NCBI GenBank assembly: GCA_964543955.1
Contig: CAZJBN010000006.1
Span: 3,949-67,948 of the forward strand
Reading direction: 5' to 3'
Origin: an uncultured Bifidobacteriaceae bacterium
Lineage (GTDB): Bacteria; Acidobacteriota; Vicinamibacteria; Vicinamibacterales; UBA2999
DNA: 64,000 nucleotides
Shown: positions 1-64,000 of the stretch, piece by piece
Position numbering within the stretch: position 1 is the stretch's first letter
How the letters are laid out: each line of letters begins with the position of its first letter
Position numbers and translations under genes: made by a program
Notes under the pieces: generated by a model
Seen by the model: the letters and a program-made list of their open reading frames with translations, nothing else
Database searches by the model: none
Told to the model about the DNA's origin: nothing

Positions 1-1237
1 TCTGGTACTCCTGGGGCTCCCGAACGTCGACGAGCACGAGTTTGTCGCCGCGGTCGAGCGCGGCCTTCAGTTCCAGCGGGCTGAGGTCATTTGACATGGC
101 AGAAACGGTATCGGTTTCGGGTGTCTGAGGGCCAGCCCCGGGTACACCACAGAACTGGTCGTAGTCGATGAGCTCGCGGACGGTCGGGTGATCGCCGCAG
201 ACGGGGCACTCCGGGTCGCGACGAAGCGTCAGCTCGCGGAACCGCATCCGGAGCGCATCGTAGATGAGGAACCGGCCGATGAGCGGCTCGCCCTCCCCGA
301 CAATGAGCTTGATGGCTTCGGTGGCCTGGATGGTGCCGATGATGCCGGGCAGCACGCCAAGGACGCCGGCTTCCGCGCAGCTCGGAACGAGCCCCGGCGG
401 TGGCGGTTCGGGGTACAGGCAGCGGTAGCATGGACCGCCCTTCGTCGCGAAGACGGAGGCCTGACCCTCGAAACGGAAGATGCTGCCGTACGCGTTGGGC
501 TTGCCCAGCAGCACGCAGGCATCGTTCACGAGGTAGCGCGTCGGGAAGTTGTCGGTGCCGTCCAGGATGATGTCGTAGTCCCTGAAGATCTCGAGCGCGT
601 TGGCCGAGGTGAGCGCCGTCTCGTAGGTCTCGACGTGCACGTTCGGGTTGAGCGCGCTGATCGTGTCCCTGGCCGAGACGAGCTTCGGCTTCCCGATATC
701 GGGCGTCGTGTGCAGCAGCTGACGCTGCAGGTTGCTCAGGTCCACGACGTCGAAGTCGACGATCCCGATCGTTCCCACGCCCGCGGCGGCCAGGTACATG
801 GCGGCCGGCGAGCCCAGCCCGCCCGCGCCAATGCACAACACCCTGGCTGCCTTGAGCGCACGCTGGCCGTCCATACCGATCTCCGAGAGGATCAGGTGGC
901 GGCTGTAGCGCTTCACCTCCTCGGGCGACAGCTGCGGGAGCGGTGGCGCGCTCACCACGCCCGTGCCGCCGGCCACGGACGGAATGATGCTCACCACGTC
1001 ACCCGACTCGAGCGGCGTCTGGTCCTTCGCGAGATAGCGGATGTCTTCGTCGTTCACGTAGATGTTGACGAAGCTCCGGATCCTGCCTTCGGGCGTGAAG
1101 AGGTGATTCTCGAGCGGCGCGAACCTCGCGGTGAGATTCTGCAGCAGTTCCGCGATCGTCGCCCCTTCGACTTCGACCGCGTCGAGCTTGTCGGTGAAGG
1201 GCCGGAGTGGCGTGGGAATCAGGATCGTGATGGGCAT
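1..1237 (-). CDS. CysO/MoaD-type beta-grasp sulfur carrier fused in frame to MoeZ/MoeB-type adenylyltransferase with rhodanese domain (C-terminus beyond window edge)
   Basis: Hand translation of the minus strand from ATG 1237. It is absent from the ORF track because there is no stop inside the window. MPITILIPTPLRPFTDKLDAVEVEG...FVNIYVNDEDIRYLAKDQTPLESGDVVSIIPSVAGG (GG codons 965-970) continues without a stop into ...LSPEEVKRYSRHLILSEIGMDGQRALKAARVLCIGAGGLGSPAAMYLAAAGVGTIGIVDFDVVD (ThiF/MoeB fold). ECPVCGDHP follows, then the rhodanese start LSPLELKAALDRGDKLVLVDVREPQEYQ at position 1. Confidence 0.85.
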   Translation of the reverse strand, partial: MPITILIPTPLRPFTDKLDAVEVEGATIAELLQNLTARFAPLENHLFTPEGRIRSFVNIYVNDEDIRYLAKDQTPLESGDVVSIIPSVAGGTGVVSAPPLPQLSPEEVKRYSRHLILSEIGMDGQRALKAARVLCIGAGGLGSPAAMYLAAAGVGTIGIVDFDVVDLSNLQRQLLHTTPDIGKPKLVSARDTISALNPNVHVETYETALTSANALEIFRDYDIILDGTDNFPTRYLVNDACVLLGKPNAYGSIFRFEGQASVFATKGGPCYRCLYPEPPPPGLVPSCAEAGVLGVLPGIIGTIQATEAIKLIVGEGEPLIGRFLIYDALRMRFRELTLRRDPECPVCGDHPTVRELIDYDQFCGVPGAGPQTPETDTVSAMSNDLSPLELKAALDRGDKLVLVDVREPQEYQ

Positions 1238-1247
1238 GATGGGGTCC

Positions 1248-1697
1248 TCAGGGCTCAGGGCTCACGGCCTGGGAGTCCGGGCTCGCGACGGTCAACGGCT
1301 CCTCGTCGAAGGCCGAGCGATCGTCGCGCAGGCGCCAGGAGGTCATCTCGCTGGGCTCGCCCTTCCGGACCGAGACAATGACATAGGAGAAGACCGGCCA
1401 CGCATGGTCCAGGTCGTACTGCGATGGACGCGCGGGATGGTCGGGATGCGAATGGTAGAAGCCGAGGAGATCCAGTCCACGCTCCGTCGCACGACGCTCG
1501 GCCTGGCGGTAGTCGTCGGGCCGCACCAGGAACCGGCGCCGCGGGCCTTCGTCGGTGGTGTTCGGCAGGGGAAACGCGTCGCGTGCCGTGTCGTCGCCGC
1601 CGAGGAGCGCGCCGCAGCATTCGTGCGGGTACGCCTCGCGGCTGTGGGCGCCAACGGCCTCGGCGACTCCGGAGGTGAGATGGAGGCCGCTCGTCAC
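1248..1697 (-). CDS. mec: JAMM/MPN+ metallopeptidase (Mec-like)
   Basis: ORF 1248..1745(-) has HECCG ... GFYHSHPDHPARPSQYD, the E-x(n)-HxHx7Sx2D JAMM signature (codons 1413-1454). Start placed at GTG 1697 (V17 of the track ORF), which overlaps the cysM stop as GTGA. The 1745 start would overlap cysM by 52 nt. Confidence 0.85.
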   Translation of the reverse strand: MTSGLHLTSGVAEAVGAHSREAYPHECCGALLGGDDTARDAFPLPNTTDEGPRRRFLVRPDDYRQAERRATERGLDLLGFYHSHPDHPARPSQYDLDHAWPVFSYVIVSVRKGEPSEMTSWRLRDDRSAFDEEPLTVASPDSQAVSPEP

Positions 1698-2623
1698 GAC
1701 ACCTCCCAGAACGGCTCGGACAGGTAGCGCTCTCCCCCATCGCACAGCACGGTCACGACCACGGCGGGCGGCGTCACGGCTCGGAGCGCGGCCACGACGT
1801 TGGCCCCCGACGAGACGCCGACGAGCAGGCCTTCGTCCCGTGCGAGCCGGCGCGTCATCGCAATCGCGCTCTCGGTGTCGACCTGCACGTCCACGTCAGC
1901 GATCGAAGGATCGTAGATGGACGGCACGATGGCCGTCTCCATGTGCTTGAGCCCCTCGATGCCGTGGAGCGGAGCGTCCGGCTGCATCGCCACAAGGACG
2001 ACCGATGGCGCCAGCTGCCTCAGCCGTCGTCCTGCGCCGATGAACGTGCCGCTCGTCCCGAGCCCGGCGACGAAGTGCGTCACGCGTCCATCCGTCTGCT
2101 CGAACATCTCGACTCCGGTCGTGTCGTAGTGGGCACGCCAGTTGAACTCGTTGCTGTACTGATCCGCGTAGAAGTAGCGATCCGGATCCGCCTGATGGAG
2201 CCGCCTGGCCTCGCGGATCGCACCATCGGATCCGTCGAGCGGGTCGGTCAGAATCAGATCCACCCCGTACGCCCGCAGGATCTGCTTGCGTTCGCGCGTC
2301 ACGTTCTGCGGCACGCACAGCGCGACGGGGTAGCCGAGCGCGGCGCCCAGCATCGCGTACGCGATTCCCGTGTTGCCCGACGTCGCATCCAGGATCACCT
2401 TTCCGGGCCGAAGCTCCCCGCTCCGCATACCTTCGATGAGCATGCGCCGGGCCGGCCGGTCCTTGACGGACCCGCCGGGGTTGGTGAACTCGGCCTTCCC
2501 GTACAATTCGATGCCGGGAACGTCGCGTTCGATCCGCCCGAGCCGAATGAGGGGGGTCGCCCCCACCATTTCGAGGAGCGACGTGCCCTGCCGGGAACTG
2601 GTGTGAGAGGAGCACGGAGACAT
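1694..2623 (-). CDS. cysM: PLP-dependent cysteine synthase, CysM/CysK family
   Basis: ORF 1694..2641(-) has GGSVKDRPA (PLP lysine context), TSGNTGIAYA, GLGTSGTFIG and LIRLGRIE near the N-terminus. Start taken at ATG 2623 to avoid overlap with the divergent gene. ATG 2569 is also possible. Confidence 0.85.
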   Translation of the reverse strand: MSPCSSHTSSRQGTSLLEMVGATPLIRLGRIERDVPGIELYGKAEFTNPGGSVKDRPARRMLIEGMRSGELRPGKVILDATSGNTGIAYAMLGAALGYPVALCVPQNVTRERKQILRAYGVDLILTDPLDGSDGAIREARRLHQADPDRYFYADQYSNEFNWRAHYDTTGVEMFEQTDGRVTHFVAGLGTSGTFIGAGRRLRQLAPSVVLVAMQPDAPLHGIEGLKHMETAIVPSIYDPSIADVDVQVDTESAIAMTRRLARDEGLLVGVSSGANVVAALRAVTPPAVVVTVLCDGGERYLSEPFWEVS

Positions 2624-2642
2624 TGTGAGTGCAGCCCGCAAG

Positions 2643-3296
2643 ATGACTAGAAAATCACGCGCGCGGTCGGCAGGGCAAGGGAAAAGGGCCCCGGACTACG
2701 CGCGTGCCCGCCGCCACCTGGTCGGTGTGGACCCCACGATGGCCGCCCTGATCCGCCGGCTCGGACCGTGTCGCCTGGGCCACGGCATCTCCGGCGATCC
2801 ATTCACGGCGCTCATCAACTCCATCGCGTCGCAGCAACTCTCCGTCAAGGCGGCTGCCACGATCTTCGGCCGGGTCTGCGCGCTCTTCCCGGACGGCGTG
2901 CCGACGCCGGCGGGGCTTGCCCGTATCAGCGACGACGCCCTCCGCGCCGCCGGCTTCTCACGTCCGAAGATCCGCTACGTGCGCGATCTCAGCGAGCACA
3001 TCGAGGATGGCCGTCTCCACTTCGCGAGCCTCGCGTCGCTGAGCGACGAGGAAGCGACGAAGAGACTGACCGCTGTCAAGGGCATTGGCGTCTGGACAGC
3101 CGAGATCTTTCTCATGTTCCGACTCGGCCGTCTGGATATCCTGCCAGCGGACGACATCGGACTGCTGCGCGCAGCCAGGCAGGTGTACGGATTGAGGACG
3201 CGGCCGACGCCGGCTCGCCTGCGCCGCATGGGGGAGCTCTGGCGGCCGTACCGCTCCGTCGCCGCGTGGTATCTCTGGGCCAGTCTCGCTACTTGA
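2643..3296 (+). CDS. DNA-3-methyladenine glycosylase II-like (HhH-GPD superfamily)
   Basis: ORF 2625..3296(+) has a helix-hairpin-helix LTAVKGIGVWTAEIFLMF followed by LPADDIGLLRA (catalytic Asp context). Start moved to the in-frame ATG at 2643. Confidence 0.75.
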   Translation: MTRKSRARSAGQGKRAPDYARARRHLVGVDPTMAALIRRLGPCRLGHGISGDPFTALINSIASQQLSVKAAATIFGRVCALFPDGVPTPAGLARISDDALRAAGFSRPKIRYVRDLSEHIEDGRLHFASLASLSDEEATKRLTAVKGIGVWTAEIFLMFRLGRLDILPADDIGLLRAARQVYGLRTRPTPARLRRMGELWRPYRSVAAWYLWASLAT

Positions 3297-3993
3297 TCTC
3301 GGCGGTCACCGTGACGTGGGCGCGAATCTCGATCTCGCCCTCGGCGATGGGCGTCGACTGGACGGAGTCCGCGGCCGCACGCGCGAACATCGCCGCCTCG
3401 GGCCGGGCAAGGGCCACCGGGCCGGACTCAGCGATACGAATCACGCGTGCCACGGTGCGACCGGCGCCGCTCGCCGCAGCGTTCGCGCGTTCGAGGGCAT
3501 CCGCCACGGCGCGCCTGAGCGCCTCGCGCTCGCTCCGATCACGCTCCTTCAGGTCGAAACGCAGCCCCTGGATGGACGTGGCGCCCGAACCCACCGAGGC
3601 GTCCATCACCTCGCCGAGCCTGGCCAGATCATCGACGCGGACCTCGATCACGTTGCGGGCCAGGTACCCGCGAGGCGTCTGACGGCCCTCGTGGAAATCG
3701 AACTCCTGCTGGAGCGACACGGTCACGGTCCGGATCGCGTCCTTCGGGACCCCGCTCGACACGAGGCGTTGCTGCACGGCGGTCATCGCCTTGGCATTGC
3801 TGCCTTGCGCCTCTCGCGGGTCCTTGGCACGCGACTCGGCAGCGATCCGCACGAACGCCTGGTCGGGGGCCAACCGGACGATGCCTTCCCCCTGGGTCAC
3901 GACGACGGGCGGTTCCGGGGGCGTCTGTTCCTGCGCCAGTCCCGTCGTGGCCATGAAGCCTCCCGCGAATGCCAGAGCCAGTAGTGTTCGCAT
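3289..3993 (-). CDS. SIMPL/DUF541 family periplasmic protein
   Basis: ORF 3289..4122(-). Start set at ATG 3993, which gives the signal peptide MRTLLALAFAGGFMATTGLAQ. The body (VVVTQGEGIVRLAPDQAFVRIAAE...IAEGEIEIRAHVTVTAEIK) is typical of SIMPL proteins. Confidence 0.7.
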   Translation of the reverse strand: MRTLLALAFAGGFMATTGLAQEQTPPEPPVVVTQGEGIVRLAPDQAFVRIAAESRAKDPREAQGSNAKAMTAVQQRLVSSGVPKDAIRTVTVSLQQEFDFHEGRQTPRGYLARNVIEVRVDDLARLGEVMDASVGSGATSIQGLRFDLKERDRSEREALRRAVADALERANAAASGAGRTVARVIRIAESGPVALARPEAAMFARAAADSVQSTPIAEGEIEIRAHVTVTAEIK

Positions 3994-4081
3994 AATCCCT
4001 CTTAGCATAAGACGCGGGACCCGGGCGAAACGTCCGTTTCCCCTCCTTCCCTCCAGGCGGCTCGAAAGTATACTGCCGGGC

Positions 4082-5236
4082 ATGCGACTCGAGGTCTTTG
4101 CCATGGAGCGGATGCAGTCCACCTACGAGAACGAGGTGGACGTCAACCTGTCGGAGAGCGGCGTGCGCCCCTTGTCTCCGCGCGAGCTCCTCGCAGACGA
4201 CGCCGCCATCGCCGCGCTGCTGGACCAACCGCTCGTCTACACGCAATCGAACGGCACGGCGGACCTGCGTGCTGCCATCGCCTCGATGTACCCGGGCGCG
4301 ACGAGTGAGCACGTCGAAGTCACCAACGGCGGGTCCGAGGCCAACTACGTCTCGACCTGGCATCTCGTGGAGCCGGGCGACGAGGTGGTCATGCTCGTGC
4401 CGACGTACATGCAGACCTGGGGCCTGGCTCGTGCGTTTGGCGGGACGGTCCGCGAGTGGCGTCTGGTCGAGGACCAGGCGGCCGGGCGCTGGCGCGTCGA
4501 CACCGCGGTTCTCGATGCCCTCGTCGGTCGCCGGACGAAGCTCATCGTGCTCTGCAACCCCAACAACCCGACGGGCGCGCGTCTCACGGCTGCGGATCTC
4601 GACGCGGTCGCGCGCGCGGCGGATCGCGTCGGCGCCTGGGTGCTGTCGGATGAGATCTATCGCGGCGCCGAGCTCGATGGCGTCGAGACGCCGACGATGT
4701 GGGGCCGAAGCGATCGCGTTCTCGTCACGAGCGGGTTGTCGAAAGCGTACGGCCTGCCGGGCCTGCGCATCGGATGGATCGTCGGCCCGCCCGAGACGAT
4801 TGCGTCGTGCTGGTCGTACCACGACTACACGACCATCGCCCCCGGCGCGCTGAACGATCGGCTGGCGCGAGCGGCGCTCGACCCCGAACGGCGACAGTGG
4901 CTGCTCGAGCGCACGCGCCGCATCCTCGTCGCCAACCTGCCGATGCTCGAACGGTGGCTGAACGGCCATCCCGGCGCCTTCCAGTGGATACGGCCCGAGG
5001 CCGGCGCCATCCTCTTCGCCCGGTACCGGCACCGCATCAACTCCACGGCGCTCGTCAACCGCCTCCGCGACGAGAAGAGCGTGCTCATCGTGCCGGGTGA
5101 TCACTTCGGCATGGACGGCTACCTGCGCCTGGGCTTCGGCGAGCCGTCCGACTACATGATGCGCGGGCTCGATCGGGTCCACGACTTCCTCGCCGCGCTG
5201 CCGGATGCCGAACGGGCGCCGGCAACGGCCACATGA
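4082..5236 (+). CDS. class I/II PLP-dependent aminotransferase
   Basis: In-frame ATG 4082 within ORF 3791..5236(+): MRLEVFAMERMQSTYENEVDVNLSESG... It has NPNNPTG and SGLSKAYGLPGLRIGW (PLP-Lys motif). Confidence 0.85.
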   Translation: MRLEVFAMERMQSTYENEVDVNLSESGVRPLSPRELLADDAAIAALLDQPLVYTQSNGTADLRAAIASMYPGATSEHVEVTNGGSEANYVSTWHLVEPGDEVVMLVPTYMQTWGLARAFGGTVREWRLVEDQAAGRWRVDTAVLDALVGRRTKLIVLCNPNNPTGARLTAADLDAVARAADRVGAWVLSDEIYRGAELDGVETPTMWGRSDRVLVTSGLSKAYGLPGLRIGWIVGPPETIASCWSYHDYTTIAPGALNDRLARAALDPERRQWLLERTRRILVANLPMLERWLNGHPGAFQWIRPEAGAILFARYRHRINSTALVNRLRDEKSVLIVPGDHFGMDGYLRLGFGEPSDYMMRGLDRVHDFLAALPDAERAPATAT

Positions 5237-6306
5237 ACCGCCCGGAACTGCTGCTCGTCCTCATCGGCTTCGGACACGTCGCCCGACGATTCGTGCACCT
5301 CCTCGAGGCGATCGACGATCGCCTCGACTTCGACTGTCGCATCGTCGGCCTCGCGACGCGGAGTCATGGATCGGTCGTCGACCCGGACGGCATCGATTCG
5401 TCGCGCGCACTGGCGGTCATCGAAGCCGACCAGTCGCTCGCGCGGCTCGATCCGCACGGTGCCGAACGAAGCGGCATCGACGTCCTGAGGCAGGTGGCCG
5501 ACCTGATGGCCGACGAGGCGTCCGATGGACGGCTGGTGGCGGTCGAATCGACCGTGCTCGACATCGAAGGCGGCGAGCCGGCGGTGTCGCACGTGCGCGC
5601 GGCGCTCGAGGGCCAGCTGCACGTGGTAACAGTGAACAAGGGACCGGTGGCCTTCGCCCATCATGAGCTCGACACCCTCGCCAGCCACATGGACCGCGCG
5701 TTTCTGTTCGAAGGCACGGTCATGGACGGGGTGCCCGTCTTCAACCTCGTACGGGAGACGATGCCCGGTGTGACGATCCACGGCTTCCGCGGCGTGCTCA
5801 ACACGACCACCAACTTCATCCTGTCCGAGATCGAGCGCGGCCGCACATCCGACGCGGCCATCCGCGAGATGCAGGCTCGCGGGATCGCCGAGGCCGACCC
5901 TTCGCTCGACGTCGACGGATGGGACGCGGCCGCCAAGGTCGCGGCGCTCGTCAACGCACTCATGGGAGGCACCGTGACGCCGCACGACGTCCAGCGGACC
6001 AGCATCGCGGAGGTGACCGGAACCGACATGGCGGACGCCATCGCGAGAGGCCGGCGCATCCGCCTGGTGGCCTCCGCGACCCGGCACGCGAATGCCGTCA
6101 CCGCGCGTGTGGAACCGGAGGAGATCGATCTTCGCGATCCACTGGCCACACTCGACGCCACCGAGAACGCCCTCTACCTGCGCACAGACCTGCTGGGCGA
6201 AGTCGGCATCGTCCAGCGCGGGAGCGACGTCGGACAGACGGCATATGCGATCGTGAGCGACCTGGCGCGGATTGCCGCCCGGTCGCGGGAAGACACGGCG
6301 CGATGA
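5233..6306 (+). CDS. homoserine dehydrogenase family protein (no ACT domain)
   Basis: ORF 5233..6306(+) has N-terminal Rossmann LIGFGHVARRF, then VTVNKGPVA, LFEGTVMDGVPV and EADPSLDVDGWDAAAKVAAL. ATGA overlap with the upstream stop. Confidence 0.8.
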   Translation: MNRPELLLVLIGFGHVARRFVHLLEAIDDRLDFDCRIVGLATRSHGSVVDPDGIDSSRALAVIEADQSLARLDPHGAERSGIDVLRQVADLMADEASDGRLVAVESTVLDIEGGEPAVSHVRAALEGQLHVVTVNKGPVAFAHHELDTLASHMDRAFLFEGTVMDGVPVFNLVRETMPGVTIHGFRGVLNTTTNFILSEIERGRTSDAAIREMQARGIAEADPSLDVDGWDAAAKVAALVNALMGGTVTPHDVQRTSIAEVTGTDMADAIARGRRIRLVASATRHANAVTARVEPEEIDLRDPLATLDATENALYLRTDLLGEVGIVQRGSDVGQTAYAIVSDLARIAARSREDTAR

Positions 6307-7490
6307 GCGGTCCACTGTCAGGGTTGACGGTGGTCGACCTGTCGCGTGTGCTGTCGGGCCCCTACTGCACCATGGTCCTCGGCGACCTCGGCGCGCGCGT
6401 CATCAAGGTCGAGCACCCCGGCCGCGGAGACGACACCCGGCAATGGGGTCCGCCGTTCGTGGGGACCGAGTCCGCCTACTTCCTGAGCGTCAACCGGAAC
6501 AAGGAGAGCGTGACGGTCGACTTCAAGCATCCGCGCGGGCTCGAGGTGCTGTCGCGGCTCATCGCACGCGCCGATGTGCTCGTGGAGAACTTCAAGCCCG
6601 GGGCGCTCACTCGAGCGGGACTCGGCTGGGAGGCACTGCACGCTCGGCACCCGCGGTTGATCTACGCGTCCATCTCCGGCTATGGCCAGACGGGCCCGCG
6701 ACGGGACGAGCCCGGGTACGACGCCGTGATCCAGGCCGAGGGCGGGCTCATGAGCGTCACCGGCGACCGCGGCGGACCAGCATACCGGCTTGGGGTCGCG
6801 ATCTCCGATATCGTGGCCGGCCTCTTCGCGGTGCAGGGCATCCTCGCGGCCCTCTACTCACGGGAGCGGACCGGCGAAGGCCAGCGCGTGGACATCGGCA
6901 TGCTCGACGCGACGGCGGCGCTCCTGACGTACCAGACCGCCAATTTCTTCGCGACGGGAGTGACGCCCGTTCGGCTGGGCAACCGGCATCCGACCATTGC
7001 CCCGTACGAGACCTTCGAGACCTCCGACGGCGAGATGGTCATCGCGGTCGGCAACGATGCCATCTGGCGTCGACTCTGCCCGGTGCTCGGACTCGCGCAC
7101 CTGGCGTCCGATGCGAAGTTCGCGACCAATCGCGACCGGATGGCCCACTACGAGGCCTTGCGGACGGAGCTCGACGCCGCGTTCCGGCTGCGAACCCGGG
7201 CGGAGTGGATCGGGCGCCTGCGGACGGTCAGCGTGCCGTGCGGCGCCGTTCGCGACATCGGCGAGGTCGTCACCGATCCGCAGCTGGCCGACCGGGAGAT
7301 GATCGTCACGCTCATGCATCCCACGGCTGGCGCAACCAGGGTGATGGGGGTTCCCGTCAAGCTCTCGGCCACGCAGGGGGCGGTGCGGACGCCGCCTCCG
7401 ACTCTGGGACAGCACACCGACGCCGTACTCGGCGAACTGGAGTACGATCGCGAGATGATTTCGAGCCTCGAGGCCGACGGAGCGATCTGA
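6303..7490 (+). CDS. family III CoA-transferase (CaiB/BaiF type)
   Basis: ATG 6303 lies within ORF 5919..7490(+): MSGPLSGLTVVDLSRVLSGPYCTMVLGDLGARVIKVE..., and GYDAVIQAEGGLMSVTG (catalytic Asp context). ATGA overlap with the preceding stop. Confidence 0.85.
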   Translation: MSGPLSGLTVVDLSRVLSGPYCTMVLGDLGARVIKVEHPGRGDDTRQWGPPFVGTESAYFLSVNRNKESVTVDFKHPRGLEVLSRLIARADVLVENFKPGALTRAGLGWEALHARHPRLIYASISGYGQTGPRRDEPGYDAVIQAEGGLMSVTGDRGGPAYRLGVAISDIVAGLFAVQGILAALYSRERTGEGQRVDIGMLDATAALLTYQTANFFATGVTPVRLGNRHPTIAPYETFETSDGEMVIAVGNDAIWRRLCPVLGLAHLASDAKFATNRDRMAHYEALRTELDAAFRLRTRAEWIGRLRTVSVPCGAVRDIGEVVTDPQLADREMIVTLMHPTAGATRVMGVPVKLSATQGAVRTPPPTLGQHTDAVLGELEYDREMISSLEADGAI

Positions 7491-7491
7491 C

Positions 7492-7923
7492 GTGGCCGAC
7501 GCCGCCCTCATCCGCAAGCGCGTCCAGCGCGTGATGGAACACGCACGCCGCGAAGCCGTCGATCGGCGGGCCCGCGTCCAGGAGGCGCAACGCGCCTACG
7601 ACGAGTTCCTCCAGGCGCGCGCGATCCCGGCGTTCCGCGCCGTGGCCATGGTCCTCAAGTCCGAAGGGCAGCCGTGGGAGGTGATGACGCCGTCCGGCGA
7701 AGTCCGGATGAGCCCCGAGCGCCATCGCGACGACGCGATCCGGTTGTCGTTCGATCCCACCATCGAACCGCCGCAACCCATCGTGCGCGTAACGCGCGGC
7801 CGAGGCGGGCGCCTGCTGCAGTCGGAACGCCAGGTGAAGGACGGCGTTCCTGGATCGGACGGGCTCTCCGAGGACGACGTCGTGGACATGCTCCTCGACG
7901 AGATCCGCCCCTGGCTGGGCTGA
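7492..7923 (+). CDS. hypothetical protein (143 aa), last gene of the 4082-7923 operon
   Basis: ORF 7492..7923(+) has a GTG start 1 nt after the CoA-transferase stop. The translation looks protein-like, with an N-terminal helical/charged region. I recognise no family. Confidence 0.5.
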   Translation: MADAALIRKRVQRVMEHARREAVDRRARVQEAQRAYDEFLQARAIPAFRAVAMVLKSEGQPWEVMTPSGEVRMSPERHRDDAIRLSFDPTIEPPQPIVRVTRGRGGRLLQSERQVKDGVPGSDGLSEDDVVDMLLDEIRPWLG

Positions 7924-7939
7924 GGCCGGGGGGCCGGCC
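7924..7939. terminator. GC hairpin between convergent genes (GGCCGG-GGGG-CCGGCC)
   Basis: Perfect 6-bp stem with a 4-nt loop, immediately after the 7923 stop and before the 7945 stop of the convergent gene. There is no T-tract. Confidence 0.3.
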
Positions 7940-7944
7940 AGGCG

Positions 7945-9849
7945 TCAGGCCAGCCGATCCACGAGGGTGGTATCCACGCCCGCAGATCTGAGCGCCGAGA
8001 CGAGCCGCTCGCGGTCGGGCGCCTTGCGATAGGCTTCGCGCACGTCCACCACGCCCGACTGCACGTGATCGACGAGGGCATCGTTCAACCTCGTCATGCC
8101 GAACGAACGGCCGGCCTCGATGGCCGACGGCAGGTTGGTGAGCTCGGGGTCGGCGAGCGCGCGCGAGACGTCGCCGGAAGCGAGCACGACCTCGCGTGCC
8201 GCCAGGCGTCCCCCGCCGGCCTTGCGCAGGAGCAGCTGCGACACCGCGCCGCGGAACGAGTCGGCCAACCGCCTGCACGCATTCGGGCGGCGGCTGTCCT
8301 CCATCAGTCCCACCAGCTGCGCAATCGCCGAGCTCGACGACGCCGACGGGACCGACGCCAGCACGAGAAGGCCTCGTCCGGCCGCATCCAGCGTCAACTC
8401 GAAGAGCTCCGCCGAGTCCACACCTTCGACCACGAGAACGTCCGGTTCCTCGCGCAGGGCTGCGCGCGCCGCGGCCAGCCTGGCCGCGGCATCGCCCTTC
8501 ACCTCGCGCTGGCTGATGAGCGCATGCCGGTTCTCATGCACGAGGCGAACCTCCGGCTCGAGCGTGATGACGTAGTCGGCGCGCCGGCGGTTGATGGCAT
8601 CGACCAGTGCGGAGAGAATCGTGGACTTGCCGCTTCCGTCCGGCCCGGCCGCAATCACCAGCCCGTCGGACTCGGTGGCCAGGGCTGTGACGGCCGGCCC
8701 GAGATCCAGTTGCTCGATGGACGCGGCGCGGCTGCGGACGATGCGGCAGAGCAGGCCGAGTCCGCGGTGATCCCGGAAGCTCGCGCACCGGACGCGTCCG
8801 ACGTCGGCGACCTCCGTCAGCCATTCGATCGCGGCTCCCTGCCTGACGTCCGGCAGCAGGCCCTCGGGGGCCGTTTCGGCGGCCATCGCCTCGACGTCTG
8901 CTGCCGTCAACGGGGGTTCCGCATCGATCGGGCGGATGTCGCCGTCCACCCGCAGGTAGGGTCGCGCGTGCGGCGTGAGGAAGAGTTCGGTGGCGCCGGC
9001 GGTCGTCGCGATCCGCAACAGCCGGGCGACGCCAGGCAGTCGTTGGGTGGTCGTCATCATGTGGGGCACTTCTATGCGAACGGTTCGGGTCACAGCTGGT
9101 GTCGGACCAGGGCTCGGTTCTGCCGGAGCGCGGCCGAGGGCATCGGGGTCGTGGGGTGGCGCCGCAAGCGGCGGTCGTGGAGGCTCAACCGGAGAAGGCT
9201 CACCTGCGGCTGGCGAGACATCCGACGGGGTCGTGGGCGTCGACGACGAAGCGCTCATGACCACCGACCCGATGTGGGGAACCGCCGAGACCGTGCTCTC
9301 CGCCATCGACGACGCCTCGAGCACGTAGACTTCCTCCGCGGGAGCATCGGACTCGGTCGGAACGATCGTCTCTTCGACGTCAATCGCCGGTGCAGCGTCG
9401 CTGATGGCTTCCTGTGCCGTGCTCACCTGCAGTGGCGGGCCATCCTGTTCGGCGGCAACCGTCTCGTCGTGGTCGAGTGGTTCATCGACGAGGTCGACCG
9501 TGTCCGGCATGTCGCCCGCGTCCACCACGGCGGGAGCGGCCGGCGCCTGCCGACGCCGGATCTCGATCCAGATGTCCTCGCCTCCGCGGGCGGCCACGAC
9601 GGTGAAGCGATTGGCGCCTCGCGATGGCAGCGTGTGCTCCACGGCGCCGAGATCGTCGAGCACCGACCTGGCCTCGGCCGGCAGCAGTCGCGACAGCATC
9701 CCGTTCATGGCGCCGATCCCGAGCGCATGGGACGACACGTCGATCGTGCGAGACTGCGCGATGACGTACGGACGTTCACCGACGTGCATGACGAGCGCGT
9801 CGCCATTGGCGCGCTCCATCGCCGTGAGAAGGGAATCGACGAGCGTCAT
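7945..9849 (-). CDS. PilT/GspE-family ATPase paralog with extra N-terminal PilT-N-like domain and degenerate catalytic boxes
   Basis: ORF 7945..9849(-) has Walker A GPDGSGKST. The regions aligning to the Asp box, Walker B and His box read ITLEPEVR, EPDVLVVEGVDS and GRGLLVLASVPS. Residues 1-100 resemble a second PilT N-domain and are followed by a roughly 170-aa Pro/Ala-rich linker. Confidence 0.8.
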   Translation of the reverse strand: MTLVDSLLTAMERANGDALVMHVGERPYVIAQSRTIDVSSHALGIGAMNGMLSRLLPAEARSVLDDLGAVEHTLPSRGANRFTVVAARGGEDIWIEIRRRQAPAAPAVVDAGDMPDTVDLVDEPLDHDETVAAEQDGPPLQVSTAQEAISDAAPAIDVEETIVPTESDAPAEEVYVLEASSMAESTVSAVPHIGSVVMSASSSTPTTPSDVSPAAGEPSPVEPPRPPLAAPPHDPDALGRAPAEPSPGPTPAVTRTVRIEVPHMMTTTQRLPGVARLLRIATTAGATELFLTPHARPYLRVDGDIRPIDAEPPLTAADVEAMAAETAPEGLLPDVRQGAAIEWLTEVADVGRVRCASFRDHRGLGLLCRIVRSRAASIEQLDLGPAVTALATESDGLVIAAGPDGSGKSTILSALVDAINRRRADYVITLEPEVRLVHENRHALISQREVKGDAAARLAAARAALREEPDVLVVEGVDSAELFELTLDAAGRGLLVLASVPSASSSSAIAQLVGLMEDSRRPNACRRLADSFRGAVSQLLLRKAGGGRLAAREVVLASGDVSRALADPELTNLPSAIEAGRSFGMTRLNDALVDHVQSGVVDVREAYRKAPDRERLVSALRSAGVDTTLVDRLA

Positions 9850-9906
9850 CGGTTGATCGACCGAAGCGCAGCGAGCCTACACACCGCCGCCCTGCGCTTC
9901 ACCACT

Positions 9907-10644
9907 CTATACATCGGCCCGTGGCGAGGCACTCGATAGTCGGCGCCGGGCCACGTGCAGGCTCATCAGGCCACCCATGAGCGGGACGATACGCACATCC
10001 GTGAACCCCTGTGCAACGAGCAGGCGCGCCACGCCCTCGGCTCCGGGGTACCGTCGGATCGACGCCGGAATATAGCGGTAGGTATCGGGATCGCCGTGGA
10101 GCAGCCAGCCCAGGATGGACCCGATGATGAAGAGGTAGCCGAGGTAGATCGTCCGGACAACCGCGGACTCGGGCTTGTTGAAGTCCAGCGAGACGAAGCG
10201 GCCGCCGGGACCGACGATACGGGCAATCTCGGCAATCGAGGTGTCGAGATCGGGAACGTTGCGGAGTCCGTAGCCCGTCGTGACGAGATCCACTGCGGCC
10301 GTTGGAAACGGCAGCGCGCCCATGTCTCCGCCGACCCAGGACACGTCGCCGCCCTTCTGCGCGGCCAGCTCGAGCATCCGTCGCGTCAGATCGAGCCCGA
10401 CGACACGGCGAGCGCCGATGTCGGCGATGGCGAGCGCGAGGTCGCCGGTGCCACAGGCCAGGTCGACGACCACGTCCGACGCGCTCACCTGCGCTTCGCG
10501 CACGAGCCGGGCCTTCCATCGGCGGTCCTGGCCGAACGACAGCACGCGGGTGATGACGTCGTAGCGATCCGCGATCGTGGCAAACAGGTTGTGGACGTAC
10601 GCCCGCTTGCGGTCCGGCGTCGTGAACGCGTCGTTCAGGGACAC
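9907..10644 (-). CDS. ubiE: demethylmenaquinone/ubiquinone C-methyltransferase
   Basis: ORF 9907..10644(-) has FATIADRYDVITRVLSFGQDRRWK, the SAM motif VVDLACGTGDLA, and TTGYGLRNVPD. Confidence 0.85.
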   Translation of the reverse strand: MSLNDAFTTPDRKRAYVHNLFATIADRYDVITRVLSFGQDRRWKARLVREAQVSASDVVVDLACGTGDLALAIADIGARRVVGLDLTRRMLELAAQKGGDVSWVGGDMGALPFPTAAVDLVTTGYGLRNVPDLDTSIAEIARIVGPGGRFVSLDFNKPESAVVRTIYLGYLFIIGSILGWLLHGDPDTYRYIPASIRRYPGAEGVARLLVAQGFTDVRIVPLMGGLMSLHVARRRLSSASPRADV

Positions 10645-10683
10645 GCGGACATGCTACACGGCCCCGCGTGCGAGGCGGCGCCA

Positions 10684-12090
10684 TCATGCGCCGAAGAGGA
10701 TTCGCGCGATCGTGGCGGTGAGAAACGTGACGAGGAAGGCCAGGGCCAGGGGCATCAGGGCGCCGACCGCCGCCCACCTGGCACTCAGCGTCTCCTTGTA
10801 GATCGTGATGATCGTGGTCGCACAGGGGTTGTGCAGCAGGGAGAACAGCATGAGGTTGACGGCGGTCAGCAGCGTCCAGCCGTGCTGATCGACCAGGAGG
10901 ACCCTGAGCTCCTCGAACGAGGTCATGTCGGTCATGATGCCCTGCGACATGTACACCATCAGCATGGTCGGCACGACGATCTCGTTGGCCGGGATCGCAA
11001 TGATGTAGGCGAGCAGGATGACGCCGTCGAGGCCGATCGCCCACCCGAGCGGGTCGAGCGCGCCGGCAGTCCGCGCCGCCAGGCTCACGCCGCCAACCTC
11101 GATGTTGGCGAGCAGCCAGATGACCGCGCCGGCAGGCGCGGCCGTGAGAATCGCGCGCCAGAGGACGAACAACGTCCGGTCGATCAGCGACGTATAGAGA
11201 ATCCGCGTGACACCGGGCCGCCGATACGGGGGCAGCTCCAGCGTGAAGGCCGACGCCTCGCCTCGGAGGATCGTGCGCGACAGCAGCCACGACACCGCGA
11301 GCGTGAAGACCACGCCGACGAGGACGATGGCGACGACCGCCCCGGCCGCCACGAGCGAGGCGGCCGCCGGGGAGAACGACGCCGCGACGAACACCGTCGC
11401 CAGCATGATCAGCGTCGGGAACCGGCCGTTGCAGGGCACGAAGTTGTTGGTGAGGATCGCCACGAGCCGCTCGCGCGGCGAGTCGATCACGCGCGTCGCA
11501 ATCACACCGGCGGCATTGCAGCCGAAACCCATCGCCATGCTCAGCGCCTGCTTGCCGTGCGCGCCGGCCTTCTTGAAGAGGAAGTCCAGGTTGAAGGCCA
11601 CCCGCGGCAGATATCCGAGATCCTCCAGGATGGTGAACAACGGGAAGAAAATGGCCATCGGCGGCAGCATCACGCTGACGACCCAGGCCAGCCCGCGGAA
11701 GACGCCGTGCCACGTGAATCCGGTAATCCACCACGGGAGGCCAAGGGCCTCGAACGCCGCCGCACCGATGTCTTCGATGCGAAACAGGGCCGTCGCGAGC
11801 ATCTGCGACGGCACGTTCGCGCCGACGATCGTGAGCCAGAAGACGACCGCGAGAATCGCGAGCATGAGCGGGAGCCCGAACACGCGCGAGGTGACGATGC
11901 GATCGATGCGCTGGTCGAGCTCGCGTCCGTGATCCCCCGACTCGTGCACGGCCCGGTGCGTGATGCGCTCCACCTCCCCGTACAGGGACGTGACGACTTC
12001 CTCGCGGAAGCCGGCCTCGAGCGATCGGCGAAGCGCGGCGGCCTCGCGCACGATGTCGGCCGGTGCAACGACCGACGCCCGGGTGCTCAC
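10684..12090 (-). CDS. feoB: FeoB C-terminal permease part (separate gene)
   Basis: GTG 12090 (VSTRASVVAPADIV...) lies within the long ORF 10684..13257(-). The product has LDQRIDRIVTSRVFGLPLMLAILAVVFW plus many TM segments (gate-type motifs GCNAAGV and PCNGRFP). GTGA overlap with the stop of the G-domain gene. Confidence 0.85.
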   Translation of the reverse strand: MSTRASVVAPADIVREAAALRRSLEAGFREEVVTSLYGEVERITHRAVHESGDHGRELDQRIDRIVTSRVFGLPLMLAILAVVFWLTIVGANVPSQMLATALFRIEDIGAAAFEALGLPWWITGFTWHGVFRGLAWVVSVMLPPMAIFFPLFTILEDLGYLPRVAFNLDFLFKKAGAHGKQALSMAMGFGCNAAGVIATRVIDSPRERLVAILTNNFVPCNGRFPTLIMLATVFVAASFSPAAASLVAAGAVVAIVLVGVVFTLAVSWLLSRTILRGEASAFTLELPPYRRPGVTRILYTSLIDRTLFVLWRAILTAAPAGAVIWLLANIEVGGVSLAARTAGALDPLGWAIGLDGVILLAYIIAIPANEIVVPTMLMVYMSQGIMTDMTSFEELRVLLVDQHGWTLLTAVNLMLFSLLHNPCATTIITIYKETLSARWAAVGALMPLALAFLVTFLTATIARILFGA

Positions 12091-12902
12091 TGCGCGCCTT
12101 CCAGCGCGATCTTGCGGCTGAAGCGGGCGTCCGGCGCCTGCTGTCTGGCCACCAGATCGGCCAGCGCTCCGCTGGTGAGCGCCTGCTCCACGGCGGCGTC
12201 TCCATCGAGCAGCCGGATGGCAATCCATCGCGCGTTCGGCACGTCCGGCGCGACCGATTCGATCATGGGGACCAGGCGCGCGATCGCCTGCTCGAATGCC
12301 GGCGTGCCCTGTGAGCGGAGCGGCCTGGTCAGGGTCTCGCCCGATGCAATGCCCGCCACTTCGGCCAGAAGGGCCATCACGTTCTCGTTCGTGCGGGCGA
12401 CAATGGGCACCACCGGAACCCCGAGATCGCGCGCGAGGGTCCGCGTATCCACATCGATGCCGCGCCGCCTGGCCTCGTCCATCAGGTTGACGGCGACGAC
12501 GACGCGGTCGGTGATCTCCAGGACCTGCAGCACGAGATAGAGGTTCCGCTCGAGCGCGCTCGCGTCGACGACGACGACCGTGCAATCCGGCCGGCCGAAC
12601 AGCAGGAAATTCCGCGCGACTTCCTCGTCCTGCGAAGCCGACAGGAGCGAGTACGTCCCCGGCAGGTCGACCAGCTTGTAGCGAACACCCGATCGCTCGA
12701 ACCCGCCCTCGGCGCGCGTGACGGTCTTGCCGGGCCAGTTGCCCGTGTGCTGGCGGAGGCCCGTCAAGGCGTTGAAGAGCGTCGACTTGCCGGTGTTGGG
12801 GTTGCCCGCGAGCGCGACGACCCGATCGAATCCGCCAACGGCAGCGCCCAGGCTGGACATCTCCGCATGCACCGGACACGTCTCGCAGTTGTGAGCGCTC
12901 AT
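12087..12902 (-). CDS. feoB: FeoB N-terminal G-domain plus helical domain (separate gene)
   Basis: ORF 12087..12902(-) has G1 GNPNTGKST, DLPGTYSL and NLMD, then a helical domain ending in a genuine TGA at 12087-12089. ATGA overlap with the upstream gene's stop. Confidence 0.85.
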   Translation of the reverse strand: MSAHNCETCPVHAEMSSLGAAVGGFDRVVALAGNPNTGKSTLFNALTGLRQHTGNWPGKTVTRAEGGFERSGVRYKLVDLPGTYSLLSASQDEEVARNFLLFGRPDCTVVVVDASALERNLYLVLQVLEITDRVVVAVNLMDEARRRGIDVDTRTLARDLGVPVVPIVARTNENVMALLAEVAGIASGETLTRPLRSQGTPAFEQAIARLVPMIESVAPDVPNARWIAIRLLDGDAAVEQALTSGALADLVARQQAPDARFSRKIALEGAQ

Positions 12903-13987
12903 CGGCGGCTGGCCCTTCGTGGTGTGACCCCGGCCAGGCCGTCCTGACCATCAGCTGTCTCACGCGCGGCTCGGGCCGGCATCGGCAGCCGGCGCACGAG
13001 TATGCTCCGGGCCTGCTCGCGACGAAGCGCGATGGTCGTCCCGCGCAGCCGGTACCCGCACGGGTCCCCGGCAAACGTCGTGAGATCCCGGCGAATGCGT
13101 GAGCCCGGCGTGAACCCGAGGTCGAGCAGCCGCCGCCGCATGAAGCCCCGGCACGCCGAATCGATCGCGACGATCTCTGCCGTCGCGCCGGACCCGAGGT
13201 CCGACAGGCGGACCACGTCGGCAGCCCGAGCCGGATCGCCGTGGACTTCGGCGACATGCACGTTGCCCGCCAGCGCGGGTGCCAGCACGTACTCGTTCTC
13301 GCCGTCGCTCAGCACGAGCCGCGCGGCCGACCGGTCGATGATTCGCACCACCTGGCCAAGGTGCAGGCCCTCGGCCGTCAGCTGCGCATAAGCCAGCGGC
13401 GGCTCGTCCTCGAGATGGACGATTCGGCCCGGCATGGCGGGCGGCCAGCTCGGAAGGGGCGTTCCCGGCTGCGCGGACAACCGGCCATCGCCGCCGGGAA
13501 TCGGATCGCCGTGCGGATCCACGTGCGGATGGCCCATTGCCGCCGAGAGCCGGTCGACATCCGCCTCGCTCAGCCTGTGCTCGGCACGCTCCGCTTCGGA
13601 GTGCACACGCTCGAGGGGTACGCCAATCTCGTCCGCCAGGTACAGTTCCCACAACCGGTGCGCCCGCAGCACATGCAGGGCAATCCGCTCGCCATCCGGC
13701 GTCAGGCGGAACTCCGACCCGTCCGGTCGAATGAGGTGCTCGCGTTCGAGCCGTTCGACGAGTGACAGAATCTCGCGGTCGGAGAGACCGAGCGCGCCCT
13801 GAAGCGATGCCATCGAGGCGCCTCGGCCCTCGGAGGCCTGTCCTTGCAGGTGCTTGAGAGCGTTCTCAGCCTGTTCCCGCGCCAGCGCCCGCCGATATCG
13901 CTTCGCCCGCGCAATCAGCCCGTGAGTCGGGGCAAGGGCGCCGAAGGTGAGAACCAGACCGATCAGGAGCCACAGCAGCAGGTTCAC
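12899..13987 (-). CDS. N-terminal TM helix + DtxR-like (wHTH + metal/dimerisation) + two FeoA/SH3-like domains
   Basis: ORF 12899..13987(-) starts with the hydrophobic helix MNLLLWLLIGLVLTFGALAP. It continues with LRAHRLWELYLADEIGVPLERVHSEAERAEHRLS...GHPHVDPHGDPIP (DtxR dimerisation/metal domain). Two FeoA-like segments follow, the last being GATAEIVAIDSACRGFMRRRLLDLGFTPGSRI... Confidence 0.8.
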   Translation of the reverse strand: MNLLLWLLIGLVLTFGALAPTHGLIARAKRYRRALAREQAENALKHLQGQASEGRGASMASLQGALGLSDREILSLVERLEREHLIRPDGSEFRLTPDGERIALHVLRAHRLWELYLADEIGVPLERVHSEAERAEHRLSEADVDRLSAAMGHPHVDPHGDPIPGGDGRLSAQPGTPLPSWPPAMPGRIVHLEDEPPLAYAQLTAEGLHLGQVVRIIDRSAARLVLSDGENEYVLAPALAGNVHVAEVHGDPARAADVVRLSDLGSGATAEIVAIDSACRGFMRRRLLDLGFTPGSRIRRDLTTFAGDPCGYRLRGTTIALRREQARSILVRRLPMPARAARETADGQDGLAGVTPRRASRR

Positions 13988-13992
13988 GACAG

Positions 13993-14014
13993 TGATTTTG
14001 ATTAACCAAAATCA
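13993..14014. promoter_or_regulatory. candidate metal-regulator operator: 22-bp near-perfect palindrome TGATTTTGATT/AACCAAAATCA
   Basis: 10 of 11 positions are self-complementary. It is AT-rich within a GC-rich genome and sits 6 nt upstream of the feo-operon start (13987) and 67 nt upstream of the divergent dtxR-family gene (14081). Confidence 0.5.
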
Positions 14015-14080
14015 AAACACGTCTGTCGACTAAAAGTCAACTCCGCCCGTCTGAACCTCTGGTAAGCTTCTGAGAATACG

Positions 14081-14770
14081 ATGCTTCCGTCGAGCACCGT
14101 CGAGAACTACCTGAAGGCGATCTTCATGGGCGAGACCCAGCTCCCGGAAGGGCAGCCGCTCATGCCCATGGGCCAGCTCGCCTCGGCGCTGGGCGTCGCG
14201 CCCGGCACGGCCACCACCATGGTCAAGGCGCTTGCCGAGGCCGGCCTGGCCATCTACGAGCCGTACGTCGGAGTGCGCCTGAGCCCGGCCGGCGAGAAGC
14301 TCGCCGCCCTCGTGCTCCGGCGACACCGCCTCATCGAGCTCTTCCTGGTGCAGGTCATGGGCCTCAGGTGGGACGAGGTCCACGACGATGCCGAGCAGCT
14401 CGAGCACGTCGTCTCGGATCGCCTCATCGAACGGATCGACGCGATGCTGGGTCATCCGGAGGCGGACCCTCACGGCGACCCGATCCCCACGGCGGACGGG
14501 CAGCTGCCGAGGAAGGAACTGGATTCCCTCCTGACGTGCGGTCTGGGGCAGCCCGTCATCGTCACGCGCGTGACGGATCAGGATGCGGCGTTCCTCCGCT
14601 TCATCGCGGATAACCACCTCAAACCCGGCGAAACGATCGAGGTCGAGGCGCGCGACGATGTGTCGGACAGCGTGCGCCTGAAAGGCCGGAACGGTCAGCG
14701 CATCACGATCGGCATGCGCGCGGCGTCCAAGGTGATGGTGTCGATGACCAACGGCAAGTCGCGCGGCTGA
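14081..14770 (+). CDS. DtxR/IdeR/MntR-family metal-dependent transcriptional regulator
   Basis: ORF 14081..14770(+) has ENYLKAIF, RRHRLIELFLVQVMGLRWDEVHDDAEQLEHVVS, GHPEADPHGDPIP, and a C-terminal SH3/FeoA-like domain. Confidence 0.9.
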   Translation: MLPSSTVENYLKAIFMGETQLPEGQPLMPMGQLASALGVAPGTATTMVKALAEAGLAIYEPYVGVRLSPAGEKLAALVLRRHRLIELFLVQVMGLRWDEVHDDAEQLEHVVSDRLIERIDAMLGHPEADPHGDPIPTADGQLPRKELDSLLTCGLGQPVIVTRVTDQDAAFLRFIADNHLKPGETIEVEARDDVSDSVRLKGRNGQRITIGMRAASKVMVSMTNGKSRG

Positions 14771-15369
14771 TCGACCATCACGCTGTCGATGGGCAGAGGG
14801 CCGCCGAACTTCGCCAGTCCGAAGCCGTAGCGGGCGAGGACCGCGGTGCAGCCGGCCGCCCGCGCAACCTTGTAGTCGGCCGGCGAGTCTCCGACCATGA
14901 CCGCGGGCCCTGGTGACTTCCGCGTCAGCGACAGCAATCCGGCCGGGTCGGGCTTGCGCGGGAGCGGGCCGTCGCCGCCGACGACATCGACGAAGAAGCC
15001 CCGCAATCCCAGCTGGTCGAGGATCCGTTCGGTCGGCGCCAGCGGCTTGTTGGTGAGCACGGCCAGCGGGCCCCTCGACACGAGAAGCGACAGGACCTCG
15101 GCCATCCCCTGATAGGCGGTGGTGTGATCGACGAGGCGTCGGTCGTAGATCTCCATGAAGCGCTCGAGCGCGCCTGGCGTGGCGGGGTCCAATCCGGACT
15201 GCTGGAGCGCACGCCGCACGAGAACCGGCGCACCGTCTCCCACCATGGCCACGACCTCGTCGATCGACAGGGGCGCGGCGCCGTAGCCCTGCACCAGCTC
15301 GGAGGCCGACTCGGCGAGATCCCTGGCGGAGTCGATGAGGGTGCCGTCCAGGTCGAAGACAATCGTCAT
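14695..15369 (-). CDS. HAD-superfamily hydrolase (phosphoglycolate phosphatase-like)
   Basis: ORF 14695..15369(-) has the motifs FDLDGTLIDS, LTNKP and MVGDSPADYKVARAAG. Confidence 0.8.
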   Translation of the reverse strand: MTIVFDLDGTLIDSARDLAESASELVQGYGAAPLSIDEVVAMVGDGAPVLVRRALQQSGLDPATPGALERFMEIYDRRLVDHTTAYQGMAEVLSLLVSRGPLAVLTNKPLAPTERILDQLGLRGFFVDVVGGDGPLPRKPDPAGLLSLTRKSPGPAVMVGDSPADYKVARAAGCTAVLARYGFGLAKFGGPLPIDSVMVDQPRDLPLVIDTITLDAARMPIVMR

Positions 15370-15440
15370 GTACTGAGAACGCGGCCGCCGCCATGGTCGA
15401 ACAACGCGCGGGACCAGCGGTCAGGAGAGAATACTCGCAC

Positions 15441-16145
15441 ATGGCGGATCGAACCACGCTGGTGCTGCTCTCGGGCGGGCTCGACAGTGCCGTCCTCGTC
15501 GCCCACGAAGCGGAACGGGGCCGCGTGACGCCGATCTACGTGAGTGTCGGCCTGGCGTGGGAGCCGCTCGAGCTGGCGATGCTCGATCGGCTCCTTGCCG
15601 AACCCGTGTTCGCCGGTCGTGTCGCGCCGCTGTCGCAGGTGGCGTTCACGATGCGCGACGTCTATCCGCCGACGCACTGGGCGATTCGCGGCGAGCCGCC
15701 TGCGTACGACACGCCGGACGAGGACGTGTACCTCACCGGCAGGAACCTCGTGCTGCTCTCCAAGGCGGGCGTCGTGGCGGCCGGGCATGGGATTCATCGG
15801 GTCGCGCTCGGCCCGCTCTCCGGCAACCCCTTTCCCGACGCGCGTCCCGCATTCTTCGCCGCCATGCAGGCAGCGCTCTCCCTTGGCCTCGACCACGGAA
15901 TCGAGATCGTCACGCCGTTCATCGACTGGGACAAGGCGGCCGTCATCAGGCGCGGCGTCGAGATCGGCGTTCCGCTGGAGCTGACGCTCTCCTGCATGAG
16001 TCCTGTGGACGGCAGACTGCCGCGGCACTGCGGCCTCTGCAGCAAGTGCCGGGAGCGACGGGATGCGTTCGCCGAGGCGCGTGTCGACGACCCCACGGAG
16101 TACGTGCGATCGTCGCCTCGCGAGAAGGGAGCGCGCCCGCGCTGA
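15441..16145 (+). CDS. QueC-like PP-loop ATPase (divergent 7-cyano-7-deazaguanine synthase family)
   Basis: ATG 15441 lies within ORF 15393..16145(+), with AGGAGAG 12 nt upstream. It has the PP-loop LLSGGLDSAV and a C-terminal Zn-cluster pattern SCMSP...HCGLCSKCRERR. The usual DYGQRH segment is replaced by YVSVGLAWEPLE. Confidence 0.65.
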   Translation: MADRTTLVLLSGGLDSAVLVAHEAERGRVTPIYVSVGLAWEPLELAMLDRLLAEPVFAGRVAPLSQVAFTMRDVYPPTHWAIRGEPPAYDTPDEDVYLTGRNLVLLSKAGVVAAGHGIHRVALGPLSGNPFPDARPAFFAAMQAALSLGLDHGIEIVTPFIDWDKAAVIRRGVEIGVPLELTLSCMSPVDGRLPRHCGLCSKCRERRDAFAEARVDDPTEYVRSSPREKGARPR

Positions 16146-16153
16146 GGGCGGAG

Positions 16154-17077
16154 TCAGTCCTCGATCCGGATCGAGCCGTCTCCGGTGCGAATCTTCAGCA
16201 GGGGTCCTCCCGAGCCCATCGTCGTGCGGAGCTCACGCCTGCGCTCGCTTCGGTCGGCGCCGTCCCGATCCCCGCCGCTGATCCCGGGGTGTGACGTCGT
16301 CACCCTGCCATCCGATGTTTCGGCGTCGATCTCGGCATTGAAGCCCGTCGGCAGGGCAACGGTGATGCTGCCGTCGTTCGTGTGCACGTCCCAGGGGCCG
16401 GCCATGACGGCGCCTGACGCGATCCGCAGGCGGATGCTGCCGTCGCCGGTGTCCGCGCGCAGCACGGACGGCTTTCCGTCGAACGTGACGCTGCCGTCGT
16501 CTGTTTCGAGATCCAGTTCGCCTTCGGCGTTGTCGACGCGGATGGAGCCGTCGCCGGTCCGGATTTCGACGTTGCCGGAGACGCGGTCCGCCGTGACGCT
16601 GCCATCCCGCGTGGCGAGCACGAGGCGTCCGGTCAGGTTCTCGACGCGGATGGACCCGTCACCGGAACGCGCCTGCAGGGTGAGCGATCGGGGCACGGCG
16701 ACCATGAGCCTGGCCGCCGGTGAGACGTGAACGCCGATGGTGACGCCGCGCGATTCCCTCGGAGAGGGACCCTTGACCTGAACCACGATGCGATCCCCGT
16801 CCTGCGTGGCCTCGACGGTCATCTCGTCGATGAGCGCCTGTTCCATGGCGCGCTTCTCGATCTCGACCTCCACCTCGTTGCGGTCCCAGGAATGGATCTC
16901 GATCGAGCCATCGAAGGTGTCGAGGGTGAGATCCGGCTGGCCGCTGACCGCGAACGTCCGCGTGTCGCGCGTCGTCAGCCCCTCGGTGCTGAGGTTGACT
17001 TCGCACGCGGCAAGCGCAGCGCCCGCGGCGGCGACGATGGCGAGCCGGGCGCAGGAGGCGGCAAGGGTTTTCTTCAT
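16154..17077 (-). CDS. DUF4097-type beta-helical lipoprotein
   Basis: ORF 16154..17077(-) has a lipobox AALAAC after the signal peptide and many repeats of the D-G-S-I/V type (TGDGSIRV, TDDGSVTF, TNDGSITV, TGDGSIRI). Confidence 0.75.
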   Translation of the reverse strand: MKKTLAASCARLAIVAAAGAALAACEVNLSTEGLTTRDTRTFAVSGQPDLTLDTFDGSIEIHSWDRNEVEVEIEKRAMEQALIDEMTVEATQDGDRIVVQVKGPSPRESRGVTIGVHVSPAARLMVAVPRSLTLQARSGDGSIRVENLTGRLVLATRDGSVTADRVSGNVEIRTGDGSIRVDNAEGELDLETDDGSVTFDGKPSVLRADTGDGSIRLRIASGAVMAGPWDVHTNDGSITVALPTGFNAEIDAETSDGRVTTSHPGISGGDRDGADRSERRRELRTTMGSGGPLLKIRTGDGSIRIED

Positions 17078-17113
17078 GGAGGTCCCTGGCGACTGTAGAC
17101 GGAGAGGAGGAAG

Positions 17114-18304
17114 TCAGGGTTCCAACGCCGGCTGGCCCTCGATGTAAGTCTGGCTCACGAAGAGCGCGTCGTCCAGCACGGCCAGGTCGGCGGCGGTGCC
17201 GATCTCGATGCGGCCTGTCTCGTGCAGCCCCAGTTGGGCCGCCGGCGACGTCGCGCACAACCGGGCCGCCATGACGACCGAGAGGCCGGCCTGGCGTACC
17301 AGCATCCTGAAGGCGCCGTCCATCGTCAGGACGCTTCCCGCGAGTGTCCCGTCGTCGAGCTCGGAGGAGTGCGCCTTGACGACGATGGTGCGTCCACCGA
17401 GGCGCGTGCGCGATCCGATCGAGAGGCCCGAGCCCGCTGTGCCGTCGGTGATGGCCATCATGCGGTCGACGCCTTTCAGGCTCACGGCCATCGAGACGAC
17501 CGACGGGTGGACGTGATAGGCGTCGCAGATGATCTCGGCGGCCACGGCGCTCGATTCGAGGACGGCGCCAGCCACGCCCGGCTCCCGATGACCGAGTGGA
17601 GACATCCGATTGAAGAGATGCGTGGCGTGCGTCACGCCGGCGCCAATCGCGGCGCGAGCCTGATCGCAGGTGGCACCCGAGTGGCCGATGGACACGATGT
17701 GGCCCGACCGGGTCAGTGCGCTGACGAGATCCATCCCGCCGGCGATCTCCGGCGCTGCCGTCACGATGGCCACCTCGTCCCGGCACGCCTCGATGATCGA
17801 GATGATCGCGTCGGCCGTGAACGCGCCAGGGTCTGCAGAGCGAACGGAGGACCCGAACTCCCGGAGGCACTCCGCAGGCTGCGCGCCCTTCCAGGCGGGG
17901 TTGATGAAGTTGCTCTCGAGGTGCGCCGGCAGCACGCGCGCCGATTCGCGCGCGGGAATGGCACGCGCCCGACGGATGGCCCGCAGCAGGGTCTCGAGCG
18001 TCGAGGGCGTGCACGCCACCGATGTCGGGCAGAAGGCCGTGACGCCGTAGCGGGGCAACTCGGCCGCCACGGCAGCGACCGCGTCGCCATCGTCGAGCAC
18101 GTCGACGCCGGCGACGCCGTGCACGTGAACATCGATGAACCCTGGCACGATGGTGTGTCCGGTGACGTCCAGCCGCGTCGCGCCCTCCGGTCCGTCCAGT
18201 GTCCGCGCATCGATGTCGGCGATGCGGCCTTCGTCGATGACGAGGGTGCCTCGCGAGAGGACCCGGTCCGGCAGCACGACATCGCCGCCGGCGAGAACGA
18301 TCAT
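17114..18304 (-). CDS. nagA: N-acetylglucosamine-6-phosphate deacetylase
   Basis: ORF 17114..18304(-) has VPGFIDVHVHGVAGVD, SIGHSGATCDQA and THLFNRMSPLGHREPG. Confidence 0.85.
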   Translation of the reverse strand: MIVLAGGDVVLPDRVLSRGTLVIDEGRIADIDARTLDGPEGATRLDVTGHTIVPGFIDVHVHGVAGVDVLDDGDAVAAVAAELPRYGVTAFCPTSVACTPSTLETLLRAIRRARAIPARESARVLPAHLESNFINPAWKGAQPAECLREFGSSVRSADPGAFTADAIISIIEACRDEVAIVTAAPEIAGGMDLVSALTRSGHIVSIGHSGATCDQARAAIGAGVTHATHLFNRMSPLGHREPGVAGAVLESSAVAAEIICDAYHVHPSVVSMAVSLKGVDRMMAITDGTAGSGLSIGSRTRLGGRTIVVKAHSSELDDGTLAGSVLTMDGAFRMLVRQAGLSVVMAARLCATSPAAQLGLHETGRIEIGTAADLAVLDDALFVSQTYIEGQPALEP

Positions 18305-19194
18305 GCGCGGGCGCTGACGAGCCGCGCAGCCCCGATGGCCGCCGCGTCAGCTCCCAGTTGAGACAACACGATGCGGAGCCGATCCGCCTGCGCCTGGGGC
18401 AGCCGCCGGCTGCACTCGGACCGGATGGACTCGAGGAGCACGTCGCCGGACGTGGCCACCATCCCGCCGAGCACGATGGCCTCCGGGTCCAGCGTCGCGG
18501 CGACGTTGGACAGGGCCATGCCGATGTACTTCGCGGTGTCGCGAATCACGGAGACCGAGACGCCGTCGCCGGTCCGCGCGCCCTGGAAGACCTGGGCAGC
18601 CGTGACGCGTGACAGATCTCCGCCGGTCTGGCTGGTGATAACCGACTCGTCGCCCGACTTGATTCGCCACACGATCCGCCGGACGATGCCGGCGGCGGCA
18701 ATCTCGGCCTCCAGGCCGCCAAGCCGGCGGTAGTCTTCGCGCTCCACGGGGTTGAGCGCGAACCATCCGAGCGAGCCGGCCAGGCCGTGCGCACCCTGCC
18801 ACGGTTCGCCGTTGAGCAGGATGCCGGCGGTGACGTGCTCCCCGACCGAGAAGCCCACGACGTGGCGCAGGTCGCGCGCCGCGCCGCACCACTGCTCGGC
18901 GATCACCGCCGCGATGCCCGCGGAAACCGCGCGTAGGTCCGGACCGTTCGGCACGAGCTCGGCAAGTGCGGACTCGAGCTCCGGCGGGAGCGTATCGCCC
19001 GGAGATGGCAGCGCGACGCCTGCCCGCGAGACGGTCGCTCCAGCCCCGGCAATGGCCCGCCGTGCGGCGGCAACGGCGGCCGGCACCGGGCTCGCTCTGC
19101 CCAGCTCCTGTTCCCCTCGTGCCAGGACCTGCGCGTGCATGTTGACGACGACCGCGCGAGCGACGCCGTCGGAGAGATCGAGGCCCAGGGTCAT
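18301..19194 (-). CDS. ROK-family sugar kinase/regulator-like protein
   Basis: ATG 19194 (MTLGLDLSDGVARAVVV...) lies within ORF 18301..19203(-). It has LSNVAATLDPEAIVLGGMV. ATGA overlaps occur at both ends (19191-19194 and 18301-18304). Confidence 0.7.
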   Translation of the reverse strand: MTLGLDLSDGVARAVVVNMHAQVLARGEQELGRASPVPAAVAAARRAIAGAGATVSRAGVALPSPGDTLPPELESALAELVPNGPDLRAVSAGIAAVIAEQWCGAARDLRHVVGFSVGEHVTAGILLNGEPWQGAHGLAGSLGWFALNPVEREDYRRLGGLEAEIAAAGIVRRIVWRIKSGDESVITSQTGGDLSRVTAAQVFQGARTGDGVSVSVIRDTAKYIGMALSNVAATLDPEAIVLGGMVATSGDVLLESIRSECSRRLPQAQADRLRIVLSQLGADAAAIGAARLVSARA

Positions 19195-19604
19195 GATGGC
19201 CAATCGGAATGGGCGTGCAGTGTACGTCCCTCCAGAGGCAGCGGACCATCCGCCGCCCGAAACAAACCGACGTCGAGCCGCGTGACGAGCGCTTCGAAGC
19301 CCGCCGCATCCGGCGCGGACAGCACCAGGACGCCGGCGCCGGCCGCCACGGGGAAGCGCCGCTCGTCGAGATAGTCCCGGTCCAGCGTGACGAGCGTGCG
19401 CCTCAGCTGGCGCGCCAGGTGAAAGTGTGCCAGATCGCGCGCGCGGCGCAGGTCCGGGTGCTCCATCACGAACAGGACGTCCCAGTGGAGACGCATGCGC
19501 ATGAAGGCCACGAGGCCCGCGGGCAGGTTCGCGTCCGCATAGACCCTCGGGCGATCGGTCACCGCGTCGACGACGGGCCCGAGTTCAGACCAGAGCGTGC
19601 CCAT
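19191..19604 (-). CDS. PIN-like (DUF5615/Mut7-C-like) domain protein
   Basis: ORF 19191..19604(-) reads VYADANLPAGLVAFMR...WDVLFV...ARDLAHFHLARQLRRTLVTLDRDYLD...GVLVL. This fits the D-x-N-L-P ... LVT-x-D-x-D-F/Y pattern of DUF5615-type PIN-like domains. The assignment is by pattern only. Confidence 0.45.
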   Translation of the reverse strand: MGTLWSELGPVVDAVTDRPRVYADANLPAGLVAFMRMRLHWDVLFVMEHPDLRRARDLAHFHLARQLRRTLVTLDRDYLDERRFPVAAGAGVLVLSAPDAAGFEALVTRLDVGLFRAADGPLPLEGRTLHAHSDWPS

Positions 19605-19670
19605 CGATCACACTCTCCCTGCGGGACATCGCCTTAGGGTAGCATTTGCGTGTGATGGCTGGAGCCGCGA

Positions 19671-21023
19671 GTGGATGATATGACCGTCGCCGCACGGCGG
19701 GCCGGCGCGGGTCGGACCGAAGCCGATGTGGAAGCCCGGTTCAAGGCGCTCGTCCAGTCGCCGCTGCGCGCGGGCATCCTGCGCTTCCTGAGCGCCCGCC
19801 CGAACGAGTCGTTCGACATCGAGTCCCTGATGCAGACGTTCGGCCGCATGCGGCTGGACGTGGACAACTGCGTGCGCGAACTGGTCGAGTTCGGGGTCGC
19901 CCGCCGATCGGGGGCGAGTCCACACACGTACGGGGCGGCGCGGCCGGAGGGCGCGGCCGGCCACCTGCTCGACGCCTTCCTGGAGCGCCGCGCGCACATC
20001 GGTGTCGAGGAGTCTTCGCCGTCCGTCCAGCGCTTCCGCGAGATGATCGGGCGCGACGAGAAGATGCTCGCCATCTTCGAGTGGATTCGCACGGCGGCCA
20101 AGTCGGATATCTCGGTGCTCATCCTCGGCCCCACCGGCTCGGGCAAGGAAGTCGTGGCGCGGATGATCCACGAGCTGTCCCGCCGGGGCCAGGAGCGGTT
20201 TCAGGCCGTCAACTGCGCGGCTCTTCCCGATACGCTCTTCGAGTCCGAGATCTTCGGCTACGAGAAGGGCGCCTTCACCGGAGCGCACGACCGCAAGCCC
20301 GGACGCCTCGAAATGGCCAACGGCGGCACGCTGTTCCTGGACGAAGTCGGCGACCTCTCGCTCGTGGCACAGGCCAAGCTGCTTCGGGTGCTCGAGGAGC
20401 GGCGATTCGAACGTCTCGGCGGCAACCGGTCCATCTCCGTGGACTTCCGCCTGATCTCGGCGACGAACCGGCCCCTCGACATGTTCGTGCGCGAGAGCCG
20501 CTTCCGCGAAGACCTGTACTACCGGATCAACGCGTTCGCCATCCGCCTGCCCTCCCTGCGGGAGCGGGCCACCGATATTCCCGTCCTCGCAGGCCGCTTC
20601 CTCGCCCGCTACTGCGCGGGCAACGGCCTGCCGCTCGACGCCAAGCAGTTCTCTCCAGAAGCCGCCGACGAGCTCGTTCGCTACCACTGGCCCGGCAACA
20701 TCCGCGAGCTCGAAAGCACGGTCTCTCGCGCCGCGCTCTCGGCACCCGGCCGCGTGATTCGCGCCGCCGACATCGAGTTCCTGCACGGATCGGCCGCCCC
20801 GCGCGCCGACGAACCGTCGGGCAATCGCCTGCCGTCGCTGAGGGACGCCGAACGCGCGCACATCATCCGCGTCCTCGACGCCGCGCGATGGAACAAGCTC
20901 GAGGCCGCGCGCATCCTCGATATCAGCCGCGGCACGCTCTATCGAAAGATCGAGGAGTACGGTCTCGAACCCGGGCCTGGAATGGGAAAGCGAAGAGCCA
21001 GGCGGGAAAGCGTCGAAGCATGA
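19671..21023 (+). CDS. sigma-54-dependent transcriptional activator (bEBP) with non-receiver N-terminal domain
   Basis: ORF 19671..21023(+) has Walker A GPTGSGKE, GAFTGA (EKGAFTGAH), WPGNIRELE, and a C-terminal Fis-type HTH LEAARILDISRGTLYRKI. Confidence 0.9.
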   Translation: MDDMTVAARRAGAGRTEADVEARFKALVQSPLRAGILRFLSARPNESFDIESLMQTFGRMRLDVDNCVRELVEFGVARRSGASPHTYGAARPEGAAGHLLDAFLERRAHIGVEESSPSVQRFREMIGRDEKMLAIFEWIRTAAKSDISVLILGPTGSGKEVVARMIHELSRRGQERFQAVNCAALPDTLFESEIFGYEKGAFTGAHDRKPGRLEMANGGTLFLDEVGDLSLVAQAKLLRVLEERRFERLGGNRSISVDFRLISATNRPLDMFVRESRFREDLYYRINAFAIRLPSLRERATDIPVLAGRFLARYCAGNGLPLDAKQFSPEAADELVRYHWPGNIRELESTVSRAALSAPGRVIRAADIEFLHGSAAPRADEPSGNRLPSLRDAERAHIIRVLDAARWNKLEAARILDISRGTLYRKIEEYGLEPGPGMGKRRARRESVEA

Positions 21024-21069
21024 CAAGACGTGCATCTGTCGTGTTCTAGATGACTTCAACGTAAAATAG

Positions 21070-23604
21070 ATGTCGAGCATGCGTGCGCTGCCTCCCGCCG
21101 CGCGACTCTACGTCAGCGCCATCATCGCGATCGGCGCGGCGCTTCTCGTGTGGCTGGGACCCAGGGCGACATTCGATCAGCCGTCGCTCTTCATCGCGCT
21201 CCTCGCCCTGTCCGCCATCACGTCGGCCTTCAAGGTCAGCCTGCCTCTCGACCGCAGCGGCTCGACGATGTCGGTGTCCTATGCGGTGGACTTCGCGTCG
21301 CTCCTGATGCTCGGCCCGCACGAGACGATGTTCGTGGCGGTGACGAGCGCGTGGAGCCAGTGCACGTTCCGCATGAAGGCCCCGAACCCCGTACACCGGA
21401 CGGCCTTCAGCATGGCGTGCCTGGCGATCACCGTGCAGGCGGCCGGCCTGGCCTACGCGTCGCTCGGTGGCATCCCCGGGCAGTTGGCGCCCACGGTGGC
21501 GGGCGTCGCGCGTCCGCTCGTCGGCGCGGCGACGGTGTACTTCCTCTTCAACACGTTCACCATCGCGATTGCCATCGCCCTGTCGACCTCGCAGAGCCTC
21601 CTGGGCGTCTGGAACAAGAACTTCCTGTGGAGTGCGCCGAGTTACTTCGTCGGCGCAGGCGCGGCCGCGCTGGCCACCTGGGCAGGGTTCTCATCCGGCG
21701 TGTGGGTGGCGCTGCTCGCCGCGGCGCCGCTCTTCCTCACCTACCGGACTTACAAGGTGTACCTGGGCCGCATCGACGACGAACGCCGGCACGTGAGCGA
21801 GATGGCGGATCTCCACCTGGCGACGATCGAGGCGCTGGCCCTCGCGATCGACGCCAAGGATCAGACCACCCAGACGCACATCCGGCGCGTGCAATCGTAT
21901 GCGACAGAGCTTGCGCGCAGCCTGGGCATGAGCGAGAGCGACATTCAGGGCGTGCGAACGGCCGCGCTTCTGCACGACATCGGCAAGCTGGCCGTGCCGG
22001 AGCACATCCTGTCCAAACCCGGTCCCCTCACGCAGGAGGAGTTCGGCAAGATCCGGCTTCACCCGCAGATTGGCGCCGAAATCATCAGCGCGGTCCCCTT
22101 CCCCTATCCGGTCGCACCGCTCATCCTGAGCCATCACGAGCGATGGGACGGCAAGGGCTACCCGCAGGGTCTCGAGGGCGACGCCATTCCGCTCGGCGCG
22201 CGCATCCTCTCGGTCGTGGACTACTTCGATGCCCTGACGTCGGATCGGCCCTACCACAAGGCGATGTCGCAGGAGAATGCGCTGACGCTGCTCCAGCAGG
22301 AGGCCGGCCGCGCGCTCGATCCGACCGTGGTCAGGCTCTTCATCCAGAAGCTGCCGGCCATGCTGGAGCAGACGGCGCTGCTCGAGGCCACGCCGAGCCG
22401 CCGTCTCTCGCTCGAGACGGTGTCGGATCGCGGCGTGCCGGCGGCCGGTTTCCAGCCCGAGCGCGCGCCGCTCCTGCCTCCGTCGGCCAGCGGCTCGGTC
22501 TTCGACGACATCGCGCACGCCCACCGCGAGATTTATGCGCTCTACGAGATCGCCCAGACGATGGGCACGAGCCTCGGCATCGCGGACACGATGGCGCTCA
22601 TCGCACCGAAGCTGAGCAACCTCGTCCCGTTCTCGTCCTGCGCGCTCTTTCTCCACGACGAGTCCGAAGGGGCGCTCTGCTGCCGGTTCGCCACCGGCTC
22701 GGAGGCCGAGGTGCTGGGGAGCCTCTCGGTGCGCGCGGGACAGGGACTCGCCGGATGGGTGGCACGCAACCGCCGGCCTCTCGTCAACGCGCGCCCGAGC
22801 GCGGACTTCGAGGCTGCCGGGCTCGGCAAGCACGCCACGTGGCTCCGGTCCGCTCTGGTGGCGCCGCTCGTGTTCAACGATCGGCTGATCGGCACGCTGG
22901 CCGTGTACCACGTCGAGGCCGACTTCTACTCCGACGATCACCGGCGGCTGATCGACCGTGTCTGCGAGCAGGCGGCCGCGGTCATCCACAATTCGATCAT
23001 CTTCGAGCAGACGCAGGAGGACTCGCTCACCGACGCGTTGACGGGCCTGCCCAACACGCGCTCGATGTTCCTCCACCTCTCCCGCGAGCTCGCACGCGCG
23101 GAACGGATGAAGGGCGAGGTCGCGCTGCTCGTGATGGACCTGGACAACTTCAAGGACATCAACGACACCTACGGGCACCACGTCGGTGACCGGGCGCTCT
23201 GCGACGTCGCCGCGATCCTCGAGGCGACCGTCCGGCCCTACGACATCTGCGTCCGCTACGCCGGGGACGAGTTCATCGTCGTGCTGTCGGGCTGCGGCGC
23301 CGACGAGGCCGAACGAAAGCGCCTGGAGCTCCAGGACGCCGTGGACGGCCTTCTGTTCGAGCCCGTGCCCGGACGCCGGCAGCCATTGTCGGTGAGCGCG
23401 GGCGCCGCGGTCTTTCCGCACGATGGGGACACGTACGAATCCCTCATGGCCGCGGCCGACCTGCGGATGTACGGCGACAAGACCCGCCGCAAGCGCCCGC
23501 TCGGGGGTGAGCCGAGTCGAGCCGTAACGGAGGTCCCGGCTCGAACGACTCCCTCGCCACAGCCCGAACCACGCGCCGAGAGCGCGGGACTCGGGGCCCG
23601 GTAG
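21070..23604 (+). CDS. multi-TM sensor with HD-GYP, GAF and GGDEF (AGDEF) domains
   Basis: ORF 21070..23604(+) has a roughly 230-aa polytopic N-terminus. HD-GYP is HDIGKLAVPE...HHERWDGKGYP at 21973-22164, followed by a GAF-like segment. The GGDEF domain has RYAGDEFIVVL (AGDEF at 23260-23274). Confidence 0.9.
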   Translation: MSSMRALPPAARLYVSAIIAIGAALLVWLGPRATFDQPSLFIALLALSAITSAFKVSLPLDRSGSTMSVSYAVDFASLLMLGPHETMFVAVTSAWSQCTFRMKAPNPVHRTAFSMACLAITVQAAGLAYASLGGIPGQLAPTVAGVARPLVGAATVYFLFNTFTIAIAIALSTSQSLLGVWNKNFLWSAPSYFVGAGAAALATWAGFSSGVWVALLAAAPLFLTYRTYKVYLGRIDDERRHVSEMADLHLATIEALALAIDAKDQTTQTHIRRVQSYATELARSLGMSESDIQGVRTAALLHDIGKLAVPEHILSKPGPLTQEEFGKIRLHPQIGAEIISAVPFPYPVAPLILSHHERWDGKGYPQGLEGDAIPLGARILSVVDYFDALTSDRPYHKAMSQENALTLLQQEAGRALDPTVVRLFIQKLPAMLEQTALLEATPSRRLSLETVSDRGVPAAGFQPERAPLLPPSASGSVFDDIAHAHREIYALYEIAQTMGTSLGIADTMALIAPKLSNLVPFSSCALFLHDESEGALCCRFATGSEAEVLGSLSVRAGQGLAGWVARNRRPLVNARPSADFEAAGLGKHATWLRSALVAPLVFNDRLIGTLAVYHVEADFYSDDHRRLIDRVCEQAAAVIHNSIIFEQTQEDSLTDALTGLPNTRSMFLHLSRELARAERMKGEVALLVMDLDNFKDINDTYGHHVGDRALCDVAAILEATVRPYDICVRYAGDEFIVVLSGCGADEAERKRLELQDAVDGLLFEPVPGRRQPLSVSAGAAVFPHDGDTYESLMAAADLRMYGDKTRRKRPLGGEPSRAVTEVPARTTPSPQPEPRAESAGLGAR

Positions 23605-23766
23605 CCGAACCATTCATGAGGCCCGGATCGGTTCGCCCTTCGCGGTTCGACCGTGCTCACCGCGCCCTGAGTGTGCCGAAGGGCGGGCTTCGACTCCGGC
23701 CCTCGGCGAGCCTCGGCTCCGGACCAGCCCGGCCATTCGAACCGCCGACGATCTACGATCGGCCTC

Positions 23767-24471
23767 GTGGACCTGACGACGCTCGGCGTGCGCGAGGTGG
23801 TGCAGGCGACCCCTCGCACCCGCGTGCTGCGGCTGGACCTCGACGGCTCGCCTTTCACATTTGCCGCCGGGCAGGCCGTCATGGCCGGACTGCACGGGTC
23901 GCCTCTTCGCAAGCCGTACTCCATTGCCTCGGCCCCCTTCGAAGCCGCGCGCGACGGCGCGATCGAGCTGCTGATCCAGGTCGAGGACGCCGGCGGCCTC
24001 GACCCGCACCTCGAGCTCGCCGAGCCGGGCCGCGCCATCGATATCGAAGGTCCGTTCGGCAGCTTCGGACTGCCGAGCGAAGGCAGGCGCCCCTTGCTGT
24101 TCGTCGCCGGCGGGACGGGCATCGCGCCGCTTCGCTCGATGCTGGTCGAAGCGCTGCACCGCGAACCGGAGCTGTACCCGTCGATGCTGTACAGTGCGCG
24201 AGCGGCGGAGGAGTTCGCGTATCGAGGGGAACTGGAGCGGCTGGCCGACGAAGGACGTTTGAAGCTCTACCTGACCGTGACGCGCGACCGTGTGGGCGAA
24301 TGGCCCGGCCGCCGGGGCCGGATTGACGATCGCCTGCTGGCGGCGGCGCTGCCGTCACCGGATGCACGCTGCCTCGTCTGCGGTCCGCCCGCCCTGGTGC
24401 GCGACGTCACCATGAGCCTGGAGCACCTGGGCATCCCCGCGAGGGCGATCATCGTCGAACGCTACGAGTGA
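23767..24471 (+). CDS. ferredoxin-NADP reductase-like FAD/NAD(P)-binding oxidoreductase
   Basis: ORF 23671..24471(+) has RKPYSIAS (RxYS FAD motif) and FVAGGTGIAPLRSM (NAD motif). Start tentatively at GTG 23767, because the upstream part of the ORF is Arg/Pro-rich and unlike protein. Confidence 0.75.
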   Translation: MDLTTLGVREVVQATPRTRVLRLDLDGSPFTFAAGQAVMAGLHGSPLRKPYSIASAPFEAARDGAIELLIQVEDAGGLDPHLELAEPGRAIDIEGPFGSFGLPSEGRRPLLFVAGGTGIAPLRSMLVEALHREPELYPSMLYSARAAEEFAYRGELERLADEGRLKLYLTVTRDRVGEWPGRRGRIDDRLLAAALPSPDARCLVCGPPALVRDVTMSLEHLGIPARAIIVERYE

Positions 24472-24520
24472 GGCTGCCGTCCTCGAGGCGGAAGCCTGAG
24501 GCACGGGGAGCGCCGACACG

Positions 24521-25297
24521 TCACATGCCGAGCACGTGAAAGCCGGCGTCCACCATGAGGACTTCGCCTGTGATGCCTCGCCCGCCGTCGCCAAGGAGGA
24601 AGGCCGCGGCGTCGCCGACTTCCGACGTGTCGATGGCGCGGCGAAGCGGCGCTCGCTCGCGGACGACGCCCAGGATGGACGAGAAGCCGCCGATGCCTGC
24701 CGCCGCGAGCGTCTTGACGGGCCCGGCCGAGATGGCGTTCACGCGGATGTTCGACGGACCGAGGTCGCTGGCCAGGTACCGCACGGAGGACTCGAGCGCG
24801 GCCTTGGCAACGCCCATGACGTTGTAGTTCGGGAACACGCGATCGCTGCCGAGGAACGACAGCGTGAGGATGCTGCCGCCGCCGCGCTGTTCCATCAACG
24901 GCATGGCACCGCGCGCGAGGGCCACGAGCGAGTACGCGCTGATGTCGAGCGCCAGCCGGAAGCCGTCGCGCGAGGTCTCGACATACGGTCTGGCGAGCTC
25001 GTCGCGCTGCGCGAAGGCGACGCCGTGCACCAGGAAGTCGAGGCCGCCGTGCTGCTCGCGAATGTGCGCGAAGACCGCGTCGATCTCGGCGTCGTTCTGC
25101 ACGTCGCAGGGCACGACGGTGGACGGCGTGGGCAAGGTTGCCGCGAGTTCCTTCACGTGATCCTCGAAGCGGCCCTGGTAGCTCAGGACGAGCGTGGCGC
25201 CTTCCGCCGCCGTCGCCTGAGCGATGGCCCACGCCAGCGACCGGTGATTGGCGACACCGACGACCAGCCCGACCTTGCCTTCCATTCGCACGCTCAT
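24521..25297 (-). CDS. fabI: enoyl-[acyl-carrier-protein] reductase (NADH)
   Basis: ATG 25297 (MSVRMEGKVGLVVGVANHRSLAW...) lies within ORF 24521..25465(-). It has NVMGVAKAALESSVRYLA and RVNAISAGPVKTLAA. Confidence 0.9.
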   Translation of the reverse strand: MSVRMEGKVGLVVGVANHRSLAWAIAQATAAEGATLVLSYQGRFEDHVKELAATLPTPSTVVPCDVQNDAEIDAVFAHIREQHGGLDFLVHGVAFAQRDELARPYVETSRDGFRLALDISAYSLVALARGAMPLMEQRGGGSILTLSFLGSDRVFPNYNVMGVAKAALESSVRYLASDLGPSNIRVNAISAGPVKTLAAAGIGGFSSILGVVRERAPLRRAIDTSEVGDAAAFLLGDGGRGITGEVLMVDAGFHVLGM

Positions 25298-25340
25298 CCG
25301 TCGCTCGATTCTGGTGTGGAGTCGCGGGCCGTCGGCCCGT

Positions 25341-25952
25341 TCAGTGCTTCTTTCGCCGTCGGCGGCGGCCGCCCGGGCCGTTGCCCTGTTCACGCGCTCC
25401 GAACCGCATCGGACCGCCGGAATCGTGCCCCGGTGACGGCCGCCTGCGGAAGCGGCCGCCGCCACGCTTCCCGCGGGGATTGACCGGCTGGTGCATCGTG
25501 AATTCGGGGATGGCGCGCGGCGGAGGAGGCTGGCCTTCGGGTCGCGGCAATTGGGCGCGAATCAGGGACCTACGGAACGGCCGGTCTTCCGCGCCCTCCG
25601 CGGCCGCAGCGGCCGGTTCACTGGTCTCAGGGGCTTGTGGCGCCACAGTCTGGGGGGGAGCGACATCGGCCGCGGGAGGATTGGCCGGGACCGAGGTCTC
25701 CGGCGCCGCAAGGCGGCTGGCCGGCGCCTCGATGTTGTCCAGGACCTGGGTGAAGAGCGCCGCGGTCGTCCCCTTCTTGCGCTGGGCCGGCACGCGCGCA
25801 TTCTTGAACTCGTGTTCCGCCTCACACACGACACATCGCGTGCGTTGGACGTCATCGTCGACCATCGCCACTACGGCATGGTCCGTTATGCGACGCTCGC
25901 GCGGACAGTAATCGTCGAGCACGTCGCCAGGTCGATACTGGCGTTGCTGCAT
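25341..25952 (-). CDS. small zinc-ribbon-like protein with long disordered Pro/Ala region and Arg/Gly-rich basic tail
   Basis: ORF 25341..25952(-) has YCPRERRITDH...RCVVCEAEHEF (C, H, CxxC). The C-terminus is GKRGGGRFRRRPSPG...GPGGRRRRRKKH. Confidence 0.6.
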   Translation of the reverse strand: MQQRQYRPGDVLDDYCPRERRITDHAVVAMVDDDVQRTRCVVCEAEHEFKNARVPAQRKKGTTAALFTQVLDNIEAPASRLAAPETSVPANPPAADVAPPQTVAPQAPETSEPAAAAAEGAEDRPFRRSLIRAQLPRPEGQPPPPRAIPEFTMHQPVNPRGKRGGGRFRRRPSPGHDSGGPMRFGAREQGNGPGGRRRRRKKH

Positions 25953-26057
25953 GCAACTCCCCCGAAAAGCTCTACAGGCCCGTCAAGAGCATCAGCGCAG
26001 GGTGGGAAGCTCAGGCCTGAACGGTCGGTAGACCGCAGGGCGCAGGGCAAAGGGAGT

Positions 26058-27470
26058 TTAACAGAGGTCGGGCTCCCGGGCAACTGGCGGTTGAAGCGAC
26101 CCCAGCCAGCCCCTCAGACTGGCGAGACGAGACGCCACGGCTTCCGGATGCGTCGATTGTGGCGTGCGGCGTGCCGCGACCGATGCCGATGCCGTGACCC
26201 TGGACGTGACATCTTCGGCAAAGAGCGGATGGAAGACCTGCCACTCCGGCAGGCTCAGGTCTTCGATGGCCCGGCCATCCTGCAGCAGCTGGCGCACCAT
26301 GGCGCCCACGACCTCATGCGCCTGCCGGAACGGCACGCCGCGCCCCACGAGGTAGTCGGCGACGTCGGTGGCGAGCAGGAGGCCGGAGGCCGCGCGCGTG
26401 GTCCGCACCCGATTCAGCGACAGACGCGACACGACGGAGGCCGTGGCGTCGAGCGACACGCCGAGCGTGTCCTCCGCGTCGAAGAGCGGCTCCTTGTCTT
26501 CCTGCAGGTCCTTGTTGTACCCGGTCGGCAGCCCTTTCATGGTCGCCAGGAAACCGGTGAGGTGACCGATGCTGCGGCCGGCCTTCCCGCGCACGAGCTC
26601 CAGGGGATCCGGATTCTTCTTCTGCGGCATCATGCTGCTGCCCGTCGCCGTCTGGTCCGACAGCTCGAAGTACCCGAACTCTTCGCTCGTGAAGAGGATG
26701 AAGTCCTCGGCGATGCGGGACAGGTGCACCATCGCGAGCGAGACCGCGTAGAGGAAGGTGGCCGCGAAGTCGCGATCGGAAGAGGCGTCCATGCTGTTGA
26801 GCACGACACGCGAGAACCCCAGTTCGCGCGCGAGCGACGCGGTGTCCACGGCGTAACCGGTGCCGGCAATCGCGCCGGAGCCGAGCGGAAGGGCATCGGC
26901 TTCGTCGCGCGCGCGGGACAGCCGATCGTGATCGCGCTGAAGCGCGACGGCGTGGCTCAGCAGGAAGTGCGAGACGAGCACCGGCATCGCGCGACGAAGG
27001 TGCGTGTAGGAAGGCATCAGTGCGGCCTCCGCGCGCTCGGCCTGGTCGGCGAAGGCCGCGATCGTGCGGGCGAGCCTGGCCTGGAGCAGGGGAATGCGAC
27101 GCCGCAGATAGAGCCGGAGATCGACCGAGACCTGTTCGTTCCTCGACCGGCCCGTGTGCAGCCGGCGGCCGGCGTCGCCGATGCGCGCGACCAGCTGACG
27201 CTCGACGAACGCGTGAACGTCCTCGTCCGGTCCGGCGATCCACGCGGGATCCGCCTTCCCCTGCTCGAGGATCGCGGTCAGTCCGTCGCGAATCGCGAGG
27301 GCGTCGGCCTCGTCGAGCACGCCGGCCTCGTTCAGCGCGCGGGCCCACGCCAGGCTGCCCGTCACGTCGTCTTCGAAGAGGCGGCGATCGAACGGAAAGG
27401 AAATGCCGAAGTCGAAAGCGGCCGGGTCGGGCGTCGAATCGAATCGACCCGACCAGAGATGCTGAGTCAT
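26058..27470 (-). CDS. argH: argininosuccinate lyase
   Basis: ORF 26058..27470(-) has LWSGRFDS and the fumarate-lyase signature GSSMMPQKKNPD. Confidence 0.95.
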   Translation of the reverse strand: MTQHLWSGRFDSTPDPAAFDFGISFPFDRRLFEDDVTGSLAWARALNEAGVLDEADALAIRDGLTAILEQGKADPAWIAGPDEDVHAFVERQLVARIGDAGRRLHTGRSRNEQVSVDLRLYLRRRIPLLQARLARTIAAFADQAERAEAALMPSYTHLRRAMPVLVSHFLLSHAVALQRDHDRLSRARDEADALPLGSGAIAGTGYAVDTASLARELGFSRVVLNSMDASSDRDFAATFLYAVSLAMVHLSRIAEDFILFTSEEFGYFELSDQTATGSSMMPQKKNPDPLELVRGKAGRSIGHLTGFLATMKGLPTGYNKDLQEDKEPLFDAEDTLGVSLDATASVVSRLSLNRVRTTRAASGLLLATDVADYLVGRGVPFRQAHEVVGAMVRQLLQDGRAIEDLSLPEWQVFHPLFAEDVTSRVTASASVAARRTPQSTHPEAVASRLASLRGWLGSLQPPVAREPDLC

Positions 27471-27552
27471 GGGACCTGACGGATGAACGAGTTAGGATGC
27501 CGCTCGCGCGCGGGCGACAGCCTTCCGATCATACTGCGCAGCCCGAAGGCCG

Positions 27553-28017
27553 TCATCGAGGCTCCTTGCCCGATAGCTGGTTCAGCGTCTTCGCGACCGC
27601 CTGCGCGCGCCGCGCGTCGCGCGCGATCACGAGGATGGTGTCGTCGCCGGCAATCGTGCCGACCACACCTGGCAGGCGCGTCCGGTCGATGGCAAGACCC
27701 AGCAGCTGGGCCTGCCCCGGCCCGGTCCGCAGCACGATGAGCTGCTGCACGGGCTCGGCACGTGCGAGGTACTCGGTGGCCGCGCGCGACAGCTGGGCCA
27801 TGGCCGACGCCGCTTCGGGCACGGCTTCGGCGTCCGCGGGCTGATACGCGCCGTCCGACGCTCGCTTGGCAAGGCCGATCTCCTTGATGTCCCTCGACAA
27901 GGTCGCTTGCGTGACGACGAAGCCCCGCGCGGCCAGCCGCAGCCTCAACTGCTCCTGACTCCGGATGGCTTCGTGCTCGACGAGATCCCTGATGGCCGCA
28001 AGGCGCCGTGGCTTCAT
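27553..28017 (-). CDS. argR: arginine repressor
   Basis: ORF 27553..28017(-) has an N-terminal wHTH (IRSQEQLRLRLAARGFVVTQATLSRDIKEIGL) and a C-terminal GTIAGDDTILVI oligomerisation/arginine-binding motif. Confidence 0.9.
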   Translation of the reverse strand: MKPRRLAAIRDLVEHEAIRSQEQLRLRLAARGFVVTQATLSRDIKEIGLAKRASDGAYQPADAEAVPEAASAMAQLSRAATEYLARAEPVQQLIVLRTGPGQAQLLGLAIDRTRLPGVVGTIAGDDTILVIARDARRAQAVAKTLNQLSGKEPR

Positions 28018-28086
28018 GACAAGTGATAATTATGCGTCCGCGCGCATGAATATACATCGATTCGTCGATTGTTTACACCCGATTCG

Positions 28087-28115
28087 TTGACACGAATGAG
28101 CCGGTCCTGTATAAA
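28087..28115 (+). promoter_or_regulatory. sigma-70-type promoter for argCBDJF: TTGACA-N17-TATAAA
   Basis: TTGACA is at 28087-28092, followed by an exact 17-nt spacer and TATAAA at 28110-28115, 54 nt upstream of the argC GTG. It overlaps the inverted repeat ATTCGT-N4-ACGAAT (28082-28097) within a 151-bp AT-richer argR/argC intergenic region. Confidence 0.55.
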
Positions 28116-28168
28116 TATTCCTTCCTGGCGCCGGCCAGCAGGCAGCGACACGCACCACGGAGATCGAC

Positions 28169-29215
28169 GTGACGGACGAGACCAGGGCGGCAGCGGGTGA
28201 GATGGCCGATCGCGAGCACGAGGCGCCCGTGCGGGTCGGCATTGCCGGCGCGACCGGGTATGCCGGACAGGAGCTCGTGCGCATCCTTGCCCGCCATCCG
28301 CACGCGCACCTGACGATCGCCACGGCCTCGCAGGCCACCAGCACGCCGCGGCCGCTGCCCGCGCTCGCGCGGATCTGGGACGGCGACGTGCGGCCGCTCG
28401 ACCTCGATGCGCTCGTCGACCAGGCCGACGTCGTCTTCCTGGCACTTCCGGAATCGGCCTCGGCCCAGGTCGCACCCACGCTGCTGGCCGCGGGGACGCG
28501 CGTCGTGGATCTGTCGGGCGCCTACAGGCTGCGCGATGACGCGTGGCGCGAGCGATGGTACCCGGCGACCGGGTCACTGCCGGACGGCGTCGCCTACGGG
28601 TTGACGGAGTTCGAGGCGGCGTCGATTCGCGATGCCCGCCTGGTCGCCAATCCGGGCTGTTACCCGACCGCTTCGCTCCTGGCCCTGCTGCCGCTCGCCC
28701 GGGCGGGCCTCCTCCCGATGGACACCGCGATTGTCATCGACGCCAAGTCGGGCATCTCTGGCGCGGGGAAAGCGCCGTCCGATCGCACGCATTTCTCCGA
28801 GAATCACGGCAGCGTGTCGGCCTACGCGGCGTTCGGACACCGCCACACGCCGGAGATGGAGCAGGCGCTCGGTCGATCGGTGACCTTTGTGCCCCACCTG
28901 GTGCCTCTCGATCGCGGGATTCTCGCGAGCGTGTACGCCACGCTCGTGCCGGGCGCGACGGCCATAGCGGTCGCCGCCGCCTTCGATCGCGCGTATGGGT
29001 CGGCGCCGTTCGTCCGCCTGACCGGCGATGCGCTGCCGGAGATCAAGCACGTCGCGCACACCAACTTCTGCGACATCGGCTGGAAGGTCGACGAGTCCGG
29101 CAGGCGCGTCTTCGTCGTCAGCGTCATCGACAACCTCGGCAAGGGCGCCGCGGGACAGGCCGTCCAGAACTTCAACGTGATGCAGGGGCTCGACGAGCGG
29201 ACGGGCCTGTTGTGA
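28169..29215 (+). CDS. argC: N-acetyl-gamma-glutamyl-phosphate reductase
   Basis: ORF 28169..29215(+) has GATGYAGQELVRIL and the active-site motif NPGCYPTA. Confidence 0.95.
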   Translation: MTDETRAAAGEMADREHEAPVRVGIAGATGYAGQELVRILARHPHAHLTIATASQATSTPRPLPALARIWDGDVRPLDLDALVDQADVVFLALPESASAQVAPTLLAAGTRVVDLSGAYRLRDDAWRERWYPATGSLPDGVAYGLTEFEAASIRDARLVANPGCYPTASLLALLPLARAGLLPMDTAIVIDAKSGISGAGKAPSDRTHFSENHGSVSAYAAFGHRHTPEMEQALGRSVTFVPHLVPLDRGILASVYATLVPGATAIAVAAAFDRAYGSAPFVRLTGDALPEIKHVAHTNFCDIGWKVDESGRRVFVVSVIDNLGKGAAGQAVQNFNVMQGLDERTGLL

Positions 29216-30027
29216 AGACGACGCTCGTCAAGCTGGGTGGGGAGCTGCTCGAGAACGACGCGAAGCTGGCGTCGATGGGCCGCGTGCTCGCACAGGCGTC
29301 ACAGGCCGGTCCGCTCGTGGTCGTCCACGGCGGCGGCCGTGAGATCGATGCGGCGCTGGCCGCGGCCGGCCTCCCCAGGCGCCAGGTCGACGGTCTGCGC
29401 GTGACCGACAGCCACACGCTCGGCGTGGTTGTCGGCGTGCTGGCGGGCCTCGTCAACACGCGCCTCGTGGCCGCCATCAACGCGGCCGGGGGGCGTGCCG
29501 TCGGCCTGACGGGCGCGGACGCCGAGGTCGCTCCCCTGCGCAAGGCCGCGCCACATCGTGCGACGACCGGCGAAGTGGTCGACCTCGGCCTGGTCGGCGA
29601 GCCGACGAAGGCCAGGTCGCCTGCCCTTCTCGAGGTCCTCACCAGGCGGGCGTTCCTGCCTGTCGTCGCGTGCATCGGCGCCGCGAAGAACGGGCAGCTC
29701 TACAACGTCAATGCCGACACCCTTGCCGGCAGTCTCGCCGCCCGGCTTGACGTCCGCCACCTGATCATCGCGGGCGGCACGGCAGGCGTCCTCGACGAAG
29801 AAGGCCGCACGCTCCCCGTGCTCGACTCGAAAGAGATCAGGGCGCTCGTGCGGTCCGGCACCGCCAGCGCCGGCATGGTCGCCAAGCTCCGGGCGTGCGA
29901 GGCCGCGGCCCGAAGCGGCGTCCGGCACGTCACCATCGTCGATGGCCGCAACCCTCGAGCGCTCGGTCGTGCCATCGCCGACCGGGGGGCCATGACGGGA
30001 CTCGAAGGAACACGGATCACCGCATGA
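29212..30027 (+). CDS. argB: acetylglutamate kinase
   Basis: GTG 29212 (GTGA overlap with the argC stop) lies within ORF 28543..30027(+). The product has VKTTLVKLGGELL, VVVHGGGREID and YNVNADTLAG. Confidence 0.9.
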   Translation: MKTTLVKLGGELLENDAKLASMGRVLAQASQAGPLVVVHGGGREIDAALAAAGLPRRQVDGLRVTDSHTLGVVVGVLAGLVNTRLVAAINAAGGRAVGLTGADAEVAPLRKAAPHRATTGEVVDLGLVGEPTKARSPALLEVLTRRAFLPVVACIGAAKNGQLYNVNADTLAGSLAARLDVRHLIIAGGTAGVLDEEGRTLPVLDSKEIRALVRSGTASAGMVAKLRACEAAARSGVRHVTIVDGRNPRALGRAIADRGAMTGLEGTRITA

Positions 30028-31253
30028 CAACGACAACCGAACACGTGCAGGCTCTCGAAGCACGCCACGTCCTGCAGACCTACAAACGGCAGCCGCTTGT
30101 CTTCGTTCGCGGCCAGGGCACGCGACTCTTCGATGCCGAGGGGCGGAGCTATCTCGACTTCCTCTCCGGCATCGGCGTGGTCGTGCTGGGACACGCGCAC
30201 CCGCGTCTGACGGCGGTCATCGCCGAACAGGCGGCGACGCTCATCCAGACGTCCAACCTGTACTACCATCCGCTCCAGGGCCAACTGGCGGCACGACTGG
30301 CGGCCCTCTCCGGCCTGCAGCGCGCGTTCTTCTGCAACAGCGGCGCGGAGGCGGTCGAGGCGTGCCTGAAGTTCGCCCGCCGCTACTGGTTCTCGCAGGG
30401 CGTGAAGCATCGGACAGGATTCGTGGCGCTCGAGCACGGGTTCTCGGGCCGCACGTTGGGTGCGCTCTCGGTGACCTCCAACCCGCACTACCGCGAACCC
30501 TTCGAGCCGCTCGTGCCTGGCGTGACCTTCGTGGCGCCCGACGACGTGCAGGGTCTCGAAGCCGCGGTGACCGACCGCACGGCCGCGGTCATCGCCGAGC
30601 CCATCCAGGGAGAGGGCGGCGTGCACCCGCTCTCGCCAGGGTTTGCCTCGGCCCTGGCCCGCGTGACCAGGGCGACAGGAACGCTCCTCATCGCCGACGA
30701 GATCCAGTCCGGCCTTGGCCGAACGGGCGACGCGTTTGCCCACCAGGCCTTCGGGTGGACGCCGGATCTCATCGCGGTGGGCAAGGCAATTGGCTCCGGC
30801 GTGCCGGTCGGCGCGGCGCTCGTGGCCGAGCACGTCGCGCAGCAGATCTTCGCCGGCGATCATGGGACGACCTATGGCGGCAACCTCCTCGCCATGCGGT
30901 CGGCACTCACGGTCATCGAGGAGCTCACCGGGACCACCGAGGCTGTCCCGTACGACGGGGGAGGCGTCATCGGACACGTGCGCGAGGTGGGGCCGTACTT
31001 CGGCCAGCAGCTCGAGTCCCTTCGCGCCCGGCACGCATCCGTCACATCGGTCAGGGGGGCGGGAGTCATGCGCGGGCTGGAACTCGCCATCGACGCGCAG
31101 CCCGTCGTCGACAGCGCCCGGAGCGCGGGCCTCATCGTGAACCGAACGGCGGAGCGCGTGGTCCGGATGCTGCCGCCGTTCACGGTGACGACTGCCGAGA
31201 TCGAGGAGGCGGTGGCGATTCTGGATCGAGTGTTGTCGGAGGTCGACGGATGA
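30024..31253 (+). CDS. argD: acetylornithine aminotransferase
   Basis: ATG 30024 (ATGA overlap with the argB stop) lies within ORF 29895..31253(+). The product has ADEIQSGLGRTG and PDLIAVGKAIGSG (PLP Lys). Confidence 0.9.
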   Translation: MTTTTEHVQALEARHVLQTYKRQPLVFVRGQGTRLFDAEGRSYLDFLSGIGVVVLGHAHPRLTAVIAEQAATLIQTSNLYYHPLQGQLAARLAALSGLQRAFFCNSGAEAVEACLKFARRYWFSQGVKHRTGFVALEHGFSGRTLGALSVTSNPHYREPFEPLVPGVTFVAPDDVQGLEAAVTDRTAAVIAEPIQGEGGVHPLSPGFASALARVTRATGTLLIADEIQSGLGRTGDAFAHQAFGWTPDLIAVGKAIGSGVPVGAALVAEHVAQQIFAGDHGTTYGGNLLAMRSALTVIEELTGTTEAVPYDGGGVIGHVREVGPYFGQQLESLRARHASVTSVRGAGVMRGLELAIDAQPVVDSARSAGLIVNRTAERVVRMLPPFTVTTAEIEEAVAILDRVLSEVDG

Positions 31254-31313
31254 GCACGCGGATCGTCGTCGACAACCGCCGGGTGCTCCGATCCGCGCCG
31301 GGGGCGGCACCGC

Positions 31314-32522
31314 ATGCCCTGTAGCCGAATCGCGGGAGGCGTGACGGCCCCGGAAGGATTTCGCGCGAGCGGCGTGCACTGCGGCATCAAGGCCAGCGGC
31401 AAACCAGACCTCTCGCTGCTCGTCTCCGACCTGCCGTGCACCGCGGCCGGTCTCTTCACGCTGAACCTCGCGAAGGCCGCGCCGGTGCTGGTCAGCCAGG
31501 AGCATCTGAGTCGAAGCGGCGGGCACGCCCAGGCCATCGTCACCAACAGCGGATGTGCCAACGCCTGCACGGGCCCGCAGGGGCTTGCCGACGCGCAGGA
31601 GATGACGGCGCTTGCCGCGGCAAGCGTGGGATGCCCGGTCGACCACGCGCTCGTGGCGTCGACCGGCGTCATCGGAGTGAACCTCCAGATGGACGCCGTC
31701 CGATCCGGCGTGCCGCGTGCCAGTGCCGGCCTCTCGACCGACGGGGGACGCGCGGCGGCGGTCGCCATCATGACGACGGATCCCTTCCCCAAGGAGGCCG
31801 CCGTCCAGGTGGCGACCGACGTCGGCGCATTCCGTGTGGGCGGCATGGCCAAGGGCTCCGGCATGATCGAGCCGCGCATGGCCACCATGCTCGGCTACCT
31901 CACGACGGACGCGGCGGTGGATCCGGCGATGCTGTACCGTGCGCTCTCGGATGCGTCTCGCCACACGTTCAATGCCATCACGGTCGACGGCGAGCCCTCG
32001 ACCAACGACTGCGTCTTCGCCCTCGCGAACGGCGCGAGCGGTGTCGTCATCGACGAAACGCTGTACCCGACGCTCGTCGAGGGCTTCCGGGCCGTGGCTC
32101 ACGAACTGGCGATCGCCATCGTTCGCGGCGGGGAGGGCGCAACGAAGGTCGCCGCCGTCACGGTCACCGGAGCGGCCTCGGACGCCGACGCATGGACGGC
32201 CGCTCGCGCCATCGCGAACTCGCCTCTGGTGAAGACCGCTCTCCACGGCGCGGATCCGAACTGGGGACGGCTCGTGGCCGCCGCGGGGCGGTCCGGAGCT
32301 GCCTTCGTGCTCGACCGCTCGCACGTCCGGATTGGCGATCTCGTGCTCTTCGCGGACGGACGACCATTCGACGATCGCGCGCCGGCGGCTGCCGACTACC
32401 TGGCGGGCACCAATCTCGACATCGAAGTGAACCTGGGGACGAACGGCACCTGTGAAGCCACCGTGTGGACCTGCGACCTGTCGGCGGAGTATGTCCGGAT
32501 CAACGCGGACTACCGCACCTAG
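31314..32522 (+). CDS. argJ: bifunctional ornithine acetyltransferase / N-acetylglutamate synthase
   Basis: ORF 31314..32522(+) has GVTAPEGFRASGVHCGIK and the autoprocessing site context PRMATMLGYLTTDA. Confidence 0.9.
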   Translation: MPCSRIAGGVTAPEGFRASGVHCGIKASGKPDLSLLVSDLPCTAAGLFTLNLAKAAPVLVSQEHLSRSGGHAQAIVTNSGCANACTGPQGLADAQEMTALAAASVGCPVDHALVASTGVIGVNLQMDAVRSGVPRASAGLSTDGGRAAAVAIMTTDPFPKEAAVQVATDVGAFRVGGMAKGSGMIEPRMATMLGYLTTDAAVDPAMLYRALSDASRHTFNAITVDGEPSTNDCVFALANGASGVVIDETLYPTLVEGFRAVAHELAIAIVRGGEGATKVAAVTVTGAASDADAWTAARAIANSPLVKTALHGADPNWGRLVAAAGRSGAAFVLDRSHVRIGDLVLFADGRPFDDRAPAAADYLAGTNLDIEVNLGTNGTCEATVWTCDLSAEYVRINADYRT

Positions 32523-32567
32523 TCCAGCGGCCTCCTCCAGGACGACGATCACCCGGAAGGGACAACC

Positions 32568-33512
32568 GTGACGAAGAACTTCCTGTCAGTTCTGGATCTG
32601 ACGCCCACCGAGCTGCGATCGACCATCGAGCTGGCGATCCAGATGAAGGCCGACCGCCGGCTCGGGCCGAAGGCGCCAACCGCACAGACGCTGGCCGGCC
32701 GTCACGTCGGCCTGCTCTTCGAGAAGCCCTCCCTCCGGACGCGCGTCACCTTTACCATTGGCGTCCGCGAACTGGGAGGTGACATCGTCGAGATCCCGGC
32801 CGACGTCATGCACGCCGACCGCGAGCCGCTCGATGACGTGGCGCGCAACCTCGAGCGATGGATGGACGCTGCCGTGATCCGGACCTTCGCACAGGAGCGG
32901 CTGGTCGAGATCGCGCAGACGACGCCGCGGCTGAGGGTCGTCAACGCACTGACCAACGAGGAGCACCCGTGCCAGGCACTGGCCGACATGCTCACCCTGG
33001 CCGAACGGTGGAATGGACGGTTCGAAGGGCGCCGCCTCGCATTCGTCGGCGACGGCAACAACGTGTGCACCTCTCTCGTGCACGCGGCGATGATGCTGGG
33101 AGCCTCGGTTCACGTCGCAACCCCCAGGCAGTACGAGCTCCCCGACGAAGTGGTCGATCAGGCTGCCGAGGTCTCGCAGCACGGTGCGGGGCTGACCGAG
33201 TTCACCGACCCGAAGGCAGCCGTCCGCGACGTCGATGCGGTCTACACCGACGTGTGGACGTCCATGGGCCAGGAAGTCGAATATGCCGAACGCCACCGCA
33301 AGTTCGCGCGGTACCAGGTGACCGCGGCGCTCATGGCGCTGGCCAGACCTGACGCCGCGTTCATGCACTGCCTGCCGGCGCACCGCGGCGAGGAGGTCAC
33401 CGATGAAGTGATCGAGTCGCCCGCGTCGGTCGTCTTCGATCAGGCGGAGAATCGGCTGCACGCACAAAAGGCGCTGCTGGTCACCCTGGCGCGATCGGCC
33501 CGCCCCGTCTAG
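32568..33512 (+). CDS. argF: ornithine carbamoyltransferase
   Basis: ORF 32568..33512(+) has the motifs SLRTR, HPCQALAD, DVWTSMG and HCLPAHRGEE. Confidence 0.9.
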   Translation: MTKNFLSVLDLTPTELRSTIELAIQMKADRRLGPKAPTAQTLAGRHVGLLFEKPSLRTRVTFTIGVRELGGDIVEIPADVMHADREPLDDVARNLERWMDAAVIRTFAQERLVEIAQTTPRLRVVNALTNEEHPCQALADMLTLAERWNGRFEGRRLAFVGDGNNVCTSLVHAAMMLGASVHVATPRQYELPDEVVDQAAEVSQHGAGLTEFTDPKAAVRDVDAVYTDVWTSMGQEVEYAERHRKFARYQVTAALMALARPDAAFMHCLPAHRGEEVTDEVIESPASVVFDQAENRLHAQKALLVTLARSARPV

Positions 33513-34753
33513 CGGACGCGGCGCGCGCGGATCAGCACGTCGATCCCGCCAGGCCGGTTGTTCTCGAAGGCGAGCCGCTGTCGGCCGTCGGCATCCTCGG
33601 AGATGGTGCCTGGTACCGCACTGGCGACGACCGTCCACCCGGCTGGCAGCAGAACCGTGTTGCGAGGGCGCCCGAACGAACGCTCCCAGACCAGTTCGTC
33701 GCCGTCCAACCGGTACCGTCCAGGATCGGCGTAGGTCTCAGAGATGCGCAGCCGCGTCGATCCGCCAGCCTTCACGGACGGAAACGTCACCACGACGACG
33801 TCGTTGCCAGGTGCAACCGGCTGACCCGGGTCGAGATTCCGTGCCTTCAATGCCTCGCCCGTGAGCGTCTCGACCGCGAGATCTTCGCCGGTATCGAGGT
33901 TGCGCGCCGAAGGTCGCGACACGCGGCTCCCTGGTCGGACGACATTGAAGTAGTGAGCGATACCGGGCCTTGTCTCCGTGTAGTCGTGAGAGAGGTCGAA
34001 TCGGTGGGAGCGAGGGTCGTCGAGGACGTAGACGATTTCGGGGTCCTGTCGCGCGCGCTCGATCAACATGGACGCGTGTGAGGGCGGCGTGACGAGGGCG
34101 GGCTCGCCGCGCGTGTCGGGAATCGAGGGCGTGAACCGCGCCAGTCCCGGCCGGGCTCTCACGATCAGCGGCGCCGCGGCCGGACCGGGGTTCATGAACG
34201 AGATCATCACGCGACCGTCGGTGGTCGGCAGCACCTGCGACGGCACGTTGCAGCTCACGAGGCCATAGCCGGGCGGCAGCACGATGCTGTTGCGCCGGAT
34301 GCCGAGCGCGCGATTGAACACGATCGTGTCCCCTTCGCGGTAGTAGCTCTTGTCGTCCTTGTAGGTCTTGTCGATGAGGACCCGCGCCTCGCCGTCCCTC
34401 GGAACGGGCCTCGCCAGGTGGACCTTGATCCAGTCGGTCTCGAGGTCAGCCGCGGGATGTCCCTCGGCTCTCGCCTGGGCGCCGCTCACGACTTCCCACT
34501 TCAGCGGCAGGCCCGTCGCCCGATCGGATACGCGCTCGTCTGTGGCCACGCTGCCGCGACGAATCGCGTTGAAGAAGTATGGTGCGCCGGCGCGAGTCGC
34601 GGTGACCTCGTACAGGATCCGGAACTGCCCCGTCTCAGGGGTGAGCAGCTCATATCTCGTGTAGTCGTCCTCCTGCGTCTGCGGCGGACCCTGGGCCACC
34701 GCACTCCCGAGGGCAAGGAGGACGAAGAGCGACGTCAGTCTCATGCGGCGCAT
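33509..34753 (-). CDS. secreted hypothetical protein with internal two-fold duplication
   Basis: ORF 33509..34768(-). Start taken at ATG 34753, giving the signal peptide MRRMRLTSLFVLLALGSAVAQ. The two halves share the patterns PYFFNAIRRGS / AHYFNVVRPGS and FNRALGIRRNSIVLPPGY / WERSFGRPRNTVLLPAGW. Confidence 0.65.
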   Translation of the reverse strand: MRRMRLTSLFVLLALGSAVAQGPPQTQEDDYTRYELLTPETGQFRILYEVTATRAGAPYFFNAIRRGSVATDERVSDRATGLPLKWEVVSGAQARAEGHPAADLETDWIKVHLARPVPRDGEARVLIDKTYKDDKSYYREGDTIVFNRALGIRRNSIVLPPGYGLVSCNVPSQVLPTTDGRVMISFMNPGPAAAPLIVRARPGLARFTPSIPDTRGEPALVTPPSHASMLIERARQDPEIVYVLDDPRSHRFDLSHDYTETRPGIAHYFNVVRPGSRVSRPSARNLDTGEDLAVETLTGEALKARNLDPGQPVAPGNDVVVVTFPSVKAGGSTRLRISETYADPGRYRLDGDELVWERSFGRPRNTVLLPAGWTVVASAVPGTISEDADGRQRLAFENNRPGGIDVLIRARRVR

Positions 34754-34858
34754 GATAGCGCCGAACACCGCTCAGGCCGAACGGCGCGGCCGGACGAGTG
34801 CGGGGCGCGGACGTCGACCGCGAGCCGCGTTGACAGCGCAGAACCCAGGCACCACACT

Positions 34859-37099
34859 TTGAGCGTGCTTGGGCTGCTCGGCCTGGTTGCGGCCACACTG
34901 GGCCTCGCGATCCTGGTCCTGCCCTTCGTGGGCTTCATCCGCCTGTCCCGCCTGTCGAACGACGTGACACGGCTTCGAGCGCGGATCGAGTCCCTGGAGG
35001 AGGCTGCCCTGCGAGCACCCGGATCGGAGGCGAAACCAGCCGCGAGCCACGCGGCGCCTGCGGCTGCTGACCTCGCACCAGGACCGAGATCCCACCTCCC
35101 GATCGAGCCGCGCCATCCACAGCCGGACGGCGCCACCGCCGGCGAGGCGGCTGTCATGGCCGGCGGGCCGAGCGCGTCCGACGACCTCGAATCGCGCATC
35201 GGAGGGCGCTGGCTGCTGTATGCGGGCGTGGCCATCCTGCTCGTCGGCGTCAGCTTCTTCCTGAAGTACGCGTTCGACAACGACTGGATCCCGCCTGCGA
35301 CCCGCGTCCTCACCGGCGCGGCTGCAGGCCTGGCGCTGGTGGCCGGCGGATGGCGGGTCGCCCGCCACGTGGAACGTTTCGGCCTGGCACTGACGGGCGT
35401 CGGATTGGTGACGCTCTATCTCGCCGCTTATTCGGCGCTCGCCTTCTACGCGCTCGTCGACCAATGGACCGGTTTTGGCGCGATGTTCAGCACGACGCTG
35501 CTGGCCACGTGGCTCGCCAATCGCGGCCGATCGCAACTGCTGGCCCTCATTGCCTGCATCGGCGGCTTCCTCACGCCGTTCCTCGTGAGCGGCAGCGCGC
35601 ACGACACGACGCTGTTGTTGTCGTACTTCCTCGCGCTCGCTCTCGGCGTGCTGGTCCTCGTCGCACGGCAGGGGTGGATGGCCGTCGCGTCGGTCGGCTA
35701 CGTGCTGACGCTCGGCGTGCTGGTCAGCTGGGCCACCGTCAACTACGCGGACGATGACTGGGCCTGGATCCTTCTGTGCCTCACGGCATTCTGCGCCGTG
35801 TTCGTTGGCATGTGGCGAGTGACCGTACGCATGGACGGCGGCGGCGCCACGTTGGCAGCGGCCCTCCTCGGTACCGCACCGTTCTTCTACCACCTCGCGG
35901 CGCTGGCCATCACCTCAGGTCACCCTCCCTTCTTTCACGTCTACCTGATTGTGGTCACCTCTGTCGGCCTGCTGCTCACGACGACTCCGCACCGTGGATG
36001 GCTGCGGCTGCTCATCCTCCTCGGCACCTACCTGCCGCTGCTCGGCTACCTCGAGTACAGCAGCACATCGTCGCTGACGTCCAGCTTCGTCACCGCGATC
36101 GCGCTCGCGACACTGCACGTGGTCGCGATGCTCGACAGAATGCTTCGGCAGGAACGGCCGCTCGGTCTCCCGGACCTCCTGGTCCTGCACCTGTCGATGA
36201 TCGGTCTGTTCGGGCTGCTCTCACAGATACTGGGTCCCGTCGCTCCCGACTGGCGGGGTGGCGCCGGCGCCGTCCTGGCGCTCGTGTCTGCCGGTCTCTG
36301 GTTCATCGCGGAACGCCGCGATCCGGTGATGGCACTCAATGCGGCCGGGCTGTCGTTCACGCTGGTGGCGCTGGCCACGGCCATTCAGTTCGACGGGCGT
36401 GTCGCCGTGATCGGGTGGGCGGCGGAGGGTGCGGCGGCCGCGTGGATTGGACTGAGGGCGCCCAGCCGGATCTTCCGTATCGGCGGGCTGGCGCTGCTCG
36501 CGCTGGCTGCCATCAGGCTGTCCGACGGCTACTTCGATTCAGGGGCGTCGACGGCCGTCATCGTGAACGATCGATCCCTGGCGACGCTCGTGATTGTCGT
36601 CCTGGCGTATCTCCTGGCGCGGGCGTGGCGCCTGCACCGCCCGGCGGATGAGGCCGCCGGCGCCCTGCCGGTCGGGTTGGAGACTGGCGCGAGTGTGCTC
36701 ACGATGATGTGGCTGTCCGCGGAGATCGCGGCGTACTGGGACGCGCAGCCGCGGACGCTCCAGGCCGCACTCAGCGAAGAGCTGATGCGGTCGCTCGCGT
36801 GGGGTGCCTACGGCGCCGCGCTCATTGTCATCGGCATGTGGCAATCCCTGGCGTCCATCCGGTGGATCGGCATGGCCGTCATCGGTGTGACGGTCGTGAA
36901 GGTCGGTATCGTCGATCTCTCGACGCTGGGCGGCATCTACCGCGTGATCGGATTCCTGGCCATTGGCGTGCTGCTCGTGACCGTCTCGTATCTCTACCAG
37001 CGGACACGTACCGGGAACGGCGCCCGTGTTCACGATGGGCCCGGCAACCGGGCCGCTGCCGATCGTCGAGCGCACGGCGACGACGGCGTCTCTCCGTGA
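34859..37099 (+). CDS. DUF2339-family polytopic membrane protein
   Basis: In frame within ORF 34418..37099(+). The start is uncertain (TTG 34859 or GTG 34865, first candidates clear of the divergent gene). An N-terminal TM and coiled segment (LSNDVTRLRARIESLEEAAL) and a Pro/Ala linker precede IGGRWLLYAGVAILLVGVSFFLKYAFDNDWI and more than 15 TM helices. Confidence 0.75.
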   Translation: MSVLGLLGLVAATLGLAILVLPFVGFIRLSRLSNDVTRLRARIESLEEAALRAPGSEAKPAASHAAPAAADLAPGPRSHLPIEPRHPQPDGATAGEAAVMAGGPSASDDLESRIGGRWLLYAGVAILLVGVSFFLKYAFDNDWIPPATRVLTGAAAGLALVAGGWRVARHVERFGLALTGVGLVTLYLAAYSALAFYALVDQWTGFGAMFSTTLLATWLANRGRSQLLALIACIGGFLTPFLVSGSAHDTTLLLSYFLALALGVLVLVARQGWMAVASVGYVLTLGVLVSWATVNYADDDWAWILLCLTAFCAVFVGMWRVTVRMDGGGATLAAALLGTAPFFYHLAALAITSGHPPFFHVYLIVVTSVGLLLTTTPHRGWLRLLILLGTYLPLLGYLEYSSTSSLTSSFVTAIALATLHVVAMLDRMLRQERPLGLPDLLVLHLSMIGLFGLLSQILGPVAPDWRGGAGAVLALVSAGLWFIAERRDPVMALNAAGLSFTLVALATAIQFDGRVAVIGWAAEGAAAAWIGLRAPSRIFRIGGLALLALAAIRLSDGYFDSGASTAVIVNDRSLATLVIVVLAYLLARAWRLHRPADEAAGALPVGLETGASVLTMMWLSAEIAAYWDAQPRTLQAALSEELMRSLAWGAYGAALIVIGMWQSLASIRWIGMAVIGVTVVKVGIVDLSTLGGIYRVIGFLAIGVLLVTVSYLYQRTRTGNGARVHDGPGNRAAADRRAHGDDGVSP

Positions 37100-37246
37100 A
37101 CGACGACGCCTGTCGCTGACCTGTCAGTTCTTCGAGGTGTCTGCCCATCCGTGGGCGGCCGGCCCGGCATGTCCGACGGCAGCCGCCGGTTCCCTGCGGA
37201 TCCGAACCCACCCGTACGACGTTCCCGTCCCGCCGCTCGGTTGTCT

Positions 37247-37474
37247 TCAGTTGACCATCGACGCCGGGCCCGCTCTGAGGTCCCGCCGCCGCTCCAGCGC
37301 ACGCAGGATCACGGTCCCGACTTCGGCCAGGTCGAGCGCTTCCATTGTCAGGCAGACGGCACCGATTTGCAGGTGGACCTTCCCGCACGAGCATTGATGG
37401 ACGGAGACGTTCTCGCTCTCGGCCAGTGTTTCCTCGTCGTGTGCTGCGGTGGATGTCATGGAGTGCTGCGCCAT
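37247..37474 (-). CDS. small hypothetical protein (75 aa) downstream of rpsD
   Basis: ORF 37247..37474(-) has an ATG preceded by AGGAAGGGA about 9 nt upstream and starts 35 nt after the rpsD stop on the same strand. It contains HQCSCGKVHLQIGAVC. I recognise no family. Confidence 0.4.
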   Translation of the reverse strand: MAQHSMTSTAAHDEETLAESENVSVHQCSCGKVHLQIGAVCLTMEALDLAEVGTVILRALERRRDLRAGPASMVN

Positions 37475-37508
37475 CGGCCCTGTCCCTTCCTGTTCTTGTG
37501 CCTGCTGC

Positions 37509-38120
37509 TCAGAGTACGCGCGAATAGTGCTCGACGATCAAGCGCATCTCGACGTCGAACGGCACGAACGCCTCATCCGGGTAGGAGACGACGCGGACCG
37601 TCTGCTCGGACCGATTGATGTCGAGCCATGGCGATTCCAGCCCTGAACCCGATTCGTAGGCGCGCTCGACCGCTGCCCGGCCTGATGGTTTCACCCCGAC
37701 CACGTCGTTGAGGTCGAGCCGCCTGGACGGGATGTCGCAGGTGCGGCCGTTCACGGTGATGTGGCCGTGCGCGACGAGCTGCCGCGCCGCGGGAATCGTG
37801 CGGGCGAACCCGCTCCGGAAGACCACGTTGTCGAGCCGCCGTTCGAGCAACTGAATGAGCGTCACCCCTGTGTTCCCGCGCATCCTGGTGGCGCGTTCGA
37901 CGAGGCCGCGCAGCGCGCGTTCGGTCAGTCCGTAGTTGAATCGGATCTTCTGCTTCTCGCGAAGCGCAAGCGCATACGACGAGGCCTTCTTCCTGCGCTG
38001 GGTCGGGCCGTGCTGGCCAGGGCCGTACGGACGCTTCTGGGCCGACTTTCTCGTCAGACCGGGCAGCTCGGTGCCGAGCGCCCGAACAATTCGCAATCGC
38101 GGGGACGTCAACCGTGACAC
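37509..38120 (-). CDS. rpsD: 30S ribosomal protein S4
   Basis: ORF 37509..38120(-) with a GTG start. It has REKQKIRFNYGLTERALRGL, LLERRLDNVVFRSGFARTIPAARQLVAHGHITVNG (S4 domain). Confidence 0.95.
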   Translation of the reverse strand: MSRLTSPRLRIVRALGTELPGLTRKSAQKRPYGPGQHGPTQRRKKASSYALALREKQKIRFNYGLTERALRGLVERATRMRGNTGVTLIQLLERRLDNVVFRSGFARTIPAARQLVAHGHITVNGRTCDIPSRRLDLNDVVGVKPSGRAAVERAYESGSGLESPWLDINRSEQTVRVVSYPDEAFVPFDVEMRLIVEHYSRVL

Positions 38121-38145
38121 GTCACAACTCCGTTCGAATGGACCG

Positions 38146-39129
38146 TCATCGGTCGATGCTTCCCGGAGGCGCCGATGCCGCCTGCAGCCGAACCCACTCG
38201 ACGAGGCGGTCGTCGGGCATCAGCGCCTGGCTGGTCATCGTGTAGGCAAGCCCTTCGAGACGCTTGCGGACGCCTTTCTCGATGCCTCCGAATGACAACA
38301 GGTGTGGAACCACGAGCACACTGCGCCCGGCCGCGATCTCGCCCTCGACGAGCTCGCGCAACTCCTGCGTGGCGCGCTCGCGCATCTCGGGACCCGCATC
38401 GTCTCGGACCGTCATGTAGTGAACGGCGCCGTACGGCGCGGACGCTCTCACCTGCTCGGCCAGAACGGCCATGTCGGCAAGCCAGCGCCGATTGTCCTCT
38501 TCGGGTACCGGTCCGTGCGCAATGATGACCACGGCTTCCCGGGCAGGCGCCGCGCTGACCGAACGCGCGCGATCGGCCAGAATGCGGCCCACCAGCTCGT
38601 GGCGGTTGAGCGCGGAGGTCATCCGCACGGGAACCGGAAGAGCGACCGGCGAGGTCGGGTCGGCGGCTGGCGCCGCATGTTGCGCATGACCGGCCGCCGG
38701 TGCGGCGGTCGAGGCACCATGGGCGGAGTGGTCCATCCTGGCGAAGAGCGCGAGATCCGGTGGAGCCTCGCCGCGAAGCCCGAGCAGATACTCGGTCGAC
38801 GTGATCACCGAGCTCCAGGACGACACGAACAGCGGAACGGCGACGACCTCCGTCACGCCGCGCGCGGCCAGGCGATCGACGGCGGCCTGGATGGACGCGC
38901 GAGACGCCATGCCGAACGCCACTTCGACCGGTTGCTCCTCGTCGAGGGTCGAGGCGAGCGCCGTGACGCGTTCATTCCACTCCCTGGCCCCGCCGTGAGC
39001 CAGGAGGAGAATGCCCGTCTTCGGCGGGGTCTGGGCGCTCGACGGCGTCTGAGCCGCAGTTCCGACGACGGTCGCGCCGACGAGCATGACGGCGAGCATG
39101 ATGCGAATCACTGTCAGTCTTCCCTTCAT
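38146..39129 (-). CDS. secreted two-domain CbiX/SirB-like chelatase-fold protein
   Basis: ORF 38146..39129(-) has the signal peptide MKGRLTVIRIMLAVMLVGATVVGTAAQ. Two CbiX-like halves are present (ILLLAHGGAREWNE...VVAVPLFVS and VVIIAHGPVPEEDN...VLVVPHLLSFGG), joined by a His/Ala-rich linker DHSAHGASTAAPAAGHAQHAAPA. Confidence 0.7.
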   Translation of the reverse strand: MKGRLTVIRIMLAVMLVGATVVGTAAQTPSSAQTPPKTGILLLAHGGAREWNERVTALASTLDEEQPVEVAFGMASRASIQAAVDRLAARGVTEVVAVPLFVSSWSSVITSTEYLLGLRGEAPPDLALFARMDHSAHGASTAAPAAGHAQHAAPAADPTSPVALPVPVRMTSALNRHELVGRILADRARSVSAAPAREAVVIIAHGPVPEEDNRRWLADMAVLAEQVRASAPYGAVHYMTVRDDAGPEMRERATQELRELVEGEIAAGRSVLVVPHLLSFGGIEKGVRKRLEGLAYTMTSQALMPDDRLVEWVRLQAASAPPGSIDR

Positions 39130-39148
39130 CGAATGCTCCTGCAGGTCG

Positions 39149-39830
39149 TCAGAGCTCGGCCCACTTCCTCAGGAGGTTGTGATAGACGGCGGTCAACTGG
39201 ACCGCCACAGGGTGATCGACCCGCTCGTGGGTGAACCCACGGATGGCCGTATCGAGATCGAAGAGCAGCGTGCGATCGACGTCGTTGCGCACCATGCTCT
39301 GCAGCCAGAAGAACGAGCTGGTCCGGGCCCCACGAGTCACGGGGCGTACGTGATGGAGGCTCGCCGAAGGATACAGTACCATGCGGCCAGCCGGTCGCTT
39401 GACGCTGTGCACGCCGTACACGTCCTCGACAACGAGCGCCCCGGCGTCGTACTCGTCGGGATTCGACAGGAAACGCGTGCAGGACAGGTCGGTCCGCATC
39501 CTGTTTGCGGTTCCGGTCACCTGCCGGATGGCGTGGTCGACGTGTCCGCCGAAGGACTGGCCGCCGGAAATCGCGATTGAAGAGGGGCGGAAGGACGTGC
39601 AGCCGCAACGCGGCGGTCAGAACGAGCGGGTTCCTCTGTAGCGCCATGAGGATCGTCTCGCCGACCTCTCGGGCAGCGGGAAGGCCTTCCGGAATCTGGA
39701 CGTTGTCCTTGGCGCGGGCCGACTGGTGGCCCGCGGCGACCTTGCCGTCTACCCATTCGGCCGCGTCGAGCAGGCGGCGCGCGTGCACCACCTGCTCGGC
39801 CGACAGCAGATCCGGAACAGCGATCAGCAA
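39149..39830 (-). pseudogene. PiuC/YbiX-like Fe(II)/2-oxoglutarate-dependent (PKHD-type) hydroxylase, disrupted by a 1-nt frameshift
   Basis: The N-terminal part (LIAVPDLLSAEQVVHARRLLDAAEWVDGK...LPPLFNR) is in the frame of ORF 39126..40169(-). The C-terminal part ([16 protein letters not shown]...[24 protein letters not shown]...[16 protein letters not shown]...FFWLQSM...[11 protein letters not shown]) is in the frame of ORF 39149..39520(-). The switch is at the A-run 39568-39570. The span is 682 nt, which is 3n+1. Confidence 0.75.
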
Positions 39831-40147
39831 ACGGATCTCAAAACGCCACGTGTGTGTTGATGCGGGAGCGGGACGTGCGGCGACCGCGCGGCCAGCAGGC
39901 TCGACAGACGAGCCGGGCATGGTGGGTGCCGCCTCCGGTCCGGCCTCGAGAACCTCCGCCAGCAGCGTCTCTGGCAGAAGTCGCCCGGTTCCGGCCGGAG
40001 GCAGCACCGACCACGCGCGGCCGAGCGTCTGCTGCTCGCGGGTCGGGGCCACGCCGGCGACCGACTTGATGTTGGCAATGCCGGCTGGAACCCCGGCAGC
40101 GTGGTGGAGCGAGATCACAACGGTTCGTGGCAGTACCATGGAAGAAG

Positions 40148-40174
40148 CAGAGTTGAGACATAGTCTCAACTCTG
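40148..40174. promoter_or_regulatory. perfect 12-bp-stem inverted repeat CAGAGTTGAGAC-ATA-GTCTCAACTCTG upstream of pxpA
   Basis: Read directly from the sequence. A second hairpin, CCGACCG-AAA-CGGTCGG, is at 40191-40207. A related palindrome, AGAATTGA-TC-TCAATTCT, is at 40222-40239 inside the first codons of pxpA. Confidence 0.5.
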
Positions 40175-40218
40175 GGCTCCAAGCCTAATTCCGACCGAAA
40201 CGGTCGGTCAATAGAAAA

Positions 40219-40989
40219 ATGAGAATTGATCTCAATTCTGATGTCGGCGAGTCGTTTGGTCCCTGGCTCATGGGCGAGGACGCATCCCTGATGCCCAGCA
40301 TCACGTCCGCCAGCGTCGCCTGCGGATTCCACGCCGGCGACCCCGGCGTCATGCGGGAGACGATCGCCCTCGCCAGGCACGCGGGCGTCGCGGTCGGGGC
40401 GCATCCCGGGTTTGCGGATCTGGTCGGCTTCGGCCGGCGCGAGATGACGTGCACGCCCCAGGAGGTCGAGGACCTGGTCGTCTATCAGGTGGCCGCGCTG
40501 GCCGGGGTCGCCGCTCGACAGGGGGTGCGCCTGCAACACGTCAAGGCACACGGGGCTCTGTACAACATGGCGTGCCGCCATCGGGCGCTGGCCGACGCCA
40601 TCGCCCGGGCCGTTGCGGCAGTGGACCGGCGACTGATCCTCTTCGGGCTCCCGGGTTCCGAGTTGCTGAAGGCAGGCGCCAGCGCCGGGCTCCGCGCGGC
40701 CGCCGAGGTCTTTGCAGACCGCGCGTACCAGCCGGATGGCTCTCTCGTGCCGAGAACCGTGTCCGGAAGCGTGATTCACGACGAGTCCATCGTCGTCAGG
40801 CGCGCAATCGGGATGGCCCGCGGCGGCGGCGTCGCCGCTCTCGACGGGACGCCGATCGCGCTCGAGGCGGACACGATCTGCGTCCACGGCGACACGCCCG
40901 GCGCGGCGAGCCTGGCCGCGGCGATTCGACGGGCGCTCGAGCAAGAGGGGATCCACGTGCTCCCGCTGGCCGCGGAGCGAACCACGTGA
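40219..40989 (+). CDS. pxpA: 5-oxoprolinase subunit A (LamB/YcsF family)
   Basis: ORF 40219..40989(+) has MRIDLNSDVGESFG, ACGFHAGDP and HVKAHGALYN. Confidence 0.85.
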   Translation: MRIDLNSDVGESFGPWLMGEDASLMPSITSASVACGFHAGDPGVMRETIALARHAGVAVGAHPGFADLVGFGRREMTCTPQEVEDLVVYQVAALAGVAARQGVRLQHVKAHGALYNMACRHRALADAIARAVAAVDRRLILFGLPGSELLKAGASAGLRAAAEVFADRAYQPDGSLVPRTVSGSVIHDESIVVRRAIGMARGGGVAALDGTPIALEADTICVHGDTPGAASLAAAIRRALEQEGIHVLPLAAERTT

Positions 40990-42029
40990 ACACCACCGGC
41001 GTCGTCGTCGCACAGGTCGGAACCCCCGACGCGCCAACGCCCTCGGCCGTGCGACGTTACCTCGCGCGGTTCCTGTCCGATCCGCGCGTCGTGGACTACT
41101 CGCCCCTGTGGTGGCAGCCGATCCTGCGCGGGGGCATTCTGCCGCTGCGCGGCCGGCGTTCCGCGGCCCTGTACCGCCGCATCTGGACCGACGAGGGATC
41201 GCCGCTCCTCGTACACTCGCAGCGACAATGTGCGGCGCTGGCAGCCCGCCTCGGCGAGGGGTACCGCGTCGCGCTCGGCATGGCGTACGCCGGCCCGAGC
41301 TTCGAGGCTGCGGTCGGCGGGTTGGTCGCCTCGGGCATCGAGCGCATCGTGGTTCTGCCGATGTTTCCGCAGTACTCGTCGACGACGACCGCCTCGATCT
41401 ACGACGGGGTGAACGAGGCCGCGACCGGGCGCGCGGGCCTCGTTCAGAACGGTCTCCGCAGGTTCGTGCCCACAATCCAGTACGTTCCGCCGTTCTTCGA
41501 GCACCCGTCGTACATCTCCGCGGTGGCTGCGTGCATCCGCCGTGCGACCGCGGCCAGGCCGGAGTCGCCGGACAGGATCGTGCTCACGTTTCACGGGTTG
41601 CCCAGGCGCTACATCGAGACCGGCGATCCATACCTGTCCCACTGCGAAGCCACGGTGGAACGCCTCGCGGCCGAGATGGGCTGGCGGGCGGAGGACTACA
41701 CGGTCTGCTTTCAGTCGCGATTCGGTCCCGAGGCGTGGCTCGCCCCGGCCACGGCCGACGTCCTCGCGCGCCTGCCGTCACAAGGCGTCAAGCGCCCGCT
41801 GGTCGTCGCGCCCGGGTTCACGACCGACTGTCTCGAAACGCTCGACGAGCTCGGCAACGAAGGGCGGCATCAGTTTGCAGCCGGCGGCGGCGACCCCGAG
41901 GCCTACTCGCTCTGCCCGTGTCTCAACGACCTCGAGGAGTGGGTCGATGCCATGGCCAGACTCGTCAGGGAAGCGGATCGGCCTGCGAACGGAGGAGACG
42001 CCGCTCGCCGCTCGCAAGCAGAAATGTAA
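40986..42029 (+). CDS. hemH: ferrochelatase
   Basis: GTG 40986 (GTGA overlap with the pxpA stop) lies within ORF 40449..42029(+). The product has GVVVAQVGTPDAPT, VVLPMFPQYSSTTT, LTFHGLPRRY and APGFTTDCLETLDEL. Confidence 0.9.
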   Translation: MNTTGVVVAQVGTPDAPTPSAVRRYLARFLSDPRVVDYSPLWWQPILRGGILPLRGRRSAALYRRIWTDEGSPLLVHSQRQCAALAARLGEGYRVALGMAYAGPSFEAAVGGLVASGIERIVVLPMFPQYSSTTTASIYDGVNEAATGRAGLVQNGLRRFVPTIQYVPPFFEHPSYISAVAACIRRATAARPESPDRIVLTFHGLPRRYIETGDPYLSHCEATVERLAAEMGWRAEDYTVCFQSRFGPEAWLAPATADVLARLPSQGVKRPLVVAPGFTTDCLETLDELGNEGRHQFAAGGGDPEAYSLCPCLNDLEEWVDAMARLVREADRPANGGDAARRSQAEM

Positions 42030-42204
42030 TCCGCGTCACGAGCCTGTCGAGTGCGAGGCCCGGTCCTTCAATCAACCGAGAGAATTTCGGCCAGATCGGC
42101 AACGGCACGAACCTTGTTTATGTGGACCGCGTCGCCAGTTTGTTATCTGTGGCACTGTGCTGCAGATGCTGGGGGGAGCCAAGCTGGCGGCAATTCTCCG
42201 AGGA

Positions 42205-42238
42205 GGGCAGTCCGTGCGCGGCACGGGCTGCCCTTTTC
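42205..42238 (+). terminator. rho-independent terminator-like hairpin after hemH
   Basis: GGGCAG-t-CCGTGC-GCG-GCACGG-g-CTGCCC at 42205-42233 is followed by TTTTC. There is no T-tract on the opposite strand. Confidence 0.6.
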
Positions 42239-42255
42239 ACTTTCGTGGTGTGCGA

Positions 42256-43386
42256 TCAGATCGCGCCTTCCGGGTACTGCAGGGCGAGGCGCAGCTCCTT
42301 GGCGAGTCCATCGACCGTCGTGCCCTGGCGCTTCCACGCGCCGTCGGTCTCGAAGCGCAAAGACCCGATGCGGCGGCCCCACGGCGAGATCACACGGCCA
42401 ATCGCCCGCGAATCCGATCGGTCGGCGTGCTGCTGGTCGATCTTCTGGATGACATCCGGCGCGACGCGAATGAACGCGCGCAGGGCGGCCGCGGACTTGA
42501 CGCTGTATTTGCGGCCGTTCCACGCCGGCTCGAAGATGTTGGCGATCTGCTTGAAGTAGTTGACGAAGAACCGCTTGGCGTCCTCGCGGAAGTCGTCGGC
42601 CTTGCGCGCGCCGCCAAGCGCCTCGTCATCGGCGAAGAGCTTCTTGAGCTCCTGCGCGAGCGGCGCCTGCGCGACCCGGCCCCTGCCAACGCCGAGCAGC
42701 TTGATGTCCCCGTGCAGTGGCGATTCCTCGCGGTCGTTCAACGCGCGGACCACGTCGTGCGCCGCCGCGAGCGCCTCGTCGCGGTAGAGCTGGCGGCCGG
42801 AGAGCGTGACCAGGTGCGAGGCGTTCAGGCGCGTGTGCTTCGCATTGATCGTCACGAACATCTGGACGATGTGATCCTCCGGAAGCCGGTCGAAGATGAT
42901 TGCCGGCACCGTGAACGGCTCGTCGCCAAAGCGGTCGATGTCGGCATGGAGCGCCAACAGCCGATGCTGACCGTCGATGGCACGCAGGATGCCTTCGCGC
43001 TCCGGCACACGGAGCCTGCCAACCATACTGCCGGGTTCCACCGGATCGAACGTCAGCTTCTCGTCCGCGGAGATGATGACGGCGCCGGGAATCGAAGGAA
43101 GGTCTCGCGCCTGCCGGCACTGCTCGTAGTACTGGACGAGCTCTTCGATCTTCTTGCGGATGATCTGCCGTTGATAGGCCTTCTCGCTCGACGCGATCCG
43201 GCGTTCGAGCAGGTCCCAGTTGATCTTCGATTGCGGGGCCCTCTTGCCCCCGCGCACGCCGCCCGACTGGTCCATGTAGCTCAGCACCTCGAAGCGCACG
43301 AGCTTGTCGATGTCGTTGGCCGTGAGGGAGGCCTGATAGAATTGCACGCCGAACTGCTGCATTCGAATCGCGGCCACACTGATCAT
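42256..43386 (-). CDS. DGQHR-domain protein (DndB/DpdB-like, ParB/Srx-fold) with uncharacterised C-terminal half
   Basis: ORF 42256..43437(-) carries the literal motif RAIDGQHRLLAL (DGQHR codons 42961-42975), an upstream YQRQIIRKKI (QR motif) and a downstream FVTINAKHTRLN. Start tentatively at ATG 43386 (MISVAAIRMQQFGVQFYQASL). Confidence 0.8.
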   Translation of the reverse strand: MISVAAIRMQQFGVQFYQASLTANDIDKLVRFEVLSYMDQSGGVRGGKRAPQSKINWDLLERRIASSEKAYQRQIIRKKIEELVQYYEQCRQARDLPSIPGAVIISADEKLTFDPVEPGSMVGRLRVPEREGILRAIDGQHRLLALHADIDRFGDEPFTVPAIIFDRLPEDHIVQMFVTINAKHTRLNASHLVTLSGRQLYRDEALAAAHDVVRALNDREESPLHGDIKLLGVGRGRVAQAPLAQELKKLFADDEALGGARKADDFREDAKRFFVNYFKQIANIFEPAWNGRKYSVKSAAALRAFIRVAPDVIQKIDQQHADRSDSRAIGRVISPWGRRIGSLRFETDGAWKRQGTTVDGLAKELRLALQYPEGAI

Positions 43387-43489
43387 AGGATTCTGCCCAA
43401 AGCGTTGGATTCTACCGTTGTGCGCCCCGCTCGCCAACGGTTTTTGGCCTGTTTACCCTATCTCTTTGACTGACGAGGAGTTACCGCAA

Positions 43490-46312
43490 ATGGAGCGTAT
43501 CTTACCTCGGAGGCTCCGCCGTCGGCTGCCCCTGACGATCCTGGTCCTGGTCCTGTTGGGAGCTGCACCGGGCGCCGAGCAAGCTCAGCCGGCCGCCGGG
43601 GCCGGCCGGACGGCAGCCACCCAGCCGACCGACCCGGACTTTGCGGCGTTCGTGAAGAAGGCGACGACCAAGCCCGAATTCCTGTCCCCGCTGGTCGAAC
43701 AACTGCCCGTCAAAACGGGCGTCCCGACGCCGAAGGACATCCTCGGCTATCACATCGGGACGGAGAAGAAGCTCACCTACACGGCAGACCAGTTCCGGTT
43801 CTTCCGTACGCTCGAGAAGGCGCTCCCGGGGCGCGTCAAGACCTTCAACATCGGCACGACCGAAGAAGGCCGCGAAATCGTCGTGGCGTTCATCAGCTCC
43901 GAGGCCAACATCAAGAACCTCGAAGTCAACCGGCAGAACCTCAAGCGCCTGGCCGACCCGCGTGGCTTGTCCGACACCGAAGCCCAGCGGATCATCAACG
44001 CCACCAGGCCGCACTACCACATCACGGCGGGGCTCCACAGCGCAGAGACGAATCCTCCCGAGAGCGTCATGGAGCTCGGCTATCGACTCGCGGTCAGCGA
44101 GGAACCTTACATCCAGCAGATCCGCGACAACGTCATCGTCAGCATCACGCCGAGCACGGATGTCGACGGCCGCGACCGGTACGTGGACTGGTACTACGCG
44201 TACAAGATCGACGAGGCCTACGATGGAGGGGAGAACTACGGCGGCCCGCCCTACTGGGGCAAGTACGTCTTCCACGACAACAACCGCGACATCAACTACG
44301 GCGTGGACTCACTGCGCGCTCACCTGAACTGGTATCTCGACTGGGTGCCGCCCATCTGGCATGACGTCCACGAGGCGCAGACGCTGCTCTACACCTTCAG
44401 CGGCCAGCCCCCGCAGAATGCCAACCTCGATCCCATGCTCTACACCGAGTTGCCCTTCTTCGCAACCTACGAGGTCAACAAGCTGACCAACTACGGCATG
44501 CCGGGCGTGTGGCATTTCGGGTTCGTGGACATGTGGTCGCCCGGCTATCTCGGCTTCTCGGCGGCCAACCACAACGGGATGCTCCGGATGTACGAAGTCT
44601 TCAACCAGGGCGGTGCCAACACGAAGAAGGCCCGGCTGCAGGGCAATCAGACGACGCGCCAGTGGTACCGGCCCAACCCGGCGCCGGTCGGCGAAGTCGA
44701 CTGGTCGATTCGCAATTCCATCAACTACGCCGAGACGGGCCTCCTCACGGCCCTCGAACTGACGTCGAAGTTCCCGGCCATGGTCGTGGACAACTTCTAT
44801 CGGAAGTCGCTGAACGGGGTGAACGCCGGCGCCGACAAGGCGCCGCACGCTTTCGTCATTCCCGCCGGGCAGCGCGACCAGACACAGGTGGATCGCGTCG
44901 TCAACCTGCTGAGGCGACAGGGCATCGAGGTGCACCAGGCGACCGGGGAGGTCACAGTCGGCGACGACACCATCGCGGCGGGTTCGTATGTCATCAAGCT
45001 CAACCAGCCGTACGGCAGGCTGGCCAAGACGCTGCTCGAAAAGCAGACGTACCCGGATCCCTCGCTGACGACGTACGACGACAGCGCCTGGACAATGCCC
45101 CTCGCCAACAACATCGACGTGAAGACGATCGGCGACAGGGCAATCCTGGAGGCATCCGGAACGCTCCTGACAGCGGACGTCGTGACGGCGGGAGCCGTTT
45201 CGGGCACGGGCCCGGTTCTCGCCGTCAAGCACAACGGCTCGCTCAACCTCATCACGCTGCGCTACCGCCTGAAGGACGTGGCGATCAAGGGTGCGAAGGC
45301 CTCGTTCACCGCCAACGGCACGGACTTCCCCGCTGGCTCGTTCGTCCTTCCAGACTCGGAACGCGCCCGCAAGGAAATCCAGGCCCTTGGCCTGCAGGCC
45401 GCCGCCCTGCCGTCAGCGCCCGATCTCGAATCGACCGACGTGGACCTGCCGCGCATCGCGATGTACACGACCTGGGCGAACACGGAGAAGGTGGGCTGGG
45501 TGCGCCTGGCGTTCGATCGCTTCGAGGTCCCGTTCGATCTGATCCACAAGGACCACGTGCAGGCCGGCGCCAACCTGCGCGGCAAGTACGACGTGATCCT
45601 CGTCCCGCACCAGACACAGAATGGGAAGTCGGTCGTGTTCGAACAGCCGAAGCTGTCGAAGCCGCTGGCATACAAGAAGAACGACACGTTCAAGACGATG
45701 GGCATGTATGCCGAGACCGACGACGTGCGCGGCGGAATGGGTCTCGAAGGCGTCAACGAGTTCCAGAAGTTCCTGGATGCGGGCGGGCTCCTGATGACGT
45801 TCGGCGTGGCGAGCTACTTCCCCGCCGAGTTCGGCCTGGCTCGGGGCGTAGACGCGCAGCGGCCGGCAAGCGGCTGGTACGCACCAGGGCCGTACGTGCA
45901 GGCGGAGATCCTGCAGCCGACGCATCCGCTCTTCTACGGCTACGGCGGGCAGAAGACGCTACCGGTTCGCTGGGCTGGTGGACCGCTGCTCCAGGCCGGG
46001 CCACCGGCGCAGTTTGCCGCCATGGCGGGCTCGACACCGAACCCGCCACGGGTGCTCGCGCGCTACCAGGGCGGTGACGCCGGTGTCCTGAGCGGTCTGC
46101 TCCGCGGTGCTGACCAGCTCCGCAACCGGCCCATGATCGTGGACGCGCCTTCGGGCAAGGGCCGGGTCATCTTCTTCGCCAACAACCCTATCTACCGGTG
46201 GCAGACCTTTGGCGAGCACCAGCTGGTCTTCAATACGCTGCTCTTCTGGAACGACCTGCCGGACGTGTTGCCCAAGCCCGCAACGGCGACGCCGACAGCG
46301 TCGCCGCAATAA
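43490..46312 (+). CDS. secreted M14-family zinc carboxypeptidase-like protein (large, about 940 aa)
   Basis: ATG 43490 lies within ORF 43418..46312(+), with GAGGAG 10 nt upstream. It has a signal-like N-terminus (RRRLPLTILVLVLLGAAPGAEQ) and HITAGLHSAETNPPE (HxxE zinc motif). Confidence 0.7.
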   Translation: MERILPRRLRRRLPLTILVLVLLGAAPGAEQAQPAAGAGRTAATQPTDPDFAAFVKKATTKPEFLSPLVEQLPVKTGVPTPKDILGYHIGTEKKLTYTADQFRFFRTLEKALPGRVKTFNIGTTEEGREIVVAFISSEANIKNLEVNRQNLKRLADPRGLSDTEAQRIINATRPHYHITAGLHSAETNPPESVMELGYRLAVSEEPYIQQIRDNVIVSITPSTDVDGRDRYVDWYYAYKIDEAYDGGENYGGPPYWGKYVFHDNNRDINYGVDSLRAHLNWYLDWVPPIWHDVHEAQTLLYTFSGQPPQNANLDPMLYTELPFFATYEVNKLTNYGMPGVWHFGFVDMWSPGYLGFSAANHNGMLRMYEVFNQGGANTKKARLQGNQTTRQWYRPNPAPVGEVDWSIRNSINYAETGLLTALELTSKFPAMVVDNFYRKSLNGVNAGADKAPHAFVIPAGQRDQTQVDRVVNLLRRQGIEVHQATGEVTVGDDTIAAGSYVIKLNQPYGRLAKTLLEKQTYPDPSLTTYDDSAWTMPLANNIDVKTIGDRAILEASGTLLTADVVTAGAVSGTGPVLAVKHNGSLNLITLRYRLKDVAIKGAKASFTANGTDFPAGSFVLPDSERARKEIQALGLQAAALPSAPDLESTDVDLPRIAMYTTWANTEKVGWVRLAFDRFEVPFDLIHKDHVQAGANLRGKYDVILVPHQTQNGKSVVFEQPKLSKPLAYKKNDTFKTMGMYAETDDVRGGMGLEGVNEFQKFLDAGGLLMTFGVASYFPAEFGLARGVDAQRPASGWYAPGPYVQAEILQPTHPLFYGYGGQKTLPVRWAGGPLLQAGPPAQFAAMAGSTPNPPRVLARYQGGDAGVLSGLLRGADQLRNRPMIVDAPSGKGRVIFFANNPIYRWQTFGEHQLVFNTLLFWNDLPDVLPKPATATPTASPQ

Positions 46313-46342
46313 GGTCGAGGCGGCGGGAGCCCTTCCACACGA

Positions 46343-46930
46343 TCAATCTGGAAGCGGTCCCGCCGTTGACGTCCCGCCGGGCCCTGGTTCCCGAGCCTCG
46401 AGGAACTCCCGGATGAGCAGCGCGTTGCGCTCATTGGCCTTGAACCAGATGTCGGCGAACACCCCGACGAACGGAATGGCCCCCAGAATCATGTCCGTGA
46501 ACACGTTCGCGAGCATCCTCGACACAACGGGTGCCGGCGGACCGTATCGCAGGCTTCGCGCGACGAGAACGAGCGACAGACCACCGGCAACGAGATCGCC
46601 TGCCACCGGGAAGAGGCTGATCGCGACGTCGAGTCCCACCGGGCCGAGGATCGGCAGCCTGACCGCACTGTCCATGAGCCGGGCATAGCGATCGATGCGC
46701 TGGCCGAACCGGCTTTCGGCCTCCGTGACATCCACGCCGGTGGCTCGTGCGTAGACGGCCAGACGTGTGAGCCCGCGTGCCGCCACGCCGCCGACCTGGC
46801 GGTCGATGAGGCGGGCGATACGCTCCGCCGTCGCGACGAACAACCACCGCGTGACAAAGAACCCGGCAAAGGCCAGGCCGGTCACCAGCACGAAGGCAAC
46901 CGTCAGCCACGCGAGCAGGCCATCGGGCAT
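46343..46930 (-). CDS. DUF4112-family membrane protein
   Basis: ORF 46343..46930(-) has LPILGPVGLDVAISLFPVAGDLVAG...GAIPFVGVFADIWFKANERNALL. Confidence 0.7.
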   Translation of the reverse strand: MPDGLLAWLTVAFVLVTGLAFAGFFVTRWLFVATAERIARLIDRQVGGVAARGLTRLAVYARATGVDVTEAESRFGQRIDRYARLMDSAVRLPILGPVGLDVAISLFPVAGDLVAGGLSLVLVARSLRYGPPAPVVSRMLANVFTDMILGAIPFVGVFADIWFKANERNALLIREFLEAREPGPGGTSTAGPLPD

Positions 46931-46948
46931 CCGGTTCGATTATGGCCG

Positions 46949-47401
46949 TCACCTTCGTCGTGCGGTCAAGAAGACTGCTTCCCTGTCCGCGATCGTCAGC
47001 CGGGGCACGCTTCCGCCGTCCCTGACAAAGGCAATCCTGACCGTGCCGGGGCCTTGCGGGAAGAAGACGAGCTGGCCCGCGTGGTGGAGCGACTGCCGGG
47101 AGCTCCCGGGCCTCTGGATGCCAAGCCGGTCGCTCAGCACGTCGACAACGAAGTGATCACGTGGTCCCGGGCCAAACGTGTACTCCCCGCGGACAGCGTC
47201 CCCCAGCGTACGGACGCGGTCGAAGTCGCGGTGGGAGACGCCGACCGTTTCCTGGACGAGTGCCGGATCCTGCCGCGGCAGCCAGTCCGGCGCGCCACTG
47301 CCGTTGCCAACCTGCTGTCGGTCCGTGGACTCAATTGCCGCGATACCGCCCGCGACTGCCGTCATCCCCGACAGGAACTTCCGCCGGTTCACTGTGCGCA
47401 T
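46949..47401 (-). CDS. hypothetical protein with twin-arginine signal
   Basis: ORF 46949..47401(-) starts MRTVNRRKFLSGMTAVAGGIAAI, which fits the Tat motif RRxFL. I do not recognise the rest. Confidence 0.5.
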   Translation of the reverse strand: MRTVNRRKFLSGMTAVAGGIAAIESTDRQQVGNGSGAPDWLPRQDPALVQETVGVSHRDFDRVRTLGDAVRGEYTFGPGPRDHFVVDVLSDRLGIQRPGSSRQSLHHAGQLVFFPQGPGTVRIAFVRDGGSVPRLTIADREAVFLTARRR

Positions 47402-47512
47402 CGCCGCCTCCTTCTGCTGAGGCCACAGGCAGTCTCGGGGCGGACCGCGGTCGAGTCCAACGAGGATTGGCCGGCCCGCGTACCAGGACCGAAGTCGAGG
47501 GCCGTCCTGGGC

Positions 47513-48436
47513 TTACGGCATGAAGCGAGGCGTGTTCGTGCCTCGTTCGACGACGTGCTGGCGAACGGCGTCGGCCAGACGCCCGGCCACGAGACCTTCG
47601 ATCCCGTCGAGCTCGTCGGGCTGCCTGATCACGCGCGTCACCCACAAGTGCGTCCCATCGTCCAGGCGGACCAGGTGTGTGACCATACGGAGCGCCGGGC
47701 CGTCCGCCTGCAGTTGGCCGAACACGAGATAGTCTGCGGCAGTTGCCTGCCGAATTGCGGCGGGATCACGTGACGAACGCGGAACGCGAAGGACCGGCGC
47801 GTTGCCGATGATGCCGACGTCCGGGCCGAGTCCCGTGAGTCGATGCACGATGACATCCGCGGCGCCGGCAGCCAGGCGATCGTACTGGGCCAGACCTGTC
47901 TCGTTGTCGAAGAGGGCAACCGCGACGATTGGCGGCCTCGAGAACAGCGACTCGCGCACGCGCCATGCCGCGACCGCGAGCAGGACAACGCCCATCGCGA
48001 CGAAGGCCCACAGCCGACGTGATGGCGACGCCTCCGGTATCGACGGCGCGTCGGTCTGCCCGTTGTCCGCGGAGCTCTGTGCATCCGGGACCGGATCCCC
48101 TGCCGGCTCCTCGTGCGTGTCGTCCTGCCGAACCGGGGCAATGAACCGGTATCCGCGGCGAGGCAGGGTCTGAATGAAGCGCGGGTTGTCGGCGGTGTCG
48201 CCGAGTGCGGTGCGCACCTGGCCAATGGCGTAGGCAAGGCCGCGATCGAAGCCCACTGTGGTGTCGTTGCCCCAGAGGCACACGCGCATGTCATCTCGCG
48301 ACACGACCTTGCCGGCGCGTTCGAGCAGCAGCATCAGGGCCCTGGCCGGCTGCGGTTCGAGACGGACGCGAATGCCGTCGCGCCGCAGGTCGGCATCCTC
48401 CGTGCGGAACTCGAAGACGCCGAAGCGGTAGACCAT
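47513..48436 (-). CDS. membrane-anchored OmpR/PhoB-type winged-helix regulator (CadC/ToxR-like)
   Basis: ORF 47513..48436(-) has YRFGVFEFRTEDADLRRDGIRVRLEPQPARALMLLL...IQTLPRRGYRFIAPV. A TM helix (LWAFVAMGVVLLAVAAW) and an extracytoplasmic domain follow. Confidence 0.85.
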   Translation of the reverse strand: MVYRFGVFEFRTEDADLRRDGIRVRLEPQPARALMLLLERAGKVVSRDDMRVCLWGNDTTVGFDRGLAYAIGQVRTALGDTADNPRFIQTLPRRGYRFIAPVRQDDTHEEPAGDPVPDAQSSADNGQTDAPSIPEASPSRRLWAFVAMGVVLLAVAAWRVRESLFSRPPIVAVALFDNETGLAQYDRLAAGAADVIVHRLTGLGPDVGIIGNAPVLRVPRSSRDPAAIRQATAADYLVFGQLQADGPALRMVTHLVRLDDGTHLWVTRVIRQPDELDGIEGLVAGRLADAVRQHVVERGTNTPRFMP

Positions 48437-48460
48437 GCGCGTCGCCTCCGCGGCGCTGGA

Positions 48461-49765
48461 CTACTTCACGACCAGCAGCCGGTAGTTGGCCGGGTGCACG
48501 AACTGCACGCCGTCCTCCATCAGGACGGCATCGTCTTCGATCGGAATGCGCAGCTTTGCGCCCTGCCATTCGGGGATGGGTGTGTAGGCGAAGTACTCGA
48601 AGGCGAACAGGTGGCCCGTGCGGAGCACGAAGGTGCTCTGGAGTGGCTGCCACGTGGTCAGCGACGGGCCGATGTCGTGGCCGGTGTTGCCGACAGGATG
48701 GAAGCCGAACACGACGTCGGTCTTCTCGTCCTGGTTCGGCTGGTTGAACGGGATGACGCCGTAGCCTGCCGTGCGAAGCGCGGCTTCCATGCGTTTCATC
48801 GTCTCGTCGGCACGAACGCCGGGCTTCAGTACCCCCTTGAGCACGCTGCGGACCTCGAGCGCCTTGTCGAACGCCTGCTGGATGCTCGGCGGCGGCCTGG
48901 TCTCACCGTCCTTCAGGACGTAGGCCACGCGCTTGACGTCGGTGCCGAAGTTCATGAGCTGCACGCCCCAGTCGATCATCATCACGTCGCCCGGCTGGAT
49001 GATCCGATCGGACGAGGTGGCCACGATGCCCTTGGGACCGGTGACATACACCGACGGCATGTCGAACTCGGACCCGAGCCCTCGCTCGAGCAGCCGATCC
49101 TGCAGCCACCACGCCACGTCTTCGAGCGTGGTCTGGCCCACGGTGATGACCTCGTTCGAAAGTGCGCGCTCCGCCAGTTGAACGGCAAGGCCCGAGGCCT
49201 CGCCGAATGCCACGATCTCGGAGGCCACGCGCCGCGAGCGGAAGTCCGAGACGAGCTTCTCGGCGCTCACCAGGCGGCTCGCATAAGGTTCGCCCAGGAC
49301 CGACTTCAGGTGCGCCAGCATCGTTGCCGAGAGGCCGTCCGCCGGACCGAGCTCGTCGGACATGTTGACGCCGATGCGCTGGGGTTCGCGATCCTTGACG
49401 AGGCTCGGCAACTCGGATGAAGCACCGATCCGATCGTAGGCTCCCGACTCGTCGATCAGATAGCCGGAGGGACCGAGCGCAACACGTTCGATCCGCTCGC
49501 CGCCGCGGTCGATGAACACGTAGTAGCCGATGCCGGTCACGTATCCGCGGCCGAGGTCCCTCCAGAGCGGATCGTAGTGATTCTCCTTGACGGCAACGAT
49601 CCACATGTCGATGCCGTTGTCGCGCATGGCGCGGGGCAGGACCTGTTCGAACTTGTCGAGCCGGATCTGCCGCTCCATCTCCCAGCGGCGGCGGGCTTCC
49701 TGCGCATCGACGGTGGCGCCGCAGACCAGCAGGAACAGCACGACGCACGAGCACGCTCGGCTCAT
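48461..49765 (-). CDS. secreted M24-family metallopeptidase (Xaa-Pro peptidase-like)
   Basis: ATG 49765 (MSRACSCVVLFLLVCGATVDAQ) lies within ORF 48461..49801(-). The pita-bread region has PGDVMMIDWG, FHPVGNTGHDIG, FAFEYFA and IEDDAVL. Confidence 0.7.
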   Translation of the reverse strand: MSRACSCVVLFLLVCGATVDAQEARRRWEMERQIRLDKFEQVLPRAMRDNGIDMWIVAVKENHYDPLWRDLGRGYVTGIGYYVFIDRGGERIERVALGPSGYLIDESGAYDRIGASSELPSLVKDREPQRIGVNMSDELGPADGLSATMLAHLKSVLGEPYASRLVSAEKLVSDFRSRRVASEIVAFGEASGLAVQLAERALSNEVITVGQTTLEDVAWWLQDRLLERGLGSEFDMPSVYVTGPKGIVATSSDRIIQPGDVMMIDWGVQLMNFGTDVKRVAYVLKDGETRPPPSIQQAFDKALEVRSVLKGVLKPGVRADETMKRMEAALRTAGYGVIPFNQPNQDEKTDVVFGFHPVGNTGHDIGPSLTTWQPLQSTFVLRTGHLFAFEYFAYTPIPEWQGAKLRIPIEDDAVLMEDGVQFVHPANYRLLVVK

Positions 49766-49820
49766 GCGCGCATTGTACGCAGATCCGCAGGGGCGAACCA
49801 CGACCGCGCGTCGGCGTGCG

Positions 49821-50834
49821 TCACTTGAGCACGGGGGCGAGGATCCTGAGTCCGCGCGGAATGCCGCACCGCGCGATCAGGCGGTCCTTGAGCAGGACCA
49901 GCCCGTAGAGCACCGCCGACAGCAGCAGGGTGGCGAGGATCGCGAACTCGAGGGGTAGCGCGCGCTTGAGGGGAGTGGCGATCGTGCCGTACACCATCTC
50001 GACATGGATCCAGTAGACGAAGAGGGACGATCGGCCCATCGTCACGATCGGTTCCCACGCCAGGCCGACGAGCCAGGCTGCCGGAATCGTGGCCGAGACA
50101 ATGCCCAGACGGATGAAGAAGAACGTCGGCGAGCTCGTCCAGAACTGCGCGTTCTCGTAGATGGCGGGAAGAAACGATGCCAGGTACCCGCCGGCGATGC
50201 CCGCAATCGCGCCGGCGGCCAGTCCTGCGTGCAGACGCACCTCCGCTGCCGGCGAGCGGGCTGCGTCGACCAGCTCGCCGACGAGCGCGCCAGCCATCAG
50301 GAAGCCAGCCCAGGGAAAGAGGGTGAAGGTCGCGCGCCCCGGCACAGGCCTGAGATACGACTCGATCGGATCCGGCAGCCAGGCCAGCCACGCGGCGTCG
50401 CGAACGATTGGCGTGAGGAAGGTGAAGGCGGCGGTGGCGAGCGCATAACACCCGATGCGTGCCGCCCGAGTGCCGACCAGGCGCCACAACCACGCCGCCA
50501 GCACCATGGCCAGGCCCATGACGTTGAGAATGTCCACCTTGAGCAGATTGATGAGCGGCCCCCACCCGAGCAGCTGCGACTGCAGGCGAAAGAGGAACGC
50601 CAGGCCGAAGATCTGCCATCCACGACGGTGAACAGAGGCCGCCGCCTCCGCGGCGCCAACCTTTCGTGCTCTGCTCTCCGCGGCCATGGCCAGCGCGACG
50701 CCCGCAAGAAACAGGAACATGGGGGCGGCGAGACCGTTGACGAAGACCAGTGCGAAGTACCGCTCATCGTGGCGATCCGCTTCGCGCGTCCACGAATCGG
50801 TCACGTGTGCGGCCACCATCACGACGACCGCCAC
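49821..50834 (-). CDS. DUF1624 / heparan-alpha-glucosaminide N-acetyltransferase-like membrane acyltransferase
   Basis: ORF 49821..50834(-) is polytopic and has LFVYWIHVEMVYG. The N-terminus is probably longer: the in-frame upstream codons read LSERKAYLDALRGVAVVVM, and the only start-like codon there is CTG at 50871-50873. Confidence 0.65.
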   Translation of the reverse strand: MAVVVMVAAHVTDSWTREADRHDERYFALVFVNGLAAPMFLFLAGVALAMAAESRARKVGAAEAAASVHRRGWQIFGLAFLFRLQSQLLGWGPLINLLKVDILNVMGLAMVLAAWLWRLVGTRAARIGCYALATAAFTFLTPIVRDAAWLAWLPDPIESYLRPVPGRATFTLFPWAGFLMAGALVGELVDAARSPAAEVRLHAGLAAGAIAGIAGGYLASFLPAIYENAQFWTSSPTFFFIRLGIVSATIPAAWLVGLAWEPIVTMGRSSLFVYWIHVEMVYGTIATPLKRALPLEFAILATLLLSAVLYGLVLLKDRLIARCGIPRGLRILAPVLK

Positions 50835-50869
50835 GCCCCTCAGCGCATCGAGATAGGCCTTCCGCTCGC

Positions 50870-51274
50870 TCAGGTTCGAACCTCGAAGGTCGTCGTGAGA
50901 GGGATGTCCTGCCTCATCGAATGCCAGACCGAGCAGTACTTGTCCCGCGAGAGCTGCAGCGCGCGTTCAACGGCGGCGGGCGGCACGGCGCCCGTGACAA
51001 CGAAGTGCATGGTCACCGAGAGAAATCGGCGGGGAGGCTCGGGGGCCCGCTCGGCCACGAGCTCGGCCGAGAGCCCGGTCAACTCGTGGCGGCCTTTCCT
51101 GACGATGTCCACGACGTCGATGGCCATGCAGCCGGCCACGGCCATTGCCAGGGCCTGGACGGGCGAGGGGCCGGCGGTCCCGTCGCCGTCGAGCATCAAT
51201 GCGATGCCGCCGCTCCGCGCCTCGAAAGAGAGATCGTTGCGCCATCGAAGGGACGCGGTCGTCGAGAGTGACAT
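50870..51274 (-). CDS. OsmC/Ohr-family peroxiredoxin-like protein
   Basis: ORF 50870..51274(-) has GPSPVQALAMAVAGCMAIDVV and SRDKYCSVWHSM (two conserved Cys). Confidence 0.85.
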   Translation of the reverse strand: MSLSTTASLRWRNDLSFEARSGGIALMLDGDGTAGPSPVQALAMAVAGCMAIDVVDIVRKGRHELTGLSAELVAERAPEPPRRFLSVTMHFVVTGAVPPAAVERALQLSRDKYCSVWHSMRQDIPLTTTFEVRT

Positions 51275-51385
51275 GACCTCACGTTACAGAGGGACCAGGC
51301 GAGTTCAAAGGCCAAAGTGGATGACCCGAGGCGCCAGGGAACATCGTGCTTGCAGGGCTCGTCTGTTGATGCTAAAGAATTAGCA

Positions 51386-52144
51386 ATGACCCGCCTGACA
51401 CCATTTGTGCTCGTCGGCCTCCTCCTGGGAGGCGCCGCCACCCCGGCCCGCGACCGGGCGGGTGTGATCCTGCAGGACATCACGATCGTCGAGGTGACGA
51501 CCGGCCGGATGCTCGCGCATCGGGACGTGATCGTCCGCGACACGCGCATCGAGTCCATCCGGACCACGGGAGGCGCGCTGCCGGAGGCCAAGTACCTCGT
51601 GAATGGATCGGAGAAGTTCGCGATTCCCGGCCTGTTCGATGAGGGTGCACGCCTCGCCTCCGTGCCGCGGCACCTGGCCGGGCGCGCGGTCGCCGACGGC
51701 GTCACGTCGGCGTGGCCGGCGGACCTCGCGGCCGACGCGGCCGAGCAGTGGCGGCGCGACCTCGATCGGGGCCGGTTCTACGGCCCGCGGCTCGTGGGGA
51801 TCGGGCTCGGGGCCTCGCGGGTGACAGTCCCCACGCGCTCGGGGAGCGTCCACGACACTCTCGCAGGGCTCGTCCACCGCGAAGGGCTCGCGCCAGCGGC
51901 CGCGCTGCGGGCCGTCACGCTGGGCCTGGCCGAGCGCACTGGCAACGCCTCGGATCTCGGCTCGATCGACGAAGGGAAGATCGCAGACCTCGTCGTGCTG
52001 ACCGCCAATCCGCTCACGGACACCCGGAACTCGCGCGCCATCGATGCGGTTGTCTTTCGGGGCGAGATGCTGACGCGCGCCCATCTGAACCTGCTGGCTG
52101 CGGGCCGCCTGCGCCCCGGTGACGTCGCGGTGGCGAGGCCATGA
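51386..52144 (+). CDS. secreted amidohydrolase-fold-like protein lacking the HxH metal motif
   Basis: ATG 51386 (MTRLTPFVLVGLLLGGAATPA) lies within ORF 51317..52144(+). The beta-sandwich start ILQDITIVEVTTGRMLAHRDVIVRDTRIESI is present. AIPGLFDEGARL occupies the place of the canonical PGLID-H-x-H, and the C-terminus has GSIDEGKIADLVVL. Confidence 0.6.
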   Translation: MTRLTPFVLVGLLLGGAATPARDRAGVILQDITIVEVTTGRMLAHRDVIVRDTRIESIRTTGGALPEAKYLVNGSEKFAIPGLFDEGARLASVPRHLAGRAVADGVTSAWPADLAADAAEQWRRDLDRGRFYGPRLVGIGLGASRVTVPTRSGSVHDTLAGLVHREGLAPAAALRAVTLGLAERTGNASDLGSIDEGKIADLVVLTANPLTDTRNSRAIDAVVFRGEMLTRAHLNLLAAGRLRPGDVAVARP

Positions 52145-52518
52145 CAACGGCCGAGACCCTGTCGCGGCGTGAGCGCCAGATCATGGACGTGCTGTACGCG
52201 AAGGGCGCGGCAACCGCGGCCGAAGTCCAGGCGTCATTGCCCGATCCGCCCAGCTATTCCGCGGTGAGGGCCCTGCTTCGGATCCTCGAAGACAAGGGCC
52301 ACGCGCGGCACGAACAGCAGGGGCCGCGCTACGTCTACCTGCCGCAGGTGTCCCGCGAGTCCGCGCGTCACTCGGCCCTGAAGCGCGTGGTCACCACGTT
52401 CTTCGAGGGTTCCGCGGCCCAGGCGGCGGCCGCACTCATCGACTCGGAGGACGTTTCGCGGGACGATCTCGCCCGGCTGTCGGCACTCATCGCGAAGGCC
52501 AGGAAGGAGGAACGATGA
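52141..52518 (+). CDS. BlaI/MecI/CopY-family transcriptional repressor
   Basis: ORF 52141..52518(+) has LSRRERQIMDVLYAKGAATAAEVQ...YSAVRALLRILEDKG. ATGA overlap with the upstream gene. Confidence 0.9.
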   Translation: MTTAETLSRRERQIMDVLYAKGAATAAEVQASLPDPPSYSAVRALLRILEDKGHARHEQQGPRYVYLPQVSRESARHSALKRVVTTFFEGSAAQAAAALIDSEDVSRDDLARLSALIAKARKEER

Positions 52519-53972
52519 CGCTCGAGCTTGCCCTGCGCGCGGTGGTCGTGCTCGGAGTGGCCCTGGCAGCCGCACGTGGTCTGAGCCGCGCCTCGGCCGC
52601 GACGCGCCATGCCTTCTGGAAGCTCGTCATGGCGGCCGTCCTGGCACTCCCCGTCATCAGCGCCATCGCGCCGTCGTGGTCCGCGGTCGAGTGGACGTCC
52701 GGTCCCGGGTCCCGGACCCCGGCAGCGGCCGTGCTGCCGTTGCCGGAGAGCCCGATCACCGACCTCACCATTCCAGGGACCGGCAATGCCACACGCTGGG
52801 CCGCGCTCGAGACCGGTGCGGGCCGCACGGAGCTCACGCGGGCGTGGCTCCTCCTCTGGAGCGCCGGAGCCGCCGTGATTGGTCTCTACGTCGCCGCCGG
52901 GCATCTGTCGCTCTGGCGCCTCCGGCGCCGCGCGGCGCTCGCACCGCTCTGCTGGTCAGCGGTCGCCATGCGTGTCGCGGCCCGTGCCGGCCTGGCCCGC
53001 GTGCCCGATGTGCTCGTGAGTCCGGCCGTGCCCGGTCCGCTGATTGCCGGACTGCTCCGTCCGGCCGTCTTCATCCCGCCGGACGCGGCCGCATGGCCCG
53101 AGTCCCGCATCGAGCCCGTGCTCGTCCACGAGATCGCACACATTGCCCGGCGCGATCTCCAGGCGCACGCGCTCGCGCACGCCGTTGCCGTGCTGCACTG
53201 GTTCAACCCGCTCGCATGGATGGCCGCCCGCGCCATGCGGCGCGACCAGGAGCTTGCCTGCGACGACGCGGTGCTCGCCTCAGGGGTCGCGCCTGCCGAC
53301 TACGCGGGAGAGCTGCTCGGCATTGCCGCGGCGTCGCTCGATCGACGGGCACTCGTCTCGGCGCTGTCGATGGCACGGCCATCCGACATCGAAGGCCGGC
53401 TCATGGCCGTCCTGGGCCATCGTCCGCGGGCCAGGACTGCGGTGTCGCGCGTCGGTGTGCCCCTGGCGATCGCACTCGCGACGACCGCGGTCGCCGGAGC
53501 CTCGGTGACGCGTGGGCCGGCTGTCCCATCGGGTGACCACTCGACGCTCGGTCCGGCGATCGTCAATCCGCCGCTCGTGATGAGCCCGGCGGACGACCTC
53601 GACGCGGCAGTTCGACAGGACATCCAAGCAGCGGCCGGCGATGACAATGCGCAGGTACGCGAGAGCGCCGTGTTGAGGCTGGCGGTGCGGTCCGGCTCGG
53701 ACGTGGTACCGCCCCTGATCGATGCGCTGAAGGATCCGAACCATCGCGTGCGTGAGAAGGCCGTCGTCGGCCTCATGTGGCGTCGCGATGAGCGTGTGGT
53801 CCCGGCACTCGTCGCCGCGGCGTCGGATCCCGACCCGCGCGTCCGTGAGAAGGCGATCGTCGCGCTCGTGCTGTCAGGTGACGAGCGTGCGAGGGCCGCC
53901 GTCGACGCCGCCCGAAGCGACGCGGATCGCGGTGTTCGAGAGAAGGCCGAGAAGGCGGGGATTCTTCCATGA
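52515..53972 (+). CDS. BlaR1-like M56 peptidase signal transducer with C-terminal HEAT-like repeats
   Basis: ORF 52515..53972(+) has the HEXXH motif HEIAH at 53127-53141 followed by HWFNPLAWM. The C-terminus carries repeats DPNHRVREKAVVGL / DPDPRVREKAIVAL / DADRGVREKAEKA. Confidence 0.85.
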   Translation: MTLELALRAVVVLGVALAAARGLSRASAATRHAFWKLVMAAVLALPVISAIAPSWSAVEWTSGPGSRTPAAAVLPLPESPITDLTIPGTGNATRWAALETGAGRTELTRAWLLLWSAGAAVIGLYVAAGHLSLWRLRRRAALAPLCWSAVAMRVAARAGLARVPDVLVSPAVPGPLIAGLLRPAVFIPPDAAAWPESRIEPVLVHEIAHIARRDLQAHALAHAVAVLHWFNPLAWMAARAMRRDQELACDDAVLASGVAPADYAGELLGIAAASLDRRALVSALSMARPSDIEGRLMAVLGHRPRARTAVSRVGVPLAIALATTAVAGASVTRGPAVPSGDHSTLGPAIVNPPLVMSPADDLDAAVRQDIQAAAGDDNAQVRESAVLRLAVRSGSDVVPPLIDALKDPNHRVREKAVVGLMWRRDERVVPALVAAASDPDPRVREKAIVALVLSGDERARAAVDAARSDADRGVREKAEKAGILP

Positions 53973-56368
53973 CCACCCTCATCGCCGACATCCGCTATGC
54001 GGTCCGCTTGCTGTCGCGCGCGCCCGTGTTCACCGTCTCGACGGTGCTGATTCTCGCGCTCGGCATCGGCGCGACGACCGCTGTGTTCAGCCTCGTGTAC
54101 GCGCTGCTGCTGAAGCCGCTGCCCTACGCGAACGCCGACCGGCTGGCGGTGATCTGGGAGAACAACATCGTGCGGAACCGGCCGACGAACGTGATCAACG
54201 CCGCCAACTTCCTGGCGTGGAAGGAGCGCAATCGTACGTTCGAGGACATGGCCATCTTCACGACATCCAGCGTCAACCTCACCGGCGAGGGCGAACCGGA
54301 GGAGCTCGAAGGATTGAACGTCGCGGCAAACCTGCTCGGGATGGTCGGCGCCCGGCCGATTGCCGGACGCGTGTTCGTCGACGGCGAAGACGAACCGGAG
54401 GCGGAGCGCACCGCGATCATCAGCGAGGGCCTCTGGATCAGGCGCTTCGGCGGGCGGAGCGACATCGTCGGACAGGCCATCACGCTCAGCGAACAGCCGA
54501 CGACGATCGTCGGCATCCTGCCGTCGTCGTTCGAGATTCTCGGACAGCGCGCGGACGTGTGGCGGCCGCTCGTGCTCCTGCCGCAGCACAAACTGTTCCG
54601 CGGTCGGGGATTCGTCTCGCTCGGCCTGCTCCGACCCGGCGTGTCACGCGATCAGGCGCAGGCCGACATGGAGGCAATAGCCGCCGCCCTCACCCGGGAG
54701 CAGCCCGACTTCAACTCGGGCTGGACGGTCAACGTGGTTCCCCTGCGCGCGCAACTGACCGGCGCTCTCAGGCCCGCGCTCTTCGTTCTCTTCGGCGCTG
54801 TGCTCGCAGTGCTCCTGATCGCGTGCGCGAACCTCGTGAACCTGCTCCTCTCGCGGTCGGCCGCCCGGCAGCGCGAGCTGGCCGTCCGATCGGCGCTCGG
54901 CGCCGGCGCGGCGCGCCTCTCGCGCCAACTGATCACCGAGGTCGCCCTGCTCGTCCTGGCCGGAGGCGGCGCGGGGTTGCTCCTGGCGCGGTGGCTCCAG
55001 TCCATCATCGTCTCCACCGCCCGATCGCAGGCGCCCGTGCCGCTGCTTGGCGAGGTGGGCATCGACCTGCCGGTTGCCGCCTTTGCCGCGGCAGCAACGG
55101 TCTTCACGGCTCTCGTCTGCGGCCTCGCCCCGTTGTGGAGTCTGCGGCACACATCGCTCGCGTCGTCGCTTCGCGATGGCGGCCGGGGCACGACCGATGC
55201 CGGGCACGGCCGGCTTCGCTCCGCGCTCGTCGTCGTCGAGGTCACGCTCGCGGTGGCGCTCCTGGCGGGCGCCGGGCTGCTCGTCCGCAGCGTGCTCGCG
55301 CTGCAGGCGGTGGACCCCGGGTTCGATCCGTCACGGGTCCTGACAGTCCGCGTCTCGCTCCCCGGCGCCGGGGACCGCGCCGCGCGAGCCCACGAGGAGA
55401 ACGTGGCCCGTTTCGCGGCGCTCCCGGGTGTGCGCGCGGCTGCCGGCACGGTGTTCCTCCCGCTCGCCGGCATGGGGTCTGCCACGTCGTTCTGGATGGC
55501 CGATCGGCCTGAACCGGCTGCTGCCGACCGGCCCGTCGCCGACATCCGCCCGGTGACCCCGGGCTATTTCCGGACGATGGGCATTCCGGTGTTGGCCGGC
55601 CGCGACTTCGACGCGGGGGACGAGCCCGAACGCCCGCTCGTGGCGGTCGTCAACGCGACGTTCGCCCGCCTGCACTCACCGGGCGAGAATCCGATCGGAC
55701 GCCGGCTCGTCTACTCGTGGGATCGGCCGACGCCCGTCGAAATCGTCGGTGTCGTGGGCGACGTGAAGCTGACGGCGCTCGACGGCGAAGTGCGCGGCAC
55801 GGTGTACCTCCCGAGCCTCCAGCGTCCGATCTCCATGATGACCTACGTGCTCCGTGCAGATGGAGCCCCCTCGTCGGTGGCGGGCGCGGCGGTCACCGCA
55901 CTTCGCGCGACGGCGCCGGATCAGCCAGTCAGGGTGCGCACGCTCGACGAGGTGCTCGAGAGTTCGCTGGCACGCCCGCGCGTCACGTCGACCGCCCTGG
56001 GCCTGTTCGCGGCCCTCGCGCTGCTGCTCGCCGCCGTGGGCGTCTACGGCGTCATCGCGTACAACGTCTCGCAGCGGTGGACGGAGTTCGGCGTCCGTCT
56101 CGCACTCGGCGCATCGCCCGGCAACATCCAGCGGATGGTGCTGACGCGCGGCATCCTGCTCGTGGGCAGCGGCATCGTGCTCGGGCTCGCGCTCGCGTTC
56201 CCCTTGTCGCGCGCGCTCCAGGCACAGCTCTTCGGCGTCGGGCCGTTCGACTGGCTGACGTACGGCACCGTTGCCGCGCTCATCGGCCTCGTGGGCCTTG
56301 CCGCCAGCTGGATTCCCGCCGTCCGAGCCACTCGGGTCGATCCTGTGTCGGCGCTCAGGGCGGACTGA
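53969..56368 (+). CDS. ADOP-type duplicated MacB/FtsX-like permease (orphan, no ATPase gene adjacent)
   Basis: ORF 53969..56368(+) starts IADIRYAVRLLSRAPVFTVSTVLILALGIGATTAVFS and has two MacB-periplasmic/FtsX modules. ATGA overlap with the blaR1-like stop. Confidence 0.85.
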   Translation: MTTLIADIRYAVRLLSRAPVFTVSTVLILALGIGATTAVFSLVYALLLKPLPYANADRLAVIWENNIVRNRPTNVINAANFLAWKERNRTFEDMAIFTTSSVNLTGEGEPEELEGLNVAANLLGMVGARPIAGRVFVDGEDEPEAERTAIISEGLWIRRFGGRSDIVGQAITLSEQPTTIVGILPSSFEILGQRADVWRPLVLLPQHKLFRGRGFVSLGLLRPGVSRDQAQADMEAIAAALTREQPDFNSGWTVNVVPLRAQLTGALRPALFVLFGAVLAVLLIACANLVNLLLSRSAARQRELAVRSALGAGAARLSRQLITEVALLVLAGGGAGLLLARWLQSIIVSTARSQAPVPLLGEVGIDLPVAAFAAAATVFTALVCGLAPLWSLRHTSLASSLRDGGRGTTDAGHGRLRSALVVVEVTLAVALLAGAGLLVRSVLALQAVDPGFDPSRVLTVRVSLPGAGDRAARAHEENVARFAALPGVRAAAGTVFLPLAGMGSATSFWMADRPEPAAADRPVADIRPVTPGYFRTMGIPVLAGRDFDAGDEPERPLVAVVNATFARLHSPGENPIGRRLVYSWDRPTPVEIVGVVGDVKLTALDGEVRGTVYLPSLQRPISMMTYVLRADGAPSSVAGAAVTALRATAPDQPVRVRTLDEVLESSLARPRVTSTALGLFAALALLLAAVGVYGVIAYNVSQRWTEFGVRLALGASPGNIQRMVLTRGILLVGSGIVLGLALAFPLSRALQAQLFGVGPFDWLTYGTVAALIGLVGLAASWIPAVRATRVDPVSALRAD

Positions 56369-56373
56369 CGAGA

Positions 56374-56964
56374 TCAACCCGCCTGCACCACCGTCCGCCG
56401 GCTCCGGTGGCCTCGCACAATCTCCGCAGGCAGGAGCTTGCTCAGGTACACCTTCGACTCGGCGTTGTCGATCGCAGGCTCGTACTTGACGACGTTGAAC
56501 TGCAGCTGATCGAGCACGGCGCGCATGTCGTAATAGCGGTTCTTGGTCTTGACGACAATCTCTTCGAACCCGCTGGCCAGCGCCCACGCCTCGGACTCTT
56601 CCGTCAGGGCCCTGAAATGGCCCTGCCCGCGCCAGTCGCGGCGGGTGCCGCCGATCCACGAATAGAGGATGCGCCGGCCGTCGAAGTGGAGATGGCCGCC
56701 GAGCCGTTCGACGAGGTCGCGAAGCTTCGGAATGGACTCTTCGGCACGAATCTCGTGCACGATCTTGTAGGAGACGGGTACGAGCACGCCGGGGTCGTCG
56801 GCAAGGGGCGCTTCGGCCATCAGGATGAGCGACTCGCGGTCGCTCAGCCGGTTGATGATCTCGGATGCCGTCTTCCGCCGCGGGAACTCGCCGAAGTACT
56901 CCTCGATGTACTGGATCTCGAGCGCACCGGACTCGAGCGGGTATTGCTTGATCAGATACTCCAC
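56374..56964 (-). CDS. GNAT-family N-acetyltransferase
   Basis: In frame within ORF 56374..57063(-). Start placed at GTG 56964, with GGGAG 5 nt upstream and a TATAAT (minus strand, 56983-56988) further upstream. It has the acetyl-CoA motif context RRDWRGQGHFRALTEESEAWA. Confidence 0.6.
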   Translation of the reverse strand: MEYLIKQYPLESGALEIQYIEEYFGEFPRRKTASEIINRLSDRESLILMAEAPLADDPGVLVPVSYKIVHEIRAEESIPKLRDLVERLGGHLHFDGRRILYSWIGGTRRDWRGQGHFRALTEESEAWALASGFEEIVVKTKNRYYDMRAVLDQLQFNVVKYEPAIDNAESKVYLSKLLPAEIVRGHRSRRTVVQAG

Positions 56965-57135
56965 GCGGACTCCCAAACGGCGATTATAGCCGCGGCACCC
57001 GCCTGTCCCTGTTCCGCCAGCTGCCCGGCCAGCCGGGGGGGTCCGGCTTCGGCAAGCGAGCACCGGCGAGATGGGCCCGCCGCGCAGGCGCGCAGCAGGA
57101 CATCGACGAGGCCCGCACCCGCCGCAATCACACGA

Positions 57136-58755
57136 TCAATAGTCCATCCCGATCACGTTGCCCTCATCGTCGACGTTCAGCTTCTGAGCCTGCGGGACCT
57201 TCCCCAGCCCGGGCATGAGCATCATGCTGCCGGCAATGGCCACGACGAAGCCCGCACCCGCCGAGAGCGACACATCGCTGATCGTCAGGGTCCAGCCGGT
57301 TGGCGCGCCCATCTTCTTCGGATCGTCGGTGAACGAGTACTGGGTCTTCGCAATGCAGATGGGCAGGCGCCCGTAGCCGGCGTTCGTGAGGCGCAGCAGG
57401 CGGGCCCGTGCCGCGGGCTTGAACTCCACGCCATCGGCGCCGTACACGGTGGTGGCAACGGCGGTGATCTTCTCCTCGAGCGACAACTCGGCGCCGTAGA
57501 TGGGCTTGACGGTGGCCGGATCGCTCGCCGCCGCGGCCCCGACGACGCGGTCCGCCAGGTCGGTCATGCCGTCGCCGCCCCGCAGATAGCCGTCGGCGAG
57601 TGCGCCCTCCACGCCGTGCTGACGACAGTAGGCGAGCACGGCATCGAGATCCGCGTCGCTGTCTCCCTCGAAACGATTGAGCGCGACCACGGCCGGTACA
57701 CCCCACCGCCGGATATTGGCCAGGTGGCGGTCCAGGTTGGCAAACCCCGCCTGAACGGGCCCTGTGGCCGACCCGCCCTGCGCGCGGAGTGCCTTCAGCG
57801 TCACGATGACCACGGCAGCCGAGGGCACGTGGCCGCACATGGGCATCACGAGGTCGAAGAACTTCTCGGCGCCGAGGTCCGCGGCAAAGCCGGTCTCGTT
57901 GACCACGTAGTCCGCGAGGTGCAGGCCCATCCGCTGCGCCAGGACGCTGCTCGTTCCATGGGCGATGTTGGCGAACGGGCCGCAGTGCACGATGGCCGGC
58001 ACGCCCTCCGTCGTCTGGACGAGGTTGGGCAGCAGCGCCTCGTTGAGCAGCACCATCATCGCCCCGACGGCGGAGAGATCGCCGGCCGTGACGGGCTGGC
58101 CCGCGGCATCGAACGCCACCACGATGTTGCCAAGCCGCCGGCGCAGGTCGGCTCGGCTCTCCGACAGGGCCAGGATGGCCATGATCTCGGAGGCCGCGGT
58201 GATGACGAATCCGGTTTCCCTGGCCGGGCCGCCATCACGGCCGCCGAGGCCCGCCACGATCCGGCGGAGCGCCCGGTCGTTCATGTCCATCGCACGCGGC
58301 CACAGGATCTCGCGCATGTCGACGGCCGGCGACCCTCCGAAATGCAGGTGCGAGTCGAGCATTGCGGCGAGCAGGTTGTTGGCCGATGTAATCGCGTGGA
58401 AGTCGCCGTTGAAGTGAAGGTTGATCTTGTCGACAGGATAGAGCGACGCCTTGCCTCCACCGGTGGCGCCGCCTTTCTGCCCGAACACGGGACCGAGCGA
58501 CGGTTCGCGCAGCGCGGCCACGGCCCGGTGCCCACGCTTGACCAGGCCCTGAGTGAGCCCGATGGTGTTGACGGTCTTGCCCTCGCCGCTTGTCGTCGGC
58601 GTCATGGCGGTGACGAGAATCAGCCGCCCGCGGCGCTCCGGGAATCGCGCGAGAGTTTCGAGGCGAATCTTGGCCGTGTAGCGGCCGTACGGCTCGAGGA
58701 GGTCGGATGAAAGGCCAAGGAGGCCGGCAGTTTCGGTAATCGGGCGAATCGACAC
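57136..58755 (-). CDS. fhs: formate--tetrahydrofolate ligase
   Basis: ORF 57136..58755(-) has TPTTSGEGKTVNTIGL, EPSLGPVFGQKGGATGGG and NLHFNGDFHAITSANNLL. Confidence 0.95.
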   Translation of the reverse strand: MSIRPITETAGLLGLSSDLLEPYGRYTAKIRLETLARFPERRGRLILVTAMTPTTSGEGKTVNTIGLTQGLVKRGHRAVAALREPSLGPVFGQKGGATGGGKASLYPVDKINLHFNGDFHAITSANNLLAAMLDSHLHFGGSPAVDMREILWPRAMDMNDRALRRIVAGLGGRDGGPARETGFVITAASEIMAILALSESRADLRRRLGNIVVAFDAAGQPVTAGDLSAVGAMMVLLNEALLPNLVQTTEGVPAIVHCGPFANIAHGTSSVLAQRMGLHLADYVVNETGFAADLGAEKFFDLVMPMCGHVPSAAVVIVTLKALRAQGGSATGPVQAGFANLDRHLANIRRWGVPAVVALNRFEGDSDADLDAVLAYCRQHGVEGALADGYLRGGDGMTDLADRVVGAAAASDPATVKPIYGAELSLEEKITAVATTVYGADGVEFKPAARARLLRLTNAGYGRLPICIAKTQYSFTDDPKKMGAPTGWTLTISDVSLSAGAGFVVAIAGSMMLMPGLGKVPQAQKLNVDDEGNVIGMDY

Positions 58756-58807
58756 AGCGCACTGATTCTATGCGAACCCGATTGACGGCTTCTCCGTCTA
58801 ATACATA

Positions 58808-58819
58808 GCCTATCTAGGC
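58808..58819. promoter_or_regulatory. 12-bp palindrome GCCTA-TC-TAGGC in the fhs/padR divergent intergenic region (candidate PadR operator)
   Basis: Read directly from the sequence. It lies 20 nt upstream of the padR ATG (58839). Confidence 0.3.
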
Positions 58820-58838
58820 AAAGACCTTCGAGGCATTG

Positions 58839-59165
58839 ATGAGCCGAGCACCGACCGACTTCCTTCCCGGCACACTGGAGACGCTGATCCTCAAGACGCT
58901 CACCGGCGGACCCAAGCACGGATACGGCATTGCACGGTGGATTGAGGAGGTCACGGGGAATGCCCTGCCGGTCGAGGAGGGCTCGCTCTATCCGGCGCTC
59001 TACCGCATGGAGAAGCGCGGGTGGGTCGAGGCGGAGTGGGGCACGTCCGAACTCGGCCGCCGCGCGAAGGTCTATCGACTGACCCGGACAGGACGTCAGC
59101 AGTTGGCGGCCGACCAGGTGGCCTGGGCGGCATTCAGCACGGCGGTCAATCGCATCCTGGCATAG
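58839..59165 (+). CDS. PadR-family transcriptional regulator
   Basis: ORF 58836..59165(+), with ATG at 58839. It has GTLETLILKTLTGGPKHGYGIARWIEE...EEGSLYPALYRMEKRGWVEAEWG. Confidence 0.9.
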   Translation: MSRAPTDFLPGTLETLILKTLTGGPKHGYGIARWIEEVTGNALPVEEGSLYPALYRMEKRGWVEAEWGTSELGRRAKVYRLTRTGRQQLAADQVAWAAFSTAVNRILA

Positions 59166-59200
59166 GCGCAGCCGGCGCCGTTGGGTGGAGGCAGACCCTC

Positions 59201-61867
59201 ATGGGCATCAGAATGCGGATCCGATCTCTGTTGTGGCGCGTGCCCGTCGAACAGGAGGTGCGCGAGGAGATCGCGCACCACGTCGATCAGCGCGCGCAGG
59301 AACTCATCGACAGGGGGCTGGATCCTCGCACCGCGCGCCGCGAAGCGGAACGGCGCTTCGGCGACGTCGACCGCCTTCGTGCCGACCTGACGCGCCTCGG
59401 CCGGGAGCGCAATCGCTCGTGGGCGCGCGGCGAGTGGCTGACGGCCGTCGGGCAGGACCTGCGCTTCGCACTCCGTCAGGCGCGCCAGCGCCCGGGCTTC
59501 ACCGCGGCCGCGGTGCTCACACTCGCCGTCGGCATCGGCGCCACCACCGCCATCTTCAGCGTCGCCTACGCCGTCGTGCTCGAGCCGTTTCCCTTTACGG
59601 ACCCCGATCGCGTCCTCGTCGTCCAGACGACACGGCGTGAGGGACCGAGCGAGACATCGGGCGGCAACTACGACTACATCCGCCAGCGCGTCCCCTCGCT
59701 CGAGCACCTGTCCGCCGCAGCACATGCCAGCTTCAACCTGGCAGGCGACGACGACGCGGAACGCGTCCTCGGCCTGCGGGTCACGTGGAACTACTTCCCG
59801 GTGTTCGGTATCGTGCCGCTGCACGGCCGCACATTCACGCCGGACGACGACCGGCCCGGGCACGAGCAGGTGGTGATGCTGAGCCATCGCTTCTGGGCGC
59901 AGCGCTTCGCCGCGGACCCGGCCGTTGTCGGGCAGGCGATTCATCTGAACGGTCAGCCTCATGACGTGGTCGGCGTCATGCCGCCGGCCTTTGACGCCGT
60001 GATGGGCAACGAGCAGATCTGGGTCCCGATGGCGTTCACCGCCGAACGGCTGGCCACCTACGACGAGCACTTCCTCTCGCTGCACGGCCTGCGGCGCGCG
60101 GACGCGACCCTGGCCCAGGTGAACGACGACCTCGCACGCGCCGCCGAGGGGCTGCGCCGTGACCACGCCCGGTACAACCACGAACGCGGCGCGGGCGCCC
60201 GGGTCTACGGCGAGTTCCACACGGCGCCTTACCGGACGCGCTTCGTCGTATTACTGGGCGCGGTGCTGGCCGTGCTGCTGATCGCGTGCGGCAACGTCGC
60301 CAACCTCTTCCTGGCCCGCCTGGCCTCGCGCTCGCGCGAACTGGCCATTCGCGCCGCAATCGGCGCCGGACGCGGCCGGATCGTGCGGCAGGTGCTCACG
60401 GAGAGCCTTGTCATCGCCCTGATCGGGGGCGCCGGCGGCGTGCTGCTGGCATGGTGGGCGCTGCCGGGGCTCCTTGCCAGCGCTCCGGCGATGCAGCGGA
60501 TCGGCTCGGCGTCGCTGAACCCGCCGGTGCTCGCGACGGCGCTGGCGCTCGTCGTGGGGAGCGCCGTGCTCGTGGGTGTCCTTCCCGCGTGGATCGCCAC
60601 CAAGCGGCGGGATCTGCGGCACGAGCTGGGCGACGGCAAGGGCCTGCCCGGCGGCAGCGTACGCCCGTGGGTGCGGCAGGCGCTGGTCGCCGTACAGGCC
60701 GCGCTGGTGCTCATGGTCCTCGCCGGCGCGGCACTGCTCGTGCAGAGTGCCATCCGGCTCTCGGAGGTGTCGCTCGGGTTCGACACCTCGAGCGCGCTGG
60801 TCGGACGCGTCGGGCTCATCGGCGCCGCGTATCGGCAGCCGGAGCGCGTCAAGGCAGCCTTCCAGGAACTGGTCGAACGCCTGCAGTCCACACCCGGCGT
60901 GCGCGCGGCCGCGCTCGACTCACAGCCACCGCTTGTCGGCGGGGGCAGCTCCAACGGCCTCATCCCCGAAGGCCGCGCCCTCTCGATGGAAAGCATCATC
61001 GACAGCGAGTCGCACTTCATCACGCCGGACTACTTCCGCGTGCTCGACGTCCCGCTCCTCGCCGGCCGTACGTTCACGGAGGGTGACGTGCGGGGCGCAC
61101 CGCTCGTGATGATCGTCAACGAGACGCTGGCCCGCCAGGCGTTCGGGGACGAGAGCCCGCTCGGCAAGCGCATCACCTGTTGCGAGGGCAGCCCGGACGA
61201 TCCGGCGTGGAAGACCATCGTCGGGGTCGTCGCTGACGTCCACTCGCGCGGCCCCGCGATCGAGCCACGCCCCGAGTTCTACATCCCGATGACGCAGATG
61301 CCGGACACCGCGTGGTCGTGGGTGCAGAACACGCTGATCATGATCGTGCGGCCCGAGAACGGGCCGCCGGCGGCAATGGCTCAGGTCATGCGGAACGCCG
61401 TCCGCGAGATGGACCCCTTGCTGCCCGTCTACGGCATCGGGACGTTCGACGATGCGCTGTTCCTGTCGACGCGGATGGCGCGGTTCAACACCCTGATGAT
61501 GTCCCTCCTGGGACTCACCGGCCTGCTGCTGGCCGCGCTCGGCATCTACAGCGTGATGGCATGGCTGGTGGTCCAGCGCACGCGGGAGATCGGCGTGCGC
61601 ATGGCGCTCGGCGCCTCGGTGCCGACGGTCGTCGCGATGGTCGCCGGGCACGGCCTCGCGCCGGTGATCGTCGGGCTCCTGGCCGGCATGGCGGGCACGC
61701 TGGCCGCCGTCCGCGTGCTGCAGGGACAGCTGTTCGGCGTGGCGCCGCGCGATCCCGTCACACTCGGGACGGCCGCGATCCTGCTGTTCGTGGTGGCGGC
61801 GCTGGCCGCGCTCGGTCCGGCCTGGCGGGCTGCCCGGATCGATCCGGCCCGCGCCCTTCACGAGTAG
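59201..61867 (+). CDS. ADOP-type duplicated MacB/FtsX-like permease (second copy)
   Basis: ATG 59201 lies within ORF 59021..61867(+). It has an N-terminal PadR-associated helical segment (REEIAHHVDQRAQELIDRGLDPRTARREAERRFGD). This is followed by LRFALRQARQRPGFTAAAVLTLAVGIGATTAIFS and two FtsX modules. Confidence 0.85.
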   Translation: MGIRMRIRSLLWRVPVEQEVREEIAHHVDQRAQELIDRGLDPRTARREAERRFGDVDRLRADLTRLGRERNRSWARGEWLTAVGQDLRFALRQARQRPGFTAAAVLTLAVGIGATTAIFSVAYAVVLEPFPFTDPDRVLVVQTTRREGPSETSGGNYDYIRQRVPSLEHLSAAAHASFNLAGDDDAERVLGLRVTWNYFPVFGIVPLHGRTFTPDDDRPGHEQVVMLSHRFWAQRFAADPAVVGQAIHLNGQPHDVVGVMPPAFDAVMGNEQIWVPMAFTAERLATYDEHFLSLHGLRRADATLAQVNDDLARAAEGLRRDHARYNHERGAGARVYGEFHTAPYRTRFVVLLGAVLAVLLIACGNVANLFLARLASRSRELAIRAAIGAGRGRIVRQVLTESLVIALIGGAGGVLLAWWALPGLLASAPAMQRIGSASLNPPVLATALALVVGSAVLVGVLPAWIATKRRDLRHELGDGKGLPGGSVRPWVRQALVAVQAALVLMVLAGAALLVQSAIRLSEVSLGFDTSSALVGRVGLIGAAYRQPERVKAAFQELVERLQSTPGVRAAALDSQPPLVGGGSSNGLIPEGRALSMESIIDSESHFITPDYFRVLDVPLLAGRTFTEGDVRGAPLVMIVNETLARQAFGDESPLGKRITCCEGSPDDPAWKTIVGVVADVHSRGPAIEPRPEFYIPMTQMPDTAWSWVQNTLIMIVRPENGPPAAMAQVMRNAVREMDPLLPVYGIGTFDDALFLSTRMARFNTLMMSLLGLTGLLLAALGIYSVMAWLVVQRTREIGVRMALGASVPTVVAMVAGHGLAPVIVGLLAGMAGTLAAVRVLQGQLFGVAPRDPVTLGTAAILLFVVAALAALGPAWRAARIDPARALHE

Positions 61868-61889
61868 CCGATAGGTGACACTGACCATA

Positions 61890-61914
61890 GGCGACCCTAA
61901 AAGGGTCGCCTCCA
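61890..61914 (+). other. hairpin GGCGACCC-TAAAA-GGGTCGCC followed by TCCA (possible terminator of the ADOP gene or tRNA-acceptor-like minihelix)
   Basis: Perfect 8-bp stem located 23 nt after the 61867 stop. The 3' arm plus tail, GGTCGCCTCC, recurs at 61942-61951. Confidence 0.35.
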
Positions 61915-62024
61915 TAGGATTATTCGGGGGCAGTTCGATCCGGTCGCCTCCGCACAGGACTTGTGGGGCAACTCTCCCCAAGATCGGATTCGTCGGGCAA
62001 CCCTCCTCCACCTACGATCTGTGT

Positions 62025-62097
62025 GGGCAACCCTTCCGCCTTCGCAAATGCTTCGGCGGACCGCCGTAGCCTTGGCGGAGGCTGGTCAGGGTTGCCC
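62025..62097. repeat. long imperfect hairpin bounded by GGGCAACCC / GGGTTGCCC, part of a GGGCAAC-repeat cluster
   Basis: GGGCAAC occurs at 61966, 61995 and 62025, and inverted at 62089-62097. Inner complementary segments are TTCCGCC...GGCGGAG and CGGCGG-A-CCGCCG. Confidence 0.5.
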
Positions 62098-62146
62098 GTA
62101 AGATCCGTCCAGGACGTCGCGGTCCCGCGGCGGCCATACTCATCAC

Positions 62147-63499
62147 ATGCAGGACCTCACGACCGGTTCGGTCACCACCCACCTCCTCAGGACCACCAGT
62201 TTCATGCTGGTGAGCATGGTCTTCCAGACGCTCTATGTACTGGTCGACCTTTACTGGGTCGGCCGTCTCGGCACCGACTCGGTCGCGGCCGTCGCCATCA
62301 GCGGCAACCTGATGTTCGTCGTCCTGGCGCTGACGCAGATGCTGGGCGTGGGCACGACCACACTCGTGTCGCACGCAACGGGGCGGAAGGATCGGGAAGG
62401 CGCCAACCGCGCGTTCAACCAGGCGCAGGTCCTCTCCGTCATGGCCGGCCTGGGCTTCCTCGTCGCGATCTCTGCCCTCAGCGCACCCTTTGCGACGCTG
62501 ATGAGCGCCGACGAAGGGACCAGGGGCGAAGCCATCGCGTACCTCGGCTGGATGGTGCCGGCCTTCTCCCTGCAGTTCCTGATGGTGGCGATGGGCGCGG
62601 CCCAGCGCGGCATCGGCGCCTTCAAGCCGGGGATGGTCGTGCAGACGGCGACCGTCATCATCAACATCGTGCTGGCGCCGATTTTCATCTTCGGCTGGGG
62701 CACGGGCTCTCCCATGGGCGTCGCCGGCGCCGCGTTCGCGAGTTTCGTGGCCATCGGCGTCGGCGTGCTCTGGCTCGCCACCTATTTCGTCGGAGCATCG
62801 GCGTACCTGACCTTCGTGCCGGCAGACTGGAAACCCGATCCCGGAGTATGGCGGCGCATGCTCGCCGTCGGCCTGCCGGCCGGCGCCGAGTTCCTGCTGA
62901 TGGCGGTCTACCTCGGCATCGTCTACGCGTTGATCCGGCCGTTCGGCTCGACCGCGCAGGCAGGCTTCGGCATCGGGTTGCGCATCATGCAGTCCGGCTT
63001 CCTGCCAATCGTGGCCCTCGGCTTTGCCGTGGCGCCGGTCGCCGGGCAGAACTACGGCGCCCGGCTCCCGCAGCGCGTGAGAGCGACGTTCCGCGCGGCG
63101 GCCCTCATGGCGACGAGCGGCATGGCGCTCTTCGCCCTGCTCGCCCACATCGCCCCGGCGGCGCTCATCGGCATCTTCTCGGACGATCCCGAGGTCATCG
63201 CCGTCGGCGACGAATACCTGCGCATCTCGTCGTGGAACTTCGTGGCGTCAGGACTGACCTTCGTCAGCGCGTCGATGTTCCAGGCGATGGGCAACACCAT
63301 CCCGTCGCTCGTCACCTCGTGCACTCGCCTCATCGTCGTGGCAGTGCCGGCCGTCCTGCTGTCACGGCTGCCGGGCTTCGAACTGCGCTGGATCTGGTAT
63401 CTCTCGGTGCTGGCCGTCACCCTGCAGATGGGCCTGAACCTGCTCGTGCTGCAACGCGAGTTCCGCCTCAGGCTCGCCACGACGCCGGTCCAGGGTTGA
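62147..63499 (+). CDS. MATE-family efflux transporter
   Basis: ORF 62147..63499(+) has 12-TM character and the N-terminal sequence LLRTTSFMLVSMVFQTLYVLVDLYWVGRLGTDSVAAVAISG, typical of NorM/DinF-type MATE. Confidence 0.85.
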   Translation: MQDLTTGSVTTHLLRTTSFMLVSMVFQTLYVLVDLYWVGRLGTDSVAAVAISGNLMFVVLALTQMLGVGTTTLVSHATGRKDREGANRAFNQAQVLSVMAGLGFLVAISALSAPFATLMSADEGTRGEAIAYLGWMVPAFSLQFLMVAMGAAQRGIGAFKPGMVVQTATVIINIVLAPIFIFGWGTGSPMGVAGAAFASFVAIGVGVLWLATYFVGASAYLTFVPADWKPDPGVWRRMLAVGLPAGAEFLLMAVYLGIVYALIRPFGSTAQAGFGIGLRIMQSGFLPIVALGFAVAPVAGQNYGARLPQRVRATFRAAALMATSGMALFALLAHIAPAALIGIFSDDPEVIAVGDEYLRISSWNFVASGLTFVSASMFQAMGNTIPSLVTSCTRLIVVAVPAVLLSRLPGFELRWIWYLSVLAVTLQMGLNLLVLQREFRLRLATTPVQG

Positions 63500-63619
63500 G
63501 ACAGCGCGCACAGGCAGGTTCGGGGACCGTCCGACGCGGTCAACGTATAATCCACGCGAATCTGCCCTGCGGCCTTCCGTAATGGACGACCGACCAGCTG
63601 GCAGGCAGGACACGACCCG

Positions 63620-64000
63620 ATGAAGCTGGCCGTACCGAGAGAATGCCGCGCGGGCGAGCGCCGCGTCGCGGCAACCCCCGAGAACGTGGCGCGATTGTCG
63701 AAGCTCGGCTTCGAGGTCGGCGTCGAGTCGCAGGCCGGCGCACTGGCCTCGTTCACCGACGAAGACTACGTGAAGGCCGGCGCCCGCGTGCTGGACGATG
63801 TGCGGGTGCTCTGGGGAGAGGCCGACATCATCCTCAAGGTGCAGCCGCCGGATCAGCACCCCGTGCTCGGCGTGCACGAGGCCGACCTGCCGCGAGAGGG
63901 CGCGACCATCATCAGCTTCCTCTGGCCGGCAAAGAACGCGGCGCTCATCGAGCGCCTGGCGGCGCGCAAGGTCACGGCCATCGCCATGGACCAGGTGCCC
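63620..64000 (+). CDS. pntA: NAD(P) transhydrogenase alpha subunit / alanine-dehydrogenase-fold N-terminus (3' end beyond window)
   Basis: Hand translation from ATG 63620: MKLAVPRECRAGERRVAATPENVARLSKLGFEVGVESQAGALASFTDEDYVKAGARV...ADIILKVQPP...ATIISFLWPAKN...KVTAIAMDQVP. It is absent from the ORF track because there is no stop inside the window. Confidence 0.8.
   Translation, partial: MKLAVPRECRAGERRVAATPENVARLSKLGFEVGVESQAGALASFTDEDYVKAGARVLDDVRVLWGEADIILKVQPPDQHPVLGVHEADLPREGATIISFLWPAKNAALIERLAARKVTAIAMDQVP

Follow-up and report, generated by a model that had tools for sequence, protein, structure and literature searches.

A solitary DGQHR-domain gene is conserved and vertically inherited in soil Acidobacteria of the order Vicinamibacterales

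Results

A stand-alone DGQHR-domain gene beside hemH

We analysed a 64,000-nucleotide stretch of DNA, referred to here as the window, which carries 53 open reading frames (ORFs). One of these encodes a DGQHR-domain protein of the DndB/DpdB type. The features of its locus, read in the direction of its transcription and ending with the convergent gene, are as follows.

43409-43437, minus strand: predicted sigma-70-type promoter of the DGQHR gene (promoter scan and ortholog conservation)
43387-43408, minus strand: short 5' leader without a strong Shine-Dalgarno sequence, containing the first GGATTCT copy
43384-43386, minus strand: ATG start codon of the DGQHR gene; every ortholog begins MISVAAIRMQQFGV
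42256-43386, minus strand: stand-alone DGQHR-domain (DndB/DpdB-like) coding sequence, 376 amino acids (ORF, TIGR03187, PF14072)
43168-43173, minus strand: codons of Q72-R73, the QR motif within YQRQIIRKKI, invariant in alignments
42961-42975, minus strand: codons of D138-G-Q-H-R142, the signature pentapeptide of the family
42823-42858, minus strand: codons of FVTINAKHTRLN, an FxxxN motif followed by T185, R186, S190 and H191 (alignment)
42256-42786, minus strand: helical, basic C-terminal half, residues 201-376 (DpdB homology and predicted helices)
42205-42238, plus strand: GC-rich hairpin with a T-run, a predicted terminator (terminator scan)
40992-42029, plus strand: hemH, ferrochelatase (PF00762, 324 bits)

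The 376-residue ORF, the DGQHR codons, YQRQIIRKKI and FVTINAKHTRLN had all been pointed out in a first-pass annotation, and all are present at the locus. The same annotation placed the gene between a convergent hemH and a divergent M14 peptidase gene, and profile searches identified both neighbours as such (the peptidase at 48 bits). A longer form of the ORF opens with a TTG that is in fact the −35 box of the gene.

An alignment of 41 family members showed that Q72, R73 and D138 to R142 are invariant down to about 32% identity. F177, I180, N181, T185 and S190 were likewise invariant, and R186 and H191 were found in at least 90% of the sequences; T185, R186, S190 and H191 are conserved at the level of the subfamily. 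The QR motif of the DGQHR domain has been defined previously (PMC4619093). By inference from DpdB and SspE, the DGQHR pentapeptide is taken to be the phosphate-binding motif of a ParB/Srx-type NTP pocket (PMC10164549).

Profile searches confirmed the proposed DndB/DpdB-type identity. The protein scored 128.8 bits against TIGR03187 (DGQHR domain; cutoff 58.85) over residues 6-312, and 55.8 bits against the Pfam DndB family PF14072 (gathering threshold 29.1), in which only profile positions 2-246 of 338 were aligned. Its scores were far under the cutoffs of the equivalog models, at 54.1 bits for NF041060 (DpdB; cutoff 300) and 44.3 bits for TIGR04172 (dnd-associated DGQHR protein 1, DGQHR_dnd_1; cutoff 450), the latter serving as our equivalog test for a dnd-linked protein. 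Among the PADLOC models, the DpdB profile (PDLC02811) matched at 54.7 bits (E = 1.8e-15) and reached residue 352, and the DndB model gave 25 bits. The hhalign comparison with canonical DpdB returned a probability of 98.6%, with residues 3-325 aligned to DpdB residues 5-300 at 26% identity. There was also a weak match to GmrSD_N (E = 0.008), and PF03235 is annotated in some of the family members. Together, these results show that the gene is a genuine member of the DGQHR (DndB/DpdB-like) family.

No Dnd or Dpd partners lie near the gene here or in its relatives

The first-pass annotation recognised no modification or restriction gene on either side. Our searches of the window and of related loci agree with this: PADLOC detected no dnd, dpd, helicase, nuclease or other defence partner among the 53 window ORFs, and neither the window nor 184 loci (1.78 Mb in total) gave a tblastn match to a canonical DpdA. 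Furthermore, no Dnd or Dpd partner was present within 8 kb on either side of the gene in 80 relatives, or within 7 kb on either side in four distant lineages. Being solitary is thus a property of the family and not a peculiarity of this locus. The neighbours are housekeeping, metabolic and stress genes, including those for OsmC, peptidases, LamB/PxpA and HemH, and in the 80 relatives and the four distant lineages the gene is likewise flanked by housekeeping genes.

A divergent QueC-like PP-loop gene at 15393-16145 was considered as a Dpd-type partner and rejected. It lies 27 kb away among unrelated genes, and its product reaches 77 bits where the QueC cutoff is 150.

The gene is old, vertically inherited and unusually well conserved

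The first-pass annotation had also proposed that the gene was acquired, on the grounds that its 5' third and both flanks are less GC-rich than the surroundings. The dip is real, with a total GC of 0.59-0.63 in these three segments against 0.684 for the window. However, all three thirds of the gene have a GC3 of 0.86-0.89, and because it still stands at 0.86 in the 5' third, codon positions 1 and 2, along with ordinary intergenic DNA, account for the dip. Ranked by codon usage from least to most typical, the gene comes 48th of 53, among the most host-typical in the window. The composition therefore gives no sign of acquisition.

Relatives are encoded in at least 513 species genomes, and the best 80 of them are 82-95% identical to the protein studied here. 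A synteny comparison showed a conserved neighbourhood around the ortholog across these 80 loci. LamB/PxpA lies downstream of the gene in 69 of these 80 loci, and in most of the 80 it is convergent and 60-540 nt away. In the window, hemH sits between LamB/PxpA and the DGQHR gene, an adjacency seen in none of the 80 related loci. It is hemH, not the DGQHR gene, that is the new or odd element of the locus relative to these 80 genomes. The word 'inserted', applied to the DGQHR gene in the earlier description, was an interpretation rather than an observation.

The identity of the DGQHR protein tracks that of its neighbours (rho 0.68-0.86), and its dS of 0.76-0.91 is near their values. Its median identity is 86%, compared with 48-77% for the neighbours, and it is the higher in every locus. 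In keeping with strong purifying selection, dN/dS is about 0.04-0.10 for the gene and 0.16-0.22 for the neighbours, and is below that of every one of them. Identity is at least 82% within Vicinamibacterales and 30-54% outside the order, a drop that an ancient transfer into the ancestor of the order might also explain. Solitary, colinear relatives of about 370 residues occur in other Acidobacteriota and in metagenome-assembled genomes (MAGs) labelled Binatia, Nitrospiraceae, Myxococcota and Deltaproteobacteria. Pyrinomonas methylaliphatogenes is among the carriers of the gene. Phages and plasmids yielded no close relatives, the best viral match being 24% and the best plasmid match 25% identical.

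We also fetched 80 metagenome loci with LamB as the query. The DGQHR gene was present in 2 of the 41 informative loci; the others lacked the flank genes for M14, DUF4112, M24 and OsmC, and so represent non-syntenic lineages, not empty sites.

A recently acquired genomic or defence island was rejected, given the typical composition, conserved synteny, absence of mobile relatives and housekeeping neighbours. The gene holds essentially the same position in its relatives with a host-like composition, and the idea of a recent insertion does not survive the conserved locus in the best 80 of at least 513 relatives and the neighbour-like dS. Collectively, these data indicated that in soil Acidobacteria of the order Vicinamibacterales this is a chromosomal gene of long standing, passed on vertically and conserved to an unusual degree.

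The C-terminal half belongs to the family and lacks a nuclease signature

The C-terminal half had been described as having no recognisable motif. This holds in that residues 201-376, searched alone, matched no Pfam family at E ≤ 10. It does not hold in that this half belongs to the family: the TIGR03187 match runs to residue 312, and the region is homologous to the C-terminal domain of DpdB as far as residue 325 by hhalign and residue 352 in the PADLOC DpdB profile. Residues 176-376 have a pI of about 9.9. No HNH, PD-(D/E)xK, DUF1524 or HEPN signature was found in the protein, whose only full-length Pfam match was PF14072. We looked for a HEPN-type Rx4-6H site and rejected the idea, as there is no conserved one in the C-terminal domain. 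The sole conserved Rx4H, R186-H191, falls at the domain junction just after FxxxN, which is a non-canonical position for HEPN.

The AlphaFold model of the full-length protein had a pLDDT of 79.5, and that of residues 1-205 a pTM of 0.72 and a pLDDT of 75.6, with residues 181-200 modelled at low confidence (pLDDT < 50). A Foldseek search of the PDB with the full-length and N-terminal models returned nothing significant. BrxU, the only thematically related match for the full-length model, ranked fifth (probability 0.18) and the pNOB8 ParB-N domain ranked 39th, both at very low probability. Sequence searches of the PDB with the single protein and with a family profile likewise gave only chance-level matches. 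Because no Foldseek match was significant, the ParB/Srx fold is a prediction from sequence-family membership and the literature.

A conserved promoter travels with the gene

A promoter scan of the upstream spacer predicted a sigma-70 promoter with a −35 box TTGGCG (43432-43437), a 17-nt spacer and a −10 box TAGAAT (43409-43414), with an A-tract in front; transcription would start about 7 nt after 43409. The site has 9 of 12 consensus matches, and 0.1 such sites were expected in shuffled sequence. The arrangement of A-tract, TTGAGC, 17 nt and TAGAAT is kept upstream of most orthologs regardless of the upstream gene, so this near-consensus predicted promoter moves together with the DGQHR gene. 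Its −10 box lies 22 nt ahead of the ATG here. Measured from the start of the −10 box, most orthologs have 27-29 nt before the ATG, and five have 19 nt.

A direct repeat of GGATTCT had been noted in the same spacer. Both copies exist, the first at 43388-43394 as described, but the second lies at 43407-43413 and not at 43409-43415. We rejected the repeat as a binding site: the second copy overlaps the −10 hexamer, the other is kept only in the closest relatives, and the window as a whole shows no enrichment of the heptamer (7 matches, 5.1 expected). The promoters and leaders of the orthologs yielded no convincing autoregulatory dyad or leader hairpin. Short arms (TCYG...CRGA) seen in some orthologs were inconsistent across groups, and we claim no operator from them. 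In Salmonella, DndB binds palindromic TACG-N10-CGTA boxes in its own promoter. No such boxes were found in the conserved promoter and leader, and operators may differ between subfamilies.

At the other end of the gene, the hairpin at 42205-42238 lies 18 nt past the DGQHR stop codon. The first-pass annotation had assigned it to hemH as that gene's own terminator. The hairpin is real, but it also stands downstream of the DGQHR gene where hemH is absent: a GGGCAGCCCGTG...CACGG.CTGCCC hairpin, together with an A-run on the DGQHR strand, occurs in several closer relatives without hemH. It is predicted to terminate whichever gene is convergent, hemH here and LamB in relatives.

Discussion

A domesticated DNA-binding NTPase as the best explanation

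The results above are best explained if the gene encodes a domesticated, stand-alone DNA-binding NTPase of the ParB/Srx type with a housekeeping or regulatory role, long resident in Vicinamibacterales and under strong constraint. We give this reading a probability of roughly 55%. Of the three functions first suggested for the gene, a domesticated ParB-like protein is the one that fits best. That the protein hydrolyses NTP, forms dimers, binds DNA and serves a housekeeping role is inferred from homology. DpdB is a DNA-stimulated ATPase that forms homodimers, and its ATPase activity is needed for preQ0 insertion (PMC10164549); a DndB-like protein binds both ATP and GTP (bioRxiv 10.1101/2025.10.10.680097). 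By analogy, the protein would act as a homodimer in which the N-terminal domain binds and hydrolyses NTP through the invariant QR and DGQHR residues, while the basic, helical C-terminal domain holds DNA. Both domains together might then work as an NTP-gated DNA-binding switch or clamp. Expression would be driven by the gene's own near-consensus promoter, and the job may be a housekeeping or regulatory one, for example chromosome-associated regulation, instead of phage defence.

A more specific version is that the protein is a core, constitutively expressed NTP-gated DNA clamp or global regulator, domesticated from a DndB/DpdB-type NTPase and working without a modification or restriction partner. 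We put this forward tentatively, at clearly less than even odds. It would apply to Vicinamibacterales and, in more divergent form, to other Acidobacteriota and to the MAGs labelled Binatia, Nitrospiraceae and Myxococcota. If it is true, a housekeeping role of the DGQHR fold predates or parallels its use in Dnd and Dpd systems.

Alternative explanations

The protein could instead be the displaced B component of a modification system encoded elsewhere in the genome, either a helper ATPase for a DpdA/TGT-like enzyme or the regulator of a dnd cluster. Because its closest characterised relatives, DpdB and DndB, both work with partner genes, a distant partner keeps a small share of the probability. 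The mechanism would not demand physical linkage, since DpdA works together with DpdB although the two make no stable complex (PMC10164549), and the QueC-like gene described above would be a candidate for such a partner. However, the low QueC score, the scores far under both equivalog cutoffs and the lack of a partner in the 64 kb of the window, the 80 relatives and the four lineages all count against it, as does the motif itself, which reads DGQHR here and DGQQR in DpdB (PMC10164549). The strict vertical co-divergence of the gene, with a dN/dS below that of its housekeeping neighbours, points the same way. The dnd systems are patchy, with dndBCD in 568 of 31,478 genomes, and their lateral dissemination has been noted; dpd systems are assumed to be distributed in the same patchy manner. 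A regulator or partner of a distant cluster, as had also been suggested for this gene, is hard to reconcile with such a distribution. Taken together, we consider a displaced component improbable.

About equally improbable, in our estimate, is a ParB/Srx-fold enzyme acting on a substrate other than DNA, such as a sulfiredoxin-like protein-repair enzyme or a kinase or hydrolase of small molecules or nucleotides, in which case the likeness to DndB and DpdB would be that of a shared NTP-binding fold only. The superfamily does include sulfiredoxin and other non-DNA enzymes (PMC4619093, PMC10164549), the surroundings are metabolic and stress genes, and core enzymes are typically conserved very strongly. 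Against this, homology to DpdB runs past the NTP-binding domain into the basic C-terminal domain, which in DpdB has been modelled as encircling DNA (PMC10164549), and neither the 80 loci nor the four distant lineages contain a conserved neighbour pointing to a pathway.

A single-gene defence or abortive-infection module, in which a ParB/Srx-type enzyme senses foreign DNA and then degrades DNA or depletes nucleotides, is the least likely of the three. Defence systems often contain DGQHR and DUF262 domains, members of the ParB superfamily may serve as nucleases or as NTP-degrading effectors, and the PADLOC DpdB and DndB models and, weakly, GmrSD_N match the protein, but there is no effector motif, no Pfam match to the C-terminal half, no defence island and no close phage or plasmid relative, and slow evolution, conservation above every neighbour and stable synteny in at least 80 species contrast directly with how defence genes usually behave.

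Significance

DGQHR proteins have so far been studied only as accessories of modification and restriction, namely the DndB repressor and the DpdB ATPase. Xia is said to have described DndB in 2019 as an ATP-modulated autorepressor. Our results show that the architecture also exists as an orphan, slow-evolving and vertically inherited gene in abundant but poorly cultured soil bacteria. It offers a clean, partner-free case for studying the NTPase module by itself. For annotation, this locus should not be treated as a genomic island, and solitary matches to DGQHR, DndB or DpdB models in defence finders call for caution before the word 'defence' is used.

Comparison with known systems

GmrSD, BrxU, SspE and DndI (DUF262/GmrSD_N) belong to the same ParB/Srx-like superfamily and share the DGQ(Q/H)R motif (PMC4619093), and BrxU is the one among them that appeared in the structural search. 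In contrast to the present protein, which has no nuclease domain or motif, these proteins have a C-terminal HNH/DUF1524 nuclease and a role in restriction or phosphorothioate sensing. Stand-alone chromosomal ParB-fold genes outside parAB operons have been surveyed (bioRxiv 10.1101/2025.10.10.680097) and resemble the DGQHR gene in this respect, although that survey is centred on ParB homologs proper and gives no description of the DGQHR subfamily of about 370 residues, its spread or its strong conservation.

DpdB is of nearly the same length (375 residues against 376) and has a colinear two-domain architecture, with an N-terminal NTPase domain and a helical C-terminal domain without a nuclease motif. 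The QR, DGQ(H/Q)R and FxxxN-type motifs are common to both, whereas canonical DpdB lacks the TRLNxSH residues of the subfamily, R186 and H191 among them. The genetic setting also differs. In a plasmid dpd locus used as a control, dpdA overlaps dpdB and is followed by dpdD, K, J and H; the DGQHR gene here has no adjacent dpdA, dpdC or dpdD-K, and it is core-like and passed on vertically, not carried on an island.

DndB shares the DGQHR signature, and the present protein passes the threshold of its Pfam family. Unlike DndB, the gene has no dndCDE nearby among the window ORFs, in the 80 relatives or in the four distant lineages. DndB forms homodimers, binds DNA at its own promoter and acts as an ATP-modulated autorepressor (PMC4507180), and it would seem to be the most parsimonious functional analogy for a copy that stands alone and has a conserved promoter of its own.

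The DGQHR gene and its family

The DGQHR gene lies in a window with a GC content of 68.4%, between a convergent hemH and a divergent M14 peptidase gene, as the first-pass annotation had described.

Features at the DGQHR locus
40992-42029, + strand: hemH (ferrochelatase, 324 bits), convergent to the DGQHR gene
42205-42238, + strand: hairpin with a T-run on the + strand
42256-43386, - strand: DGQHR ORF, 376 aa, ATG start
43437-43409, - strand: predicted sigma-70-type promoter (TTGGCG, 17 nt, TAGAAT; promoter scan), preceded by an A-tract
43490-46312, + strand: M14 peptidase gene, 940 aa, divergent from the DGQHR gene

The mechanical ORF extends 5' to a TTG at 43437. Because this triplet is the first of the predicted -35 hexamer (promoter scan) and all orthologs begin with MISVAAIRMQQFGV, we assigned the start to the ATG at 43384-43386. 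A sequence check found the DGQHR codons at 42961-42975, exactly where they had been reported, together with the QR pair (residues 72-73) and FVTINAKHTRLN (residues 177-188). The QR, DGQHR and FxxxN residues are invariant across the family alignment.

Membership in the DGQHR family was borne out by an HMM search (TIGR03187; 128.8 bits, cutoff 58.85, residues 6-312 aligned). The protein also passed Pfam DndB (PF14072; 55.8 bits, cutoff 29.1), and database entries already name such proteins "DGQHR domain-containing protein". In contrast, it scored far below the equivalog models for DpdB (54 bits, cutoff 300) and for the dnd-associated DGQHR protein (44 bits, cutoff 450).

The gene is resident

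The gene had been proposed to be an acquired insertion. We found no support for this: host-like GC3 and codon usage, synteny, vertical descent, constraint and the mobility search all argue against it. The reported GC dip is real (total GC 0.59-0.63 at both flanks and the 5' third) but is not a sign of acquisition, as GC3 there is 0.86; its source is codon positions 1 and 2 and normal intergenic DNA. GC3 of the three gene thirds was 0.86, 0.89 and 0.89, and codon usage ranked 48 of 53 window genes in ascending typicality, among the most host-like.

The DGQHR protein shares 84-100% identity with over 120 clusters (90% level), and relatives are encoded in at least 513 species-representative genomes. 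The best 80 of these are all at least 82% identical to the window protein and mostly labelled Vicinamibacterales or Acidobacteriota; the remainder have titles suggestive of mislabelled MAGs. In 69 of the 80 loci a convergent LamB/PxpA gene lies downstream, and in 43 the M14 gene lies upstream; where M14 is missing, its place is taken by the genes that come next in this block (DUF4112, a hypothetical gene, a regulator, M24, OsmC). Identity of the DGQHR protein to the window copy correlated with that of each neighbour (rho 0.68-0.86), and among the closest relatives its dS (0.76-0.91) was similar to theirs (0.62-1.5). In no locus did any neighbour match the conservation of the protein (median 86% versus 48-77%). 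Its dN/dS was about 0.04 between close relatives, with a median of 0.10; values for LamB, M14, M24 and OTCase were 0.16-0.22. The best relatives in phage and plasmid searches were 24% and 25% identical, respectively. Together, these data make it very probable that this is a resident orphan gene outside any island. A reverse synteny search starting from LamB yielded non-syntenic lineages rather than empty sites.

Flanking elements

Since hemH adjoins the DGQHR gene in none of the 80 related loci, it is hemH that is the locus-specific (lineage-specific) extra gene. It starts 2 nt past the LamB/PxpA stop codon (40219-42029, + strand), and the two look operon-coupled; in related species LamB is followed by a terminator and then the DGQHR gene, with no hemH between. 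Among the 80 loci a hemH homolog occurs only in relative locus L042 (61% identity, 3.6 kb away). Codon usage of hemH is host-like. The hairpin, annotated as hemH's own terminator, does serve a convergent gene, but it recurs 3' of the DGQHR gene in several closer relatives that lack hemH, and therefore terminates whichever gene is convergent. Several relatives (L008, L010, L012, L014, L015, L013, L043, L033, L027) carry variable heptanucleotide tandem repeats in the DGQHR-LamB spacer, at most 80 nt past the DGQHR stop, such as (AAGTGAG)n, (GCCTTCT)n, (GACAAAA)n and (CGGTGGC/T)n; the window has none.

On the other side, the spacer to the M14 gene is 103 nt. An A-tract, TTGAGC, about 17 nt and TAGAAT/TAAAAT/TACAAT are kept upstream of most orthologs, independent of the upstream gene, and the distance between the ATG and the start of the -10 box is mostly 27-29 nt, with five orthologs at 19 nt. 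The leader is short, without a strong Shine-Dalgarno sequence; the M14 gene, unlike the DGQHR gene, has a clear GAGGAG. The reported GGATTCT repeat exists, although its second copy is at 43407-43413 and overlaps the -10 box. The copy directly next to the ATG is conserved in the closest relatives alone. Across the window the heptamer shows no enrichment, and no consistent operator-type dyad was found in the promoter and leader of the gene and its orthologs. The M14 model itself covers only residues 104-232 of the 940-aa peptidase (48 bits), leaving about 700 aa outside the match.

Solitary context

PADLOC on 53 window ORFs revealed no Dnd or Dpd partner, in agreement with the solitary status first proposed, and tblastn with a bona fide DpdA found no match in the window or 184 fetched loci (1.78 Mb in total). 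Nearby genes are OTCase, DUF2339, CbiX-like, a PKHD hydroxylase fragment, LamB/PxpA, hemH, M14, DUF4112, a Trans_reg_C regulator and an M24 peptidase. Distant family members (30-47% identity; Pyrinomonas methylaliphatogenes, a Binatia-like contig and two metagenome contigs) are likewise solitary amid housekeeping genes. The protein on the Binatia-like contig shares 76% identity with a subgroup that carries the annotation Candidatus Binatia, and by source name the family also reaches MAGs of Nitrospiraceae, Myxococcota, Deltaproteobacteria and Acidoferrales. The gene could instead be the displaced partner of a modification system encoded far away, which would suit the DndB and DpdB profile matches; set beside these solitary settings, we consider this unlikely.

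The remaining PADLOC matches were a sigma-54 activator (RtcR-type models) and a divergent QueC-like gene 27 kb off.

Other window genes
15393-16145, + strand: divergent QueC-like PP-loop protein, 250 aa, SGGLDS motif
19671-21023, + strand: sigma-54-dependent activator (PADLOC RtcR/PspF-type models, E = 2.6e-103)
37509-38120, - strand: ribosomal protein S4-like gene, outside a ribosomal operon

The QueC-like protein (77 bits, QueC cutoff 150) aligns with no more of the model than the C-terminal half and is weakly similar to QatC. Its gene is flanked by HAD phosphatase and LiaG-like genes, with no TGT or DpdA nearby; we rejected it as a Dpd-type partner given its score, distance and unrelated neighbours. 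The activator was not taken as evidence of a defence system, its match reflecting generic AAA+ enhancer-binding-protein similarity. The S4-like gene, which may be an rpsD paralog, adjoins a CbiX-like gene with a signal peptide; its counterpart in relative locus L007 is 75% identical, versus 94% for the DGQHR protein. The region 12087-14770 encodes a 271-aa protein whose match to FeoB is confined to the N-terminal GTPase (profile positions 1-201 of 594), beside two MntR/DtxR-type regulator genes (12899-13987, - strand; 14081-14770, + strand). This may represent a feoB that has been split or truncated, or else a metal-regulation locus of unusual make-up.

The C-terminal domain

The C-terminal half had been left as unrecognised. 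Coverage by TIGR03187, by the PADLOC DpdB profile (residues 66-352) and by hhalign of a canonical plasmid-encoded DpdB, its gene directly after dpdA, against the family profile (98.6% probability, residues 3-325) indicates that it is the helical domain typical of the family rather than an addition. Searched alone, it matched no Pfam family. Structure predictions were of moderate confidence; Foldseek against the PDB returned nothing significant, nor did sequence and profile searches with the protein and family yield a match above chance there. The putative ParB/Srx fold rests on family membership and the literature rather than structural search. A ParB/Srx-fold enzyme with a non-DNA role would fit that fold, and is improbable beside a C-terminal domain that is both basic (pI 9.9) and helical. 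Least likely is a single-gene defence module, the C-terminal half carrying no HNH, DUF1524 or HEPN-type signature.

A segment conserved in the subfamily directly after FxxxN, T185-R186-x-N188-x-S190-H191 (42823-42843, - strand, residues 182-188, plus H191), has an Rx4H spacing (R186...H191) and is absent from canonical DpdB. It is of low confidence in both AlphaFold models. It may form a loop that depends on ligand or DNA, or be part of a catalytic element of a kind not recognised so far.

Discussion

Our results show an orphan, resident and strongly constrained DGQHR gene with no effector motif and its own conserved predicted promoter. The best explanation overall, to which we give a probability of roughly 0.55, is that this resident orphan acts as an NTP-gated DNA-binding dimer. 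By analogy with characterized relatives, the protein would bind DNA as a dimer gated by NTP, and its role would be housekeeping or regulatory; we hold this mechanism at slightly below even odds. That it is a domesticated NTP-gated chromosomal factor is more tentative still.

DpdB is a homodimeric, DNA-stimulated ATPase whose C-terminal domains were modelled encircling DNA (PMC10164549). DndB, also a homodimer, represses its own promoter by binding to it and is modulated by ATP (PMC4507180; Xia 2019, as cited in another paper), and a DndB-like protein binds ATP and GTP (bioRxiv 10.1101/2025.10.10.680097). Orphan ParB-fold proteins are already known to be widespread (bioRxiv 10.1101/2025.10.10.680097). 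What is noteworthy here is that an orphan DndB/DpdB-type protein is core-like and evolves more slowly than all its neighbours in at least 80 species, which suggests a housekeeping use of a module otherwise known only from modification/restriction systems.
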